Position numbers and translations under genes: made by a program. Shown one piece after another: positions 1 to 64,000 of a stretch of 64,000 nucleotides of DNA. How positions within the stretch are numbered: the first letter of the stretch is position 1; every line of letters begins with the position of its first letter. The stretch comes from Planctomycetota bacterium (GTDB lineage Bacteria > Planctomycetota > UBA1135 > UBA2386). The DNA lies in contig JBKAGP010000001.1 of the NCBI GenBank assembly GCA_046290465.1, forward strand, positions 416,001 through 480,000, written 5' to 3'. The notes beneath the pieces were generated by a model. It made no database searches, was not told the DNA's origin, and saw nothing but the letters and a program-made list of their open reading frames with translations.

Positions 1-252
1 GACTTCCTGCAGGGCTCGTTCAAGACGCTCGACGACGTCGAGCGCGGCCTGCCGGTGCCGGTGCTCGGCGGCGTCGCCCACCTCGAGACCGTCGACGAAC
101 GCCTGCACGCGGTGCGCAGCCGCCGCCGCGTGGCGGTCGTCTCCGGCACCGCCGTCGCGCTGGTGACCGTCATCGTGTCGATCTTCTACTTCGACCCGAC
201 GATGTTGCCGACGTGGGTCTCCGACCTGTTGCGAACCATCCTCGGCGCCTGA
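1..252 (+). CDS. Polysaccharide chain-length determinant (Wzz/Wzc/GumC-like, XrtA system), 3' partial
   Basis: Frame 1 is open from base 1: DFLQGSFKTLDDVERGLPVPVLG followed by a TM helix, the typical C-terminus of this family; first gene of the EPS cluster. Confidence 0.7.
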   Translation, partial: DFLQGSFKTLDDVERGLPVPVLGGVAHLETVDERLHAVRSRRRVAVVSGTAVALVTVIVSIFYFDPTMLPTWVSDLLRTILGA

Positions 253-279
253 TCCGAGGGAGCTGATCCCGGCCGTTCG

Positions 280-1719
280 ATGCGCGACCTGATCGTCTTC
301 CTGTTCGTGATGGCGATGATGCCGACGGCCTTCCGTCGGCCGTACCTCGGCATGCTGCTGTTCAGCTGGCTCGCCTACATGCGGCCGCAGGACCTGTGCT
401 GGGGCTTCGCGCGCACGATGCGGCTGTCGTTCTTCGTGTCGATCGCGATGCTGGCCGGCTGGTGGGCCAACGAGCAGGGGCGCAGGCCGTTCACGAGGTG
501 GGAGCCGCGCACCGCGATGATGGTGCTGCTGATGGTGCTGATCGCGATCAGCTACGGGCAGGCGCAGATCCAGGACGAGTACACCAACCGCTACTTCTTC
601 GAGTACTGCAAGATCGTCGTGATCGCGCTGTTCACGGTCGGGCAGTGCGACACCAAGGAACGGCTGCGCGGCATGTTCTGGGTGATCGCGATCTCGCTCG
701 GCTTCTTCGGCGTCAAGAGCGGCCTGTGGGGCGTGCTGACCGGCGGCGGCAGCCAGATCCTTCGCGGCCCCGGTGGCATGCTCGAGGACAACAACGACTT
801 CGCGCTGGCCCTGGTGATGAACGTGCCGCTGCTGTGGTACATGGGCATCGGCGAGAACAAGGACTGGGTGCGCAAGGCGACGCTCGCGGCGGTCGGGCTG
901 ACCGTGATCACGGTGTTGCTGACGCACAGCCGCGGGGCGTTCCTGTCGCTGTGCTTCACGGCGATGTGGATCGCGTGGCGCTCGGGCAAGCTGCTGCGCG
1001 CGCTGATGGTGCTGGTGATGCTGGCGGCGCTGTTCCCGGTGTTCGCGCCCGAGCACGTGCTCGAGCGGCTGGCGTCGATCGGCGACACCAACGAGTCGTC
1101 GGCGAACGCGCGGCTAACCGCGTGGGCGACCGCGTTCGAGATGGTCAAGGACAACCCGTTCTGGGGCGTCGGCATGCGCAACTTCCAGCCGCGCTACCCG
1201 GAGTACTCGGTGGTGCCGCTCGGCGCCGGCTCGCACACCTACGTCGCGCACAACAGCTACTTCCAGATCTGGGCCGAGTCCGGCACGCTCGCGTTCCTCG
1301 TCTACCTCGCCGTGCTGGCCTCGGTGTTCCTGTCGCTCGGTCGCATCTACCGGCAGTGCCGCTACCGGCCGGACCTGCAGTGGGCGAGCAACTACGCGCG
1401 CATGATGGAGGCGACCACGGTCGGCTTCGCGGTGGGCGCGTTCTTCCTCAACCGCGGCCACTTCGACCTGTTCTACCACTGGCTGGCGCTGGTCGCGGCG
1501 CTCAACCTGTGCGTGCGAGCGGCGCTGCGCCGCGCGCCGGTGGCGGCGGCGCCGGCGACCGATCGGCCGCGACGAGGCGGTGGCGTCGTCAAGGTCGCGC
1601 TGCCGGGGCTGCGGTCGGCCGGTCGGCCGGCGGTCGCGCTCGGCGGCGCGGTCGAGGTCGGCCACGGCGGGCTCTCGCGGGCCGGCACCGGCGGACGCCG
1701 CCGCACGGGGTGGCGCTGA
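280..1719 (+). CDS. Putative O-glycosylation ligase (Wzy_C/O-antigen ligase), exosortase A-associated
   Basis: Multi-TM; motifs EDNNDFAL, THSRGAFL, PFWGVG, AHNSYFQIWAESG; Gly/Arg-rich C-tail. Confidence 0.88.
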   Translation: MRDLIVFLFVMAMMPTAFRRPYLGMLLFSWLAYMRPQDLCWGFARTMRLSFFVSIAMLAGWWANEQGRRPFTRWEPRTAMMVLLMVLIAISYGQAQIQDEYTNRYFFEYCKIVVIALFTVGQCDTKERLRGMFWVIAISLGFFGVKSGLWGVLTGGGSQILRGPGGMLEDNNDFALALVMNVPLLWYMGIGENKDWVRKATLAAVGLTVITVLLTHSRGAFLSLCFTAMWIAWRSGKLLRALMVLVMLAALFPVFAPEHVLERLASIGDTNESSANARLTAWATAFEMVKDNPFWGVGMRNFQPRYPEYSVVPLGAGSHTYVAHNSYFQIWAESGTLAFLVYLAVLASVFLSLGRIYRQCRYRPDLQWASNYARMMEATTVGFAVGAFFLNRGHFDLFYHWLALVAALNLCVRAALRRAPVAAAPATDRPRRGGGVVKVALPGLRSAGRPAVALGGAVEVGHGGLSRAGTGGRRRTGWR

Positions 1720-3572
1720 TGTGCGGCATCAGCGGCATGTTCGCGTACTCGCGCGAACGCTCGGTCGACCCAGCGCTGGTCGCGCGCATGAACGACACGT
1801 TGGTGCATCGCGGCCCCGACGGCCACGACCTGCGCCAGGGACCCGGCTACGTGCTCGGCCACCGCCGGCTGGCGATCGTCGACGTCGCCGGTGGCCTGCA
1901 GCCGATGGCGACCGCCGACGGGCGGCTGTGGGTGACGTTCAACGGCGAGATCTACAACTACCTCGAACTGCGCCGGCAGCTCGAGGCCAAGGGCGTGACG
2001 TTCCGGACCCGCAGCGACACCGAGGTGCTGCTGTACGGCTACCGCGAGTGGGGCACGCAGCTCGCGTCGAAGCTGCGCGGCATGTTCGCGTTCGTGATCG
2101 TCGACGAACAGCGGCACGAGCTGTACGGCGCGCGCGACCGCGTCGGCAAGAAGCCGTTCTACTGGTGCGAGCACGACGGCGCGTTCGCGTTCGGCAGCGA
2201 GCTGAAGGCGCTGCGCGAGCTGCCGCGCAGCTGGCGGCTGCGGCCGGACGCGATCGCGCAGTTCCTGGCGCTGCGCTACGTGCCCGATCCGCTGACCGTG
2301 TTCGAGGACGTGCACAAGCTGCCGCCGGCGCACCAGGTGGTGGTGCGCGACGGCCGGGTCGCGACCGAACGCTACTGGCGGCTGGAGTTCGCGCCGGACC
2401 AGCGCAGCAAGCAAGAGCATCGCGAGGCGGTGCTGCAGCGGCTCGACGACGCGGTCGACGTGCGGCTGATGGGCGAGGTGCCGCTGGCGCCGTTCCTGTC
2501 CGGCGGCGTCGACAGCTACGCGGTGGTCGACTCGATGACGCGCACGCTCGGCCGCCCGGTCGAGGCCTGCACGATCGGCTTCTCGGAGCCGCGCTTCGAC
2601 GAACGTCCGGGCGCGCGCGAGTCGGCCGCGGCCTGCGGCGCGTCGCTGCGCGAGGAGGTGCTCGACGTCGACACGCTGCTGCAGCTCGACTGGTTCGCCG
2701 ACACCTACGACGAGCCGTTCAGCGACAGCAGCGCGATCCCGACCTACCACGTCAGCCGGCTGGCGCGCCGGCACGTCACGGTCGCGCTGTCCGGCGACGG
2801 CGGCGACGAGGGCTTCGGCGGCTACCGTCGCTACCTGTTCGACCGCAACGAGCACCGCGCCAGGCGCCGGCTGCCGCGGTTCGTCTGGCAGGCGCTCGGG
2901 GCGCTCTACCCGAAGGCCGACTGGCTGCCGCGCTACCTGCGCGCCCGGCGCACCCTGCAGAACCTCGCGCGCGATCCGGCCGAGGCCTACGCGCGTTCGG
3001 TCAGCGCGCACCTGCCCGAGGAGGTCCTTTTGGTGCTGCGGCGCGACCACCACGACGCCGCCGGGGATCCGCACGCACCGCTGCTGCGCGCCTATCGGGC
3101 GTCGACGGCGACGCACCCGCTGCACCGCGCGGTCGCCACCGACCTCGAGACCTGGCTGCCGGGGGACATCCTGGTCAAGGCCGACCGCGCCTCGATGGCG
3201 GTGTCGCTCGAGGTGCGCGCGCCGTTCCTCGACCACCACATGCTCGAGGAGGCGGCCACGATCCCGGCCGACTGGCACTTCGACGGCGGCCGCACCAAGG
3301 CGTTCCTGCGCGACACGCTGGCGCAGCGACTGACGCCGTCGGCGCTGCAGCGCAAGAAGATGGGCTTCTCGGTGCCGCTGCGTTCATGGTGCCAGGGGCC
3401 GATCGGCGATGCGGTCGAGGCGGTGCTCGGCGAGTCCAGGCTGCGCGAGTGGATCGAGCCCGAGGTCGTGCGCGACCTGCTGCAGCGCCACCGGCAGGGG
3501 GTCGGGGATCACGCCGAGATGCTGTGGGCGGTGCTGGTGCTGGCGCGATTCCTCGAGAGGTGGGCCGGCTGA
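1719..3572 (+). CDS. asnB: Asparagine synthase (glutamine-hydrolysing)-family amidotransferase, XrtA/PEP-CTERM type
   Basis: True start ATG1719 (TGATG overlap): MCGI, HRGPD, GHRRLAIVD, FNGEIYNY, FLSGGVDS, SGDGGDE, KADRASMAVSLEVRAPFLD. Confidence 0.93.
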   Translation: MCGISGMFAYSRERSVDPALVARMNDTLVHRGPDGHDLRQGPGYVLGHRRLAIVDVAGGLQPMATADGRLWVTFNGEIYNYLELRRQLEAKGVTFRTRSDTEVLLYGYREWGTQLASKLRGMFAFVIVDEQRHELYGARDRVGKKPFYWCEHDGAFAFGSELKALRELPRSWRLRPDAIAQFLALRYVPDPLTVFEDVHKLPPAHQVVVRDGRVATERYWRLEFAPDQRSKQEHREAVLQRLDDAVDVRLMGEVPLAPFLSGGVDSYAVVDSMTRTLGRPVEACTIGFSEPRFDERPGARESAAACGASLREEVLDVDTLLQLDWFADTYDEPFSDSSAIPTYHVSRLARRHVTVALSGDGGDEGFGGYRRYLFDRNEHRARRRLPRFVWQALGALYPKADWLPRYLRARRTLQNLARDPAEAYARSVSAHLPEEVLLVLRRDHHDAAGDPHAPLLRAYRASTATHPLHRAVATDLETWLPGDILVKADRASMAVSLEVRAPFLDHHMLEEAATIPADWHFDGGRTKAFLRDTLAQRLTPSALQRKKMGFSVPLRSWCQGPIGDAVEAVLGESRLREWIEPEVVRDLLQRHRQGVGDHAEMLWAVLVLARFLERWAG

Positions 3573-4747
3573 TGGTGCACGTCGTCACGTTCAGCAACCT
3601 GTTCCCGTCGTCGGTGATGCCGACGCACGGCCTGTTCGTGCAAGAACGGATGCGGCGCGTCGTCGCCGCCGGCGGCTTCCGCTGGTCGGTGGTCGCGCCG
3701 GTGCCCGACGTCATCTGGCCGCTGCGGCGCGGCGCCTACAAGGCGTGGGCGGCGGTGCCGCGGAGCGAGTCGCGCGGCGGCGTCGACGTGCACCACCCGC
3801 GCTTTCGGCACTGGCCCGGGATGTCGCAGCGGCGGCAGGCCGACGCGGTGCGCGACGGCGCGCGCTCGCTGCTGCGCCAGCTGTGTGCCGACGGCCCCGT
3901 CGTCGTCGATGCGCACTACCTGTGGCCGGACGGCGTCGCCGCGGGAGAACTCGCGCAGGAGCTCGCCGTGCCGTTCACGCTGACCGCGCGCGGCACCGAC
4001 GTCAACGTGCTGGCGCAGGACCCGGCGATCGCGGCGCGCATCGCGGCAGTCGCCGCGGCCGCGCACGCCTGCATGGCGGTCAGCGACGCGCTCGGCCAAC
4101 GCTTCGCCGCCGCCGCCGGCCTGCCCGACGGCGCGGTGCGCACGGTGCGCAACGGCGTCGACCTCGACCGGTTCGCGCCCGGCGACCAGGCGGCCGCGCG
4201 GGCGGCGCTGGGCCTGCCGGTCGACGGGCGGATCGCGCTCGGCGTCGGCCGGCTGGTGCCCGGCAAGGGCTTCGACGTCGCCGCGCGCGCCGTGCGCCAG
4301 CTCGACGACCTGACGCTGGTGCTGGTCGGTGCGGGCGCCGAACGGCCGACGATCGAGGACGCCGGCGGTGGCCGGGTCCGCTTCCTCGGCGCGCAACCGC
4401 CCGAACGGGTCGCGCTCGCCTATCGCGCCGCGGACCTGCTGGTGCTGCCGAGCGAGCGCGAGGGCTGGCCCAACGTGGTCACCGAGGCGCTCGCCTGTGG
4501 CCTGCCGGTGGTCGCCTCGCGCGTCGGCGGCATCCCGCAGATTCTCGGCGACGACCCGCCGCCGCAGCTCGGCGCGATGGTCCAGCCGGGCGACGTCGAC
4601 GGGCTGGTCACCGCGCTCACCGCGACGCTGGCCGCGGGCCGCCGCACCGACGAGGTGCGCGCGTTCGCCGAGCGCTACGGGTGGGCCGAGCCGGTCGCCG
4701 AACTGGTCGACACGTTCCGTGCGGCGGCGCAGGAGGCAGCGCGATGA
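3572..4747 (+). CDS. Glycosyltransferase family 4 (TuaC-like)
   Basis: ATG3572 coupled to upstream TGA; NGVDLDRF, GRLVPGKG, PSEREGWPNVVTEALACG (EX7E). Confidence 0.9.
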   Translation: MVHVVTFSNLFPSSVMPTHGLFVQERMRRVVAAGGFRWSVVAPVPDVIWPLRRGAYKAWAAVPRSESRGGVDVHHPRFRHWPGMSQRRQADAVRDGARSLLRQLCADGPVVVDAHYLWPDGVAAGELAQELAVPFTLTARGTDVNVLAQDPAIAARIAAVAAAAHACMAVSDALGQRFAAAAGLPDGAVRTVRNGVDLDRFAPGDQAAARAALGLPVDGRIALGVGRLVPGKGFDVAARAVRQLDDLTLVLVGAGAERPTIEDAGGGRVRFLGAQPPERVALAYRAADLLVLPSEREGWPNVVTEALACGLPVVASRVGGIPQILGDDPPPQLGAMVQPGDVDGLVTALTATLAAGRRTDEVRAFAERYGWAEPVAELVDTFRAAAQEAAR

Positions 4748-5943
4748 GCGAACCGAGGCGCGTGCTCTACCACCATCGGATCCGGGCCGACGACGGCCAG
4801 GCCGTGCACGTGCGCGAGCTGATCACGGCGCTGCGGGCGCAGGGCCACACCGTCGACGAGTGCGCGTTGGTGCCGAAGGCCGTGTCTGCGACGCCCGCCG
4901 CCGCGGCCGACGATCGCGAGCCCGGCGGCGGCTTCTGGCAGCGGCTGAGCCTGCCGCGCACCGCGGTCGAGGTCGCCGAGGTCGTCTACAACCACAAGGG
5001 CCGGGCGATGCTGCGCACAGCGGCGCGCCTGGCCCGTCCCGACTTCGTCTACGAACGGCACGCGCTGCACCTGCGCGCCGGCCTCGACGTCGCGCGCGAG
5101 CTGTCGGTGCCGCTGCTGCTCGAGGTCAACTCGCCGATGACCGTCGAGATGGAACGGCTCGGCAAGCTGTGCCTGCCGCGGCGCGCGCGCCGCACCGAGC
5201 GCCACGTGCTGCAGCACGCCGACGCGGTGCTGGCCGTGACCGAGGTGCTCGCCGACGTGCTGGTCGACCTCGGCGCCCGTCGCGAGCGCGTGCACGTGAT
5301 CGGCAACGGCGCCGTGCCGGACCGCTACGACGAGGCCGCCCAGCGACGCGCCGCCGCGCTGCGCGGCTCGTGGCAGCTGCCGGACGACGCGTTCGTGCTC
5401 GGCTTCGTCGGCTACATGCGGCCGTGGCATCGGCTCGATCTGGTTCTCGACGTGATGTGCCGGCCCGGCTTCGAACGGCTGCAGCTGGCGCTGATGGGCG
5501 AAGGCCCGGCGCTCGAGCCGCTGCTCGAGCAGGCGCACGGCCGCGGCGTGCAGGACCGCGTGCGCGCGTTCGGCGTGGTCGCACCGGCCGAGCTGCCGAC
5601 CCACGTGATGGCGTGCGACGGCGCGCTGATCCCGGCGATCAACGCCTACGCGTCGCCGCTCAAGCTGTTCGACTCGCTGTGCGCCGGCGTCGTGACGCTG
5701 GCACCCGACCAGCCGAATCTGCGCGAGAACATCGAGCACGGCGAGAACGGCCTGCTGTTCGCCGCCGGCGACGCCGACGACCTGGCCGCGCAGCTGCGGC
5801 GGGTGGTGGCCGATCGCGAGCTGTCGCAGCGCATCGGCGCGGCCGGTCGTCGCTCGCTGCTGGAGCGCCGCTGGACCTGGGCGGGCAACGCCGACCGCGT
5901 GCTCGAGGTGTTCGAACGGCTGCGAGGAGAGGTGCCGGCATGA
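4744..5943 (+). CDS. Glycosyltransferase family 4
   Basis: ATGA overlap; YERH, LLEVNSP, GFVGYMRPWH, YASPLKLFD motif. Confidence 0.88.
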   Translation: MSEPRRVLYHHRIRADDGQAVHVRELITALRAQGHTVDECALVPKAVSATPAAAADDREPGGGFWQRLSLPRTAVEVAEVVYNHKGRAMLRTAARLARPDFVYERHALHLRAGLDVARELSVPLLLEVNSPMTVEMERLGKLCLPRRARRTERHVLQHADAVLAVTEVLADVLVDLGARRERVHVIGNGAVPDRYDEAAQRRAAALRGSWQLPDDAFVLGFVGYMRPWHRLDLVLDVMCRPGFERLQLALMGEGPALEPLLEQAHGRGVQDRVRAFGVVAPAELPTHVMACDGALIPAINAYASPLKLFDSLCAGVVTLAPDQPNLRENIEHGENGLLFAAGDADDLAAQLRRVVADRELSQRIGAAGRRSLLERRWTWAGNADRVLEVFERLRGEVPA

Positions 5944-7469
5944 AGTCGTTCGTCGCCGTGTTCCTGCCGCTGCTGGTCGCCTATGCGATGGCGCTGCTCT
6001 GGTGCGTCGATCGCTGGAACGCGCCGACCGAGTACTTCGCGCACTGCTGGCTGGTGCCGCTGGTCGGCGCCGCGGTGGTGCTGCACCGGCGCGCGCAGTG
6101 GCGCCTGCGGCCGCGCGCGACCGACCTCGGCGGACTGTGGCTGCTGGTGCCGGCGCTGCTGCTGCACCTGGTCGGCGCGGCGCTGATGATCGACTCGTGG
6201 TCGGCCGCGAGCCTGGTGCTCGCCGTGCCCGGCGCCGCCTGGCTGGCGCTCGGGCGCGAACGGCTGACCGGGCTGTGGCCGGTGCTGTGGCTGACGCTGT
6301 TCGCGGTGCCGACGCCGATCTACGTCGAGGGCCGGCTCGCCTTCGAGCTCAAGGAGGTCGCGGTGGTCGGCGGCTCGTGGCTCGCCAACCTGTTCGGCGC
6401 CGACGTCGTCCGCCAGGGGGACCGGCTGCTGCCGACCGGCATCGAAGGCTCGCTGTTCGTCGCCGACGCCTGCAGCGGGCTGCGTTCGCTGCTGGCGATG
6501 CTGACGCTCGCCTATTGCCTTTCGTTCTTCACCGGACCGCAGCGCCGGTCGCGGCGGCTGGTGCTGCTGCTGATGGCGGCGCCGGTCGCGGTGCTCGCCA
6601 ACGTCTGCCGGATCGCGGCGCTGTGCCTGCTGGCGCGCTGGTTCGGGGTGCCGTTCGCCGAGGGCACCGGCCACACCATCGCCAACGTGGTCGAGTGGGT
6701 CTCGCTGCTGGTGATCCTGGTGACGGTCGACGGTGTGCTGGCGCGCCGACTCGGCAGCGAGGCTTCGGAGCGGCCGACGATGCCGTCGATCGAGGTGCCG
6801 CGAGCCGCGGCAAGGACGTCATTGCGCGGGCCGGCGATCGCGCTGTGGCTGTGCGCCGGGCCGCTGCTGTGGCTGAGCGTCTACCGCCCGTTCGGCGACC
6901 GCACCGACCGCGCCGAACGGCTGCCCGCGCAGCTGGCCGGCTACACGCTGCAGCCGCGCAGCGCCGACGACGAGCAGGAGTTCCAGCAGGCGCTGCCGCG
7001 CTGGCGCGAACTGCTCGGCACCGGCGACTTCGTCTGGCGGCGCTATCGCGACGAGCAGCGGCACCTGATCAGCCTGGTCGCGCTGTTCCACGACACCAAC
7101 TGGAAGAGCGTGCACCCGCCGCGGATCTGCATCGAAGGCAGCAACATGACCATCGTGCGCGACGACCTGGTCGACGCGCCGTGGCTCGGCGACGGCGTCG
7201 CCGTCAGCCGCATCCGGGCGAACAGCCGCACCGACCAGTGGCGCTACGTTACGCTGAGCGTGTTCGGCACCACCGACTGGGCCTCGGGCGACTACTGGGA
7301 CTTCACGATGTACCACCTGCCGCGCGCCGTGCTGCGCGCCAACGAGTCCGGCTTCCTGCTGCGCGTCGAGTCGCCGATCTACGACGGCGAGGGGCCCGAG
7401 GTCGCCGAGGCGCGCTGTGCCGCGTTCCTGCGCCAGCTGGTGCCGTCGGCGAGGAGCCTGTTGCGATGA
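5940..7469 (+). CDS. Exosortase fused to C-terminal EpsI-like domain
   Basis: ATGA overlap; catalytic triad motifs VADACSGLRS (Cys), ANVCRI (Arg), GTGH (His); C-terminal HPPRICIEG is EpsI-like. Confidence 0.9.
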   Translation: MKSFVAVFLPLLVAYAMALLWCVDRWNAPTEYFAHCWLVPLVGAAVVLHRRAQWRLRPRATDLGGLWLLVPALLLHLVGAALMIDSWSAASLVLAVPGAAWLALGRERLTGLWPVLWLTLFAVPTPIYVEGRLAFELKEVAVVGGSWLANLFGADVVRQGDRLLPTGIEGSLFVADACSGLRSLLAMLTLAYCLSFFTGPQRRSRRLVLLLMAAPVAVLANVCRIAALCLLARWFGVPFAEGTGHTIANVVEWVSLLVILVTVDGVLARRLGSEASERPTMPSIEVPRAAARTSLRGPAIALWLCAGPLLWLSVYRPFGDRTDRAERLPAQLAGYTLQPRSADDEQEFQQALPRWRELLGTGDFVWRRYRDEQRHLISLVALFHDTNWKSVHPPRICIEGSNMTIVRDDLVDAPWLGDGVAVSRIRANSRTDQWRYVTLSVFGTTDWASGDYWDFTMYHLPRAVLRANESGFLLRVESPIYDGEGPEVAEARCAAFLRQLVPSARSLLR

Positions 7470-8368
7470 GTGCGGTGCACGCGATGTCCGTCGACGTCGA
7501 GGACTGGTTCCAGGTCCTCAACATGGCGCACCTGATCGACCGGTCCGACTGGGACGGGTTCGAGCTGCGCTGCGGCGACGCGACCCGGCGGCTGCTGGAG
7601 CTGTTCGCGCGGCGCGACGCCAAGGCGACGTTCTTCTGCCTCGGCTGGATCGCCGAGCGCATGCCCGACGTGATCCGCGAGATCCACGACGCGGGCCACG
7701 AGATCGGCAGCCACGGCTACGACCACCGCGTGCTGCCCGACCTCGGCCAGCAGGGCTTCCGCGACGACCTCGAACGGACCGCGGCGATCCTCGCCGGCAT
7801 CACCGGCCGGCGGCCGACCGCGTTCCGCGCCTGCACGTGGTCGATCGGCCGCAAGACGCCGTGGGCCGTCGACGAACTGCTGCGCAGCGGCATCACGATG
7901 GACAGTTCGATCCAGCCGGTGCGGCACCCGGACTACGGGGTGCCGAGCGCGCCGACGACGCCGTACCGGATCGAGGCCGAGGCCGGCCATGGCCACCCCC
8001 GCGAACTGCTCGAGTTCCCGCCGCTGACGTGGGACGTGCTCGGCAAGCACGTGCCGGTCGGCGGCGGCGGCTACCTGCGCCTGTTCCCGCTCTGGTTGCT
8101 GCACAAGGGCCTGCACCAGAAGGAACGGCTCGGCGTGCCCGGCTGCATCTACCTGCATCCGTGGGAGGTCGACCCGGAGCAGCCGCGTCAACGGCTTGGC
8201 GGCGTGCGCGGCTTCCGCCACTACGTCAACCTCGGCAAGACCTACGACAAGCTCGACCGGCTGCTGCAGGCCCACCGCTTCGACACGATGTCGGCGGCGC
8301 TGGCTCAGCGCGGCGACAGCTGGCGCACGAAGCTGCCGGCGTACCGCGCCAGCGAACTGCTCGGGTAG
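7466..8368 (+). CDS. Polysaccharide deacetylase (CE4), XrtA/PEP-CTERM type
   Basis: SVDVEDWF, ATFFCLGW, GHEIGSHGYDH, GGGGYLRL, YLHPWEVDPEQPR. Confidence 0.92.
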   Translation: MSAVHAMSVDVEDWFQVLNMAHLIDRSDWDGFELRCGDATRRLLELFARRDAKATFFCLGWIAERMPDVIREIHDAGHEIGSHGYDHRVLPDLGQQGFRDDLERTAAILAGITGRRPTAFRACTWSIGRKTPWAVDELLRSGITMDSSIQPVRHPDYGVPSAPTTPYRIEAEAGHGHPRELLEFPPLTWDVLGKHVPVGGGGYLRLFPLWLLHKGLHQKERLGVPGCIYLHPWEVDPEQPRQRLGGVRGFRHYVNLGKTYDKLDRLLQAHRFDTMSAALAQRGDSWRTKLPAYRASELLG

Positions 8369-11300
8369 TCGCGCAGCAGCTGCTCGAGCCGTTCGATCGC
8401 GCGCGTCGCCGGCTGGCCGTCGCCGGCCTCGAGTTCGGCGAGCGCCCACAGGAGCAGGTGGCGGCCGTCGTGCTGCGGCTCGGCCTCGGCGAAGTGCGGC
8501 AGCGAGGCCGCCGCGTCACCGCGACGCAGCGCGAACAGCGCCTGCACGTAGTGGCCGATCGGCGCGTCGCGCAGGGCGTCGGGCAGCTGCGCCAGCCGGT
8601 CGACGTCGGCCGTGGTCAGGTTGCGTTCGGCCGCCGACAGCGCGAAGAACGACAGCTCGGCGCGCGGGTCCTGCGCATGGCTCAGCACCGTGCGCATGCC
8701 GTCGAGCGCGCCGTCGATGCGCAGCCGCGTGCGCAGCCGCGTGCGCAGCGCCCACAGCGGCACCGACGTCGGATACTTCTCGAGCAGTTCGTCGACCCGC
8801 ACCGCCGCCTCGTCGAGAGAGACGCGCGCGACCAGCCGGTCGCTGCTGGCGCGCAGCAGGCTGCCGTCGTCGCGGCCGGTGGCGACCATCTCGAGGTGCT
8901 TCAGCAGCAGCGCCGGTTCGTCCACCGGCAGCTTGTCGCTGCGGTGCTCGAGCACGAAGTGCACGGCCGGGCCGAGCGCGCCGTCCTCTGCGAGGTGGCG
9001 CGTCGCGGCGGCCAGCAGCGCCGGCAGGCTCTTGGCATCGGCCGCCAGCGCCTTCGGGGCCAGCTCGTAGAACGCCGCCAGCAGCTGCTGACGGTCGCCG
9101 GCGTGCGGGCCCTGCAGGATCTGGTCGAGCACGAAGCAGGCCTGCGGTGCCGGGTGGCCGGTGGTGATCAGCTCGAGGTCGGCGTCGGTCCAAGGCTGCA
9201 GCCTGGCGCCGACGAGCCACTGCGCCAGCCGCGTCGTGCGGGCCATCTCCGGGAAGCCGCCGGCTTCAAAGCCGTGCACGATGCGTCGGGTGCCGTACAG
9301 CAAGGTCAGCTGCGAGCCGGCGGTGCCGCCGTTGGAGACGGCGTCCATCAGCTTCAGGTCGAGCTGCTTGCTCGGCTCGTAGGCCGGATCCTTGCCGGCG
9401 TAGGCGACCTCGCGCAGCAGCACCGGGTTGAGCAGCCCCGCCTTGAACAGCTCGTTGTGCAGCGCGCTGGCCGCGGGCGCCAGCCCGGCGTCGGCGGTCG
9501 CGCGCGCCAGCAGCAGGTAATGGGTCTGCTTGCTCGGGTCGGCGCGCAGCATTGCGTCGGCGCGCGGCAGCGTCAGCGACGCCAGCGCCGGATCGCGCAG
9601 GCCGCTGAGCAGCTCGAGCCGGCGGTTCTGCAGGTCGGGCTCGGTCGCCGCGACCCAGTCGACCAGCGAGAACTGGCCGAACGTCGCCAGCGTCGCGTGC
9701 ACCAGCAGGTCGGCCGGATCCTGCTTCAGCTGCTGCGCGACCAGCGCGGCGGCGATCGGGAAGTTGCCCATGCGCGCGGCGAGCGCCGGATCGGTCGGCG
9801 GGTCGACCAGCGCGTAGACCTTGCGGGCGCGTGCCTCGCGGCCCTGCAGCAGCAGCAGGCGCGCCAGCGGTTCGACGACGGCGACGCCGTCCTCGAAGCC
9901 GAGCGCGGCCAGCCAGCGGGCCTCGGCGCGCACCAGGTCGCCCTGGCGAGCGGCGAGCGTGCCGGCGAGGCCGTAGTGGCGGCCGTTGCGCTCGGCGGGC
10001 GACGCGGCCGGCAGCGCACGTTCGAGCAGGTCGAGCGCGGTCGCCGGGTGCTCGGCGGCCAGCTTCTGCGCGGCGTCGAGCAGCGGCTGCTGCGCGCCCT
10101 TGGCCAGGTCGAGCTGGTCGCGGATCGCCGCGGCCGCCGGCAGCAGCGCGGCGTCGTCGAGCTGCTCGCTGCGCGCGAGCACCCAGTCGGCGAACGCGCC
10201 GAGCAGCAGCAGGCGGTCGTCGTCGTCGGCCTGCGGCGGCGTCACGGCCAGCAGCTGCTCGGCGCGCTGCAGCTGGTCGTTGTGCACGAGCGCGCGGATC
10301 GCGAGCACGCGGGTGGCGGTCGGAGCGTCGTCGGCGAGCATCGACGGGTCGACGAACTGCGCCGCGGTCTGCGGTGCATCCTCGAGCGCGATGCGCAGCA
10401 GCTCGACCTGCAGGGTGTCGGTGCGCGGCACGCGCGGCATCGCGACGTGCACCAGCTGCCGCAGCGACTGTCGCGCGAGCCGCTTGGCCTCGATCGCCAG
10501 CGCCAGCGTGGCGGCGTCCGGAGTGATCGCGCGGATCGTCAGGTCAGCGGTCTTGGCGGCCTCGTCGTAGCGCTGCTGCGCGAGCAGCGCCCGTAGCTCG
10601 AGCTGGCGCGGCAGGTTGGCCTTGGGGAACGCGCCGATCGCCGCGCGCGCGTTGGTCAGCGCGATCCGCGCGGCCATGCCGCCGGGCTGGGTCAGCGCGG
10701 TCTGCGCGCACAGCACGAAGCCGATCGGGTCCTCCAGGTCTGGCACCGGCTTGCGGTTCTCGACGCACTGCGCGAACAGGTTGGGACCGCTCTGGCCGCT
10801 GTTCTCGTAGTGCTGCGCGGAGATCGCGACCCGCAGCGGGAACAGCCGCGGGTCGCCGGGCGTGATCTTGACGGCGTCGGCGAGGGCTGCCAGCGCCGCC
10901 GCGGTGCTGCCGCGCGTCTGCAGATACTGCGCCGTGCGCAGGTGGGGCTCGGCGTTCTCGGGGCGGCTGCGGCGCCAGCTCGCGAGCACCTGCTGCACCT
11001 CGCCTTCGGGGGCGTTGCGCGCCAGCATGCTGTCGAGCAGCACCGGCTGGAACTCGGCGACGAGGTCGGGGCGATCGAGCGGCGCCGGTTGCTGCAGCGG
11101 CACGCGCAGCAGCTGCTGCACGATGCGTTCGGTCTGCTCCGGATCGGGGGCTACCTGCAGCGCGCGCCGCACGGTGTTGAGCGCCGGGCCGCCGAGCGAC
11201 ACGTTGACCCCGTGCTCGCGCAGCTTCGCGACCAGCCTGCCGGTCGCGGCGAGCGTGTCCTTGTCGCGCAGCCGCCAGTTGCCGATCGCGCGCGCCAGCG

Positions 11301-12294
11301 CCAGCTCGGCGGCCGCCTGGCCGAGCTTGCCGTCGGCGGCGCGCTGCGGCACCTCCTCGGCGGTCAGCCAGCGGTCGACGGTCGCCAGTGCGGCGCGCGG
11401 CAGGCCGGCCTGGATGCGTGCCCACGCCGCCCATGCGCCGCTCTCGGGCACGTAGGCGTGGTCGAACATGCGGCGCTGGATCTCGCACGCGAGCAGCAGG
11501 TCGTCGATGCGTCCCGACTGCTCGAACGCGGTCGCCATCGCCCGGAACGCGACCACCGGCTCGCCGCCGAGGTCGAGGCTGCGCTGGAAGAACGACAGGC
11601 CTTCCTGGATCCGCTTGCGCAGCGAACGCGCCTGCGCAGAGACATCGGGCCAGGCCGCCATCAGGCGCGGCTCGGTCTCGAACATCTGCTCCAGCCTGCT
11701 GGCGGCGCGTTCGATCTCCGGGTCGCCGTCGGGGCGGTAGAGATAGGCGAGCAGCGACTTGCGCGACGCCTCGCGACGGCTCTGGCCGAGCTCGCGTTCG
11801 AGCGTGACCTGCAGGTCACGCAGCAGCGGCTGGTAGACGGTCTGGCAGGCCTCGCCGGTCAGCTCGAGCGCGCGGCTGTGCTCGGGGTGGGCCTCGACGA
11901 ACGCGCGGCCGCGCAGCCGCGCCTGTTCGCCCTGGCCGGCGCGCGCCAGCAGGCGGACCTCGTCGAGCAGCAGGTCCTCGTCGTCGGGGTGGCCGTTCTG
12001 CAGCAGCCGGCGCACGTCGTCGAGCGCGCCCGCCGGGTTGTCGAGGCGGGAGTGCGCCGCGTAGCGCAGCCGCCACAGCTGCTCGCGCAGGTCGGGCGAG
12101 TTGGCGATGCCGGCGCCGCGCTCGGCGAGGTCGAGGTCGGCGATGACCTCGCCGTAGTTGCCGGCGGCGAAGTTGGCGCGCGCCCGCGCCAGCGCGTTCT
12201 CCGGACCGCCGAGGCGGAGCACCGCGTAGCCGACGATGGCGCCGAGCGTCAGCAGTGCGCAGACGACGAGGATCTGGAGGCTCTTCTGGAACAT
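8305..12294 (-). CDS. Large (1329 aa) N-terminally anchored TPR/alpha-solenoid protein
   Basis: N-terminal hydrophobic helix, repeated Ala/Leu-rich TPR-like helices, ends in LLRDYPSS (outer-membrane/periplasmic TPR-like). Confidence 0.75.
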   Translation of the reverse strand: MFQKSLQILVVCALLTLGAIVGYAVLRLGGPENALARARANFAAGNYGEVIADLDLAERGAGIANSPDLREQLWRLRYAAHSRLDNPAGALDDVRRLLQNGHPDDEDLLLDEVRLLARAGQGEQARLRGRAFVEAHPEHSRALELTGEACQTVYQPLLRDLQVTLERELGQSRREASRKSLLAYLYRPDGDPEIERAASRLEQMFETEPRLMAAWPDVSAQARSLRKRIQEGLSFFQRSLDLGGEPVVAFRAMATAFEQSGRIDDLLLACEIQRRMFDHAYVPESGAWAAWARIQAGLPRAALATVDRWLTAEEVPQRAADGKLGQAAAELALARAIGNWRLRDKDTLAATGRLVAKLREHGVNVSLGGPALNTVRRALQVAPDPEQTERIVQQLLRVPLQQPAPLDRPDLVAEFQPVLLDSMLARNAPEGEVQQVLASWRRSRPENAEPHLRTAQYLQTRGSTAAALAALADAVKITPGDPRLFPLRVAISAQHYENSGQSGPNLFAQCVENRKPVPDLEDPIGFVLCAQTALTQPGGMAARIALTNARAAIGAFPKANLPRQLELRALLAQQRYDEAAKTADLTIRAITPDAATLALAIEAKRLARQSLRQLVHVAMPRVPRTDTLQVELLRIALEDAPQTAAQFVDPSMLADDAPTATRVLAIRALVHNDQLQRAEQLLAVTPPQADDDDRLLLLGAFADWVLARSEQLDDAALLPAAAAIRDQLDLAKGAQQPLLDAAQKLAAEHPATALDLLERALPAASPAERNGRHYGLAGTLAARQGDLVRAEARWLAALGFEDGVAVVEPLARLLLLQGREARARKVYALVDPPTDPALAARMGNFPIAAALVAQQLKQDPADLLVHATLATFGQFSLVDWVAATEPDLQNRRLELLSGLRDPALASLTLPRADAMLRADPSKQTHYLLLARATADAGLAPAASALHNELFKAGLLNPVLLREVAYAGKDPAYEPSKQLDLKLMDAVSNGGTAGSQLTLLYGTRRIVHGFEAGGFPEMARTTRLAQWLVGARLQPWTDADLELITTGHPAPQACFVLDQILQGPHAGDRQQLLAAFYELAPKALAADAKSLPALLAAATRHLAEDGALGPAVHFVLEHRSDKLPVDEPALLLKHLEMVATGRDDGSLLRASSDRLVARVSLDEAAVRVDELLEKYPTSVPLWALRTRLRTRLRIDGALDGMRTVLSHAQDPRAELSFFALSAAERNLTTADVDRLAQLPDALRDAPIGHYVQALFALRRGDAAASLPHFAEAEPQHDGRHLLLWALAELEAGDGQPATRAIERLEQLLRDYPSSSLARYAGSFVRQLSPR

Positions 12295-12305
12295 GCCGTG
12301 GCTTC

Positions 12306-12333
12306 GTTATAGCCCCGCGGCGACGGCTTGCAC
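12306..12333 (-). promoter_or_regulatory. Putative sigma70 promoter of the TPR gene
   Basis: Minus strand GTGCAA-N16-TATAAC, 11 nt upstream of ATG12294. Confidence 0.4.
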
Positions 12334-12335
12334 CA

Positions 12336-13712
<1,377 letters not shown>

Positions 13713-13849
13713 GTCGGTGGTGGTCCTGGCGCGGCGACGGTCGCACGGATGCGACGCCAGGGTCCTCATCGGCAGACGGGGTGGGACCTCTTCAGTGCAG
13801 GACGGGCGGTGCAGCTGGAGGCGCGATGCCGTAGCCTCGCCGCGCCCGC

Positions 13850-14788
13850 ATGTCCTGGCTCCGCCCCAAACACCTGCTGCCGACGCCAGATGCGTCCGTC
13901 GAACGGCTCGGCGACGTGCTCGCCGAGGTGCGCCGGGTCGAGGTGCGCACCTCGCGCATGATCACCGACGTGCTGTCGGGCGGCTACCGGTCGACGTTCC
14001 GGGGGCTCGGGGTCGAGTTCTCGGAGGTGCGCGAATACGTCGAGGGCGACGACCCGCGCTCGGTCGACTGGAACGTCACCGCGCGGGTCGGCCGGCCGTT
14101 CGTCAAGCGGTTCGTCGAGGAGCGCGAGCGCACGCTGGTGTTCGTGCCGGACCTGGCGACGACGATGGCGCACGGCCTCGGCGCCTGGTCGCTGCGGCAG
14201 GTGGCGTCGCGGTACTGCGCGATGCTCGGGCTGATGGCGATCGACAACCACGACCGGGTCGGCATGGTCGCCGGCGAGCGGTTCGTACTGCCGCAGCCGG
14301 GCGGCGGCCACGTGCTGCGCGTGGTCGACGACTGCGTGCGGCTGCCGTTCGAGCCACCGGGCCGCCTCGGCGAACGGATCGCGACGGCCACCGCGCGGGT
14401 GCGTCGGCGTGCGGTCGTGTTCGTGCTGTCGGACTTCCTGACGACGGGCTACGAACACGCGCTGTCGCTGGCCGGCCGTCGCCACGACGTCGTCGCGGTG
14501 CGGCTGCTGCCGCGCGAGCTGGTCGAGCCGCCGCGCCGCCTGCTGCGCGCGTTCGCGCCGGCCTCGGCGGGCGGCGGCGGGGGCGGCGAGCAGCTGTGCG
14601 ATTTCGCCGACGACGGCGTGCGCCGCGCTTGGGCCGAACGGATCGCCATCTGGCGCGCGCACCACGACGACGTGCTCGGGCGCGCCGGCATCGACGGCAT
14701 CGACGTCGAGGTGCCGGTCGAGCCCGACATCCGCGCGCTGGCGGCGCCGCTGCTGCGGTTCTTCCGCCGCCGGGAGGCGCGGCGGTGA
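13850..14788 (+). CDS. DUF58 domain protein (MoxR/Bat-associated)
   Basis: FRGLGVEFSEVREYVEGDDPRSVDWNVTAR, VKRFVEERE, SDF. Confidence 0.93.
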   Translation: MSWLRPKHLLPTPDASVERLGDVLAEVRRVEVRTSRMITDVLSGGYRSTFRGLGVEFSEVREYVEGDDPRSVDWNVTARVGRPFVKRFVEERERTLVFVPDLATTMAHGLGAWSLRQVASRYCAMLGLMAIDNHDRVGMVAGERFVLPQPGGGHVLRVVDDCVRLPFEPPGRLGERIATATARVRRRAVVFVLSDFLTTGYEHALSLAGRRHDVVAVRLLPRELVEPPRRLLRAFAPASAGGGGGGEQLCDFADDGVRRAWAERIAIWRAHHDDVLGRAGIDGIDVEVPVEPDIRALAAPLLRFFRRREARR

Positions 14789-15585
14789 CGGCGCGGCGGT
14801 TGCTGGCCTGCTGGTGGGGCTGCTGGTGGGCCTGCTGCTGGGTCTGCTTGCTGGGCACGGCGGCGACGGCCCAGGCCGTGACGATGCCCGAACAGGTGCG
14901 CTTCGGCGACGCGTTCGAGGTCGTCGTCGAGTCCGAGCGCGCGTTCGACGAGGCGACGCTGCTGCCGCTCGAGGTCGAGGTGGTCGAACGGCGGCCGAGC
15001 GGTGCCGGCGAGGTGGTGCGCCTGCGCGCGCGCTGCTACGAACTCGGCGAGGTGACGCTGCCGCTGGATCCGCCGCGCACGCTGGCGGTCGCGACCAGCC
15101 TGCCGCAGCCGCCCGGCGAACTCGAGTGGCCGGCCAACGGCTACCAACTGGTCGGCGCGCCGCCGTCACGCTGGCTGATCGCCGGCCTGACCGCGCTGAC
15201 GATCGTGTTCGGCTACGGCTGGTGGCGGTGGTTCGCGCGCCGGCTCGCCGCGAAGGCCGAACCGACCGCAGCGCCGGTCCGCAGCTGGAGCGCCGTCGCC
15301 GCGCTGCAGGCGCTCGAGGTCGGCGACGGCGACGCCGACGCGTTCTTCCTGCGGCTCAAGGCGATCGTGCGGCGCCACTGCGCCGAGCGCTTCGGGATGC
15401 CGGCCGACGTGCGCACCAGCGAGGAGCTGCTGGTGGCGCTGCCGCGGCTGCGCGAGCGGCTGTCGCCGTGCCTGCAGGGCTGCGACCTGGCGCTGTTCGG
15501 GCCGCTGCCGCCGGCCGCCGAGGCGCGCGAACGGTCGCGCGGCCACGCGCTCGCGTTCGTGCAGGCATCGGAGGAGGGGGCGTGA
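14785..15585 (+). CDS. Bat-operon membrane protein (DUF4381-like), signal peptide plus TM
   Basis: GTGA overlap at 14785; signal-like N-terminus, central TM, RTSEELL motif. Confidence 0.7.
   Translation: MTARRLLACWWGCWWACCWVCLLGTAATAQAVTMPEQVRFGDAFEVVVESERAFDEATLLPLEVEVVERRPSGAGEVVRLRARCYELGEVTLPLDPPRTLAVATSLPQPPGELEWPANGYQLVGAPPSRWLIAGLTALTIVFGYGWWRWFARRLAAKAEPTAAPVRSWSAVAALQALEVGDGDADAFFLRLKAIVRRHCAERFGMPADVRTSEELLVALPRLRERLSPCLQGCDLALFGPLPPAAEARERSRGHALAFVQASEEGA
14806..14853 (+). repeat. 4 x 12-bp degenerate tandem repeat encoding ACWW GCWW ACCW VCLL
   Basis: gcctgctggtgg ggctgctggtgg gcctgctgctgg gtctgcttgctg. Confidence 0.7.
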
Positions 15586-16583
15586 TCGCCGTCGTCGAGA
15601 CCGGCCTGCAGTGGCGCGAACCGCTGGCGTTCTGCCTGCTGGCGCTGGTCGCGGTCGCGCTGCTGGTCCGCTGCCGGCAGCGCGTCGGCGTCGCATTTGC
15701 GGCGATGCCGCTGCTGCCCGGCGACGACGCGCGGCTGCCGAGGACCTGGCGCGGCCGGCTGGCGCTGCTGCCGCTGCTGCTCGAAGGCCTGGCGCTGCTG
15801 GCCCTGGTGCTGGCACTGGCGCGGCCGGTGCAGGTCGAGGCCGAACCGCCGGCGCGGCTCGGTCGCGACGTGCTGCTGTGCTTCGATCGGTCGTCGTCGA
15901 TGGCCGCCACCGACCTCGATCCGCAGCAGAGCCGGCTGCAGGTCGGCCGGCAGCTGGCCGCGGAGTTCCTCGCGGGCCGTCGCGACGACCGGCTCGGCAT
16001 CGTCACGTTCGCGCGGTTCGCCGACCTGGTCTGCCCGCCGACCGCCGACCGCGCGACGGTCACCGAACTGCTGCAGCGCGTGCAGCTGGTCGACGCCGAA
16101 GGCCCCGAGGACGCCACCGCGATCGGCGCGGCGGTCGGCATGGCGGCCAACCTGCTGCAGCGCTCGGACGCGGCCGGCCGCGTGATCGTGCTGTTGACCG
16201 ACGGCGAGGAGAACGTCGCCGCGTTCGGCGCGCCCGACCAGATCGCGCCGCTGCACGCCGGCCAGTGGTGCCGCGACCACGGCATCCGCGTGCACACGAT
16301 CGCGATCGGTCGCGGCGAGCAGGCGGCCGACGGCAGCTGGCGGCCGCTCGACACGACCGCGATCCAGCAGCTCGCCAAGATCAGCGGCGGACGGTTCTTC
16401 GCCGCGCCCGAGCAGCGCACGCTGCGCGCCGTCTACGACGAGATCGACCGGCTCGAGGCGGTGCAGTTCGCCGAGCCCGGGGTGCGCGTGACCGAGTGGT
16501 TCGCGGTGCCGATCCTGCTGGGGCTGGCGCTGCTGGGCTTCGCGCACGCGCTGCGTCCGGCCGGCACCGGAGGTGCGGCATGA
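15582..16583 (+). CDS. VWA domain protein, BatA-like
   Basis: GTG15582 after GGAGG; LARP, MIDAS DRSSSM, ATAIG, LLTDGEEN, C-terminal TM. Confidence 0.9.
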   Translation: MIAVVETGLQWREPLAFCLLALVAVALLVRCRQRVGVAFAAMPLLPGDDARLPRTWRGRLALLPLLLEGLALLALVLALARPVQVEAEPPARLGRDVLLCFDRSSSMAATDLDPQQSRLQVGRQLAAEFLAGRRDDRLGIVTFARFADLVCPPTADRATVTELLQRVQLVDAEGPEDATAIGAAVGMAANLLQRSDAAGRVIVLLTDGEENVAAFGAPDQIAPLHAGQWCRDHGIRVHTIAIGRGEQAADGSWRPLDTTAIQQLAKISGGRFFAAPEQRTLRAVYDEIDRLEAVQFAEPGVRVTEWFAVPILLGLALLGFAHALRPAGTGGAA

Positions 16584-17560
16584 ACGTCTGGACGCTGCAG
16601 CCGCCGAGCTGGTGGCCGGCGCTGCTGGCCCTGCCGCTGCTGCTGTGGGCGGGCTACCTCTGGCGCCGCCGCGCGCTCGCGGCGCTGCGCCGCGACTACG
16701 GCGGCCGCGAGCACGCGCTGCTCGGCCGGCCGGTGTTCGGCGCCGCGCGCGGCGCCTGCGTCGTGGCGGCCGTTGCAGCCGGTGCGCTGGCGCTGCTGCG
16801 TCCGGTCGCGCCAGGGCGCGAGGCCCAGCTGGCGCCCGATGTCGTGCTGTGTGTCGACGTGTCGCGCTCGATGGCCGCCGACGACGTCGCGCCGAGCCGC
16901 TTCGAGGCGATGCGCGCGCAGGTCCAGACGCTGCTCGACGCCGCGGTCGGCTCGCGCTTCGCGCTGGTGGCGTTCGCCGGCGACGCGCAGGTGGTGGCGC
17001 CGCTGACCGCCGATCGCGACGCGATCGCGTGGCTGCTCGCGGAGCTCGAGCCGGGCGCGATCGGGCTCGGCGGCACGAACCTCGGCGAGGCCCTGCGCGT
17101 CGCGCAGGGCGCGCTCGAACGGGTCGGGGCGGTCGGCGAACTGCTGCTGCTGACCGACGGCGAGGACTTCGGCGACGACGCCGCGCGCGCGGCCGAGGCC
17201 GCCGCCGGCGCCGGCCATCGCGTGCAGGCGGTCGGCTACGGCAGCCCTGCGGGCAGCAAGATCGTGGTCGAGCAGGACGGCGAGCAGACCTTCCTGGTCG
17301 ACGAGCGCGGCCAGGACGTGATCACCCGCCTCGACGTCGTCGGGCTGTCCGCGGTCGCCGCGGCGGGCGACGGCACGCTGTGGCGCGGCGGCGAACCGGA
17401 CGCGCTGCTGCGCCGTTGGCGCGACGAGCTGGTGCCGTTCGCGGCGCGTCGCCGGCTTGCCGCCGGCGACGCCGACGTGGTGCAGCGCTTCGCCTGGCCC
17501 TTGCTCGCGGGCCTGCTGCTGTTGATGCTGCGCATGTGCCTGCCGGAGCGACGTCGATGA
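16580..17560 (+). CDS. VWA domain protein, BatB-like
   Basis: ATGA overlap; DVSRSM, PSRF, FAGDA, GTNLG, LLTDGEDF. Confidence 0.9.
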   Translation: MNVWTLQPPSWWPALLALPLLLWAGYLWRRRALAALRRDYGGREHALLGRPVFGAARGACVVAAVAAGALALLRPVAPGREAQLAPDVVLCVDVSRSMAADDVAPSRFEAMRAQVQTLLDAAVGSRFALVAFAGDAQVVAPLTADRDAIAWLLAELEPGAIGLGGTNLGEALRVAQGALERVGAVGELLLLTDGEDFGDDAARAAEAAAGAGHRVQAVGYGSPAGSKIVVEQDGEQTFLVDERGQDVITRLDVVGLSAVAAAGDGTLWRGGEPDALLRRWRDELVPFAARRRLAAGDADVVQRFAWPLLAGLLLLMLRMCLPERRR

Positions 17561-18294
17561 AGCGGTGCTGGATGATGCTCGCGGCGCTGCTGCTGATGGC
17601 GCCGCAGACCCGCCCGGAGGTCGACGCCACGGCCTTCAGAGCGGCGCTCGCGGACTACCGCGCCGGCGAGCACGAGCGCGCGTTCGACGCATTCTCGGCG
17701 ATGGTGGCGCAGTCCGACCTGCCGCGGGCGCGGCTCAACGCGGCGCTGTGCGCGCTGCAGCTGTTGCGCAGCCGCGACGCCGAGGAGCTGGTGGCGCCGC
17801 TGACCGAGGTCGACGGGGTTCGCGCCGATGCGGCGTTCGTGCTGGGCATGGCGGCGCGCCAGCACGGCGAACGGGCGGTGGTGGCGGCGAAGCTGCCCGA
17901 CGCCGAGCCGATGGCCTGGGTGATGGCCAGCCGCGCGATGCAGCGCAGCGAGCTGCAGTTCCGCGAGGCGGTGCGACGTCGGCCGGACTGGCCGGAGGCG
18001 GTGCGCAACCTCGAGCGCACGCTGCGTCGCCGCGCCGAGGTCGAGGCCGAGCGCGAGGCGGCCAAGCCCAAGGAGTCCAAGAAGGAGGAGGCGCCGGAGC
18101 CCGAACCGCAGCCGGAGCCGCCGAAGCCGGACCAGCCGCCGGAGGTCGTGATCCCCGAGGTCGCGAACGCCGAGCTGTCGGCGCAGGAACTGGAGAAGCT
18201 GCAGCAGCGCGTGCGCGCGCAGCAGCGACAGAAGGTGCGCGGCCGCCAGCAGCGGTCGCGCGAGAACCGCAGCACACGAGGACGGGACTGGTGA
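17557..18294 (+). CDS. BatC-like TPR protein
   Basis: ATGA overlap; signal peptide, TPR-like helices, AVRNLE, Pro/Glu-rich linker, ends RDW as BatC proteins do. Confidence 0.8.
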   Translation: MKRCWMMLAALLLMAPQTRPEVDATAFRAALADYRAGEHERAFDAFSAMVAQSDLPRARLNAALCALQLLRSRDAEELVAPLTEVDGVRADAAFVLGMAARQHGERAVVAAKLPDAEPMAWVMASRAMQRSELQFREAVRRRPDWPEAVRNLERTLRRRAEVEAEREAAKPKESKKEEAPEPEPQPEPPKPDQPPEVVIPEVANAELSAQELEKLQQRVRAQQRQKVRGRQQRSRENRSTRGRDW

Positions 18295-19628
18295 TCGCGA
18301 GAGGTTGGATCTGGCTCTTCCTGGCCGCGGCGCTGGGCGCGCAGGAGCGCTGCTACGTGCAGGTCGACGCGGTCGAGCAGGCGTTCGTGCAGCAGCCGGT
18401 GGTCGTCTCGGTGACGATCGGCTGGGACCGCGCCTGGTTCGAACAGCACGGCGTCGCGCTGATCCGGCAGCCGACCGATGCGCCGGTGCACGTCGACCTG
18501 CCGTGGCTGCGCGCCGCGCCGGAGCGGGCGGTGACGTTCTCCCCGGTGGGGGACGACGAGCTGGCGGCGACCGTCGCGGTCGGCGACCGCATGGTCGCGG
18601 CGACGGCGCTCGGCGACGAGCAGCGCGATGGCACCACCTACGCGCGCGTGCAGCTGCGCTGCCGCTGGCTGCCGCTGACGGCCGGCGTGCAGGCGATCGA
18701 CCCAGTGCGCGTGCGCTACGCCTACGCGACCAGGTTCCGCGAGCACCTGCTGCGCGGTCGCGAGCCGGTCGACCGGCAGGACGGCGAGGTGCGCAGCGAG
18801 CCGCGCACGCTGGAGGTGCGACGGCTGGTCGGGGATGCGCCCGACGACTACACCGGTGCCGTCGGCGACTTCGACGTCGAGGTCACCAGCGGCGGCCAGC
18901 AGGTGCACGTCGGCGAGACGTTCCAGGTCGAGATGTTCGTGGTCGGCGACGGCAACCTCGAGCGCTTCCGCAAGCCGCAGCGCGTCGCGCTGGACGGCTT
19001 CCACGTGCAGGGCGTGGTCGAGCGCGAACGGGACGGCGGCCGCGTGTTCGTGTTCGACGTGGTGGCGCTGCGCGAGGGCATGACCGAACTCGCCGGCCTG
19101 TCGCTGGTCAGCTACGCGCCGGAGCAGCGCGCGTTCGTGCGGCTGGGCGGCGAGCCGGTGCCGGTGCGCGTGCTGCCGCGCCGCGAAGGCGTCGAGCTCG
19201 CCGAGGGCATCGAGGAGCTGATCCGCGAGGACGCGCTGCGGCGCGATCCGGGCTCCTGGTGGCTGCGCTGGCTGTTCGTCGGCCTCGCCATCGGAGGCCT
19301 GGTCGTGCACCGCTTCGGCCAGACCCGGCGCCGCCGCCGTCGCCTGGACGCCGGCATGAACGACCTGCGGCTGGCGCTCGGCAGCGGCGACGCTGCCCGT
19401 TCGGCCGCTGCGTTCGAGGCGCTGCTCGCCCGCGTCGGCGGCGGCGACACCTTCGCCGTCCCGATCGTCTGGGAATCGCTGCACAAGCGCGGCGTCGCCC
19501 CCGAAGGGATGATCCGCCTCAAGGAGTTGCACGCCGCGCTGGACCAGGCCCGCTTCGGCGGCCCGATGCCCGACCCCACCGACGTCCTCGCCGCCGCCGA
19601 AACCCTGCGCCAAGCCGCCCGCCCCTGA
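18291..19628 (+). CDS. BatD-like protein
   Basis: GTGA overlap; signal peptide, YTGAVGDF, GDGNL, C-terminal TM. Confidence 0.8.
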   Translation: MIARGWIWLFLAAALGAQERCYVQVDAVEQAFVQQPVVVSVTIGWDRAWFEQHGVALIRQPTDAPVHVDLPWLRAAPERAVTFSPVGDDELAATVAVGDRMVAATALGDEQRDGTTYARVQLRCRWLPLTAGVQAIDPVRVRYAYATRFREHLLRGREPVDRQDGEVRSEPRTLEVRRLVGDAPDDYTGAVGDFDVEVTSGGQQVHVGETFQVEMFVVGDGNLERFRKPQRVALDGFHVQGVVERERDGGRVFVFDVVALREGMTELAGLSLVSYAPEQRAFVRLGGEPVPVRVLPRREGVELAEGIEELIREDALRRDPGSWWLRWLFVGLAIGGLVVHRFGQTRRRRRRLDAGMNDLRLALGSGDAARSAAAFEALLARVGGGDTFAVPIVWESLHKRGVAPEGMIRLKELHAALDQARFGGPMPDPTDVLAAAETLRQAARP

Positions 19629-19797
19629 CCGTTCGGTTACGTCTGGTTCCGGGAGCCGATCATGCGGACCGGTCGATGCGACGCGAACGGAGCCGCCAGG
19701 ATCGACGTCGCAGCGGCATCTCGATGCGGGTCGTTCCTCGCAAGCGAAGGGTGGGGTGGACCTTGCTGATGCGGTACGCTCGCGACGCCGGCCCTGA

Positions 19798-19883
19798 GCG
19801 GGGGTGGCGGAATTGGCATACGCAGCGGCCTTAAAAGCCGCGGGCCGGTAACGGTCGTGCGGGTTCGAACCCCGCCCCCCGCA
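19798..19883 (+). tRNA. tRNA-Leu(TAA), CCA not encoded
   Basis: Acceptor GCGGGGG/CCCCCGC, D-loop AATTGGCATA, anticodon stem GCGGC-CTTAAAA-GCCGC, long variable arm, T-arm GCGGG-TTCGAAC-CCCGC. Confidence 0.95.
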
Positions 19884-19993
19884 TGTTTCGTTCGCGACGT
19901 CGGCGCGGGTGAGTTCCGGGTCCCGGCGTGGCGACGTTCTCAGGGTGGCCACGCCGCTGTTGCGTCACCCGGTCGCAGGCCATCGTGCGTTGC

Positions 19994-20063
19994 CTGTCGA
20001 GTCGTGGCTGTCGAGTCGTGGCTGTCGAGTCGCGGCTGTCGAGTCGCGGCCACCGAGTCCCGC
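19994..20063. repeat. 14-bp tandem repeat CTGTCGAGTCG(T/C)GG x4 plus one degenerate copy
   Basis: Units start at 19994, 20008, 20022, 20036, 20050; no spacers. Confidence 0.9.
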
Positions 20064-20094
20064 GCGCAGCACGCATGCTGCGCCAGCAGGGAAA

Positions 20095-20168
20095 TGGAGG
20101 TCGCGGGCGGAATCGAACCGCCGTAGACGGATTTGCAATCCGTTGCCTAACCACTTGGCTACGCGACC
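20095..20168 (-). tRNA. tRNA-Cys(GCA), CCA encoded
   Basis: Reverse complement GGTCGCG...ACGGA-TTGCAAA-TCCGT...GGCGG-TTCGATT-CCGCC-CGCGACC-T-CCA. Confidence 0.96.
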
Positions 20169-20305
20169 TTGCGGGGCAGCAAGGTAGCCGTCGGTGAAGG
20201 TGGCGCAAGAGGCAATCCTGTGCCGGACCCAGAATGCTGTCCGGCGGACGTCGCGACTCGCTATGCTGCTCGCCCCCGTCGAACGGGCAAGAACCCCCAG
20301 ACTTC

Positions 20306-20560
20306 GTGAAGACCAAGAAGAACATCCATTTCGAGTTCAGCCAGGACCTCGTCCGCGAGCCGCTGCTCTACCAGATCAACCGCTCGTTCGACGTCGTCGT
20401 GAACATCCGCGGCGCGTCGGTGACCGACGAGGGCGGCTTCATCGCCCTCGAGCTGGAGGGCACCGACGAGGAGCTCCAGCGCGTGCTCGACTACCTCAAG
20501 GGCCAGGGCGTCAAGCTCGGCGAAGGCCTGGGCGACGAAGGCGGCAGCCAGGAGCAATAG
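20306..20560 (+). CDS. Stand-alone NIL (ACT-like) domain protein
   Basis: GTG20306; EPLLYQINRSFDVVVNIRGASV...GFIALELEG...LDYLKGQGV matches the NIL pattern. Confidence 0.82.
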   Translation: MKTKKNIHFEFSQDLVREPLLYQINRSFDVVVNIRGASVTDEGGFIALELEGTDEELQRVLDYLKGQGVKLGEGLGDEGGSQEQ

Positions 20561-22249
20561 ATGAAGGTGCGCGCGCTCGGGGCGTTCTTGTTCACGGTCG
20601 TGCTGCTCGGCAGCGTCGGCCCGCAGCCCAACGACCTGGTCGCCCGCGGCGAGCACGGGGTCGTGGTCACGCAGGATCCGCATGCGACCCAGGTCGGCAT
20701 CGACGTGCTGCGCAACGGCGGCAACGCGGTCGACGCGGCGGTGGCGGTGGCGCTGACGCTGGCGGTGACGCACCCGCAGGCGGGCAACCTCGGCGGCGGC
20801 GGCTTCTTCGTCTACCGCAAGCTCGACGGCACGGTCGAGACGATCGACTTCCGTGAGCGCGCCCCGAAGTCGGCGACGCGCGACATGTACCTGAAGGCCG
20901 ACGGTTCGGTCGACAACGACAAGGTGCAGCTCGGGGTCACCGCGGCCGGCGTGCCGGGCAGTCCCGCCGGCATGCTGCACGCGCTGCAGAAGTTCGGCAC
21001 CAAGAGCCTCGCCGAGCTGGCCGAACCGGCGATCCGGCTGGCGCGCGAGGGCTTCCCGGTCGACCAGCACCTGGCCGGCTCGCTGCGATACAAGCGGCGC
21101 CAGCTGTCGCGGTTCGCCTCGACCCGCAAGATCTTCTTCAAGGACGGCGCCCCGCTCGGGCAGGGGGACGTGCTGGTGCAGACCGATCTCGCCGACACGC
21201 TGCAGCGGTTCGCCGAGGGCGGCCAGAAGGGCTTCTACGACGGCGAGACCGCCGCGCGGCTGGCGGCGCACATGGAACGCGACGGCGGCTTCGTCACCGT
21301 CGACGACCTGCGCGCCTACGCGCCGGCCGAACGCGCGCCGCTGCGCACGACCTACCGCGGCTACGAAGTCATCAGCATGGGGCCGCCTTCGTCGGGCGGC
21401 GTCGCGATGATCCAGATGCTGAACATGCTGTCCGCCTACGACCTGGCGCAGTTCGGGTGGGGGAGCAGTGACTACATCCACCTGCTGACCGAGGTGATGC
21501 GGCGCGCCTACGCCGACCGCGGCCGCTGGCTCGGCGACCCGGACTTCTACGAGGTTCCGGTCGAAGGCCTGATCAGCAAGGACTACGCCCGCCAGCGCGG
21601 GGCGACGATCGACCTCGACAAGGTCAGCAAGGTCGCGCCCGGCGTGCCGGCCGGCAGGAAGGAGTCGGACGACACGACGCACTTCTCGATCATCGATCGC
21701 GACGGCAACGCGGTGTCGTGCACGACCACGATCAACTCGACGTTCGGCTCGTGCTGCATCGCCGACGGCTGCGGCTTCTTCCTGAACAACGAGATGGACG
21801 ACTTCTCGGCGAAGCCGGGGGTGCCCAACCAGTTCGGCCTGATCGGCGGCAAGGCCAACGCGATCGAGCCCGGCAAGCGCATGCTGTCGTCAATGACGCC
21901 GACGATCGTCTGCAAGGACGGCAAGCTGCGCTACGTGATCGGCGCGCCCGGTGGCGGCCGCATCATCACCGCGGTGACGCAGGTGCTGCTCAACTGTGTC
22001 GACCACGGCATGCCGCTCGACCTCGCCGTCGAAGCGCCGCGCGTGCACCACCAGTGGCTGCCCGACCACATCCAGTGGGAACCGCTGGCGCTGCCCGGTG
22101 ACGTGCGGCGGGCGCTGGCGGCCAAGGGACACCACTTCGCCGACTCGCCGCGCGGCATCGCGCTGGTGTTCGCGGCCGAACTGCGAGACGACGGCACCCG
22201 CGTCGGCGTCGCGGATGTTCGCAGTGGCGGTGCGGCTGCGGCATACTGA
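20561..22249 (+). CDS. ggt: Gamma-glutamyltransferase
   Basis: Signal peptide; GGNAVDAAVA, GGGGF, DFRERAP, autoprocessing T in DTTHFS, NNEMDDF, PGKRMLSSMTP. Confidence 0.96.
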   Translation: MKVRALGAFLFTVVLLGSVGPQPNDLVARGEHGVVVTQDPHATQVGIDVLRNGGNAVDAAVAVALTLAVTHPQAGNLGGGGFFVYRKLDGTVETIDFRERAPKSATRDMYLKADGSVDNDKVQLGVTAAGVPGSPAGMLHALQKFGTKSLAELAEPAIRLAREGFPVDQHLAGSLRYKRRQLSRFASTRKIFFKDGAPLGQGDVLVQTDLADTLQRFAEGGQKGFYDGETAARLAAHMERDGGFVTVDDLRAYAPAERAPLRTTYRGYEVISMGPPSSGGVAMIQMLNMLSAYDLAQFGWGSSDYIHLLTEVMRRAYADRGRWLGDPDFYEVPVEGLISKDYARQRGATIDLDKVSKVAPGVPAGRKESDDTTHFSIIDRDGNAVSCTTTINSTFGSCCIADGCGFFLNNEMDDFSAKPGVPNQFGLIGGKANAIEPGKRMLSSMTPTIVCKDGKLRYVIGAPGGGRIITAVTQVLLNCVDHGMPLDLAVEAPRVHHQWLPDHIQWEPLALPGDVRRALAAKGHHFADSPRGIALVFAAELRDDGTRVGVADVRSGGAAAAY

Positions 22250-22254
22250 GGCCG

Positions 22255-22953
<699 letters not shown>

Positions 22954-23010
22954 ACGCTGGCCCGTAGCCCGCTCAGCAGGTATCTTCTCCCACTTCCCCC
23001 AACTTTCTGA

Positions 23011-23979
23011 ATGGCAGCGAACGACATGGCTTGGACCCGCTTCGGCAAGAAGAAGGACATGCCCGGTGGGCTCTGGATCAAGTGCGAGTCCTGTGGGGCG
23101 ATGCTCTTCCGCAAGGAATTCGAGCAGCGCAACCGGGTCTGCCAGAACTGCAACTACCACTTCACGCTGCCGGCGCGTGAGCGCGTCGCGCTGACGGCCG
23201 ACGAGGGCTCGTTCGACGAGATCTGGGATCGCCTCGGCGCCGAGGACGTGCTCGAGTTCAACGACCGCATGCCCTACGGCGAGAAGCTCAAGGCGACGCG
23301 CGCCAAGACCGGCGAGTCGGACGCGATGGTCACCGGCCTCGCCAAGATCAAGGGCATCCCGTGCGCGCTGGGGGTGATGAACTTCCAGTTCCTCGGCGGC
23401 TCGATGGGCATGGTCGTCGGCGAGAAGATCGCGCGGTTGTGCGAACGCGCGCTCGCGGACGGCCTGCCGGTGGTGCTGTTCGCGTGCTCGGGCGGGGCCC
23501 GCATGCACGAGGGTGCGGTCTCGCTGATGCAGATGGCCAAGACCTGCGGTGCGCTGCAGAAGCTGCACGCCGCCGGCGGTGTCTCGATCTCGGTGATGAC
23601 GCACCCGACCACGGGCGGCGTCACCGCGTCGTTCGCGTCGGTCTGTGACTTCCTGATCGCCGAGCCCGGCGCGCTGATCGGCTTCGCCGGCCCGCGCGTG
23701 ATCGCGACCACCATCAAGAAGGAGCTGCCGAAGGGCTTCCAGCGCTCGGAGTTCTTGCTCGAGAAGGGTCAGATCGACCGCATCGTCGACCGCGCGCAGC
23801 TGCGCGACGAACTGGCGCGGCTGTTGGCCTACGCCACCGGCGGCGATCCGGTCGCCGCCTACAAGCCGGAGAAGGCTGCCGGCGGCGATGCGCCGGCCGA
23901 GGCCGAGGCCGCTGCCGACGACAAGCCGGCGAAGAAGGCCAAGAAGACCAGGTCCAAGGCCAAGGCCAAGAAGGACTGA
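23011..23979 (+). CDS. accD: Acetyl-CoA carboxylase carboxyltransferase beta subunit
   Basis: Zn finger WIKCESC...CQNC, FLGGSMG, SGGARM, PTTGGVTASFA, GFAGPRVI; Lys-rich tail; start may be 23026. Confidence 0.96.
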   Translation: MAANDMAWTRFGKKKDMPGGLWIKCESCGAMLFRKEFEQRNRVCQNCNYHFTLPARERVALTADEGSFDEIWDRLGAEDVLEFNDRMPYGEKLKATRAKTGESDAMVTGLAKIKGIPCALGVMNFQFLGGSMGMVVGEKIARLCERALADGLPVVLFACSGGARMHEGAVSLMQMAKTCGALQKLHAAGGVSISVMTHPTTGGVTASFASVCDFLIAEPGALIGFAGPRVIATTIKKELPKGFQRSEFLLEKGQIDRIVDRAQLRDELARLLAYATGGDPVAAYKPEKAAGGDAPAEAEAAADDKPAKKAKKTRSKAKAKKD

Positions 23980-23983
23980 TCGC

Positions 23984-25033
23984 ATGAAGCCGATGCGCCC
24001 CGTCCCGCGGGGCTGCGGCGCCGGCTTGTTCGACGGCCGCTACAAGGTGGAGCCCGAGGACTTCGTCGTCGAGGAGGTCCCGGCCTACGAGCCGAGCGGC
24101 GAGGGCCAGCACGTCTGGCTCTGGGTCGAGAAGCGCGGGCTGTCGACGCTCGACATGCTTAAGGAGTTCGGGCGGCAGCTCGGCCGCCACGAGAAGTCGT
24201 TCGGCATCGCCGGCCTCAAGGACGCGCGCGCGATCAGCCGGCAGTGGGTCAGCGTCGACCTCGGCGACGAACGCGCCTGCCGCGAGCTCGACGGCCAGGG
24301 CTTCCGGGTGCTGAAGGTCTCGCGACACGGCAACAAGCTGCGGCTCGGGCATTCGCGCGGCAATCGCTTCGAGATCGTGCTGCGCCACTGCAGCGACGGG
24401 GCGCTCGAGATCGCGCAGCAGAACCTCGCCGAGCTCGAGGAGAACGGGGTGCCGAACTACTTCGGCGAGCAGCGCTTCGGCAAGCGCGGCGCCAACCTGG
24501 CCAAGGGCCTCGAGGCGCTGCGCGGCGACGCGCGGCAGATGTCGCGGCGCATGCCGCGCCGGGTCTTCGGCCTGGTGCTCTCGGCCGTGCAGAGCGAGCT
24601 GTTCAACCGGGTCGTTGGCAAGCGGCTCGACCGCCTCTCTACCATCCTGCCCGGTGACCTCGCGCAGCTGCACAAGAACGGCGCGGTGTTCACGGTCGAG
24701 GACCCGCAGCAGGAGCAGGCCCGCGCCGATGCGCTCGAACTGTCGCCGTCCGGGCCGATGCCGGGGCCGGACATGATGGTGCCGACCGGCGAGCCGCTCG
24801 AGATCGAGCTGCAGGCGCTGGCAGAACTGTCGCTGACCGGTGAGGAGTTCAACGACCTGCCGTTCGGCCTGGCTCGCGGCGAACGTCGGCCGCTCCGCTG
24901 CCCGCTCAAGAAGCCCTCGGCCCGGGCCCACGAGCACGGCGTGCACCTCGGCTTCACGCTGCCGAAGGGCAGCTACGCCACGTCGGTGCTGCGCGAACTG
25001 CTGACCGACACGATCTGGTTCGCGCAGCGGTAG
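23984..25033 (+). CDS. truD: tRNA pseudouridine(13) synthase
   Basis: PEDFVVEE, AGLKDARA, GNRFEI, PNYFGEQRFG, FTLPKGSYAT. Confidence 0.96.
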   Translation: MKPMRPVPRGCGAGLFDGRYKVEPEDFVVEEVPAYEPSGEGQHVWLWVEKRGLSTLDMLKEFGRQLGRHEKSFGIAGLKDARAISRQWVSVDLGDERACRELDGQGFRVLKVSRHGNKLRLGHSRGNRFEIVLRHCSDGALEIAQQNLAELEENGVPNYFGEQRFGKRGANLAKGLEALRGDARQMSRRMPRRVFGLVLSAVQSELFNRVVGKRLDRLSTILPGDLAQLHKNGAVFTVEDPQQEQARADALELSPSGPMPGPDMMVPTGEPLEIELQALAELSLTGEEFNDLPFGLARGERRPLRCPLKKPSARAHEHGVHLGFTLPKGSYATSVLRELLTDTIWFAQR

Positions 25034-25042
25034 CCGGTCGCC

Positions 25043-26812
25043 CTACCCGAGCACGTCGGCCAGCCCAGAACGGCGAGCCGGCCACAGGCGCAGGCCGGCG
25101 TCGAGCAGCTGCGCGTCGGCGCAGACGACGGCCTTGCGGCGGGCCCGCGTGACGCCGGTGTAGATCAGCGACGCGTGGTTGAGCGGGCTCTCCACGTCGG
25201 GCAGCACCAGCAGCACGTGGTCGAACTCGCTGCCCTGCGCCTTGTGCACGGTCATCGCCCAGGCGGTCTCGTGGGCGGGCAGGCGGCGCGGGCTCAGTTC
25301 GCGCGTGCGGCCGTTCTGGTCGCGGATCCAGACCACCGGCGAGCCGTCGTCGCGGCGCCCGCAGACGCCGAGGTCGCCGTTCCAGATGCGGTTGTTCTGG
25401 TCGTTGGCGGTCACCAGGATCGGGCGGCCGACGTAGTACGGCTCGTCGGTGCGGTGGCCGCGCTCGGCGAGGTGGCGCTCGACGTGCTGGTTCCACTGCA
25501 CCGCGCCGGTCGGGCCGAGCCGCATCGCGGTCAGCACGCGCGCGTGCGGGATCGCCGCCAACGCGCGCTCGGGGTCGTTGGCCAGCGCCGCGTCCAGCAG
25601 GTGCTCGAGCTGCGGCAAGAACGTCGCCAGCGCCGCGTCGGGATCGTGCAGCAGCGACAGGTCGTCGTGGCCGTGGCGCAGCGCCTCGAGCGCGCGGTCG
25701 GGTTGCCGCTGCATCAACGCCTGCGCGAACGCGCCGATGCCCGGCTGCTTGCCGAAGCGGTGGTTCTTCCACAGCGAGACCGTGGCGTTGGCGATCGGCG
25801 CGGCGTCCATCTGGGTCGCGACCTCCATGCCGGTCGCCTCGCGCACGAACGTCGCAAGCTCGGCGCCGAGGCCGCGCTCGGGGCGGGCGGCGTGGGTCAG
25901 GTCGCCGAGCACCTGGCCGGCGGCGACGGCGGCCAGCTGGTCCTTGTCGCCGACCAGCACCAGCCGCGCCCGTTCGTGCAGCGCGTCGCACAGCACCGCG
26001 AAGATCGCCGGGTCGACCATCGAGACCTCGTCGACGACGACCAGGTCGAACGGCAGCTGCTGGTCGCGGCCGAACCGGAACGCGTCGTCGAGCGGCAGGT
26101 AGCCGAGCAGCCGGTGCAGGGTGCGGGGCTCGAGGTCGCGCAGCGGCTCGGCCAGCTCGGGCCGTTCGGCGCCGCGTTCTGCCAGCGCTTCGCCGAGCCG
26201 CGCCGCCGCCTTGCCGGTCGGCGCAGCGATCGCGACGCGCAGCGTCGGGTCGTCGTGCAGCAGCACCGACAGCAGCTTGGCGACGGTGGTGGTCTTGCCG
26301 GTGCCCGGTCCGCCGCACAGCACCGTCAGCGAACGGGTGGCCCCGGCGACGACCGCGGCGAGCTGCCAATCGGGTTCGCTCGGTTGTCCGTCCGGCAGCA
26401 GCGACACGGTCTGCAGCGTCTCGCGCAGCTGGGCGGCACTGCGCAGCGGCGGCCGCTGCAGCCGGTCGGAGACGAACGCGGCGATGCGGCGCTCGGCGCG
26501 GAAGTGCCGCAGCGTGTAGAGGCGGTGCCGTTCGTCGAGCACCAACGGCAGCGGCGCCGCTCCCGGCGCGTCCGTCGTGACCACGCCGGTCGCGAGCAGG
26601 CCGTCCCGCGCTTCCTGCAGCGTCGGTCGCGGCGGTTCGTCGTCGAGCGGCGGCTCGTCGCACCAGGCGGCGAGGTCGATGCAGACGTGGCCCTCGTCGC
26701 GCGCGGTGCCCAGCATCAGGCACGCCCGTCGCAACAACTCGAGATCGCCGCCGCTGCCGAGCCGCGTCAGCAGGTCGGCGTGCAGCGTCGCCAGCGTCGG
26801 GGACGCGCTCAT
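25043..26812 (-). CDS. recD: Exodeoxyribonuclease V alpha subunit
   Basis: ATG26812 overlaps recB stop; GGPGTGKTT, APTGKAAARL, TLHRLLG, DEVSMVD, TVHKAQGSEF, YTGVTRAR. Confidence 0.95.
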   Translation of the reverse strand: MSASPTLATLHADLLTRLGSGGDLELLRRACLMLGTARDEGHVCIDLAAWCDEPPLDDEPPRPTLQEARDGLLATGVVTTDAPGAAPLPLVLDERHRLYTLRHFRAERRIAAFVSDRLQRPPLRSAAQLRETLQTVSLLPDGQPSEPDWQLAAVVAGATRSLTVLCGGPGTGKTTTVAKLLSVLLHDDPTLRVAIAAPTGKAAARLGEALAERGAERPELAEPLRDLEPRTLHRLLGYLPLDDAFRFGRDQQLPFDLVVVDEVSMVDPAIFAVLCDALHERARLVLVGDKDQLAAVAAGQVLGDLTHAARPERGLGAELATFVREATGMEVATQMDAAPIANATVSLWKNHRFGKQPGIGAFAQALMQRQPDRALEALRHGHDDLSLLHDPDAALATFLPQLEHLLDAALANDPERALAAIPHARVLTAMRLGPTGAVQWNQHVERHLAERGHRTDEPYYVGRPILVTANDQNNRIWNGDLGVCGRRDDGSPVVWIRDQNGRTRELSPRRLPAHETAWAMTVHKAQGSEFDHVLLVLPDVESPLNHASLIYTGVTRARRKAVVCADAQLLDAGLRLWPARRSGLADVLG

Positions 26813-29800
26813 CGCCGTTCCTCCCGAGCCCAGTCGTCGAGTGCTTCGACCAGCGCGCGCGGCGGCCGATCGTGGAACATGCCGCTGGTCTCGCCCGGCA
26901 GCGCGCCGCGCAGGAACGCGTAGCAGGCGCCGCCGAAGTGGCGATCGTAGTCGTAGTCGGGCAGGCGCGCGGTCAGGTGGCGGTGCCAGGCGAGCACGTA
27001 GAGGTGGTACTGCAGCACGTAGTCGTGGTGCTGCATCGCGTCGCGCACCGCCTCGTCGCTGTAGTCGGAGGCCTCGTTGCCGAGGTGGTTCGACTTCCAG
27101 TCGACGACCCAGTAGCGGCCGTCGTGCTCGGCGATCAGGTCGGCGAAGCCGGTCAGGAAGCCGGCCAGCGCGCGCGGGTTCAGCATGCGCAGGCGGTCGG
27201 CGTAGTCCGCGGCGACCTCGCCGCCGTGCTCGGCGAACCGCGTGGCCAGGCCCTGCGGGTCGGGCACCCCGATCGGCATCGTGAACTTCCACTCGACCAG
27301 GCGCCGGCCGCGGCACAGCTCGGCAATCGACGGGCCGTCGGCCGACGTGCGCGCCGCGGCGAGGTCGCGCAGGTTCTGCAGCACCGCGCCGGCCGGATCG
27401 AGGTCGCCCGGGTGGGCGTCGGCGTCGGCGAGGCCGTGGTGGGTCAAGGTGCGCTCGACGGCCCGGCGCGCGGCGTGCTCGTCGAGTCGGTCGAGGTCGA
27501 CGTTCTCGAGGATCGTGTGCAGGCACTGGCCGGCCTCGGCGCCGCGCGCGAAGCCGAAGATGCCGTCGCCCGGCGCGTCGTTGCGCAGCGCCGGGTCGCG
27601 GACCTCGTGCGCGTGGGCGCCCGGCTCGCTGCCGGCGACCAGCGACGAGAAGCTGTGCACTGCCAGCGGGCGGCGGCCGGGGACCTCGCGGCGGCGGCCG
27701 GCGACGACCGCGCGGCGCGCCGGCGATCCGGTCCGTTCGTCGGCTACCGGTGCGCGTGCCGCCGCGGCCTGCGCGGCCCGATCGACGCTAGCCCGGTCGA
27801 CGCTGGCCCGGTCGACGCCGATGCGGTCGACGCCGATAGCACCGTGGGTCGCCTCGACGAGCTTGTCGAGTTCGGCGTACATCGAGCCGGAGCCGGCGCG
27901 GTAGGCCTTGCCCCACTCGATCTGCCAGCCCTGCTTGTCGGCGGCCGGCGACGGGTCGAGCAGCCAGGCCAGCGCGCTCCAGTGGTAGCCGCCCTGGTAG
28001 GTGCCGATCGGCGCCCAGTGCACGTAGCAGCGCCGCTTGGCGCGGGTCAGCGCGACGTAGCACAGGCGCACGTCCTCGGCGAGGCGGTCGGCCTCGAGGC
28101 GCTGCCAGTCCGGATCGGCCTTGTCGGTCTCGAACGCAAACCGGCGGCCGCGCTCGGGTTCGTCGCCGCGCGGCAGCGAGACGTTGCGGGTCTGCTCGTT
28201 GCGCCCGTCCCACAAGAACGGACAGAACACCACGTCGTACTCGAGGCCCTTGCTGCCGTGCATCGTCAGGATCTGCACCGCGTCCTCGTCGGATTCGAGG
28301 CGCAGCTCGCGGCGCTGGTAGTCGATCTCGTCCTTGTGGGTGCGCTCGTGCCGCAGCCAGTGCAGCAGGCCTTCGGGCGACAGCCGGTGGTCGTGCTCCG
28401 CTTCGTGCAGCATCTCGCACAGCTGCTGCAGGTTGGTCAGCCGGCGTTCCCCGTCGTTGCGCGCGAGCATGCGCGTGTCGGCCTCGAGCTCCTGCAAGAG
28501 CTGCTCCTTCATCGCGACGAAGCCGCGATGGATCCACAGCTGGCGCCAGCGATCGAGGCGCATCAGCTCGGCCTCGAGGCGGTGTTCGTCGCGGTCGAGT
28601 TCGACCAGGTCGAGCGCGTCGAGCCCCCAGATGCGCGTGGTCAGCGCCGCGCGGGCGCGCATCAGGTCGTTGGGGCGCAGGATCGCGACCAACAGCCGTT
28701 CGAGTTCGATCAGCTCCTCGGTCTCGAACACGTCACCGGCCTTGCCGATCACCGACACCACCCCGGCTTCCCGCAGGTGCTCCTGCACCAGCACCGCCTC
28801 GACGTTGCGGCGCGTCAGCACCGCGATGTGGCGCGGCAGCAGCGGCTTGCCGTCGCGCTGCACGCCGCCGTCGAGCAGGCGGCGGATCTCGGCGGTGACG
28901 TCGGCGGCGATGCGACGGCGGCTTTCGTCGGGCTTGAGGTGGGTGGGCTGGCCCTTGCCGTCCTGCTCGAACGCGAACGTGCGGAAGCGCAGCGCCGGTG
29001 CGGTGCGCGTCGCGTCGGCGGGATCGTCGAGCTGGAGCTCGGTCGGTCCGGCGTTGGCGCGCACCTTGTGCATGCGGATGTCGTGCTCGACGAACGCGCC
29101 GGTGCGCCCGAACAGCTGGTTGACCGACTGGACCAGCTGCTGCGACGAACGGAAGTTGCGATCGAGCGTGTTCTTGGTGACGGCGTCCTCGACCGCGGTC
29201 AGGTAGGTGCGCAGGTCGGCGCCGCGGAAGCCGTAGATCGACTGCTTGGGGTCGCCGACCAGGAACAGCGGCCGGTTGGCGAACGCCGTCGACAGGATCT
29301 CGTATTGGCGGTCGTCGGTGTCCTGGAACTCGTCGATCAGCGCGACGCGGTAGCGCTCGCCGAGCGCGCGCAGCAGCGGCTCGCGGCGGCGCGGGTGGCG
29401 GATTGCGCCGTGCGCCTTGCCCAGCAGGTCGTCGAACGTCAGCACCGCGCGGTCCTGCTTGAGCGCCGACAGCCGGACGTCCATGCGTCGCAGCAGCTCC
29501 GTGCGCAGGTGGTCGAGCGTCACCTGCCAGCGTGCGTGCACCTCCTCGCAGCCGGCGAAGAACGGCCGCTCCAGCTTGAACTCGTCGTTCTTCAGGATGC
29601 GCTTCTTCATCGGCGTCGGCGCCAGCGTGTCGAGGAACTCGAGGCAGCGCTCGGGGTGCTCGACCATCCAGGCGGCGTGTTGGCGCAGGTAGCCGTGCAG
29701 ATCGCCACGGCCCGGCGCCTTGTTGCTGTCGCCGGCCTTGCGCCAGCGGAACCCCTCGATGTCGCCGATCAGCTGGTCGTCCCACGTCGCCGCCGCCGCA

Positions 29801-30453
29801 TGCACGGCGGCGCGCAGGTTGCTCAGGTGCACGCCGAACTGCGGCTCGTCGGGATCGAGCGCGGCGTCGGGGTAGCGCCGCCAGCCGCGGTAGAGGCGGA
29901 CCAGTTCGTCCGGGGGCAGCTTGGCGTGGTGCATCACCGCGCCGAACATCGGGCCGTCGTGCTCGCGCAGCGAGCGCAGCGCGTCGGCCGCCGCGTCGTG
30001 CCACAAGGGGCCCTCGTCGACGGCGAAGTCGAGGTCGAACGGCTGGTCGCTCTCGAACGCGGACTCCTCAAGCAGGCGCTTGCAGAAGCCGTGGATGGTC
30101 ATCACCGAGGCCTGGTCGAACTCGTCGAGCGCGCGCCGCAGCCGCTGGGCTCCCTGCTTGCCGTGGCGACGCAGCCCGGCGAAGAACTCGTCCTGGTCGT
30201 CGGCGCCGAGGCACACGGCCAGCGCGCGTCGGATGCCGGCCCGCAGGCGGTTCTTGAGTTCGTCGGCGGCGGCGACCGTGAACGTCACCACCAGCGCCTG
30301 CTCGACGTGCTCGACCACCCCTTCGAGCAGCATGCGCACCAGGATGCCGGTGATCGTGTAGGTCTTGCCGGTGCCCGCGCTCGCCTCGAGCAGCACGGTG
30401 CCTTCGTCGAGCGGCGCGTCGGCCAGCGCGAACCGTTGGTAGCCGTTGGCCAT
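26809..30453 (-). CDS. recB: Exodeoxyribonuclease V beta subunit
   Basis: ATG30453; EASAGTGKT, DEFQDTD, GDPKQSIYGFRGAD, TMHGSKGLEY, YVALTRAK, nuclease GFADL...DWKSNHLG, QYHLY. Confidence 0.96.
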   Translation of the reverse strand: MANGYQRFALADAPLDEGTVLLEASAGTGKTYTITGILVRMLLEGVVEHVEQALVVTFTVAAADELKNRLRAGIRRALAVCLGADDQDEFFAGLRRHGKQGAQRLRRALDEFDQASVMTIHGFCKRLLEESAFESDQPFDLDFAVDEGPLWHDAAADALRSLREHDGPMFGAVMHHAKLPPDELVRLYRGWRRYPDAALDPDEPQFGVHLSNLRAAVHAAAATWDDQLIGDIEGFRWRKAGDSNKAPGRGDLHGYLRQHAAWMVEHPERCLEFLDTLAPTPMKKRILKNDEFKLERPFFAGCEEVHARWQVTLDHLRTELLRRMDVRLSALKQDRAVLTFDDLLGKAHGAIRHPRRREPLLRALGERYRVALIDEFQDTDDRQYEILSTAFANRPLFLVGDPKQSIYGFRGADLRTYLTAVEDAVTKNTLDRNFRSSQQLVQSVNQLFGRTGAFVEHDIRMHKVRANAGPTELQLDDPADATRTAPALRFRTFAFEQDGKGQPTHLKPDESRRRIAADVTAEIRRLLDGGVQRDGKPLLPRHIAVLTRRNVEAVLVQEHLREAGVVSVIGKAGDVFETEELIELERLLVAILRPNDLMRARAALTTRIWGLDALDLVELDRDEHRLEAELMRLDRWRQLWIHRGFVAMKEQLLQELEADTRMLARNDGERRLTNLQQLCEMLHEAEHDHRLSPEGLLHWLRHERTHKDEIDYQRRELRLESDEDAVQILTMHGSKGLEYDVVFCPFLWDGRNEQTRNVSLPRGDEPERGRRFAFETDKADPDWQRLEADRLAEDVRLCYVALTRAKRRCYVHWAPIGTYQGGYHWSALAWLLDPSPAADKQGWQIEWGKAYRAGSGSMYAELDKLVEATHGAIGVDRIGVDRASVDRASVDRAAQAAAARAPVADERTGSPARRAVVAGRRREVPGRRPLAVHSFSSLVAGSEPGAHAHEVRDPALRNDAPGDGIFGFARGAEAGQCLHTILENVDLDRLDEHAARRAVERTLTHHGLADADAHPGDLDPAGAVLQNLRDLAAARTSADGPSIAELCRGRRLVEWKFTMPIGVPDPQGLATRFAEHGGEVAADYADRLRMLNPRALAGFLTGFADLIAEHDGRYWVVDWKSNHLGNEASDYSDEAVRDAMQHHDYVLQYHLYVLAWHRHLTARLPDYDYDRHFGGACYAFLRGALPGETSGMFHDRPPRALVEALDDWAREERR
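27775..27837 (-). repeat. In-frame 15-bp tandem repeat in the RecB helicase-nuclease linker (VDRIG VDRAS VDRAS VDRAA)
   Basis: Repeated cggtcgacgc cores at a 15-bp period. Confidence 0.75.
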
Positions 30454-33400
30454 CACGTCACCTCCTTCAGGAAGCTCAGCGCCGGCTGCCACAGCTCGCT
30501 GGCCAGTCGGTAGAACTCGCCGTCGACGCCGGCGTCGATCGGGTCGCGGTCGCGCATGCACAGCGCGACCGCCTCGTCGCCAAGGTCGTAGCGAAACGGC
30601 TCGCTGCGATCGCCGAGTTCGTACTCGCGGCGGGCGCGGCGCAGCAGGGACTCGGGGTCCTTCTTGCCGCCGCTGCCGACCACGAACGAGCTGCGTTCGA
30701 AGAACGGCAGCGGACGGGTCAGGCCGGTGCGGAACAGCTGCACCAGCCGTGCGAGCAACGTCACGGCCTGGTCGCCGGGCACCGGCAGGAACTCGTGCTC
30801 GGCGTCGCCGGACAGCACCCGGGTCCGGTTCGGCCAGGCGGGCTCGGCGTCCGGCTGCTGCGCTGCCTGCAGGCACAGCACCAGGTGTTCGATCCAGGCG
30901 CGCATGCGATCCTTGGCCTTCAGCTTGCTCACCCGCATGTAGGTGCGACCGTCCGGGCCGAAGCCGTGCATCTGGCCGGTCAGTCGGGCGCCGGGAGCAT
31001 CGGCACGACCCAGCTGCACGTCGACGCGACGCGCCACGGTGTGCGCGTACTGCCGCGCCTCGTGCAGCAGCCTCTGGGTGTCCGCGCGCAGCGCATGGAA
31101 CGCGACGTCGCCCTGCGCGCCGACCGGCAGCACCCCGTGCTGTCGCGTCCACGCCAGCGGGTCGCCGTGCTCGTCGTCGCCGCGCTGCGCCCGCCGCACC
31201 GCCTCGTCCTGCAGGTGGTAGCGCGTCAGGCCGTCGATCTCGAACGGCTCCGCCGCGTCCTCCTGCTCCTCGTCCTGGCGCACGCGAACGCGCAGGCCGC
31301 GCTGCAGGAAGAACCGGCACGGGTGCCACCAGAACTGCAACAGGTCGTCGAGCGCGACGTGCTCGCGCGCGTCCTCGGGCACCTCGAGCACCGCCTCGTC
31401 GGGCGGGCACCACGGCGCCGGGCCGGCGTCGTCGTCGCCGATCGCCGGTTGCCGCGCGTAGGTGAACAGCCGCGCGTCGCCGCCGCCCCGGTAGCGCGGG
31501 CTCCAAGGCTGCAGCGGGTGGCCGACGACCAGCAGTTCGGTCGCGCTGCGGCGGCCCTCGGTGGTGCAGGTCCGTTCGACGTGTTCGAGCAGCTCCGACA
31601 GCACCACCGACGGCGCGCCCTCGGCGTTGTCCTTGGCCGAGTGGCCGACGAACGTCAGGTGCAGCCGGTCGCGCGCCGCGAGCATCAGGTCGAGGAACAG
31701 CTGGCGGTCGTCGAGGCGGCGGCTGCGGTCGCCCGGCCGCGCCCTGGCGGCGATCAGGTCGAACGGCGACGGGTTGTCGCGCCGCGGGAACGACTCGTCG
31801 TCGAGGCCGCAGACGAACAAGGCCCGGACCGGCACGGCGCGCATCGGCAGCATCGCCGCGAAGGTGATCGCGCCGCCGAGGAAGCCGCGGTCACTCTGGC
31901 CGGGCAGGCGGCTGTGGCTGGCGCCGTGCGCGAGCGCGCCCTCGAGCCACGCGTGCATCACCGCCGGCTGCAGCCGTTCGACGTGCGCGGCGGTGCGCGC
32001 CTGGCCGCGCAGCGCGACGGTCGCGCGGCGCAGGTGTCGCACGGCCTCCTCCTCGTCCGGATCGCCCGCCTCGAACAGCTCGGCGACGGCCTGGTCGACG
32101 CGATCGGCCCAGTCCTGCAGCGCGTGCGGCTGGCGCAGCGCCGCGACCTGCGCGAACAGCACGCGCGTGAAGGCGACGAAGCGGGCCAGCAGCTCGGCGC
32201 GCGCCTCGGTGGTGTCGCCGACCGGAGCGCGGCCGCAGACGAGTTCGTCGAGCGGGCCGGTCAGCGTGCCGAGCAGCAGCCGTTCGAGGCCCGGCCGCCA
32301 GGCGTTGTCGTCGAAGGCCGGCAGCTCGAAGTGCTCGCGGCGGCTGTCGCCGTCGAGGCCCCAGCGGATGCCGGCCTCGCGGCACAGGTGGCGCACGACC
32401 GGCACGTCGCTCGGGAACAGGCCGAAGCGACGTTGGATCGCCGGCGTCTCGAGCAGATGCAGCACCTCGGCCAGCGTCAGCCGCGTGCGGGCCAGCTCCA
32501 GCACCTGCAGCAGCGCGCGGCAGATCGGCAGTTCGCGCGCCGGGTGCCGGTCGGCGAGGTGGAACGGCAGGCGGTGCTGCAGCGGGCCGAACACCGCGTG
32601 CGCGTAGGGCGCATAGCGATCGACGTCGGGCACCAGCACCATCACGTCGCGTGGCTGCAGCGTCGGGTCGGCGTCGAACGCCGCGCAGATCTGGTCGCGC
32701 ACGACCTCGAGCTCGCGCTGCGGGCTGTGGCAGTCGTGGATGCGCAGGCTGTCGTCGTCGGCCCGCAGCACGAACGGCGCGGCGTCCCGTTCGCCGCGGT
32801 CGAACGCCTGCACGAGATCCTGCTGCAGGCACGCCAGCAGCGTGTCGGGCACCCGGTCGTCGTCGACGAACGTGTCGAGCGGGTGTTGCTCGACCGGCAC
32901 GTCGTGGTCCGAGCGCTCCTCGAGGTCGACCAGCATGCCCTGGAAGTCGCGGCTCTCGGCGCCGAACCGCGCCAGCAGCGCGTTGTCGCCGCTGCGCTTG
33001 CTGCGTTCGCGCAGGTCGCCGACGAAGTGCGGGGTCGGCTGCGGCACGAACAAGTGCACGTCGATGCGGTGGCCGATGCGGTGCAGCACGTCGAGGAAGG
33101 CCGGCGGCATGGTCGTGGTGCCGAACACCCAGAGCCTCGGCGGCAGGTGCTGGCGGCACCAGGCCTGGTCGTCGAGCCGCGCCCGCAGCGACGCGATCCG
33201 GTGGGCCTGCTCGCACGACGGCGGCGGCGGCGGTTCGGCCAGCTCGGCGAACAGCAGCGGCGTCGCGTCGTCGCCGCGGCGGGAACGGTCCTTCTTCTGG
33301 TCGGGCAGCTCGAGGCCGGCGTCGGCCAGCAGCGCGCGCCACAGCCGGGCCTGCCACGGGGCGTGCTCGGACAGCGCCTTGTGGTCGTCGCCGCGCGCGA

Positions 33401-33848
33401 ACGCGTCGAGCAGGTCGTCGCGGTAGAGCTGGTAGTCGTCGAAGCACGCGCTGAGCCGCGTGCACAGCTGCAGCCGCTTGCGGCCGTCGTGGTCGTTCTC
33501 GATGTAGTCGCTGGCGGCGCCGAAGCGGTCCTTGTCGGCGGTGGCCTTGCTGCGCTCGCCGAGCAGCCGCCAGAGTCGCCAGACCAGCACCTCGCGCGCG
33601 AACGGGTCGCCGTCGGGCCCCGACGGCTCGGTCAGCTGGTGCAGCCACGCGCCGAGGAACGGCGTCTCGACGCCGGCGGCGATGCCCAGCCGTTCGGCGA
33701 GCCGCAGCTCGAGCCAGCGCGCGATGCCCTGGCCCGGAACCAGGATGGTCTCGGTGGCCATCGGGTCCGCCGGCGACGACGCCAGCTGTTCGCACAGCGC
33801 GTCGAACAACGCCTCGAGTCGGTGCCCCGTGATGACCGTTACGCCCAC
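30453..33848 (-). CDS. recC: Exodeoxyribonuclease V gamma subunit
   Basis: HRLEAL, ETILVPGQGIARWL, FDDYQLYR, CHSPQRELEV, PMRAVP, HPLQPWS; GTG start. Confidence 0.95.
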   Translation of the reverse strand: MGVTVITGHRLEALFDALCEQLASSPADPMATETILVPGQGIARWLELRLAERLGIAAGVETPFLGAWLHQLTEPSGPDGDPFAREVLVWRLWRLLGERSKATADKDRFGAASDYIENDHDGRKRLQLCTRLSACFDDYQLYRDDLLDAFARGDDHKALSEHAPWQARLWRALLADAGLELPDQKKDRSRRGDDATPLLFAELAEPPPPPSCEQAHRIASLRARLDDQAWCRQHLPPRLWVFGTTTMPPAFLDVLHRIGHRIDVHLFVPQPTPHFVGDLRERSKRSGDNALLARFGAESRDFQGMLVDLEERSDHDVPVEQHPLDTFVDDDRVPDTLLACLQQDLVQAFDRGERDAAPFVLRADDDSLRIHDCHSPQRELEVVRDQICAAFDADPTLQPRDVMVLVPDVDRYAPYAHAVFGPLQHRLPFHLADRHPARELPICRALLQVLELARTRLTLAEVLHLLETPAIQRRFGLFPSDVPVVRHLCREAGIRWGLDGDSRREHFELPAFDDNAWRPGLERLLLGTLTGPLDELVCGRAPVGDTTEARAELLARFVAFTRVLFAQVAALRQPHALQDWADRVDQAVAELFEAGDPDEEEAVRHLRRATVALRGQARTAAHVERLQPAVMHAWLEGALAHGASHSRLPGQSDRGFLGGAITFAAMLPMRAVPVRALFVCGLDDESFPRRDNPSPFDLIAARARPGDRSRRLDDRQLFLDLMLAARDRLHLTFVGHSAKDNAEGAPSVVLSELLEHVERTCTTEGRRSATELLVVGHPLQPWSPRYRGGGDARLFTYARQPAIGDDDAGPAPWCPPDEAVLEVPEDAREHVALDDLLQFWWHPCRFFLQRGLRVRVRQDEEQEDAAEPFEIDGLTRYHLQDEAVRRAQRGDDEHGDPLAWTRQHGVLPVGAQGDVAFHALRADTQRLLHEARQYAHTVARRVDVQLGRADAPGARLTGQMHGFGPDGRTYMRVSKLKAKDRMRAWIEHLVLCLQAAQQPDAEPAWPNRTRVLSGDAEHEFLPVPGDQAVTLLARLVQLFRTGLTRPLPFFERSSFVVGSGGKKDPESLLRRARREYELGDRSEPFRYDLGDEAVALCMRDRDPIDAGVDGEFYRLASELWQPALSFLKEVT

Positions 33849-33854
33849 ACGGCG

Positions 33855-33860
33855 AACCTA
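33855..33860 (-). promoter_or_regulatory. -10 element TAGGTT 6 nt before the recC GTG (putative leaderless start)
   Basis: TAGGTT-cgccgt-GTG, no SD. Confidence 0.55.
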
Positions 33861-33889
33861 GCAGGGCGGCCGGTGCGTGTCATCCACAG

Positions 33890-35833
33890 TCAATGCCCAC
33901 CGCAGCAGCCGCCGTCGCTCGAAGGGTCTGCAGGTTCGGTGCCGGCAGCGTCGTGGTTCGCACCAGGGTCGCCGTGGTGATGGTGGTGGTGAGGATGGTG
34001 GCCGTGGCCATGGTCGTCGCCGCCTGGTCCGACGTTGGCGGGCGACTCGAACAGCCGTTCGAGGAATGGCCGCACGCCCTGGCGCAGCAGCGACCAGCCG
34101 AACACCGCGGCGAGCAGCCACAGCCACAGCCACGCGGTGGTCGAGGCGTGCGCGTGTTCGGAGAACGCCGCCATGTCGGGCACCGAGACCAGCCAGTTGG
34201 CGACGTAGCCGAGGCCGACCGCGCCGATCCACATCGACAGCGCGAACACCAGCGCGGTGCGCGTGCCGTGCAGCCGCGCCAGCACGCCGAACGTGGTGAC
34301 GTTGGTCGCCGGGCCGGTCAGCAGCAGCGCCAGCACCGCGCCGGGCGACAGGCCCTGCACCAGCAGCATCGCGGCGAGCGGCGTGCTGCCGGTCGCGCAG
34401 ACGTACAGCGGCAGGCCGATCAGCGCCGCGATCGGCACGTCGATGCCGGCCGGCAGCGACGCGATCCAGTCGCGGTCGACGTAGGGCATCAGCATCGCCG
34501 ACAGCAGCAGGCCGGTGAGGATCCAGGTCGCGGTGCTGTCGACCGCCGGGCCGTAGCCGAACCGGACGGCGGTCTTGAGGCGCCCGAGCAGGCCGGTGGC
34601 CTGTCCCGACGGCATCGTGCAGCAGTCTTCGCTGGCGGCGGCTGTATCGACCTTGCGGGCCCGCGCGAACGAGGCGACCAGCACGCCGACGGTGAGCGCC
34701 AGCGCGGCGGCCATACCGGCGCGGACCAGCGCGACTTCGCCGCCCATCAGCTGCCAGGTCAGCATCACCGCGGCCAGTTCGAGTTCGGGCGTGGCGACCA
34801 GGAACGCGATCGCCGCCGCGACGGCGGCGCCCTGCTTGATCAGCTCGCGGTAGATCGGCACGACGCCGCACGAGCAGACCGGCAGCGGCAGGCCGACGGC
34901 GACGCCGCGCAGCGCCTGCGACAGGCGCGAGCCGCGGGTCAGCGACTGCAGCCAGTTGGCCGGCAGGAACGCGTGGCACAGTCCGACCAGGAAGTATGCG
35001 AACAGCAGCGCCGGCGCGGACTCGAGCGCGAGCTGGGTGAAGACCTGCAGCGGGCCGCCGTGCTCGCTCTCGGGGAAGTGGTCGTGGATGACGAACCACA
35101 GCACCGCGACGCCGAGTGCGGCGCCGACCACCGAGGCGGGGCGGAGGCGGCTCTGTTCGCGCGGTGCAGGGATGTGGGCGTGCAGCACGACGTGCAGCAG
35201 CGAGCCGACCAGCAGCGACTGCAGCAGCGCCAGCGCGTTCTGCGAGTCCTCGGTCAGCACCTGGCCGCCGAGGAAGTAGCCGAACAGGGTCGCGCCGACG
35301 CTGGCTGCGGTGATCAGGATCGCGGCGCGCACCCCGAGGGTTCGCGGCACGATCCACCAGATGCCGAGGCCCTCGGGGATGCGGTGCAGGATCACGGCCC
35401 ACGCGGTCAGTTCGTGGGTGCCGGCGTGTTGGTGGCCTTCGTGGGCGCGGCCGCCGGCCTCGAGGAACAGGCCGTCGAGCGTTGCGTGCGCGGCGATGCC
35501 GAACACGGCCAGCAGGATCACCGTCTTGCGCATGCCCTCGTGGCCGTGGTGGATCGTGCGTTCGGCGATCGACGGCAGCACGAATCCGAACAGCGCCAGC
35601 GGCAGCACCAGCCAGCCGGCCTGTTCGGCCGACTCGGGCAGCAGGTGCAGCAGCGCGAAGCCGCTGATCGTGATCAGGCAGAAGCTGTCGAGCGCGACGG
35701 TCGACCACGCGTGGCTGCGCAGCAGGTAGACCATCAGCGGCCCCGCACACAGCGCCAGGAAGCCGAGCGCCAGATACCACTCCGACGACAGCGTCGCCGG
35801 CACGGCCGGCCAGAGCATGGAGAACGACAGCAA
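33890..35833 (-). CDS. Metal permease: N-terminal ZIP-like domain fused to a DUF318/SO_0444-type permease, poly-His C-tail
   Basis: LLHLLPES, HATLDG, LHRIPEG (ZIP-like); PLPVCSCGVVP, PLYVCATGSTP, TGPATN (DUF318); tail DDHGHGHHPHHHHHH...GGCCGGH; start TTG35833 or ATG35818. Confidence 0.85.
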   Translation of the reverse strand: MLSFSMLWPAVPATLSSEWYLALGFLALCAGPLMVYLLRSHAWSTVALDSFCLITISGFALLHLLPESAEQAGWLVLPLALFGFVLPSIAERTIHHGHEGMRKTVILLAVFGIAAHATLDGLFLEAGGRAHEGHQHAGTHELTAWAVILHRIPEGLGIWWIVPRTLGVRAAILITAASVGATLFGYFLGGQVLTEDSQNALALLQSLLVGSLLHVVLHAHIPAPREQSRLRPASVVGAALGVAVLWFVIHDHFPESEHGGPLQVFTQLALESAPALLFAYFLVGLCHAFLPANWLQSLTRGSRLSQALRGVAVGLPLPVCSCGVVPIYRELIKQGAAVAAAIAFLVATPELELAAVMLTWQLMGGEVALVRAGMAAALALTVGVLVASFARARKVDTAAASEDCCTMPSGQATGLLGRLKTAVRFGYGPAVDSTATWILTGLLLSAMLMPYVDRDWIASLPAGIDVPIAALIGLPLYVCATGSTPLAAMLLVQGLSPGAVLALLLTGPATNVTTFGVLARLHGTRTALVFALSMWIGAVGLGYVANWLVSVPDMAAFSEHAHASTTAWLWLWLLAAVFGWSLLRQGVRPFLERLFESPANVGPGGDDHGHGHHPHHHHHHGDPGANHDAAGTEPADPSSDGGCCGGH

Positions 35834-35879
35834 AGCGCCGGCAGGTTAGGCCAAGCGCCCGCCCCGTTCTAGTTCACGA

Positions 35880-35960
35880 AGGTTGCCGTACGGTACCTGG
35901 TTCATCCTCCAACGCGCTCGCGAACGCTGGCAGGATGAACCAGGTACCGTACGGCAACCT
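35880..35960. repeat. Perfect 29-bp inverted repeat with a 23-nt spacer (REP/REPIN-like or RNA hairpin)
   Basis: AGGTTGCCGTACGGTACCTGGTTCATCCT (35880-35908) pairs with AGGATGAACCAGGTACCGTACGGCAACCT (35932-35960). Confidence 0.92.
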
Positions 35961-36478
35961 CAGGACAGGGCTGCTTCGATGGTGGCGCGGGCTCGGTGGA
36001 GGCGCGAACGCACGGTGCCGATCGGCAGGCCGAGGCGGTCGGCGACGCCGGCGTAGTCGAGGCCGGTGCGCTCGTACAGTTCGAAGGCCTCGCGCTGCGG
36101 GCGGGGCAGCGTGTCCAGGGCACGGTGCAGGCGCTCGGCGGTCTCGTGCGCGACGGCGACGTGCAGCGGGTTGTCACAGCCCTGGTGCAGGTCGCAGTCG
36201 TGCGAGGCGACGTGCTCGTGGTGGCGACGCCGGCGGGCGGTGCGGCGGAGGTGGCGGCTGCGCAGCACGACGGCGCGCACCAGCCAGGCGCGCGCGTTCT
36301 GCGGCCGCTCGGCCTCGCGCCAGAGCGCGACCAGCGCTTCCTGCACGGCGTCGTCGGCGAGGTGGTTGCAGCCGAGCAGGCGGCGTGCGACCGCGCGAAC
36401 GGCCGGCAGGTGCGGGGTGGGATCGGGGAGGTGCGCGGGCGCCGCGGTGGCGGCGTCGGGCGGGGCGACGTGGGTCAT
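35960..36478 (-). CDS. ECF-type RNA polymerase sigma factor (172 aa) with His/Cys-rich linker
   Basis: ATG36478; region 2 ADDAVQEAL...AWL; region 4 YAGVADRLGLPIGTVRSRLHRAR; linker HHEHVASHDCDLHQGCDNPLH. Confidence 0.9.
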   Translation of the reverse strand: MTHVAPPDAATAAPAHLPDPTPHLPAVRAVARRLLGCNHLADDAVQEALVALWREAERPQNARAWLVRAVVLRSRHLRRTARRRRHHEHVASHDCDLHQGCDNPLHVAVAHETAERLHRALDTLPRPQREAFELYERTGLDYAGVADRLGLPIGTVRSRLHRARATIEAALS

Positions 36479-36566
36479 CGGAACGGAACAGATGCGGGTC
36501 TCGGCACAGCGCGGGGCTGCGGGCGGCACACCGGACGAGGCGGCGGGCCGCGCGGGATACGAGGAC

Positions 36567-36992
36567 TCAGACCGTTCGGTACGAGGGCGCGCGCGGCGGC
36601 GGCCGCACGCAGGTGGCGTCGACGTCGGCTTCGATGCAGATGGTGCGGAGCGGCGCCGCCGCGAGCGGGCCCGCGGGCACGACGACGACCGCGAGCGGGG
36701 CGCCGCCCGGACTCTGGTCCTCGAGCTGGCACGCCAGGCACGTCGAGCACGGCTCGCCGTCGTCCGGCTGGTGCTCGCCATTCGGATCGAGATCGCCCGA
36801 ATCCAGAGCACCCGAATCCACGTCATCGGCGTCGGTATGCACCACGCCGCACGCGCACACCTCGACCCCGCATGCCGCGCGGTGGTGGCAGTCGTGGCCA
36901 CCGTGCAGCAGCGGCAGCACCAGACGCAGGCACATCGCCAGCAGCGCTGCGAGCGCGGCGAGGCGGAGCTGGAATGGCGTGCGGCGGGACAT
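36567..36992 (-). CDS. DUF2946-like (CruR/CutF-like) exported Cys/His-rich leader protein
   Basis: ATG36992; signal/TM helix, HGGHDCHH..C....CAC, CSTCLAC, Pro-rich C-terminus RPPPRAPS. Confidence 0.72.
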   Translation of the reverse strand: MSRRTPFQLRLAALAALLAMCLRLVLPLLHGGHDCHHRAACGVEVCACGVVHTDADDVDSGALDSGDLDPNGEHQPDDGEPCSTCLACQLEDQSPGGAPLAVVVVPAGPLAAAPLRTICIEADVDATCVRPPPRAPSYRTV

Positions 36993-37059
36993 CGAGCGAC
37001 GCACGTTATGCCAAATCCCGCGCACCCGCCAGTTCTGCCGAGCGCAAAGGGCGCCGCGG

Positions 37060-37746
37060 TCAGGAAGCCGCGGCAGCCGCCTCCTGCTGGGAGCGACGCA
37101 TCCGGCCGGCGTGTTCGGCGACCTTGGCGATCATCCGGCGCGCGCGCGCCTCGATGACGTCCCAGCGGCGCCGCTGGAGGTCGGTCGGCTCGAACAGCGA
37201 GCCGACGAAGCCGATCCCGAAGCTGCCGGCGTCCAGCCACTGCTCGCAGTTCTCCTCGGTGACGCCGTGCGTCGGGAAGATCCGCAAGAACGGCATCGGG
37301 CCGCGGATCGCCTTGACGAACTGCGCGCCGTTGGCCGGCCCCGGGAACAGCTTGACCATGTCGGCGCCGGCCTTGTGCGCGGTCATCATCTCGGTCGGCG
37401 TCAGCGTGCCCGGGATCGAGACCAGGTCGTGCTGGCGCGCGAACGTGATCATCTGCGGGTCGGTGACCGGCGAGACCAGGAACTGCGCGCCGGCGGCGAC
37501 CGCGTTCTTGGCGTCTTCGAGCGTCAGCACCGTGCCGGCTCCGACGACGAGGTCGGGCTGCTCGCGCAGCGCGGCGACATGGTCGAGCGCGTTGGGCGTC
37601 GTCAGCGTCACCTCGACGATGCGGAAGCCGCCGCGCACGGTTGCGTCGAGTGCGGGGCGCACCGCGGTCGGGTCGTCGGTGCGCAGGATCGCCGAGCAAC
37701 GGTGCGCGGCGAAGGAGTCGAGAACGGCAGCACGGGGGGAGAGCAT
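37060..37746 (-). CDS. eda: KDPG/KHG aldolase
   Basis: ATG37746; ILR, EVTLTTP, GAGTV, FLVSP, PGTLTPTE, KLFPG, PTHGV. Confidence 0.93.
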   Translation of the reverse strand: MLSPRAAVLDSFAAHRCSAILRTDDPTAVRPALDATVRGGFRIVEVTLTTPNALDHVAALREQPDLVVGAGTVLTLEDAKNAVAAGAQFLVSPVTDPQMITFARQHDLVSIPGTLTPTEMMTAHKAGADMVKLFPGPANGAQFVKAIRGPMPFLRIFPTHGVTEENCEQWLDAGSFGIGFVGSLFEPTDLQRRRWDVIEARARRMIAKVAEHAGRMRRSQQEAAAAAS

Positions 37747-37848
37747 GGTCCGGCCTTGGTTCGGAGTACGAGGACGTAGAGACGGCATGATGGCCGAGCG
37801 CGCTGCGCGAAGCGAGGGGGCACGTGCGCGTTGTTTGCGTCGACAACT

Positions 37849-37862
37849 TTCCACATGTGGAA
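37849..37862. promoter_or_regulatory. Perfect 14-bp palindrome TTCCACATGTGGAA, candidate operator
   Basis: Relatively AT-rich dyad in the divergent eda / secreted-protein intergenic region. Confidence 0.6.
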
Positions 37863-37916
37863 GGATGGTGGATGCCGTGCCGTGCGCGATGCGCGGTCCG
37901 GCAGTAGCCTGCTCGC

Positions 37917-39299
37917 GTGCAACGACCCTCCGCCAGCGTGCGCCTACTGCTCGCCGCCTGCCTGCTCGTGTGTGTCGGCCCGACGCCGGCGCAGGGCGCG
38001 ATCCCGATCGGCGACCCCGAAGGCCTGCCCGCGAAGCGGCGTGAGGTCGAACGGCACGGCATCACCTGGACGTTCGACAAGCCGTACGTCGTCGGCGCGT
38101 TCGCCAACGGTGATCCGTGGGTGATCGGGCCGGTCAAGGTGGTGGCGATCAGCCCGGAGACGACCGTCGAGGACGGCCGCGCGTTGCACGGCTCGATGGT
38201 CGATCCCGATCCGTCGACCGAGAACCAGGGCTACGACGGCGGCCTCTACGGCAACGGCACCAACGAACGTTACGTCGCGAAGCTCAACGTCGCGGTCGGC
38301 CTGTCCGCGAAGGCGCCGCTGCGGCTGCAGGCCGGCCAGAGCCTGGTCTCGGTCGAGAGCCGGCCGAAGACCGACGCGCCGCCGACGCTGCTGCGCGCGT
38401 CGGTGTTGACGGTGCTGGCGCGAAAGCCCGCGCCCGATGCCTTCCGGCCGCCGTACGTGAAGGGGGACGCCGCGACCAAGAAGCCGCGCTTCCGGGTCGC
38501 CGATCTCGACTTCCGCGCGCTGCAGAAGCTCGCTCCGGTCGGCGACGTGCCGCTGATCGAATCGGTCACGCGGCGGTTCGAGAAGCTGTGGCTCGACCAC
38601 GTGCCGGCGTGGGTCGCGCGCTACATGCACCCGCTCGAGAACATGCCCGACTACGGTCGCGACATCGCCGCGTTGGTCGGCAGCGCCGGGCTGATGCTCA
38701 ACCTCGACCTGCCGAAGAAGCGCAAGCAGGAGCTGTTGGTGCACTTCACGCAGCTCGGCATCGACAACCACGCCAAGCTGCTCGCCGGCTGCCGCTGGCA
38801 CGGCCTCGGCGGCCACGGCCACGGTCGCAAGCTGCCGATCCTGGTGGCCGGCCGCGTGCTCGGCGACGAGCGCATGCTGGCGGTCGGCAAGGACTACGTC
38901 AGCAAGCCGAAGCAGGCCGGCGGCAACGGCGGTTGGTTCGGCGAGGACACGCAGACGTTCTACGTGCGACGCACCGGCGACCGCGAGTGGAACTGGGGCT
39001 TTGGCAACTACACCGAAGAACACGAGGACCTGCCCGAATGGGGCTTCGCGCACGCCGACTCGCCGGACCGCGACGACCACCGCTGGGAGGGCAATCCCTA
39101 CCGTCGCTGCTGCACGGCCAATGGCTGGGTGGCGCAGTGCCTGACCGTTCGTGCGATGGGGCTGGTCGACGAGTGGAACCACCCGGCGTGGTTCGACTAC
39201 ATGGACCGCTACCAGCAGCACGAGCACGCCGAGGACTGGCACCGCAGCTGGGTGCCGTGGCACCCCGCGATGTGGGCGGCCTACCGCGACAAGTTCTGA
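37917..39299 (+). CDS. Secreted hypothetical protein (460 aa), possibly polysaccharide lyase-like
   Basis: Signal peptide (..PTPAQG|A), GITWTFD..VGAFANGDPWVIGP, Trp/Tyr/His-rich C-half WNHPAWFDYMDRY; TAGCCT-N6-GTG start. Confidence 0.75.
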   Translation: MQRPSASVRLLLAACLLVCVGPTPAQGAIPIGDPEGLPAKRREVERHGITWTFDKPYVVGAFANGDPWVIGPVKVVAISPETTVEDGRALHGSMVDPDPSTENQGYDGGLYGNGTNERYVAKLNVAVGLSAKAPLRLQAGQSLVSVESRPKTDAPPTLLRASVLTVLARKPAPDAFRPPYVKGDAATKKPRFRVADLDFRALQKLAPVGDVPLIESVTRRFEKLWLDHVPAWVARYMHPLENMPDYGRDIAALVGSAGLMLNLDLPKKRKQELLVHFTQLGIDNHAKLLAGCRWHGLGGHGHGRKLPILVAGRVLGDERMLAVGKDYVSKPKQAGGNGGWFGEDTQTFYVRRTGDREWNWGFGNYTEEHEDLPEWGFAHADSPDRDDHRWEGNPYRRCCTANGWVAQCLTVRAMGLVDEWNHPAWFDYMDRYQQHEHAEDWHRSWVPWHPAMWAAYRDKF

Positions 39300-39330
39300 G
39301 GCGCGGGCGATCCGACCGAGCGGGCCGGGC

Positions 39331-40248
39331 CTACGGCGCCGCCGCTTCGTCCGAAGGTCCGCGGCCGTGCGGGTGGGCCTGGTCGTAGACGTTGCGCAGC
39401 CGGCCGATCGAGACGTGGGTGTAGATCTCGGTGGTGACCAGCCGCGCGTGGCCGAGCAGTTCTTGCACGGTGCGCAGGTCGGCGCCGCGGTCGAGCAGGT
39501 GGGTGGCGAACGAGTGGCGCAGGCCGTGCGGCGTCAGCCGGGTCTGCAGGTCGGCCTGCCTGGCGCGCGCGACCACGGTCTCGAAGATCCAGCGCGCGCT
39601 GAGCCTCGTGCCGAGCCGGTTGAGCCACAGCGCGCCGTGGTCGGTGCGGCGGTTGTCGAGCAGGATCCGGCGCCGTGCCGGCAGCCACTGCCGGATCGCG
39701 TCGAGGGCCGGACCGCCGAGCATCGCGATGCGTTCCTTGCGGCCCTTGCCGAGCACGCGCGCGGTGCCTTCGTCGAGGTCGATCGCGCGGAGCTCCATGC
39801 CGGCGCACTCGCTGACGCGGCAGCCGGTCGAATACAGCGTCTCGAGGATGGCGCGGTCGCGCAGGCCCTGTGGCGAGTCGTCGAACGGCTGCGCCAGCAG
39901 CTTGTCGACCTCGGGTGTGGTCAGGAAGCGCGGCACGCGCTTGGGCGCCTTGGGCCCCTTGATCAGCTTGGCCGGGTCCTTGTCGATGTGCTCGTGCTGG
40001 TGCAGCCACGCGAACCAGCCGCGCACGCTGGCGAGCTTGCGCTGCACGCTGGTCGCCGCCAGCCCCTGTTCTTCGAGCTCGACCAGGTAGCGGCGCAGCT
40101 GCGTGCGGCGCACCGACGTCACCGGGGTCTGCTGCTGTTCGAGCCACTGCGCGAAGCCGCGCAGGTCGGCGCCGTAGGCGCGCAGCGTCGCGGCGCTCTT
40201 CTTGCGTTCGTTCTTCAAGAACGCCAGGTACGGGTCGAGCAGTTGCAC
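39331..40248 (-). CDS. xerC: Tyrosine recombinase XerC/XerD family
   Basis: GTG40248; TLRAYGADL, RDRAILETLYSTGCRVSE, GKGRKER, PHGLRHSFATHLL, VQELLGH, TTEIYTH. Confidence 0.9.
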   Translation of the reverse strand: MQLLDPYLAFLKNERKKSAATLRAYGADLRGFAQWLEQQQTPVTSVRRTQLRRYLVELEEQGLAATSVQRKLASVRGWFAWLHQHEHIDKDPAKLIKGPKAPKRVPRFLTTPEVDKLLAQPFDDSPQGLRDRAILETLYSTGCRVSECAGMELRAIDLDEGTARVLGKGRKERIAMLGGPALDAIRQWLPARRRILLDNRRTDHGALWLNRLGTRLSARWIFETVVARARQADLQTRLTPHGLRHSFATHLLDRGADLRTVQELLGHARLVTTEIYTHVSIGRLRNVYDQAHPHGRGPSDEAAAP

Positions 40249-40292
40249 GTTGTGTCGGTCGCAACAGACTGGCACACTCCCGCGCCCTTTGC

Positions 40293-41222
40293 ATGCCCTA
40301 CCTCGGTGAGATCGCGGCGCTGTCGACGGCGCTGTGCTGGCTCGGCAGCAGCCTGGCGTTCGCCGTCGCGGGGCGCGAAGCGGGGGCGCAGCCGCTGAAC
40401 CAGTTCCGGCTCTACGCGGCGCTGCCGATGCTGTGCCTGCTCGGCTTTGCGATGACCGGTGCGGTCTGGCCGGGCGACGCGTCGTGGTCGCGCGTCTCGC
40501 TGCTCGCGCTGTCCGGCGTGGTCGGGCTGGTGGTCGGCGACTACGGCTACTTCCACTCGCTGGCGACGATCGGGCCGCGGCTGGCGTCGGTGATCATGGC
40601 GCTGTGGCCGGCGTGCACGGTCGGCATCGATGCGCTGCGCGGCGAGGCGCCGTCGCCGGAGCAGGGCCTCGGGGTGCTGCTGACCGTGGTCGGGGTGACG
40701 CTGGTGCTGGCGCGCAGCCGCGGCGGGTCGTGGCGTCCGGACCTCAGCAGGCGGCAGTGGACGATCGGCGTGCTCGGCGCGCTGGTCGGCGCGCTCGGCC
40801 AGGCGGCGGGCTTCGTGATGGCGCGCGCGGCGATGGCACCGGCTGCGGACCTGCCGACGGGGGTCGACCCGCTGCTGGCGACGATCGTGCGCATGGGCGC
40901 GGCGACGGTGGGCATGCAGCTGGTCGTGGTGCTGCAGCGCCGGCCGTTCGCGATGCGCAAGATCTGGCAGGTCCGCAAGGCGCTGGGGGCGGCGCTGGTC
41001 GGCACGCTGTGCGGTCCGGTCGTCGGCGTCTGGATGTCGATGGTCGCCGGCGCCAACGCGCGGGACGCCGGCGTCGCCGCCGCGCTGATGGGCACCACGC
41101 CGGTGTTCATGCTGCCGGTGACGGTGTGGCTCTACCGCGCGCGGGTCGGTCCGCTCGGAGTGATCGGCACGCTGCTCGCAGTGGCCGGCGTCGCAGTGTG
41201 CTTCGTGCGCGGCGGCGGCTAG
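40293..41222 (+). CDS. DMT/EamA family transporter
   Basis: About 10 TM in two repeats; GEIAAL, SGVVGLVVGD. Confidence 0.88.
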   Translation: MPYLGEIAALSTALCWLGSSLAFAVAGREAGAQPLNQFRLYAALPMLCLLGFAMTGAVWPGDASWSRVSLLALSGVVGLVVGDYGYFHSLATIGPRLASVIMALWPACTVGIDALRGEAPSPEQGLGVLLTVVGVTLVLARSRGGSWRPDLSRRQWTIGVLGALVGALGQAAGFVMARAAMAPAADLPTGVDPLLATIVRMGAATVGMQLVVVLQRRPFAMRKIWQVRKALGAALVGTLCGPVVGVWMSMVAGANARDAGVAAALMGTTPVFMLPVTVWLYRARVGPLGVIGTLLAVAGVAVCFVRGGG

Positions 41223-41337
41223 GAGCGTGTCCATGTAGTGGACGCGCTGCCGACCGTGATCGCGGAAGCGGCGTGTACGCCTGCGGACGGGGCTTTGCCC
41301 GCTAGGAAGCGGCCCGCAGCCGCGTGGCCGCAGCGGT

Positions 41338-42204
41338 CTACAGGCGCAGCGACAGCAGCCGTTCGATGCGGGCCTCGGTCGGCGGGTGGGTCGAGAACAG
41401 GTTGGCGAGGCTGGCGCCGCGGCCGCGCAGGTTGGCCAGCGGGTTGACGATCGCGAGGCTGGTCGTGACCGGCTCGGGGCGGCCGGCGCCGCGCTGCACG
41501 ATCTGCTGGCCGTAGCTCTGCAGCTTGCGCAGAGCGTCGGCGAGCGCCTGCGGGTCGCGCGTCAGCCGCGCCGCGTACTCGTCGGCGTGGAACTCGCGCG
41601 AGCGGCTGATGCCGGCCTGGATCATCACCGCGCCGATCGGCGCCACCAACGAGAACAGCAGCGCGCCGAGGCCGCCGCCGTCGTCGTCGTCCGAGGACAT
41701 GCCGCCGAGCAGCGCGTTCCACTGCACCATCTGGGCGACGAACGAGATCGCGCCGGCGCCGGCCGCGGCGATCGTCGCGATCAGGGTGTCGCGGTGCTTG
41801 ACGTGGGCGAGTTCGTGCGCGATCACGCCGCGCAGTTCGCGCGCGTCGACCAGCTGCATCAGGCCCTCGGTGACGGCGACCACGGCGCGCTCGGGGCTGC
41901 GGCCGGTGGCGAACGCGTTGGGGGTCGCGTCGGGCACCACGGCCACCCGCGGCATCGGCAGGCCGGCCTTGGTGGCGAGCTCCTCGACCATGCCGAACAG
42001 GGCCGGCGCCTGGTGGCGTTCGAGGACCTGGGCGCGGCTCATGCGCAGCACGAGCTTGTCCGAGTAGAGGAACGCGCCGACGTTCATCACGATCGCGATG
42101 GCGGCGGCGAGGTAGAGCCCGGCCGGACTGATCAGTCCGCCGATCGTGATGATCAGCGCGGACAGCGCGCCGAGCAGCAGGATGGTCTTGAGCTGGTTGG
42201 GCAT
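41338..42204 (-). CDS. htpX: Zinc metalloprotease HtpX (M48)
   Basis: ATG42204; PNAFATGR, AHELAH (HEXXH), ISRSREFHAD, FSTHPP. Confidence 0.95.
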   Translation of the reverse strand: MPNQLKTILLLGALSALIITIGGLISPAGLYLAAAIAIVMNVGAFLYSDKLVLRMSRAQVLERHQAPALFGMVEELATKAGLPMPRVAVVPDATPNAFATGRSPERAVVAVTEGLMQLVDARELRGVIAHELAHVKHRDTLIATIAAAGAGAISFVAQMVQWNALLGGMSSDDDDGGGLGALLFSLVAPIGAVMIQAGISRSREFHADEYAARLTRDPQALADALRKLQSYGQQIVQRGAGRPEPVTTSLAIVNPLANLRGRGASLANLFSTHPPTEARIERLLSLRL

Positions 42205-42250
42205 GTGCCCGGTCCTGTTAGGTCGGGCGGCGCGAGGATTCAAAGATCGT

Positions 42251-42337
42251 CGCGCTGGCTGCGTCGTCGCGAAGCGCCGCGCTTGGCTGCGTCGTCGCAG
42301 AGCGCCGCGCTGGCTGCGTCGTCGCTCAGAGCGCCGC
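42251..42337. repeat. 3 x ~27-29-bp tandem repeat CGCGC(T)TGGCTGCGTCGTCGC..AGCGC overlapping the aminotransferase stop
   Basis: Units start at 42251, 42278, 42306; the third contains the stop at 42326-42328. Confidence 0.85.
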
Positions 42338-43393
42338 CAGGAAGGCCTCGAGGCGGGCCTGGTCGTGGTCGCCCATGTGGCCGACCCGGAACGCCTTGCC
42401 CTTCAGGTCGCCGTAGCCCTTGTCCATCTTGAAGCCCGCGGCGGCGGCGCGTTCGGCCATCGCGCCGACGTCGGCGCCGTTGGCGTCGATGCAGCTGACG
42501 GTCGGCGAGCGGTGGGCGGCCTCCTGCACGAACGGCGTGTAGCCGCGGCCCTCGGCCCAGCCGAGCGTGTGCGCCTGCAGGTCGAGGTGGCGCTGCCAGC
42601 GGTTCTCGAGGCCTTCTTCGTGGATGCGCTGCAGCTGGCGCTGCAGCGCGTAGACCAGCGGCACGCACGGCGTCGCGGTCGGCTTGCCCGAGACGGTGTC
42701 CGGCACCGCCTGGACCAGGTCGAACAGGAAGCCGCGCTCGTCGACCGTCGCGGCGCGCTGCAGGGCGCGGTCGCTGGCGGCGTAGACGCCGAGGCCGGGG
42801 GGCAGCGCCAGGCACTTCTGGGTGCCGGCGAACGCCCAGTCGAGGCCCCAGTCGTCGAAGCGCAGCTCGGCGCCGGCGAGGCTGGTGACGACGTCGACCA
42901 TGAGCATCGCGTCCGGTGCGTGTTCGCGCGCGGTGGCGGCGAGGTCCCGCAGCGGCTGGATCACGCCGGTCGAGGTCTCGTTGTGGGTGATGCAGACCGC
43001 GGCGGTGTCCGGGTGCTGCTGCAGGTGCTGCGCCAGTTCGTCGGTGCTGTGCGCCTGGCCCATCGGGCGCTCGATCGCGACCGCCTCGCGACCGCACGCC
43101 TTGCTGACCTTGTGCCAGCGCTTGCCGAACGCGCCGCCGACCAGGTGCAGCGTCTTGCTGCCGCGCGGCACGAAGTTGCGGATGCCGGCCTCCATCAGCG
43201 CGGTGCCGGGGCAGGTCTCGAACGCCGCGTTCTGTTCGGTCAGGAACAGCGGCTGCAGGTACTTGCAGACGTCCTGCACGGTCGCGACGAACTTCGGGTC
43301 GCGATGGCCGAGCAGCGGCATCGACATGATCTGTCGGAGTTCTTCGTCGACCTCGGTCGGACCGGGGATGAACAGCACGGGGGAGTCGCCCAT
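42326..43393 (-). CDS. Class V PLP aminotransferase (alanine-glyoxylate/serine-pyruvate family); probable phosphoserine aminotransferase substitute
   Basis: LFIPGPTEV, GHR, HNETSTG, DVVTS, GTQKCLALPPG, FRVGHMG. Confidence 0.9.
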   Translation of the reverse strand: MGDSPVLFIPGPTEVDEELRQIMSMPLLGHRDPKFVATVQDVCKYLQPLFLTEQNAAFETCPGTALMEAGIRNFVPRGSKTLHLVGGAFGKRWHKVSKACGREAVAIERPMGQAHSTDELAQHLQQHPDTAAVCITHNETSTGVIQPLRDLAATAREHAPDAMLMVDVVTSLAGAELRFDDWGLDWAFAGTQKCLALPPGLGVYAASDRALQRAATVDERGFLFDLVQAVPDTVSGKPTATPCVPLVYALQRQLQRIHEEGLENRWQRHLDLQAHTLGWAEGRGYTPFVQEAAHRSPTVSCIDANGADVGAMAERAAAAGFKMDKGYGDLKGKAFRVGHMGDHDQARLEAFLAAL

Positions 43394-43415
43394 GCCGCAA
43401 GCTTCTTGCTTCGGC

Positions 43416-44138
43416 TCACGAAAGCAACGAAGTGAAGCGCGGTTCGGCGCGCAGCTTCGCCTGTTCGTCGTCGCTCAGCAGCAGCGGCAGGATCGCGGCC
43501 AGCGACGGGCCGTCGACGAAGTGCTCGGCGCCGGCGCGCACCGCGTCGCGTGCGACCACGCCGCCGAAGCCGACGAAGCGGGCCACGTGGTCCTTGGTCT
43601 CGAGGTCGGTGATGCCGTCGCCGACGAACGCCATCGGATGGTGGGCGGCGGGGGCGTTCTCGACGACCGGGATCTTGCCGCCGTTCTGCCACAGCGGCGA
43701 GTCGTGGTCGAAGTCGACGTAGTCGCCCTGCTGGTCGAAGATCAGCGGCACCGCGTGCACGTGTTCGGTCGGCACGCCGAGGTGGCGCGCGAGGTGCTGC
43801 ACCGGCACCAGCAGGCCGCCGGAGACGATGCCGACGTGCTTGCCGCAGAACTGCAGCGCCGCGATGGTGGCCTCGCCGTCCGCGACGACGTTGGCGACGT
43901 AGTGGCCCCCGACCTCGTCGAGCTGCGCGCGCTTGGGCGCGAGCTTGCGCAGTCGGGTCTCGTAGACCTCGGCAAGCGGCAGCGTGCCGTCCATCGCCTG
44001 CGAAGTCAGCTCGGCGATGTCCCGCCGCAGCGCCGGATCGGCGAACTGCAGCAGCTCGTCGACCCCTTCGATCGACGACAGCGTCGAATCACAATCGAAG
44101 TAGACAGCAGCAAACGGCGGCCCGGATCGAGTTCCCAC
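43416..44138 (-). CDS. serB: HAD-IB phosphoserine phosphatase
   Basis: FDCDSTL, IDE-like VDEL, AMDG, VSGG, GK, VGDGITD; next to serA. Confidence 0.85.
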   Translation of the reverse strand: MGTRSGPPFAAVYFDCDSTLSSIEGVDELLQFADPALRRDIAELTSQAMDGTLPLAEVYETRLRKLAPKRAQLDEVGGHYVANVVADGEATIAALQFCGKHVGIVSGGLLVPVQHLARHLGVPTEHVHAVPLIFDQQGDYVDFDHDSPLWQNGGKIPVVENAPAAHHPMAFVGDGITDLETKDHVARFVGFGGVVARDAVRAGAEHFVDGPSLAAILPLLLSDDEQAKLRAEPRFTSLLS

Positions 44139-44144
44139 CCCCGC

Positions 44145-44150
44145 ACCCTA
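44145..44150 (-). promoter_or_regulatory. -10 element TAGGGT 6 nt before the serB GTG (putative leaderless start)
   Basis: TAGGGT-gcgggg-GTG. Confidence 0.55.
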
Positions 44151-44285
44151 CCGTCGGCACGTTCGGTTCCGCGACAAATCCTCGCGGATCCACCCGTCGC
44201 GTTCTCCAGGGACAGAGGCCGTCGGATCCGCCGAGCAGGTCGGGGGCGCGTGGTCCGCAAGGGGTGCTCCCGGAGCCAGGCTGTT

Positions 44286-44355
44286 GGACCGGACTATCGG
44301 ACCGGACTATCGGGCTGGGTTATCGGACCGGGTTATCGGACCGGGTTATCGGACC
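44286..44355. repeat. 5 x 13-bp tandem repeat, consensus GGACCGG(AC/GT)TATC, overlapping the serA stop
   Basis: Units start at 44286, 44299, 44312 (degenerate), 44325, 44338; TAA of serA at 44346-44348. Confidence 0.9.
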
Positions 44356-45920
44356 AGGCGGGCTTGTTCGATGGAGTCGATGGCGCGGACCTGCTCGACC
44401 AGGGCGTCGGTGGCGTCGCCCTCGAGGTTGAGGATGCCCAGTGCGGTGGTCTTGTCCTTGCTCTGGCCGATCTGCATGCGCGAGATGTTGCAGCCGGCGT
44501 TGCCGATGACGGTGCCGAGCTTGCCGACGACGCCGGGCTCGTCCTTGTGGAACGTCACGATCATCGGCCCTTCCGGGATGGCGTCGAGCACGTAGTCGTC
44601 GAGCTGCACCATGCGGCCGTGCTTGTGGCCGAGCACCGTGCCGCTGGCGAAGTGGCGCTGCTCGTCGATCACGCACTCGACCCGCAGCAGGCTCATGAAG
44701 TCGCGCTTCATCGTCGACGCGTCGCAGTGGGTGCGCACGTTGCGCTCCTCGGCGATGCGCTCGGCGTTGACCGGCGTGACCGGGCCGGTCGTCGACGGCT
44801 GCAGCGCGCCGGCGAGCGTCGCGACGGTCAGCGCCTTGTGGGCCGAGGCCGGCACGCCGCCCTGCACCGTCAGGCGCACCGACTGCAGCTGGCCCGAGAA
44901 CGTCTGCGTCAGCACCGACGCGAGGTTGCGCGCCAGGTCCATGTAGGGGCCGATCTGGGCGGCGTCGGCCGGCGACACGCGGGCGACGTTGACGCCGTTG
45001 AGCACGACGCCCTTCTTGACCACCAGTTCGATCTGCCGCGCCATGTCGCGCGACACGTAGCGCTTGGCCTCGGCCGTGCTGGCGCCGAGGTGCGGCGTCA
45101 GCACCAGGTTGGGCGCCGAGCGCAGCGGGCTGTCCTCGGCCAGCGGCTCGGACTCGAACACGTCGAGCGCGGCGCCGGCGAGGTGGCCCTCGGTGAGCGC
45201 CTCGACCAGACCCCGCTCGCAGACGATGCCGCCGCGCGCGGCGTGCACCAGCCGGGCGCCCTTCTTCATCGCGAACAGGCGATCGCGGTCGAGCAGGTGG
45301 CGGGTCTTGTCCATCAGCGGCACGTGCACCGTGACGAAGTCGCTGGTCGCCAGCAGCTCGTCGAGGTCGAGCATGCGCACACCCTCGGGCGCGTTGGCCT
45401 GGGTGACGAACGGATCGTACGCCGCGATCGTCATGCCGAGGCCGCGGCACTTGTCGGCGGCGATCCGCCCGATGCGGCCGAGGCCGACCACGCCGAGCTG
45501 CTTGTCCTGCAGCTCGACGCCGGTGAACTTCGACTTCTCCCACTTGCCGGCGCGCACCGACGCGTCGGCCGCCGGGATCTTGCGCGCCAGGCTCATCAGC
45601 AGCGCGACCGCGTGCTCGGCGGTGGTGACGGTGTTGGCCTCGGGCGTGTTCATCACCGCGATGCCGCGCGCGGTGCAGGCCGGCACGTCGATGTTGTCGA
45701 CGCCGATGCCGGCGCGGCCGACCACCGCCAGGTCGTCGGCCAGCTCGAGGCTCTTCGCGGTGACGGTCGTCGCCGAGCGGACCACCAGCACCTGGTAGCC
45801 CGGCAGCGTCTCGCGCAGGGTCGCTTCGTCCATGCCGGTCTTGAGCGTCACGTCGCCGCAGTCGCGCAGCATCGCCATGCCTTCGTCGCCCAGATCGTCG
45901 GCAACCAGGATCTTCGTCAT
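44346..45920 (-). CDS. serA: D-3-phosphoglycerate dehydrogenase (with ASB and ACT domains)
   Basis: VRSAT, RAGIGVDNID, GLGRIG, ARGG, LDVFESEP, TPHLGASTAEA, C-terminal ACT DEPGVVG. Confidence 0.96.
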   Translation of the reverse strand: MTKILVADDLGDEGMAMLRDCGDVTLKTGMDEATLRETLPGYQVLVVRSATTVTAKSLELADDLAVVGRAGIGVDNIDVPACTARGIAVMNTPEANTVTTAEHAVALLMSLARKIPAADASVRAGKWEKSKFTGVELQDKQLGVVGLGRIGRIAADKCRGLGMTIAAYDPFVTQANAPEGVRMLDLDELLATSDFVTVHVPLMDKTRHLLDRDRLFAMKKGARLVHAARGGIVCERGLVEALTEGHLAGAALDVFESEPLAEDSPLRSAPNLVLTPHLGASTAEAKRYVSRDMARQIELVVKKGVVLNGVNVARVSPADAAQIGPYMDLARNLASVLTQTFSGQLQSVRLTVQGGVPASAHKALTVATLAGALQPSTTGPVTPVNAERIAEERNVRTHCDASTMKRDFMSLLRVECVIDEQRHFASGTVLGHKHGRMVQLDDYVLDAIPEGPMIVTFHKDEPGVVGKLGTVIGNAGCNISRMQIGQSKDKTTALGILNLEGDATDALVEQVRAIDSIEQARLVR

Positions 45921-45966
45921 CTCGTCGGGTGGTGGGGTCTCGGTGCGTGGGTGGTCTCGGTCGGGC

Positions 45967-47406
45967 TCAGCGCGCGCCCTTGCCGCGCAGGATCACGGTC
46001 ACGGTGCGCAGCATGATGTTCAGGTCGAACAGCAGGCCCATGTTCTTGATGTAGTAGAGGTCGTAGCGCAGCTTTTCCTGCGCGTCCTCCATCGAGGCGC
46101 CGTACGGGTGGCACACCTGCGCCCAGCCGGTCAGGCCCGGCTTGACCGTGTGCCGCAGCGGATAGAACGGGATGTCCTTCTGCAGCTGCTCGACGAAGTG
46201 CTGGCGCTCCGGCCGCGGCCCGACGAACGACATCTGGCCGCCGAGGATGTTGAGGAACTGCGGGATCTCGTCGATGCGCGTCAGCCGCAGGAACTTGCCG
46301 ATCGGCGTGACGCGGCTGTCGTTCTTCTGCGCCCACACCGGCCCCGACTTGGCCTCGGCGTCGGGCGTCATGGTGCGGAACTTGGTCAGCCGGAACACCT
46401 CGCCGTCCTCGCCGACGCGCTCCTGCGTGAAGAACACCGGACCCTTGCTCGTCAGCTTGATCAGCAGCGCCGTCAGCACGCAGATCGGGAACGACAGCAC
46501 CAGCCCGATCGACGACGCCAGGATGTCGAGCACCCGCTTGAGCGCCATCGTCAGCGGGTCCTTGGCGAAGCCGCGGCCGTAGATCAGGTAGCTCGGCCGC
46601 ATCGACTCGACCGCCAGCTTGCCGGTGAGGCGCTCGTACATCGCCTCGCGCTCCTCGATGATGACCCCGTCCATGCGGCACTTCAGCAGCGCATCGACCG
46701 GGAACTTGCCGCGACGTTCCTTCAGCGAAACGATCACGCGGCTGATGCCGTCCTCGCGGCAGGTCTTGTGCAGGCACTCGAGGTTGCCGAGCAGCGGCGC
46801 GTCGTCGGCGGTGGTCTCGAGCGGCGGCTGGCCGACCTCCTCGATCAGGCCGCGGACCTCGAAGCCCGCCATCGGGTTCTCACGCAGCATGCGGCTGAGG
46901 TTGAGCGCCTCGGGCGACGAGCCGAGCACGATCACCCGTTCGCCGAACCGCCACTTGTAGAAGAACCAGTGGAAGAAGTGGCGCAGCACGAACACCAGCG
47001 CGAACGCGATGCCGACCAGCACGATCAGCTTCCAGGTCTCGCCGTTGATGTTCTGCAGACCGGGCAGGTAGAACAGCGAGCCGGCGACCAGCGCCAGGAA
47101 GCCCAGCATCACCAGCGCGTAGCCGTAGCTGTGCACCAGCCGGTTGGCCAGTTCGGCGCGGTTCTGCGCGACCTTCCAGTCGTAGAGGTCGTTGTAGCTC
47201 AGCGCGGCCTGGCAGAAGATCGCGATCGCGAAGCTGGTGACCAGCCCGCGCATCAGGTCCTCGGACATCTCGAGCAGCAGGAAGCTCTTGCTGCTGAGCG
47301 GCGGCACGCTGGTCCCGATCAGGATCACGGCGGCGAACAGCACGTTCTCGCTGAGCAGCAAGAGCATCTTGCGCCGCGGGATGATCTGTTCGGCTAGGGT
47401 GACCAT
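45967..47406 (-). CDS. Priming sugar transferase (undecaprenyl-phosphate glycosyl-1-P transferase), PEP-CTERM/XrtA type
   Basis: Probable start ATG47406; YERLTGK, KRVLDI, QERVG, KFRTM, RIDEIPQ, GPRPER, KPGLTGWAQV, KLRYDLYYIKN. Confidence 0.93.
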   Translation of the reverse strand: MVTLAEQIIPRRKMLLLLSENVLFAAVILIGTSVPPLSSKSFLLLEMSEDLMRGLVTSFAIAIFCQAALSYNDLYDWKVAQNRAELANRLVHSYGYALVMLGFLALVAGSLFYLPGLQNINGETWKLIVLVGIAFALVFVLRHFFHWFFYKWRFGERVIVLGSSPEALNLSRMLRENPMAGFEVRGLIEEVGQPPLETTADDAPLLGNLECLHKTCREDGISRVIVSLKERRGKFPVDALLKCRMDGVIIEEREAMYERLTGKLAVESMRPSYLIYGRGFAKDPLTMALKRVLDILASSIGLVLSFPICVLTALLIKLTSKGPVFFTQERVGEDGEVFRLTKFRTMTPDAEAKSGPVWAQKNDSRVTPIGKFLRLTRIDEIPQFLNILGGQMSFVGPRPERQHFVEQLQKDIPFYPLRHTVKPGLTGWAQVCHPYGASMEDAQEKLRYDLYYIKNMGLLFDLNIMLRTVTVILRGKGAR

Positions 47407-47934
47407 GGATGAGGGGAGCGTCCGGAAGCCGTTGGAATAACTCGGCGTCTGAAGAAAGTCTGCTGGAGCGGTGCGGGAGAACCCTATGCCATCGGCGGCA
47501 AGGCGCAGCCGACGGATCCCGCGAAAGTGGTGAAGATCGGCCGGCCGTCGGCCAGATCTGTCCGGGTCGCGCCAACGCACCGTGACGACGTCGATGCGCA
47601 GCTCGCGCGGCCGCGGTCGCAGCGACGGCGCGAGCGTTTGCAACGACGCTTCGATGCGGTCCAACTGGTCGGCGCGCACGGTCCGTTCGGGCGCCGGATG
47701 GTCGCGTCGCGCCTTGACCTCGACCGCGATCCAGACGCGCCCGCGCCGGCAGAGCAGGTCGATCTCGCCGTGTCGCGTACGCACGTTGCGTGCGTGCACG
47801 CGCAGGCCGAGGCGCTGCAGCGCGCGGCAGGCGAGGTCCTCACCGTGCCGTCCCGAGGTCTGCGGGGCGCGCTTGCCGGCATGTCCGCCCGGGTCAGCTG
47901 GCCTTCGGCGCGGCGTTGTCGGCCGCCGGCTCAC
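47407..47934 (-). CDS. yraN: YraN (UPF0102) PD-(D/E)XK nuclease-like domain; no stop, reads in frame into the sugar transferase
   Basis: GRHGEDLA, RNVRTRHGEIDL, VEVKAR, RIDVV; the 655-aa ORF 45967..47934 is uninterrupted. Confidence 0.8.
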
Positions 47935-48355
47935 GCTCGACCCGCGCGACCGCGGTGCGATCGAACGTCATGTTGATGCTGTCGACGCGCAGCGTGACGG
48001 TCTTCTCGGTCAGCGAGTCGACGACGCCGTGCATGCCGCTGATCGTGACGACCTTGTCGCCCTGCTTGATCGACGACAGTAGCGCCTGCTGCTCCTTCTT
48101 CCGCTTCTGCTCGGGGCGGATCATCATGAAGTACATCAGCACCAGGAACACCGGCATCATCCACAGCATGGTGTCGTTGGCGCACGGGCCCTGCGGCGCG
48201 GCGTTGGGGTCCTGCTTGGGGCCGGTCGGCTCGCCGGTGCCGGTGCTGCCGGCCGCGCCCGGGTTGCTGTTGCCGCCCGTCGGCGCGTCCGAGCGCGAGG
48301 TCGGATCCTGGAAGCGAACGAACGGGACGGGAACGAAGTAGGTCGTCTGCGACAT
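47894..48355 (-). CDS. yajC: Preprotein translocase subunit YajC with low-complexity N-terminal extension
   Basis: MYFMMIRPEQKRKK, GDKVVTISGMHG; start ATG48355 uncertain. Confidence 0.9.
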   Translation of the reverse strand: MSQTTYFVPVPFVRFQDPTSRSDAPTGGNSNPGAAGSTGTGEPTGPKQDPNAAPQGPCANDTMLWMMPVFLVLMYFMMIRPEQKRKKEQQALLSSIKQGDKVVTISGMHGVVDSLTEKTVTLRVDSINMTFDRTAVARVEREPAADNAAPKAS

Positions 48356-48561
48356 CTGGGGGTCTGCGATCACCCGGCGACGGCCGGGCGAGGTCGGGAG
48401 TGGCCGACGGGCGGGTGACGGTCGTCGGGCCGGCTCGGAAGTTCGGCCGCAAGCTGGGCCGGAAAATGGGCCAGCAGTATAGGGACAGGGCGGCTTGCGT
48501 TGCAGCCAAAGAAGCCCATCCTGTCTGCCCCGAGGTTCCGACCGGGTCCCGGGAGCCCATC

Positions 48562-49605
48562 ATGCGAGTCCTTACGGCGATGTCCGGCGGTGTCGACAGC
48601 AGCGTGGTGGCCCTCATGCTGCAGCAGCAGGGCCACGACGTGGTCGGCGTGTTCATGCGCAACGGGGTGGCCGGAAAGTCCGCCCAGGAGAAGTCGTGCT
48701 GCTCGGCGAGCGACGCGCGCGACGCTTCGGTGGTGGCGGATCGTCTGGGCATCCCGTTCTACGCGGTCGACTACGAGCAGGAGTTCGCCCGGCTGATGGA
48801 CCACTTCGCGGCCGAGTACCGCGCCGGCCGCACGCCGAACCCCTGTGTGCTGTGCAACCAGCACCTGAAGTTTGGCCACCTTTTCGACCTCGCCGACGAC
48901 GTCGGCGCCGAGATGGTCGCGACCGGACACTACGCGCAGGTGCGCGACGGCCAGCTGCACACGGCGGTCGACGGCAACAAGGACCAGACCTACTACCTGT
49001 TCGGGATCGATCGCACGGCGCTCGACCGCACGCTGTTCCCGCTCGGCGGCATGACCAAGGACGAGGTCCGCAAGGTCGCCGAGCAGAACGGCCTGGTCAC
49101 CGCGCAGAAGCCGGAGTCGATGGAGATCTGCTTCGTGACCAGCGGCGACTACCGCGACGTCGTGCGCGCGCGCGGCGGCACCGGGCGGCCGGGGTCGTTC
49201 GTCGACGTCGAGGGCCGGCAGCTCGGCGAACACGACGGCGTCGACGGCTTCACGGTCGGGCAGCGCAAGGGCCTGCCGGCGCTGGGCACGCCGCACTACG
49301 TTGCCGCGATCGATCCGGAGTCGGGCGACGTGACGCTGGTGCCGCGCGATGGCCTGCAGCGGCGCACGATGTTCGTCAGCGGTGTGCACTGGCTGGCGGA
49401 CGCGCCGGCGGACGGCGACGAGGTGGTCGGCGAACTGAAGGTGCGGGCGCGCCATCGGCCGGTGCCGGGCCGGATCGTCGCGACCGGCGACACCGCGCGG
49501 GTGACGTTCGACGAGCCGGTGGACGCGATCACGCCCGGTCAGGCGGCGGTGTTCTACCGCGACACGCGCGTGCTCGGCGGCGCGTGGATCGACGGCTCGG
49601 CTTGA
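48562..49605 (+). CDS. mnmA: tRNA 2-thiouridine(34) synthase
   Basis: AMSGGVDSS, GRTPNPCVLCN, ATGHYA, KDQTYYL, ESMEICF, TVGQRKGL, TPGQAAVFY. Confidence 0.97.
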   Translation: MRVLTAMSGGVDSSVVALMLQQQGHDVVGVFMRNGVAGKSAQEKSCCSASDARDASVVADRLGIPFYAVDYEQEFARLMDHFAAEYRAGRTPNPCVLCNQHLKFGHLFDLADDVGAEMVATGHYAQVRDGQLHTAVDGNKDQTYYLFGIDRTALDRTLFPLGGMTKDEVRKVAEQNGLVTAQKPESMEICFVTSGDYRDVVRARGGTGRPGSFVDVEGRQLGEHDGVDGFTVGQRKGLPALGTPHYVAAIDPESGDVTLVPRDGLQRRTMFVSGVHWLADAPADGDEVVGELKVRARHRPVPGRIVATGDTARVTFDEPVDAITPGQAAVFYRDTRVLGGAWIDGSA

Positions 49606-49726
49606 TCCTGGCCGTTCGTTCTCATCCGTTCGGCGTGCGCGTCGGTTCGGACCGGAAGGCGCCCGTGTGGTCGACGGCGGCATCGCTGCCTGGGGGATAG
49701 CCGACTGCGGCGTGGCGCGCGGCCAG

Positions 49727-49760
49727 GTGGCGCAACCTGAACCGTGGCGCAACCTGAACC
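49727..49760. repeat. 2 x 17-bp direct repeat GTGGCGCAACCTGAACC
   Basis: Exact tandem copies between convergent mnmA and HU. Confidence 0.8.
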
Positions 49761-49778
49761 GGGTTCGGTATGCGGTGG

Positions 49779-50096
49779 TCAGGCTTCGGCGGTGTGTTCG
49801 TGGCCGGGGTCGTCGGGGCGGGCGACGGCGCTGCGCAGGCCGGTGCCGGCGCGGAAGCCGACGGAGCGGCTGGCGGCGATCTGCATCGGCTCGCGGGTCT
49901 GCGGGTTGCGGCCCATGCGCGCGGCGCGCTCCTTCACCTGGAAGGTGCCGAAGCCGACGATCTGCACCTCGCCGTCGACCTGCAGGCCGCGCTCGACCGC
50001 GCTGAGCACGGCGTTGACGGCGCGTTCGGCGTGCGCCTTGGAGCACTCGACCCCGAGGTGCTTCTGGACTTCGGTGATCAGGTCGGCCTTGTTCAT
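49779..50096 (-). CDS. hup: HU family DNA-binding protein
   Basis: MNKADLI, VQIVGFGTF, RAARMGRNPQT, FRAG. Confidence 0.95.
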   Translation of the reverse strand: MNKADLITEVQKHLGVECSKAHAERAVNAVLSAVERGLQVDGEVQIVGFGTFQVKERAARMGRNPQTREPMQIAASRSVGFRAGTGLRSAVARPDDPGHEHTAEA

Positions 50097-50316
50097 GGGG
50101 GTGTCGCTCCGGTGGTGCTGGCGGCTCGCGCCGACGGGGTTCCTGGTCCGTGCGACTCAAGCAGACCGGGGCCGCGCCCGCAAGCGTTCGCGGTCGGGGT
50201 CGCATTTCCGCGACGATTCCCGCGCATGCCGCTCAAGTCGTCCTTGGCAGCGGTCGATGAACCGGGCAACCGGGGCAGACGGTCCCGGACCCCCGAATCA
50301 TTCGACGAGGATACCC

Positions 50317-51357
50317 ATGAGGATCGCGGCCGCCGCAACCCTGCTGTTCGCTCTGGCTTCGTGCTCGACCACGAACACCGACACGGTCAGCCCTTATCAG
50401 CAACCGAACCAGCTGATGGGCAACGAGATCAACCAGCGCATCGAGCAGATTCCCTACCAGCACCGCGAGGAGCTGGTGCAGAACCTGCTGTGGCTGGCAC
50501 AGACCGGCGAGCAGACCATCCCGGCGCTGCTGCAGGGCCTCAACAGCGACAACCCGAAGGTGCGTTCGTCGTGCTGCTGGGTGCTCGGTCGCCTGCGCGA
50601 TCGCCGCACGGTCCCGAGTCTGCAGCGGCTGACCAGCGACTCGGAGACGAGCGTGCGCATGGAAGCGTCGCGTTCGCTGGTGCTGATGGGCGACATCGAG
50701 CAGGCTCCGAAGCTGATCGAAGGCCTCGACAGCGACCGCAAGGAGGTCCGCTACATGTGCCACGAGGCACTGAAGAGCGCCACCGGCCATGACTTCGGCT
50801 ACGACCACCTGAACCAGAACCAGCAGGAGCTGCAGGTCGCGGTGCTGCGGTGGCGTCAGTGGTGGGGGGAGTACTCGGGCGACCAGTTCTTCGCCCAGAG
50901 CTACGAGCAGCAGCACAACCTCAACAACCTGGCGGCGCCGGGTGGCGAGACCCGGCCGATGCAGGACGCCGGTCCGAAGCCGGAGGGCAACCCGGGCAAC
51001 GGCAACGCGTCGAACGGCACGCAGCCGGAGGCGGTCCAGCCCCAGAGTGGCCAACCTCAGAGTGGCCAACCTCAGAGTGGCCAACCACAGAGTGGCCAAC
51101 CGGGCGGCGGCCAGCCGCAGAACGAGCAGCCGAACAGCAGCCAGTCGAACGGTGCCGCCGCGGGCGAGCCGCAGAGCGGCACGACCCCCGAGCAGCCGTC
51201 GCCGACCCCGACGGGCACCAGCGGCAAGCCGGCCACCACGCCGGTGATCCAGCCGCCGGTCGTCGACGCCCCGAAGCCGGGTGCGAACGGCAGCCAGAAC
51301 GCCGGCAGCCAGAAGGCCGGCAGCACGGGCGCGACCGGCACCGGCAGCGACAACTGA
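50317..51357 (+). CDS. HEAT-repeat lipoprotein with disordered Gln/Pro/Ser/Gly tail
   Basis: ATG50317; lipobox LASC; HEAT repeats (IPALLQGL..NPKVR, LIEGL..RKEVR); WRQWW; QPQSG repeats. Confidence 0.85.
   Translation: MRIAAAATLLFALASCSTTNTDTVSPYQQPNQLMGNEINQRIEQIPYQHREELVQNLLWLAQTGEQTIPALLQGLNSDNPKVRSSCCWVLGRLRDRRTVPSLQRLTSDSETSVRMEASRSLVLMGDIEQAPKLIEGLDSDRKEVRYMCHEALKSATGHDFGYDHLNQNQQELQVAVLRWRQWWGEYSGDQFFAQSYEQQHNLNNLAAPGGETRPMQDAGPKPEGNPGNGNASNGTQPEAVQPQSGQPQSGQPQSGQPQSGQPGGGQPQNEQPNSSQSNGAAAGEPQSGTTPEQPSPTPTGTSGKPATTPVIQPPVVDAPKPGANGSQNAGSQKAGSTGATGTGSDN
51037..51111 (+). repeat. 15-bp coding tandem repeat (QPQSG x4 plus QPGGG)
   Basis: ca(g/a)cc(c/t/a)cagagtggc units. Confidence 0.85.
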
Positions 51358-51463
51358 TCGCTGCGCCCTCCGCGGGGGATTCGCCGCCGGCCGTTCCCAA
51401 CGGCCGACGCCGGCACTAGACTGGCGGGGTCCCACAGACCCCTGACCCGCGAGACCGCTTCCT

Positions 51464-52111
51464 ATGCGCCGAACCCAGTCCGGCTTCACCCTGATCGAAC
51501 TGCTCATCGTCATCAGCATCATCGGGGTGCTGGCCGCGGTGCTGCTGCCGCGTGCGCTCGAGTCGCGCACGGCCGCCAACATCTTTGCCGACGCACGGCA
51601 GATGGGCACCCACTATGGCTGGTTCGAGCTCTACAAGTCGAAGCACAAGAAGGCGCTGCCCAACAAGGGCGGCTACAAGTTCGTGATGTCGACGTGGACG
51701 TCGAAGGTGTTCCCGCACAGCGAGGAGAACCTCGACTTCTTCTTCACGCCGGGGGCCCGCGACAACGACCCCGACTACCGCACCGCACGCGAGCGCATGG
51801 AGATCGGCGAGGACCCGTGGCCGTCGATCGACGACACCCGCTCGACCGATACCCACTACGTCGGGCGCGCCCGCGGCTCGTTGCGCAAGGCCAACTCCCC
51901 GGAGCAGGCCTGGATGGCGACCGACAACGAGGGCCTGTGGGTGTTCGACGACGGCACCGTCAACGTGCTGTTCAGCGACGGCAAGACCCGCACCTACAGC
52001 TACCAGGACCTGCAGCAGCGCTTCGGCCTCGGCGACTTCGACCCGGACCAGCCGATCGAGACCTACGGGCCGAACTCGCCGATCCCGGAGTGCCAGAAGC
52101 TCGACAACTAG
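51464..52111 (+). CDS. Prepilin-type N-terminal cleavage/methylation protein with H-X9-DG-like C-terminal motif
   Basis: G|FTLIELLIVISIIGVLAAVLLP; GTVNVLFSDGK. Confidence 0.9.
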   Translation: MRRTQSGFTLIELLIVISIIGVLAAVLLPRALESRTAANIFADARQMGTHYGWFELYKSKHKKALPNKGGYKFVMSTWTSKVFPHSEENLDFFFTPGARDNDPDYRTARERMEIGEDPWPSIDDTRSTDTHYVGRARGSLRKANSPEQAWMATDNEGLWVFDDGTVNVLFSDGKTRTYSYQDLQQRFGLGDFDPDQPIETYGPNSPIPECQKLDN

Positions 52112-52221
52112 TCGGGTCCGGCCGGTCCGGCCCTCGGCACGCTCCGCGGGGAAGGTAACGCCTCCGGGAACATGCCCGCGCTCCGCTGACGGCGTCGAGC
52201 GCGCCGGGGTCCGAAGCGTCG

Positions 52222-52905
52222 ATGAGTCACGACGCCTCTGCCGTTCCTCCCGCCGGCCGCGCTGCGCGCAGCGCCGGCTTCACGCTGATCGAGCTGATGA
52301 TCGTGATGGCGATCCTCGGCGTGCTGGCCGCCGTGCTGCTGCAGAGCACCGGCGGCGTCCGGCTGGCGGCGCACCAGTTCGCCGACCTGGCGCAGCTGCG
52401 CACGCACGAGACCTGGCTCGAGCTCTACGAGTCCAAGCACCAGCGTGCCCTGCCGCAGGAGTCGGGCCACCGGCTGATCCTGTCGACCTGGACGTCGGGC
52501 GTGATGACGAAGACCGAGGAGAACCTCGACTACTTCTTCTCGCCGGGTGCGCGCGACAACGATCCGGCCTACCGCGCGGCGCGCGAACAGATCGAGGTCG
52601 GGCAGGATCCGTGGCCGTCGCTGGCGCGGGTCGACTCGCTGCAGACCGACTACGCCGGCCGCGCGCGGCGGCACCTGCGCAACGCGCGGCACGCGCGCCA
52701 GGCCCTGATGGCCACCGACAACGAACTCGGCCACGTCTGGTCGGACGGCACCGTGCACGTGCTGTTCGGCGACGGCCGCACGCGCGCCTACAGCTACCAG
52801 GACCTGCAGGCCCGCTTCGGCCTGCCGGACTTCGATCCCGACGTGCCGGTCGCCACGACCGGTGCGGAGTCGCCGATCCCCGAGTGCCGGCAGCTGGTGT
52901 TCTGA
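52222..52905 (+). CDS. Paralogous prepilin-type protein
   Basis: G|FTLIELMIVMAILGVLAAVLL; GTVHVLFGDGR; shares EENLD.FF.PGARDNDP, YSYQDLQ.RFGL and SPIPEC with the upstream gene. Confidence 0.9.
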   Translation: MSHDASAVPPAGRAARSAGFTLIELMIVMAILGVLAAVLLQSTGGVRLAAHQFADLAQLRTHETWLELYESKHQRALPQESGHRLILSTWTSGVMTKTEENLDYFFSPGARDNDPAYRAAREQIEVGQDPWPSLARVDSLQTDYAGRARRHLRNARHARQALMATDNELGHVWSDGTVHVLFGDGRTRAYSYQDLQARFGLPDFDPDVPVATTGAESPIPECRQLVF

Positions 52906-52911
52906 TCGCGA

Positions 52912-52953
52912 CCGGCGCCGCCGGCGGGGGATCAGCCGCGCCGGCGGCGCCGG
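52912..52953. terminator. 15-bp perfect GC hairpin between convergent genes (possible bidirectional terminator, no U-tract)
   Basis: CCGGCGCCGCCGGCG / CGCCGGCGGCGCCGG, 12-nt loop. Confidence 0.6.
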
Positions 52954-52965
52954 GATCGCCCGCGC

Positions 52966-54045
52966 CTAGAAGAACGCCATCACCGGCACCGACGAGCTGA
53001 CGCTGCCGGTCGCCGACGCGACGTTGCTGCCGTTGGCGATGCGGGCGCACGGGATCGGCAGCTGGCCGTACGGCGGCGTCACCAACGTGACGGCGTCGCT
53101 GAACGACATGCCGGTGGTGGCCAGGTCGATCGAGCCGGCCTGGCACCACAGCCGGTGGCCGGGCGGCAGCAGCGGCAGGTTGGGCAGCGTGCCGTCATAG
53201 CGACCGTTGGTCGTCATCGTGCCGGGCAGCGCGTACCAGAGCTCCGACGAGCTGTAGAACGGGCAGTCGCTGCGCAGCGGCCACGGCGTGCCGTCGAGGC
53301 TGGTGCCGAGCGTCAGGAACGCGCGGGTCGTGTTGCTGCCCGGGTCTGGCACGCCGTTGCGGATCGACACGTCGAACTCGCTGCTGCCGTTCTGCAGGCG
53401 CCACAGGTCGAGGTTGGCGTAGCAGTCGGCGGTCGCGCCCGGTGCCGGGCAGCCCTGCATGGTGCGAAAGCCCGGCTGCATCGCGCGGCCGTCGGCGAAC
53501 TGCTGCTGGGCGTCCAGGTAGACGCTGAAGTTCTGGTCGGGACCGTTGGGCGACTGGTTGCCGAAGATCTCGACGTCGACGCACAGCGTGCCGCCCTGCG
53601 GCGGCACCACGAACGGCACCGCGTACGGGATCACCAGCTCGAAGGTCGGCGACGGGTCGAGCGACGGCCGGTCGGTCGACGGGAACGTCACGACCTGGCG
53701 GGGCAGCACGACCACCGGGTTGGCGCCGGTGTTGTTGGCGAACGTGCCCGAGGCGCTGTCGGCGGGGTTCGGCGACATCGACAGCGTCACCTGCAGGTCG
53801 CACGAGAAGCCCGGCACGATGCCGCGCACGCCGATCGCGTCGCGGCGGTAGGCGTGCGCGGCGATCACCGTGCCGCCCGGCACGTCGTCGTGCAGCGTCT
53901 GCATGCGCGCGCTCTTGCGACCGAGCGGGTAGTGCGAGTAGCTGCTGCCCTCGAGTGGGCCGCGGTCGTTGGGGGACACGACGTTCTGGCAGAGTGCCGT
54001 CGGCACGACGGCGAGGAACGTCAGGACGAACCGTTGGATACGCAT
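52966..54045 (-). CDS. Secreted hypothetical beta-rich protein
   Basis: ATG54045; signal peptide MRIQRFVLTFLAVVPTALC; Pro/Gly/Thr/Val-rich; no recognisable catalytic motif. Confidence 0.75.
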   Translation of the reverse strand: MRIQRFVLTFLAVVPTALCQNVVSPNDRGPLEGSSYSHYPLGRKSARMQTLHDDVPGGTVIAAHAYRRDAIGVRGIVPGFSCDLQVTLSMSPNPADSASGTFANNTGANPVVVLPRQVVTFPSTDRPSLDPSPTFELVIPYAVPFVVPPQGGTLCVDVEIFGNQSPNGPDQNFSVYLDAQQQFADGRAMQPGFRTMQGCPAPGATADCYANLDLWRLQNGSSEFDVSIRNGVPDPGSNTTRAFLTLGTSLDGTPWPLRSDCPFYSSSELWYALPGTMTTNGRYDGTLPNLPLLPPGHRLWCQAGSIDLATTGMSFSDAVTLVTPPYGQLPIPCARIANGSNVASATGSVSSSVPVMAFF

Positions 54046-54267
54046 TGGCAAAGTTCTCCACAACGAGCCGCCGGCCTGTCCGGCGGGTCGCCAGGGCAGT
54101 GGGGGCCCGGCGCGCATTCCGCGCCGAGAAAATGGCCGTCGAGTGGTTTGCTTTGCCGATGGGGCGTCGCTAGCCTGCTTGCCGCTTGTCGGGCTCGCTG
54201 GCGCGAGGATGACGAGCAACCGAAAACCAACCTCGTTCTCACCACGCACGATCGTTCGCGGAGCGCA

Positions 54268-54567
54268 ATGACGAGCAACGGCGACAACGGGGCCGGTCCA
54301 TCAGGGAGCGGGCGGTCTCCGAGCGGCCAACGGGCCATCGGCGCAGGTCTGACCCTGGCGGTTTCGGTTGGTGTGTTCGCCTATGGCGGAATCTGGCTCG
54401 ACCGGCAGTTCGGAACCAAACCGTGGCTCCTGCTGCTGCTGGTCCTGCTCGGCATCGTCGGCGGCATGCTGCATCTGATCCGGGAGGTCGCACCTGAGCT
54501 GTGGCCGTTCGGAAAGCCAGCGGACCGGCACGACCAGAACGACGCCTCGAAGCAGGCACCGAAGTAA
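54268..54567 (+). CDS. atpZ: AtpZ/AtpI-family small membrane protein (ATP synthase gene 1)
   Basis: GLTLAVSV..GGIWLDRQFGTKPW pattern; first gene of the atp operon. Confidence 0.85.
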   Translation: MTSNGDNGAGPSGSGRSPSGQRAIGAGLTLAVSVGVFAYGGIWLDRQFGTKPWLLLLLVLLGIVGGMLHLIREVAPELWPFGKPADRHDQNDASKQAPK

Positions 54568-54569
54568 CG

Positions 54570-54623
54570 CGTCTGACAACCGATCGTCTGACCAGCCCCG
54601 TCTGACCAGCCCGTCTGACCACC
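54570..54623. repeat. 4 x 13-15-bp tandem repeat with CGTCTGAC core right after the atpZ stop
   Basis: Units start at 54570, 54585, 54599, 54612. Confidence 0.8.
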
Positions 54624-54648
54624 AGCGCCGCCACCCCCCTCGGCCTGC

Positions 54649-55185
54649 ATGCCCGACACCCCCTCGACCACGCACACGGAGCAGCCCCTGCAGCAGCAGG
54701 GCGCGGTCTCGACGTCGACGGGCACCGTCACCATCCACCGCGGCATGCTGCTGCGCGCGCTGGGCACGATGATCGTCGTGCTGGCGATCGTCGGCACCGG
54801 CGTCGGCTTGCTGCTGTTCGGCGGCGACGAGCTGCTCGAAGCGTCGGCGCTGCGCTACTACGTGGTCGGTCTGGTGCTGGCCGCGGCCGCGATGATGCTG
54901 ACGATCTGGGTGCACGGCCGCTTCGCCGCGACCCAGATGCCGGGCGCGACCAGCCACGCGGTGTCGGCGCGGCTGACCGGCCTGCTGGCCGCCGGCATGG
55001 GCGTCAAGATGGCGCTGCTGGTGCTCGGCTTCCTGGCCCTGAAGCAATTTCCTCTCAGTGAGGAAGCCACGAAATTCTCGGACATCACGACCTTTGCCGT
55101 GACGTTCGTGGGGGCGGCCCTGCTGTGCCAGACCGGCACGGCGCTGATCCTCGCGCGCGCGCTCGGTCGACGGATCGCCGGATAG
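54649..55185 (+). CDS. ATP synthase protein I-like 4-TM protein
   Basis: Four hydrophobic helices, GMGVKM motif, located before atpB. Confidence 0.65.
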   Translation: MPDTPSTTHTEQPLQQQGAVSTSTGTVTIHRGMLLRALGTMIVVLAIVGTGVGLLLFGGDELLEASALRYYVVGLVLAAAAMMLTIWVHGRFAATQMPGATSHAVSARLTGLLAAGMGVKMALLVLGFLALKQFPLSEEATKFSDITTFAVTFVGAALLCQTGTALILARALGRRIAG

Positions 55186-55226
55186 TCGCCTCGACCAACC
55201 AACCCACTCGAACTCCTCCGACGAAC

Positions 55227-56213
55227 ATGCTCGCCAAGCGAATCCTGATCACGGTCTGGTTGTGCCTCGTGGCGGCCGTCGCGCTGCCGGCTCAAGAAGG
55301 TGGCCACGGCGGCGGCAACGAGCAGCAGCCGGAGGCCCACGCGACGGAAGGCGGCGAACAGCACGCTGGCGGCGATCACGGCCACCACGCTCCGTCGCAC
55401 ACGATGGAGATGACCGCGTCGGACATCTTCAAGTGGCAGTTCGACCACAGCGTCACCTACCCGATCGCGGGCGAGAAGGACGGCTGGTTCACGGTCTGGA
55501 ACATCCAGCCGTGGCAGGGCGTCTGCCTGCTGCTGATGCTGCTGATCTTCATGCCGGTCGTCGGCTCCTTCAAGAAGGGCAACGTCGGCTGGTTCACGCG
55601 CGTCATGCGGGGCTTCTGCCTGTGGGTGCGCGACGAGATGGTCTACTCGGTCATGGGCAAGGAAGAGGGCCGGCAGTGGGCGCCCTTCTTCATGTTCATG
55701 TTCTTCTTCATCGTGTTCATGAACGTGATCGGCCTGATCCCCTCGGCCGGCCACGGCTTCCCGCTCGCGATCTACACCGCCACCGGCACGCCCTACGTGA
55801 CCGGCGCGCTGGCCGTCATCACGCTGCTGATGATGCTCGGCTGCGGCATCAAGAAGAACGGCGCGGTCGGCTTCTTCAAGGGTCTGGTCCCGCACGGCCT
55901 GCCGCTGCCGCTGATCCCGATCATGTTCCTGATCGAGGTCGTGTCGCTGCTGGTCAAGCCGTTCGCGCTGACGATTCGTCTGTTCGCGAACATGCTCGCC
56001 GGCCACCTGGTGATCGCCTCGGCGATCGGCCTGATCTTCCTGTTCGCCCGCCTGCAGGAAGGCGCCGCCACCAGCTACCTCACCGCGATCCCGTGCTTCG
56101 GCATGGCGGTGTTCATCTACATCATCGAGGCCTTCATCACCCTGCTGCAGGCCTACATCTTCACGTTCCTGAGCATCAACTTCATCCACCAGTCGATCCA
56201 CCAGGATCACTAG
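55227..56213 (+). CDS. atpB: F0F1 ATP synthase subunit a
   Basis: ATG55227; FFFIVFMNVIGLIP, KPFALTIRLFANMLAGH, LQAYIFTFLS. Confidence 0.96.
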   Translation: MLAKRILITVWLCLVAAVALPAQEGGHGGGNEQQPEAHATEGGEQHAGGDHGHHAPSHTMEMTASDIFKWQFDHSVTYPIAGEKDGWFTVWNIQPWQGVCLLLMLLIFMPVVGSFKKGNVGWFTRVMRGFCLWVRDEMVYSVMGKEEGRQWAPFFMFMFFFIVFMNVIGLIPSAGHGFPLAIYTATGTPYVTGALAVITLLMMLGCGIKKNGAVGFFKGLVPHGLPLPLIPIMFLIEVVSLLVKPFALTIRLFANMLAGHLVIASAIGLIFLFARLQEGAATSYLTAIPCFGMAVFIYIIEAFITLLQAYIFTFLSINFIHQSIHQDH

Positions 56214-56284
56214 GCGAAGTCGCTCCGGCACGTTTCGTCAGCTTCAGTTCCAACCCTTCCCTTTCGTCAGTAACGGAGAATCCA

Positions 56285-56548
56285 ATGATCGCTTTCTTCC
56301 AGGATGCCCTCGCTCAAGCGACCGCCTCGAACATCGGCCTCGGCATCGGTGCCGGCCTTGCCGCTGGCCTCGCCGCCGTCGGTGCGGGCATGGGCATCGG
56401 CAAGATCGGTGGCTCGGCCGGTGAGGGCATCGCCCGTCAACCGGAAGCTGCCGGCGACATCAAGGGCAACGCGCTGATCCTCGCGGCCTTCGTCGAAGGT
56501 GTCGCGCTGTTCGCCGCGGTCATCGGCCTGCTGCTCGCGAACAAGTAG
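56285..56548 (+). CDS. atpE: F0F1 ATP synthase subunit c (H+-type)
   Basis: ATG56285; GAGMGIG, ARQPEA, essential Glu in FVEGVALF. Confidence 0.95.
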   Translation: MIAFFQDALAQATASNIGLGIGAGLAAGLAAVGAGMGIGKIGGSAGEGIARQPEAAGDIKGNALILAAFVEGVALFAAVIGLLLANK

Positions 56549-56625
56549 TTCGCGGGTAGGCCGCGGGCACGTCGTCCGCGGCTCCAGGTGCCAGTCGACC
56601 CATTGATCCGTACGCGGAGGTAATC

Positions 56626-57174
56626 GTGCCGTTCGCCAATACTCTGACCATTCTTGCAGCCGAGGACGGCCCGAAGCCGCTCGGCGCGCTGCTGGACTTC
56701 CAGCCCGGCGCGATGATCTGGACGTTCCTCGCGTTCGGCGTCGGCCTCATCTTCATGTGGAAGTTCGTCTACGGGCCGATCACCGCGGCCCTGGAGGAGC
56801 GGGACACGAAGGTCGAGGACGCCATCAAGGCTGCCGAGGTCGCCCGTCAGGAAGCCGAAGCGCAGATGCAGAAGGCGCAGGCCGAACTCGCCGAAGCCCA
56901 GGCCAACGCCAAGCGCATGGTCGAGGAGGCGATGGGTCGCGCCGAGCGCCAGGCTGCCGAAGCCGTGCGTGAGGCCGACGAGCGCGCCAAGGCCGAGCTG
57001 CAGAAGGCCCGCGACACGATCGCGGCCGAGAAGCGCCAGGCCGTGCAGGAGATCCGCGCGATCGCGGTCGACCTGACGATCACCGCGACCGGCAAGCTGC
57101 TCGGTCAAGAGGTCGACGCCGCCAAGAACAAGCCGCTGGTCGAGTCGTTCGTCAGCGGCGCGGAGAACGTCTGA
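56626..57174 (+). CDS. atpF: F0F1 ATP synthase subunit b
   Basis: IWT..F TM helix, GPITAALEER, long coiled coil. Confidence 0.93.
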   Translation: MPFANTLTILAAEDGPKPLGALLDFQPGAMIWTFLAFGVGLIFMWKFVYGPITAALEERDTKVEDAIKAAEVARQEAEAQMQKAQAELAEAQANAKRMVEEAMGRAERQAAEAVREADERAKAELQKARDTIAAEKRQAVQEIRAIAVDLTITATGKLLGQEVDAAKNKPLVESFVSGAENV

Positions 57175-57707
57175 TGACGCTGCTCGCCAAACGCTACGCC
57201 TCGGCGCTGTTCACGCTGGCCAAGGACAAGGGCGCCGTCGATGCGGTGGCCAGCGACCTGGCCGCGCTGCACGGCGAGCTGCACGCGCCCGGCGCGGCGG
57301 CGCTGCTCGACAGCCCGGACGTGGCCGCCGACGAGCGCACCCGGATCCTCGGCAAGCTGACCGAGGGTCGTCACGAGCTGGTCGCAAACCTCGCGGGCGT
57401 GCTGCAGTACCGCCGCCGCCTCGAGGTGCTGAAGGACCTGCCGACGGCGTTCCGCGAGCTGCTGATGCAGGATCGCGGTGAGGTCGAGGGCGTCGCCGAA
57501 TCGGCGCACCCGCTCGGCGAACAAGAACTGGCGGGCCTGACCGACCTGGCCTCCCGCCTGACCGGCAAGAAGGTCGTGCTGACCGCCGCGCACAAGCCCG
57601 AGCTGATCGGTGGCGTGCGCCTGGTCGTCGGCAACGTGCTCTACGACGGCTCGCTGCGGGCCGCGTTGGAACAGCTCGAAAGCAAACTGCAGCATTCGTC
57701 CGTCTGA
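57174..57707 (+). CDS. atpH: F0F1 ATP synthase subunit delta
   Basis: AKRYASALF, PELIGG, YDGSLR. Confidence 0.93.
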   Translation: MTLLAKRYASALFTLAKDKGAVDAVASDLAALHGELHAPGAAALLDSPDVAADERTRILGKLTEGRHELVANLAGVLQYRRRLEVLKDLPTAFRELLMQDRGEVEGVAESAHPLGEQELAGLTDLASRLTGKKVVLTAAHKPELIGGVRLVVGNVLYDGSLRAALEQLESKLQHSSV

Positions 57708-57809
57708 ATCCAGGCGTCGCCGTCCGGCGCGCCCGGGTTGCCGGCGCGCGCCGCGAGGCTCGCGCCACCTACTGATCGCACAACTCCACAGCCACCTTAC
57801 GAAGTCATC

Positions 57810-59351
57810 ATGGACCTCAAACCATCCGAAGTCGCCACCGTCCTCAAGGCCGAGATCGAGGGCTTCCAGGGCAAGATGCAGAAGTCGAACGTCGGCACCG
57901 TCCTGATGGTCGGTGACGGCACGGCCCGCGTGCACGGCCTCGACGACTGCATGATGAACGAGATGCTCGACTTCGGGAACGGCATCTACGGCGTCGCCCT
58001 GAACCTCGAAGAGGACAACGTCGGCGCGGTGCTGCTCGGCTCCGACCGCGAGGTCAAGGAAGGCGACACCGTGCGCACGACCGGCCGCATCATCTCGGTG
58101 CCGACCGGCCTGCAGATGTGTGGCCGCGTGGTCGACTCGCTCGGTCGCGCCGTCGACGGCAAGGGTGACATCAAGGTCGACGAGTCGGACTACCGTCCGA
58201 TCGAAGGCCGTTCGCCGTCGGTGCCGGAGCGCCAGCCGGTCACCGAGCCGCTGCAGACGGGCATCAAGGCGATTGACGCGATGATCCCGATCGGCCGTGG
58301 CCAGCGTGAGCTGATCATCGGCGACCGCCAGACCGGCAAGACCGCGCTGATCATCGACACGTTCATCAACCAGAAGCAGACCGGCGGCGGCGATCCGAAC
58401 AACAAGGATCAGGTCATCTGCATCTACGTCGCGGTCGGCCAGAAGCAGTCGACGGTCAAGGGCGTGGTGCAGAAGCTCGAGGAGAACGGTGCCTTGCCGT
58501 ACACGATCGTCGTGTCGGCGCCGGCGTCGTCCGAGGCCTCGATGCAGTTCCTCAGCTGCTACGCCGGTGCCGCGATGGGTGAGCGACTGCGCGACGAAGG
58601 TCGCCACGTCGTGATCGCCTACGACGACCTCTACAAGCAGGCGCTGGCCTACCGCCAGGTCATGCTGCTGCTGCGTCGTCCGCCGGGTCGTGAGGCCTTC
58701 CCGGGTGACGTGTTCAACCTGCACTCCCGCCTGCTCGAGCGCGCCGCCAAGCTGTCGGACGCGATGGGTGGCGGCTCGATGACGGCGCTGCCGGTCGTCG
58801 AGACGCAGGAAGGCGACGTGTCGGCCTACATCCCGACCAACGTGATCTCGATCACCGACGGCCAGATCTTCGTCGAGTCGTCGCTGTTCAACGCCGGCCA
58901 GCGCCCGGCCGTGAACGCCGGCATCTCGGTCTCGCGCGTCGGTGGCGCCGCACAGATCCCGGCGATGAAGAAGAACGCCGGTGGCCTCCGCATCCAGCTG
59001 GCGCAGTTCCGCGAGCTGGCGGCGTTCGCCCAGTTCGGCAGCGACCTCGACAAGGCGACCCAGGACGCGATCACCCGCGGCCAGCGCATGACCGAGGTCC
59101 TCAAGCAGGCCGAGTACGAGCCGCTGCCGGTCGAGGAGCAGATCGTCATCATCTACGCCGGCACCTCGGGCGGTCTCGACGAGGTCCCGGTCGACCAGGT
59201 CGCCGAGTTCGAGAAGAAGTACCTCGCGTTCGTTCGCGCCAGCCACGCCGACGTGCTCACCGACATCCGTGAGAACAAGAAGTGGACGGACGAGCTGAAG
59301 GCGAAGTGCGACGAGATGGTCAAGACGTTCAAGGGCGAGTTCCTCGCCTAG
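57810..59351 (+). CDS. atpA: F0F1 ATP synthase subunit alpha
   Basis: ATG57810; [41 protein letters not shown]. Confidence 0.98.
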
Positions 59352-59418
59352 TCCGGACCTCTTCGCGCGCACCCGCAGCACTCGCAGGCTAACCACGAAC
59401 TCCCCGAGCAACTGAACC

Positions 59419-60300
59419 ATGGCGAACCTCAAGGAACTCCGCGGCCGCATCAAGTCGGTGGCCAGCATCGCGCAGATCACCGGCGCGATGGAGATGGTCG
59501 CGTCGATGAAGCTGCGCAAGGTCCAGGCCAAGGCGCAGGGCTTCGCGCCCTACACGGCCGAGATCCGCGACATGATCTTCCGCATCGCTGCCAAGGTCGC
59601 CGGTGAGGAGGACGTGCCGCTGTTCATGGCCCGCGAGGTCGAGACCGTCGGCATCTTCCTGATCAGCTCGGACCGCGGCCTGTGCGGCTCCTACAACAGC
59701 AACCTGCTGCTGGCGCTGCGTCGCAAGGTCGACGCGCTGAAGGCCGAGGGCAAGCAGGTCAAGTTCTGGGTCTACGGCCGCAAGGGCTACGCCTGGCTGC
59801 AGCGCCGCGGCTTCGAGGTCGAGCGCTTCTTCGTCGAGCCGCCGCTCGACAAGGCCGACTTCACGTCGGCCAAGCTGGTCGCCCAGGAGCTGGTCGATGC
59901 GTTCACGTCGGGCAAGGTCGACGAGATGCGCATGTTCACCACGCGCTTCCAGTCGATGGTCAAGTTCGTGCCGACCGACGCGGCGTTCCTGCCGATCAAG
60001 ACCATCGCGGTCGGCGACGACGCCGAGCAGCAGAAGATGGAGCTCGACTTCCTGATCGAGCCGGACGCCACCACGGTGTTCAACGCGTTGATGCCGCGCT
60101 ACCTGGAGACGGTCGTGTTCGACGCGATGCTCCAGTCGCTGACCAGCGAACACGCTTCTCGCCGGATGGCGATGAAGGGCGCGACCGATGCCGCCGGTCG
60201 CATGCAGAAGGACCTCAAGAAGATCTACAACCGCGCCCGTCAGGAGAGCATCACCAAGGAGCTGCTCGACATCGTCGGTGGCGCGAGCGCCGTCAGCTGA
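59419..60300 (+). CDS. atpG: F0F1 ATP synthase subunit gamma
   Basis: ITGAMEMVA, SDRGLCGSYN, SEHASRRMAM, NRARQESITKE. Confidence 0.97.
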   Translation: MANLKELRGRIKSVASIAQITGAMEMVASMKLRKVQAKAQGFAPYTAEIRDMIFRIAAKVAGEEDVPLFMAREVETVGIFLISSDRGLCGSYNSNLLLALRRKVDALKAEGKQVKFWVYGRKGYAWLQRRGFEVERFFVEPPLDKADFTSAKLVAQELVDAFTSGKVDEMRMFTTRFQSMVKFVPTDAAFLPIKTIAVGDDAEQQKMELDFLIEPDATTVFNALMPRYLETVVFDAMLQSLTSEHASRRMAMKGATDAAGRMQKDLKKIYNRARQESITKELLDIVGGASAVS

Positions 60301-60319
60301 GGCTGACCACACCCTTTGA

Positions 60320-61834
<1,515 letters not shown>

Positions 61835-61876
61835 GTCGACCCGCACGCCGCAACCCAACGTTCCCACCCGCTAGCC

Positions 61877-62308
61877 ATGGCCGAAATCCACCTGCGCATC
61901 GTCACCCCCGACCGCACCATCGTCGACCGCAAGGTCGCCTCGGTGTCGTTCGTCGGCACCGACGGCCGCTACGGCATCCTGCCGCGCCACGCGCCGCTGA
62001 TGACCGGCATCGCGCAAAGCGGCACGGCGACGATCGTCGAGACCGACGGCAAGTCGGCCGAGATGTTCATCAGCGACGGCTTCGCGCAGGTGCAGCACAA
62101 CGTGCTGACGCTGGTCTGCGAAGCCGGTGAGTTCGCCCACGAGATCGACATGGATCGCGTCAAGGCGAAGGAGCAGGAGGCGCGCGAGAAGCTCGCCAAC
62201 CTCGACAAGCTCAGCGAGGAGTTCCTGAAGGCCGAGGCTTCGCTCCGCAAGGCGCTCGCTCGCGAACGGCTGGCCCGCCGGGCCTCGGGCACCGGCAGCC
62301 TCAGCTAG
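61877..62308 (+). CDS. atpC: F0F1 ATP synthase subunit epsilon
   Basis: IVTPDR, GILPRHAP, C-terminal helical hairpin. Confidence 0.94.
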   Translation: MAEIHLRIVTPDRTIVDRKVASVSFVGTDGRYGILPRHAPLMTGIAQSGTATIVETDGKSAEMFISDGFAQVQHNVLTLVCEAGEFAHEIDMDRVKAKEQEAREKLANLDKLSEEFLKAEASLRKALARERLARRASGTGSLS

Positions 62309-62513
62309 GCAGCCCTCACAGCAGCCGCGCACGGTCCGCATCGCAGCGGGCATCGCAGCTGGTTTGGTCCTTCGGCGTGGGGGGGCCTTCATCGTGGGGA
62401 ACTTCCCGCAGCCGTGCCCCCGCGACCACGGCCGCCGGAGGCCGCGCGGGACCTCGTTGACGTCGGGAATTCCCGCAGGTTCGCGGTGCGTATGCAGGCC
62501 GGCCAACGCCCGG

Positions 62514-62521
62514 GCCGATAA
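62514..62521 (+). promoter_or_regulatory. Sigma28 (FliA)-type -10 element GCCGATAA upstream of cheB
   Basis: Exact consensus -10, 10 nt before ATG62532; -35 match is weak. Confidence 0.55.
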
Positions 62522-62531
62522 GGGGCCGGGC

Positions 62532-63620
62532 ATGACTTCTCGCGCTGCAAAGATCCGGGTCCTGGTGGTGGATCGCGATCCGGAACTGCGGCACGGCCTG
62601 GCGACGAGACTGGGGAGACACCCCTACCTCGAAGTGATCGGCACGGCCTCCGGTGCGCAGACCGCGCTGCCGAAGATCGCCGCCTACCGACCGGACTGGG
62701 TGATCATCGACCTGTCCGAGGACCCGCAGGGCGGCCTCGGCATGCTCGAGGTCATGCAGGAGGCCCGCGTCGACTCGCGCCGCGCGGTGATCACCGGCCA
62801 GGTCGGGACCCAGGCCGCCGAACTGGCCGCGCAGGCGCGCGCCTGCGGGGTCGCCGCGGTGGTGCGCCGCGAGCCGCATCTGGTCGGACGCGACCTGACC
62901 GAACGGCTCGGCAGCGACCTGCTGACGCCGATCCTGCGCGCGGCCGGGGCGCGGCCGTTCCAGGGCCAGGACGCCGGCGGGTCGGCCGGTCGCAGCGCCG
63001 GCCGCCACGGGACGAGCCCGTCGGAGGTGGTCGTGCCGAGCCGCGAGGTGCGGGTCGTCGGCCTCGGCGTCAGCACCGGCGGCCCGGTCGCACTCAACGA
63101 ACTGCTGCCGCAGCTGCCGGCGTCGTTCCCGGTGCCGATCGTGGTCGTGCAGTACATGCCGCCCGGCTTCACCAAGAGCCTGGCGGCATCGCTCGACAAG
63201 ATCTGCGCGCTGTCGGTTCGCGAACTGCAGGGCGGCGAGCCGCTGGTCGGCGGCCAGGTGCTGATCGCGCCCGGTGGCCGCCACGCGCGGGTCGCGCGCG
63301 GCAATCCACAACCGGTCGTGCGCGTCACCGACGACCCGCCGGAGTGCTCGTGCCGGCCGTCGGTCGACTACCTGTTCCGTTCGCTCGCCGACACCTACGG
63401 CCGCGCGGTGCTCGGCGTGATGCTGACCGGCATGGGCGAGGACGGCTGGATGGGCTCGCGCGCGATCCACGACGCGGGCGGCGTGCTGCTGGCGCAGGAC
63501 GAGGCCAGCTCCGCCGTCTACGGCATGCCGCGCGGGCCGATCGAAGCCGGCATCGCGCGCGCCGTGCCGCTGTCGCAGATGGCGCAGGCGATCTTCGACC
63601 AGCTCGGAGGTGCGCGATGA
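62532..63620 (+). CDS. cheB: CheB-like chemotaxis methylesterase/response regulator, catalytic His replaced by Tyr
   Basis: REC domain; GVSTGGP, VVQYMP (canonical QHMP), RPSVDYLF, LTGMGEDG, AQDEASS.VYGMP. Confidence 0.88.
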   Translation: MTSRAAKIRVLVVDRDPELRHGLATRLGRHPYLEVIGTASGAQTALPKIAAYRPDWVIIDLSEDPQGGLGMLEVMQEARVDSRRAVITGQVGTQAAELAAQARACGVAAVVRREPHLVGRDLTERLGSDLLTPILRAAGARPFQGQDAGGSAGRSAGRHGTSPSEVVVPSREVRVVGLGVSTGGPVALNELLPQLPASFPVPIVVVQYMPPGFTKSLAASLDKICALSVRELQGGEPLVGGQVLIAPGGRHARVARGNPQPVVRVTDDPPECSCRPSVDYLFRSLADTYGRAVLGVMLTGMGEDGWMGSRAIHDAGGVLLAQDEASSAVYGMPRGPIEAGIARAVPLSQMAQAIFDQLGGAR

Positions 63621-64000
63621 AGCTGCGCGCCGGCGAGATGAAGTTGATGGAGCAGCTGGTGCTGCAGCTGTCCGGCGTGTCGCTCGACGCGTCGAAGGCC
63701 TATCTGATCGAGACGCGCCTCGGCCACCTCGCCGATCGCGCCGGGTGCAGCAACTTCAACGAGCTGTACTTCCGGCTGCGCCACGGCGGCGACCCGGCGC
63801 TGGTTTGCGAGGTCGTCGACGCGATCACGACGCACGAGACCACCTGGTTCCGCGACGGCGCGCCGTTCGACGCGCTCGAGCAGCGGCTGTTGCCCGACCT
63901 GATCGAACGGGCCCGCGGCCGCGGCTCGCGGCGGCTGCGCATCTGGAGTGCCGCCTGCAGCTCCGGCCAGGAGCCGTACTCGCTGGCGATGCTGCTGCAC
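63617..64000 (+). CDS. cheR: Chemotaxis methyltransferase CheR, 5' part (runs off the window)
   Basis: ATGA overlap with cheB; KAYLIETRL, ITTHETTWFRD, RIWSAACSSGQEPYSLAM; absent from the ORF track because it has no stop in the window. Confidence 0.93.
   Translation, partial: MKLRAGEMKLMEQLVLQLSGVSLDASKAYLIETRLGHLADRAGCSNFNELYFRLRHGGDPALVCEVVDAITTHETTWFRDGAPFDALEQRLLPDLIERARGRGSRRLRIWSAACSSGQEPYSLAMLLH

Follow-up and report, generated by a model that had tools for sequence, protein, structure and literature searches.

On balance, the stretch of planctomycete DNA analyzed here at its full length of 64,000 nucleotides (the window) probably carries a zinc-limitation cascade of the CruR type that metal turns OFF, in which a leader ORF precedes the gene for an ECF sigma factor that would activate zinc-scavenging genes at promoters of the form GGAAC-N14-CGGCAC. 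When zinc is scarce, the ribosome would stall at a RAPP motif of the leader, transcription would read through to the sigma gene, whose product would switch on the predicted zinc-scavenging genes through these promoters. By analogy with CruR, metal bound to the nascent CxxC would release the stall, and Rho would then terminate transcription within a C-rich spacer. Zinc bound to the Cys/His cluster of the sigma factor may also render it inactive; OrbS is the model for this proposed second, partly redundant OFF switch, which would also fit the 14 genomes that contain the sigma gene without a leader.

Three genes lie co-oriented on the minus strand in the order leader, ECF sigma, permease. They had been described in an earlier note made from the sequence alone, and their presence was confirmed. 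The three genes co-occur in an uncultured Planctomycetota family, and a synteny survey recovered them in the same order in 8 of the 33 genomes that contain the core sigma. Within the window's genome, 1 of 56 ECF-like proteins contains a CxxHxxC motif and 1 of 56 is preceded by a leader-like ORF; given that both are found at the window locus, the arrangement exceeds chance. No credible second leader was found in that genome. A search of genome contigs for related loci, in which generic ECFs filled the listing, gave at least 7 close Planctomycetota relatives among the 80 loci listed and so sets no limit to the range of the system, and a viral scan returned just 7 matches, all generic and weak or short. 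Lower-GC loci (L066-L069 and L073) were placed by tblastn coordinates. At most loci of family f10, the neighbors of the sigma gene are not metal genes, and no promoter motif was found near the sigma gene. A perfect 29-bp REP-like inverted repeat, comprising two element copies, is present at 35880..35960 (arms at 35880-35908 and 35932-35960). Given that the element is dispersed through the genome in 63 copies, that the region is strain-variable (61 bp are absent from runs X2 and X3) and that it is not a conserved part of the locus, a role for this hairpin as a dedicated terminator was ruled out.

The leader ORF (P0001, 141 residues; 36567..36992, minus strand) is DUF2946/CruR-like, with a hydrophobic N terminus followed by a His/Cys-rich middle. 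Residues 11-28 (36909..36962, minus strand; hydropathy 2.39) form a predicted export signal or signal anchor, after which the alignment revealed a conserved R-x3-P-x2-H. A CxxC motif (CLAC, residues 85-88; 36729..36740, minus strand) lies 45 residues upstream of the predicted arrest motif (36582..36593, minus strand), which reads RAPS in the assembly and RAPP in all covering sequencing runs. The C terminus in the window reads RPPPRAPSYRTV; the protein does not end in RPPPRAPS, as the earlier note had it, since four more residues follow RAPS. Position 36584 yields a Pro codon, and hence RAPP, in 4/4 covering runs (X1, X2, X3 and X6, from three studies), over 1,169 nt it is the one mismatch between run X1 and the window, and the database protein P0124 ends in RAPP. 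Given this agreement, the RAPS of the window is most likely an assembly error, or else a private mutation, and was ruled out as a meaningful variant.

The CxxC-to-RAPP spacing is 44-45 residues in 19/19 orthologues and 45 in the window, within the 45 ± 2 residues that define membership, and the other CruR-type features (an export signal, position as the first gene of the unit and a long spacer) were likewise observed. Across 22 aligned sequences, H30, C85 and P136 are invariant. The Pfam profile PF11162 (DUF2946) scored above cut-off in 2/39 orthologues and at E ≤ 10 in 20/39; the window leader gave no match, its RAPP allele scored 15.1 bits (cut-off 23.7), 4 of the 12 leaders located directly in front of an uptake operon exceeded the cut-off, and P0130 is named a DUF2946 protein by NCBI. 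The conserved spacing and the profile matches among orthologues speak for the DUF2946/CruR-type assignment made previously, the lack of a match for the window leader against it. Leader differences among strains (6 synonymous and 10 non-synonymous, 0 at Cys/His, no frameshift) were uninformative. A CxxC placed 45 residues behind a RAPP stall would sit at the exit of the ribosome tunnel. Because of this location, and because CruR is reported to sense cytoplasmic Cu with no need of its signal peptide (PMC9426467), the periplasmic metal sensing first ascribed to the leader is uncertain.

A TANNNT −10-like box (37003..37008, minus strand), 10 nt ahead of the leader ATG, is predicted to act as a housekeeping promoter for the leader-sigma mRNA; such a box was found 6-15 nt ahead of an in-frame start in 19/20 leader loci. 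A separate TANNNT box precedes the sigma gene in 13/15 leaderless loci compared with 1/20 leader loci, against a background frequency of 29% of 722 spacers. Given that the leader is always upstream and that the sigma gene there so rarely has its own box, the leader is placed to control the sigma gene, as had been supposed. The two are separated by an 88-nt C-rich spacer (36479..36566, minus strand; 41 C, 26 G), a candidate Rho-loading region that has neither a Shine-Dalgarno sequence nor a −10 box. Across loci, spacer lengths range from 58 to 170 nt and C exceeds G in 19/20 spacers, the bias being modest (skew 0.13 versus 0.06, SD 0.15). A rho orthologue is present in the window's genome. No conserved hairpin was detected over the sigma start (pairing 0.59 versus 0.62 in controls; MFE/nt −0.37 versus −0.42), and a CutF-type hairpin hiding a Shine-Dalgarno sequence was not found there.

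The sigma factor (P0002, 172 residues; 35960..36478, minus strand) consists of sigma2 and sigma4 alone, as expected for a group 4 sigma70 protein (Sigma70_r2 48.4 bits, r4_2 59.6 bits, TIGR02937 above cut-off), and its best structural matches were SigL/SigH/SigE chains. The metal-ligand-type residues noticed earlier proved to be conserved. C37-x-H39 (36362..36370, minus strand), placed by the model in the loop that joins sigma2 helices one and two, is invariant in 40/40 aligned sequences, as are E88, C95, H98, C101, H106 and H111 of the linker cluster H87-E88...C95-x2-H98-x2-C101-x-N-P-x-H106...H111 (36146..36220, minus strand), a predicted on-board metal site whose CxxHxxC motif is present in 32/35 core loci. 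An anti-sigma gene was sought on both flanks of the sigma gene and found on neither, in agreement with the earlier description.

The predicted sigma promoter, GGAAC-N14-CGGCAC, precedes an outer-membrane protein-ZnuACB operon, a ZigA-like CobW, DUF1826, FolE2, a MerC-like gene or a Tad pilus cluster. In the window's genome, sites were predicted for the Tad secretin (G000:C1:1005892), DUF1826-cobW (G000:C1:1010036), flp-tad (G000:C1:1010086) and the MerC-like gene (G000:C1:1245418), 0.55-0.8 Mb from the leader-sigma locus. The exact motif was found ahead of 19/25 copies of the outer-membrane gene in core-sigma genomes, compared with 1/16 in other genomes and 2/400 random sequence windows, a count that is partly circular because many of the counted loci had served to define the motif, and in which related genomes are not independent. 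Among held-out sites, a relaxed pattern was present ahead of the Tad secretin in 9/9 and the flp pilin in 8/8 Tad-type genomes, and of 167 hits that a matrix trained on other genomes gave in the window's genome, the DUF1826-cobW site ranked first. Of the 18 exact matches in that genome, 14 are not followed by a credible gene start. Genomes of a divergent sigma clade carry the variant [CT]GAAC-N14-CGGCAT; one genome (G192) has the motif with no sigma found, and two (G123 and G061) have the sigma with no exact motif.

The nature of these genes points to zinc, given that znuABC, COG0523, DUF1826 and FolE2 are zinc-limitation genes of the Zur regulon (PMC2770081). The CobW protein, a likely zinc chaperone, scored 596.8 against a ZigA cut-off of 600, and FolE2 exceeded its cut-off. 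For the two Fur-family proteins of the window's genome, the best-scoring families were Fur and PerR/Irr, and for neither was it Zur. Among 41 copies of the outer-membrane gene, 24 have the promoter, 12 have a leader directly ahead, mostly in genomes that lack the core sigma, 5 have neither and 0 have both. An obligatory form of the two-tier cascade envisaged in the earlier note is not supported, since leader-only, sigma-only and leader-plus-sigma wirings are all found. The 33 core-sigma genomes divide into 9 with the Tad cluster and 24 with the uptake operon, 0 having both and 0 neither; on the sigma tree, the one has given way to the other at least 2-3 times. A ZnuA family search found no member in the window's genome or in 6 of the 9 Tad-type genomes; given that it was also blank in 7 genomes with the outer-membrane gene, this is no proof of absence. 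As a tentative extension, it is possible that Zur has been replaced in these planctomycetes by a positive zinc-starvation circuit in which the leader and the sigma, with a new on-board Cys/His zinc site, are interchangeable sensors, alone or in series, and that Tad/Flp is an alternative zinc-acquisition machine replacing outer-membrane protein-ZnuACB. The exclusion between Tad cluster and uptake operon makes a pilus for metal acquisition a concrete, testable prediction, and the three natural wirings may illustrate how, at one operon, a leader and a sigma factor can take each other's place.

The permease (P0003, 647 residues; 33890..35833, minus strand) is, by profile and structure matches, a fusion of ZIP-like and ArsP_1/DUF318 parts. 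The ArsP_1 match covers residues 262-546 (143 bits versus a cut-off of 32.3), and alignment of this domain (34196..35050, minus strand) revealed invariant CSCG and VCA motifs. The Zip-like N-terminal half scored 26.5 bits, under the 35.1 cut-off, and is the genome's only Zip-like match; Foldseek matched BbZIP chains at probability 1.00 (target TM 0.41-0.52), with weak E values of 0.15-0.28. The ZIP-like transport-site helices (35093..35530, minus strand) contain invariant H116, D120, H150, R151 and P153, and on what we take to be the TM4/TM5 site the Arg occupies the second-site position of the ZIP metal ligands. The score for the SO_0444 family (NF033936) was 208.7 bits, under the cut-off of 300. 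Further motifs are CSC at 320-322, VCA at 478-480, His6 at 615-620 and a CCGGH end; when the permease alignment was searched by sequence against solved structures, His-tag artefacts alone were returned.

That the sigma factor drives this permease, as the earlier note held, would fit a different scheme in which leader and sigma sense metal excess, following CutF/CorE logic, and the permease is an efflux pump. The permease gene lies directly 3' of the sigma gene in 18/33 core-sigma genomes, the predicted promoter occurs between the two in G002, G009 and G040, and the C-terminal half resembles SO_0444, whose mutant is Zn/Cu-sensitive (PMC3219624). However, the sigma promoter is predicted ahead of the permease at 2/31 loci, one of them within the sigma ORF, whereas a −10 box plus start signature is found at 21/31 (31/3000 in random sequence windows); in the window, this TANNNT −10-like box (35843..35848, minus strand) lies 9 nt ahead of the permease TTG and is a predicted sigma-independent promoter. 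An ECF promoter was sought ahead of the window's permease and leader and not found. The permease is also present in 48/60 genomes, many without the core sigma, the genes predicted to be targets serve uptake or the sparing of zinc, and the sigma start lacks a conserved hairpin. We therefore consider the efflux scheme improbable. Judged from sequence, the sigma factor probably does not act on the permease gene, an instance in which gene neighbors can mislead; the permease is likely to be a zinc-homeostasis transporter whose gene is linked to the locus but has a predicted housekeeping promoter to itself, receiving at most read-through from the leader-sigma mRNA. A second departure from the cascade would make the small protein a membrane anti-sigma or an exported metal buffer acting in trans, not a leader in cis. 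Its membrane segment, its His/Cys-rich exported part and the adjoining orphan sigma are compatible with such a role, but no more than about 10-20 residues precede the hydrophobic segment, conservation is limited to H30, CxxC, RAPP and their fixed spacing, the same type of ORF is found directly ahead of the uptake operon in the 12 copies mentioned above, and the ORF always lies upstream of the sigma gene, whose promoter it takes over; action in trans is thus very unlikely.

The two remaining alternatives retain the leader. It may be the sole metal sensor, with the sigma Cys/His residues holding a structural zinc or serving in redox, and leaderless sigmas being constitutive or under an unlinked factor. 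At 3 loci of another family, related sigmas that are without any Cys still have the leader and the promoter, which makes the on-board site dispensable in that family; conserved Cys pairs are redox switches in other ECF groups (PMC7826278); and the sigma model, in which the linker cluster is the lowest-confidence internal stretch (pLDDT 58-70), shows no metal geometry. By contrast, 15 of 34 other core loci are leaderless and yet retain the ligand set and the uptake-operon promoter, no leader was found elsewhere in 14 such genomes, and in a sister clade a CxxC shifts between the linker and the C-terminal tail, which suggests selection for metal binding. Sensing by the leader alone is accordingly rather doubtful, though deserving of more weight than the schemes above. 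The same wiring could also respond to Co, Ni, Mn, Cu or general metal starvation. Copper is sensed by CruR and CutF, CutF-like proteins also occur ahead of Ni/Co genes (PMC9973294), and the MerC-like and DUF4198 genes have no zinc specificity; moreover, the binding protein, which is nearest AztC, also matches MntC (74 versus 93 bits, both far under cut-off), so Mn, Co or Ni might be the signal. Given that the ZigA-like CobW, DUF1826 and FolE2 are zinc-limitation markers and that no copper genes lie behind the promoter sites examined, a signal other than zinc seems unlikely.

Comparison with characterized systems places the proposed leader-sigma cascade closest to CruR (Bp2923) of Bordetella pertussis, a DUF2946 uORF with a CxxC-RAPP spacing of 45 that matters for its function (PMC9426467), whose translation arrests with one of the two Pro codons in the P site and the other in the A site (PMC12992588). 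Both leaders are the first gene of the unit and have an export signal, a CxxC 45 residues before a C-terminal RAPP and a long spacer with C in excess of G, and in both the downstream output is metal acquisition. CruR governs a TonB transporter, whereas the window leader precedes a sigma factor, and hence a regulon in trans; it has an extra His/Cys cluster after the signal, and its predicted metal is zinc. No sigma factor is named among the neighbors in the text covered of PMC9426467. CutF of Rhodobacter capsulatus is likewise a DUF2946-type exported leader with a Cys motif and a Pro-rich end, but in the presence of copper it turns ON a detoxifying oxidase, through the melting of a hairpin that covers the Shine-Dalgarno sequence (PMC9973294; bioRxiv 10.1101/2025.02.05.636593); the window locus has no Shine-Dalgarno sequence and no excess pairing at the start, and its predicted targets are uptake genes. 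An arrest peptide ahead of an ECF sigma gene is an architecture already in print: in Streptomyces lividans, the RAPP/RGPP arrest peptides SLIV_33595 and SLIV_33605 lie directly upstream of such a gene, but have four transmembrane segments, with no metal motif described, and the text covered of that study connects them with neither a metal nor a regulon (PMC12992588).

CorE/CorE2 (ECF44/ECF238) resemble P0002 in the lack of an anti-sigma, in conserved Cys residues and in metal context; they respond to metal excess by activation, and are defined by a CxC motif in the linker and a Cys-rich domain at the C terminus (PMC6851896, PMC7826278). P0002 has neither of these two features, having instead a CxH in sigma2 and a linker CxxHxxCxNPxH, and it ends at the last sigma4 helix. 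Together with targets predicted to be zinc-limitation genes, this leaves a CorE-like, metal-excess logic unsupported. OrbS of Burkholderia cenocepacia is a starvation ECF that is switched off by an on-board Cys sensor and has a second layer responding to the same metal; its metal is iron, however, its Cys cluster is C-terminal and its upper layer is Fur repression instead of an arrest peptide (PMC9023288). The predicted targets (znuABC, COG0523, DUF1826, FolE2 and an outer-membrane protein) resemble the Zur regulon (PMC2770081), with predicted positive control by a sigma factor in place of repression and with the addition of the Tad cluster and the MerC-like gene. The permease shares the CSCG and VCA motifs of SO_0444/ArsP_1 (DUF318) proteins and the Zip-like N-terminal half of ZIP proteins, but fuses both domains in one chain and falls under both the SO_0444 and ZIP cut-offs.

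The ECF-group supplement (Casas-Pastor 2021; planctomycete groups), in the text covered, makes no mention of DUF2946, DUF318, ZnuA, CobW, MerC, a pilus or CGGCA. In the literature covered, which included few subscription papers, no DUF2946 leader ahead of a metal ECF sigma, no zinc-starvation ECF and no zinc-regulated Tad cluster was encountered; the supplementary lists of PMC9973294 (File S1) and PMC12992588 could hold such cases. The arrest leaders known to sense metal act in cis on copper operons, and those ECF sigmas that a review describes as metal-responsive react to a lack of iron or to an excess of metal (PMC6851896). If the reading proposed here is correct, the window would combine a zinc-sensing uORF with a zinc-starvation sigma factor that has a defined promoter and a regulon in trans, such that zinc uptake would be controlled without the usual repressor.

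The three co-oriented minus-strand ORFs proposed in the earlier note were present as described: a leader of 141 amino acids (36567-36992; ORF reading), an ECF sigma factor of 172 amino acids (35960-36478; ORF reading and domain matches) and a permease of 647 amino acids (33890-35833), with a Zip-like N-terminal half and an ArsP_1/DUF318 C-terminal half. The named homologues are Planctomycetota MAG proteins. recC follows the permease, and most close relatives likewise have recC-recB (26809-33848 here, minus strand) downstream of it; at the G005 and G007 loci, where leader and permease are missing, the sigma gene stands immediately before recC. A 460-aa exported protein (37917-39299, plus strand) has no Pfam match at E ≤ 1. 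Sixty sigma loci were fetched, 34 with the window-type (core) sigma, from 33 genomes, and 26 from a divergent sister clade; one genome (G015; L072, L075) carries the core sigma twice, once with and once without a leader.

The leader had been read as ending in RAPS. Given that all four covering sequencing runs (X1, X2, X3 and X6, from three studies) carry a Pro codon at 36584, the natural motif is RAPP, and the window base is probably wrong; it is the sole difference from X1 over 1,169 nt, and X1 may be the window's own sample. Rule-based searches found a leader at 19/34 core loci, all 19 with CxxC 44-45 residues ahead of RAPP, RGPP or TAPP, and, as a control, a leader-like upstream ORF at 1 of 56 ECF-like genes of the window genome. 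As to the proposed DUF2946 identity, the profile matched 20/39 leaders at E ≤ 10, two of them over the cut-off, and left the window leader unmatched (RAPP allele, 15.1 bits). In the sister clade a leader was found by the same type of search at 24/26 loci, 22 with an AP-x-x-SPP end and no CxxC. These His-rich leaders (L096-L120), whose AP[KHG][QH]SPP ends possibly form a second class of arrest motif, belong to loci where a secreted NHL-repeat protein is often next.

The His/Cys linker of the sigma factor was likewise confirmed, its motif occurring in 32/35 core loci; among the 56 ECF-like proteins of the window genome, one carries it. C37, H39, E88, C95, H98, C101, H106 and H111 are invariant among 40 aligned of the 120 homologues listed. 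The predicted structure follows the usual sigma2-linker-sigma4 layout, and the Cys/His cluster falls within a low-confidence linker; sister-clade sigmas have CxxC in linker or tail. Across a phylum sample, 16/301 genomes gave matches. A leader was present at 5 of 9 distant loci examined; three of these five have a Cys-free sigma next to the leader and share the promoter motif described below.

At 19/20 loci a TANNNT box lies before the leader start. A separate box for the sigma gene, as read from printed sequences, occurs at 1/20 loci with a leader versus 13/15 without one (background 29%); the gene is therefore likely transcribed through the leader wherever one is present. Given that no Shine-Dalgarno sequence was found in the leader-sigma spacer, that it folds no more strongly than controls and has C>G at 19/20 loci (62% of 722 controls), and that rho is present in the window genome, CruR-type attenuation is weakly favored over CutF-type unmasking. 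Minus-strand TANNNT boxes before recC (33855-33860), permease (35843-35848) and leader (37003-37008) lie 4-10 nt from the start codons with no Shine-Dalgarno sequence, so near-leaderless mRNAs are probably in wide use in this lineage.

Genes near the sigma gene include those for an outer-membrane-type protein with ZnuA, ZnuC and ZnuB, a Tad secretin, CobW, FolE2 and DUF4198, and their upstream regions share GGAAC[CT]-N13-CGGCA(C). From co-occurrence, adjacency and clade-matched variation we infer that the sigma factor recognizes this motif. It stands, exact, before the outer-membrane gene in 19/25 copies from core-sigma genomes, 1/16 from others and 2/400 random windows, a partly circular comparison among related, non-independent genomes. 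In Tad-type genomes a relaxed pattern precedes the Tad secretin in 9/9 and the flp pilin in 8/8, at mostly held-out sites. The window genome (G000) gave no match to the outer-membrane and Znu queries and has a Tad cluster. It holds 18 exact motif matches, of which four coincide with gene starts 0.55-0.8 Mb from the window: Tad secretin, flp-tad, DUF1826-cobW and MerC-like. The DUF1826-cobW site ranked first of 167 with a matrix built from other genomes. In the sigma-negative genome G031, none of the 10 matches stands before a gene.

The complete Tad/Flp cluster (G000:C1:1005926-1019377; L205, L206) has DUF1826-cobW inserted on the opposite strand, with back-to-back predicted sigma promoters, and a 120-aa pilin, longer than is usual for Flp. 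Also behind a predicted promoter is a MerC-family membrane protein gene (G000:C1:1245468-1245926; L246:7468-7923), found likewise in G180, adjoining folE2; its product may import zinc rather than handle mercury. The outer-membrane-type protein, first in the znuACB operon (L070:8159-9625 and relatives), has no Pfam or NCBIfam match, and its gene occurs in 40/60 family genomes. CobW is ZigA-like (596.8 of 600 bits), FolE2 exceeds its cut-off, the binding protein is closest to AztC, and the two Fur-family proteins of the window genome score best as Fur and PerR/Irr. Such targets belong to Zur regulons as genes of zinc limitation (PMC2770081).

The 41 copies of the outer-membrane gene have the promoter (24), a leader directly in front (12) or neither (5), never both. 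Ten direct leaders keep a CxxC-RAPP/RGPP spacing of 45-46, and four exceed the DUF2946 cut-off. In 14 genomes whose sigma gene lacks a leader, none was found at any other locus (28 genomes searched, one known match; incomplete assemblies). Such counts suggest that leader alone, sigma alone or both in series control the same operon, and these three wirings are the best argument that leader and sigma each sense the same signal. Of the 33 core-sigma genomes among 60 of the family, 9 have the orthologous Tad secretin and 24 the outer-membrane gene, with none having both or neither. On the sigma tree, which is no species tree (42 rows with 7 ungrouped; 19 sister loci omitted), the split takes three changes, two forced by well-supported branches; habitat or lineage could also account for it.

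The permease, the only Zip-like protein in the window genome, does co-occur elsewhere with its neighbors: it lies directly 3' of the sigma gene in 18/33 genomes, and the order leader-sigma-permease occurs in 8/33. The claim that the sigma factor drives it was not borne out. The motif lies within 300 nt at 2/31 permease loci versus a -10 box plus start of its own at 21/31 (31/3000 random windows), and the gene occurs in 48/60 genomes; in G009 and G040 the motif is also present 3' of the sigma gene. A hairpin before the permease was rejected as a conserved part, being a strain-variable inverted pair of a REP-like 34-nt element (35880-35960; 63 genome copies, 8 adjacent inverted pairs) that is missing in two strains.

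Given a ribosome tunnel of 30-40 residues, CxxC would sit at its exit in the arrested state, whereas the leader His/Cys cluster (residues 30-52) could be exported. At low zinc, the ribosome would stall at RAPP and Rho would be blocked; active sigma factor would be produced, with scavenging genes switched on. With zinc present, nascent CxxC would bind metal and release the stall, by analogy with CruR (PMC9426467), and sigma already made would be turned off by its own site, by analogy with OrbS (PMC9023288).

The C-terminal half of the permease resembles SO_0444, whose mutant is Zn/Cu-sensitive (PMC3219624). The suggested likeness of the sigma factor to CorE was not supported: it has neither the CxC nor the C-terminal Cys-rich domain described for CorE (PMC6851896). 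CruR has a CxxC-to-RAPP interval of 45 residues and requires it for regulation (PMC9426467). Literature searches, with supplements partly covered, turned up neither a DUF2946-ECF cascade nor a zinc-starvation ECF nor a Tad cluster linked to zinc. For S. lividans, arrest peptides encoded ahead of ECF genes are already published, with no metal link in the sections consulted (PMC12992588). What is new here is the promoter motif, a regulon reached in trans, the three wirings, the mutual exclusion of Tad cluster and uptake operon, and the dropping of the permease as a target.
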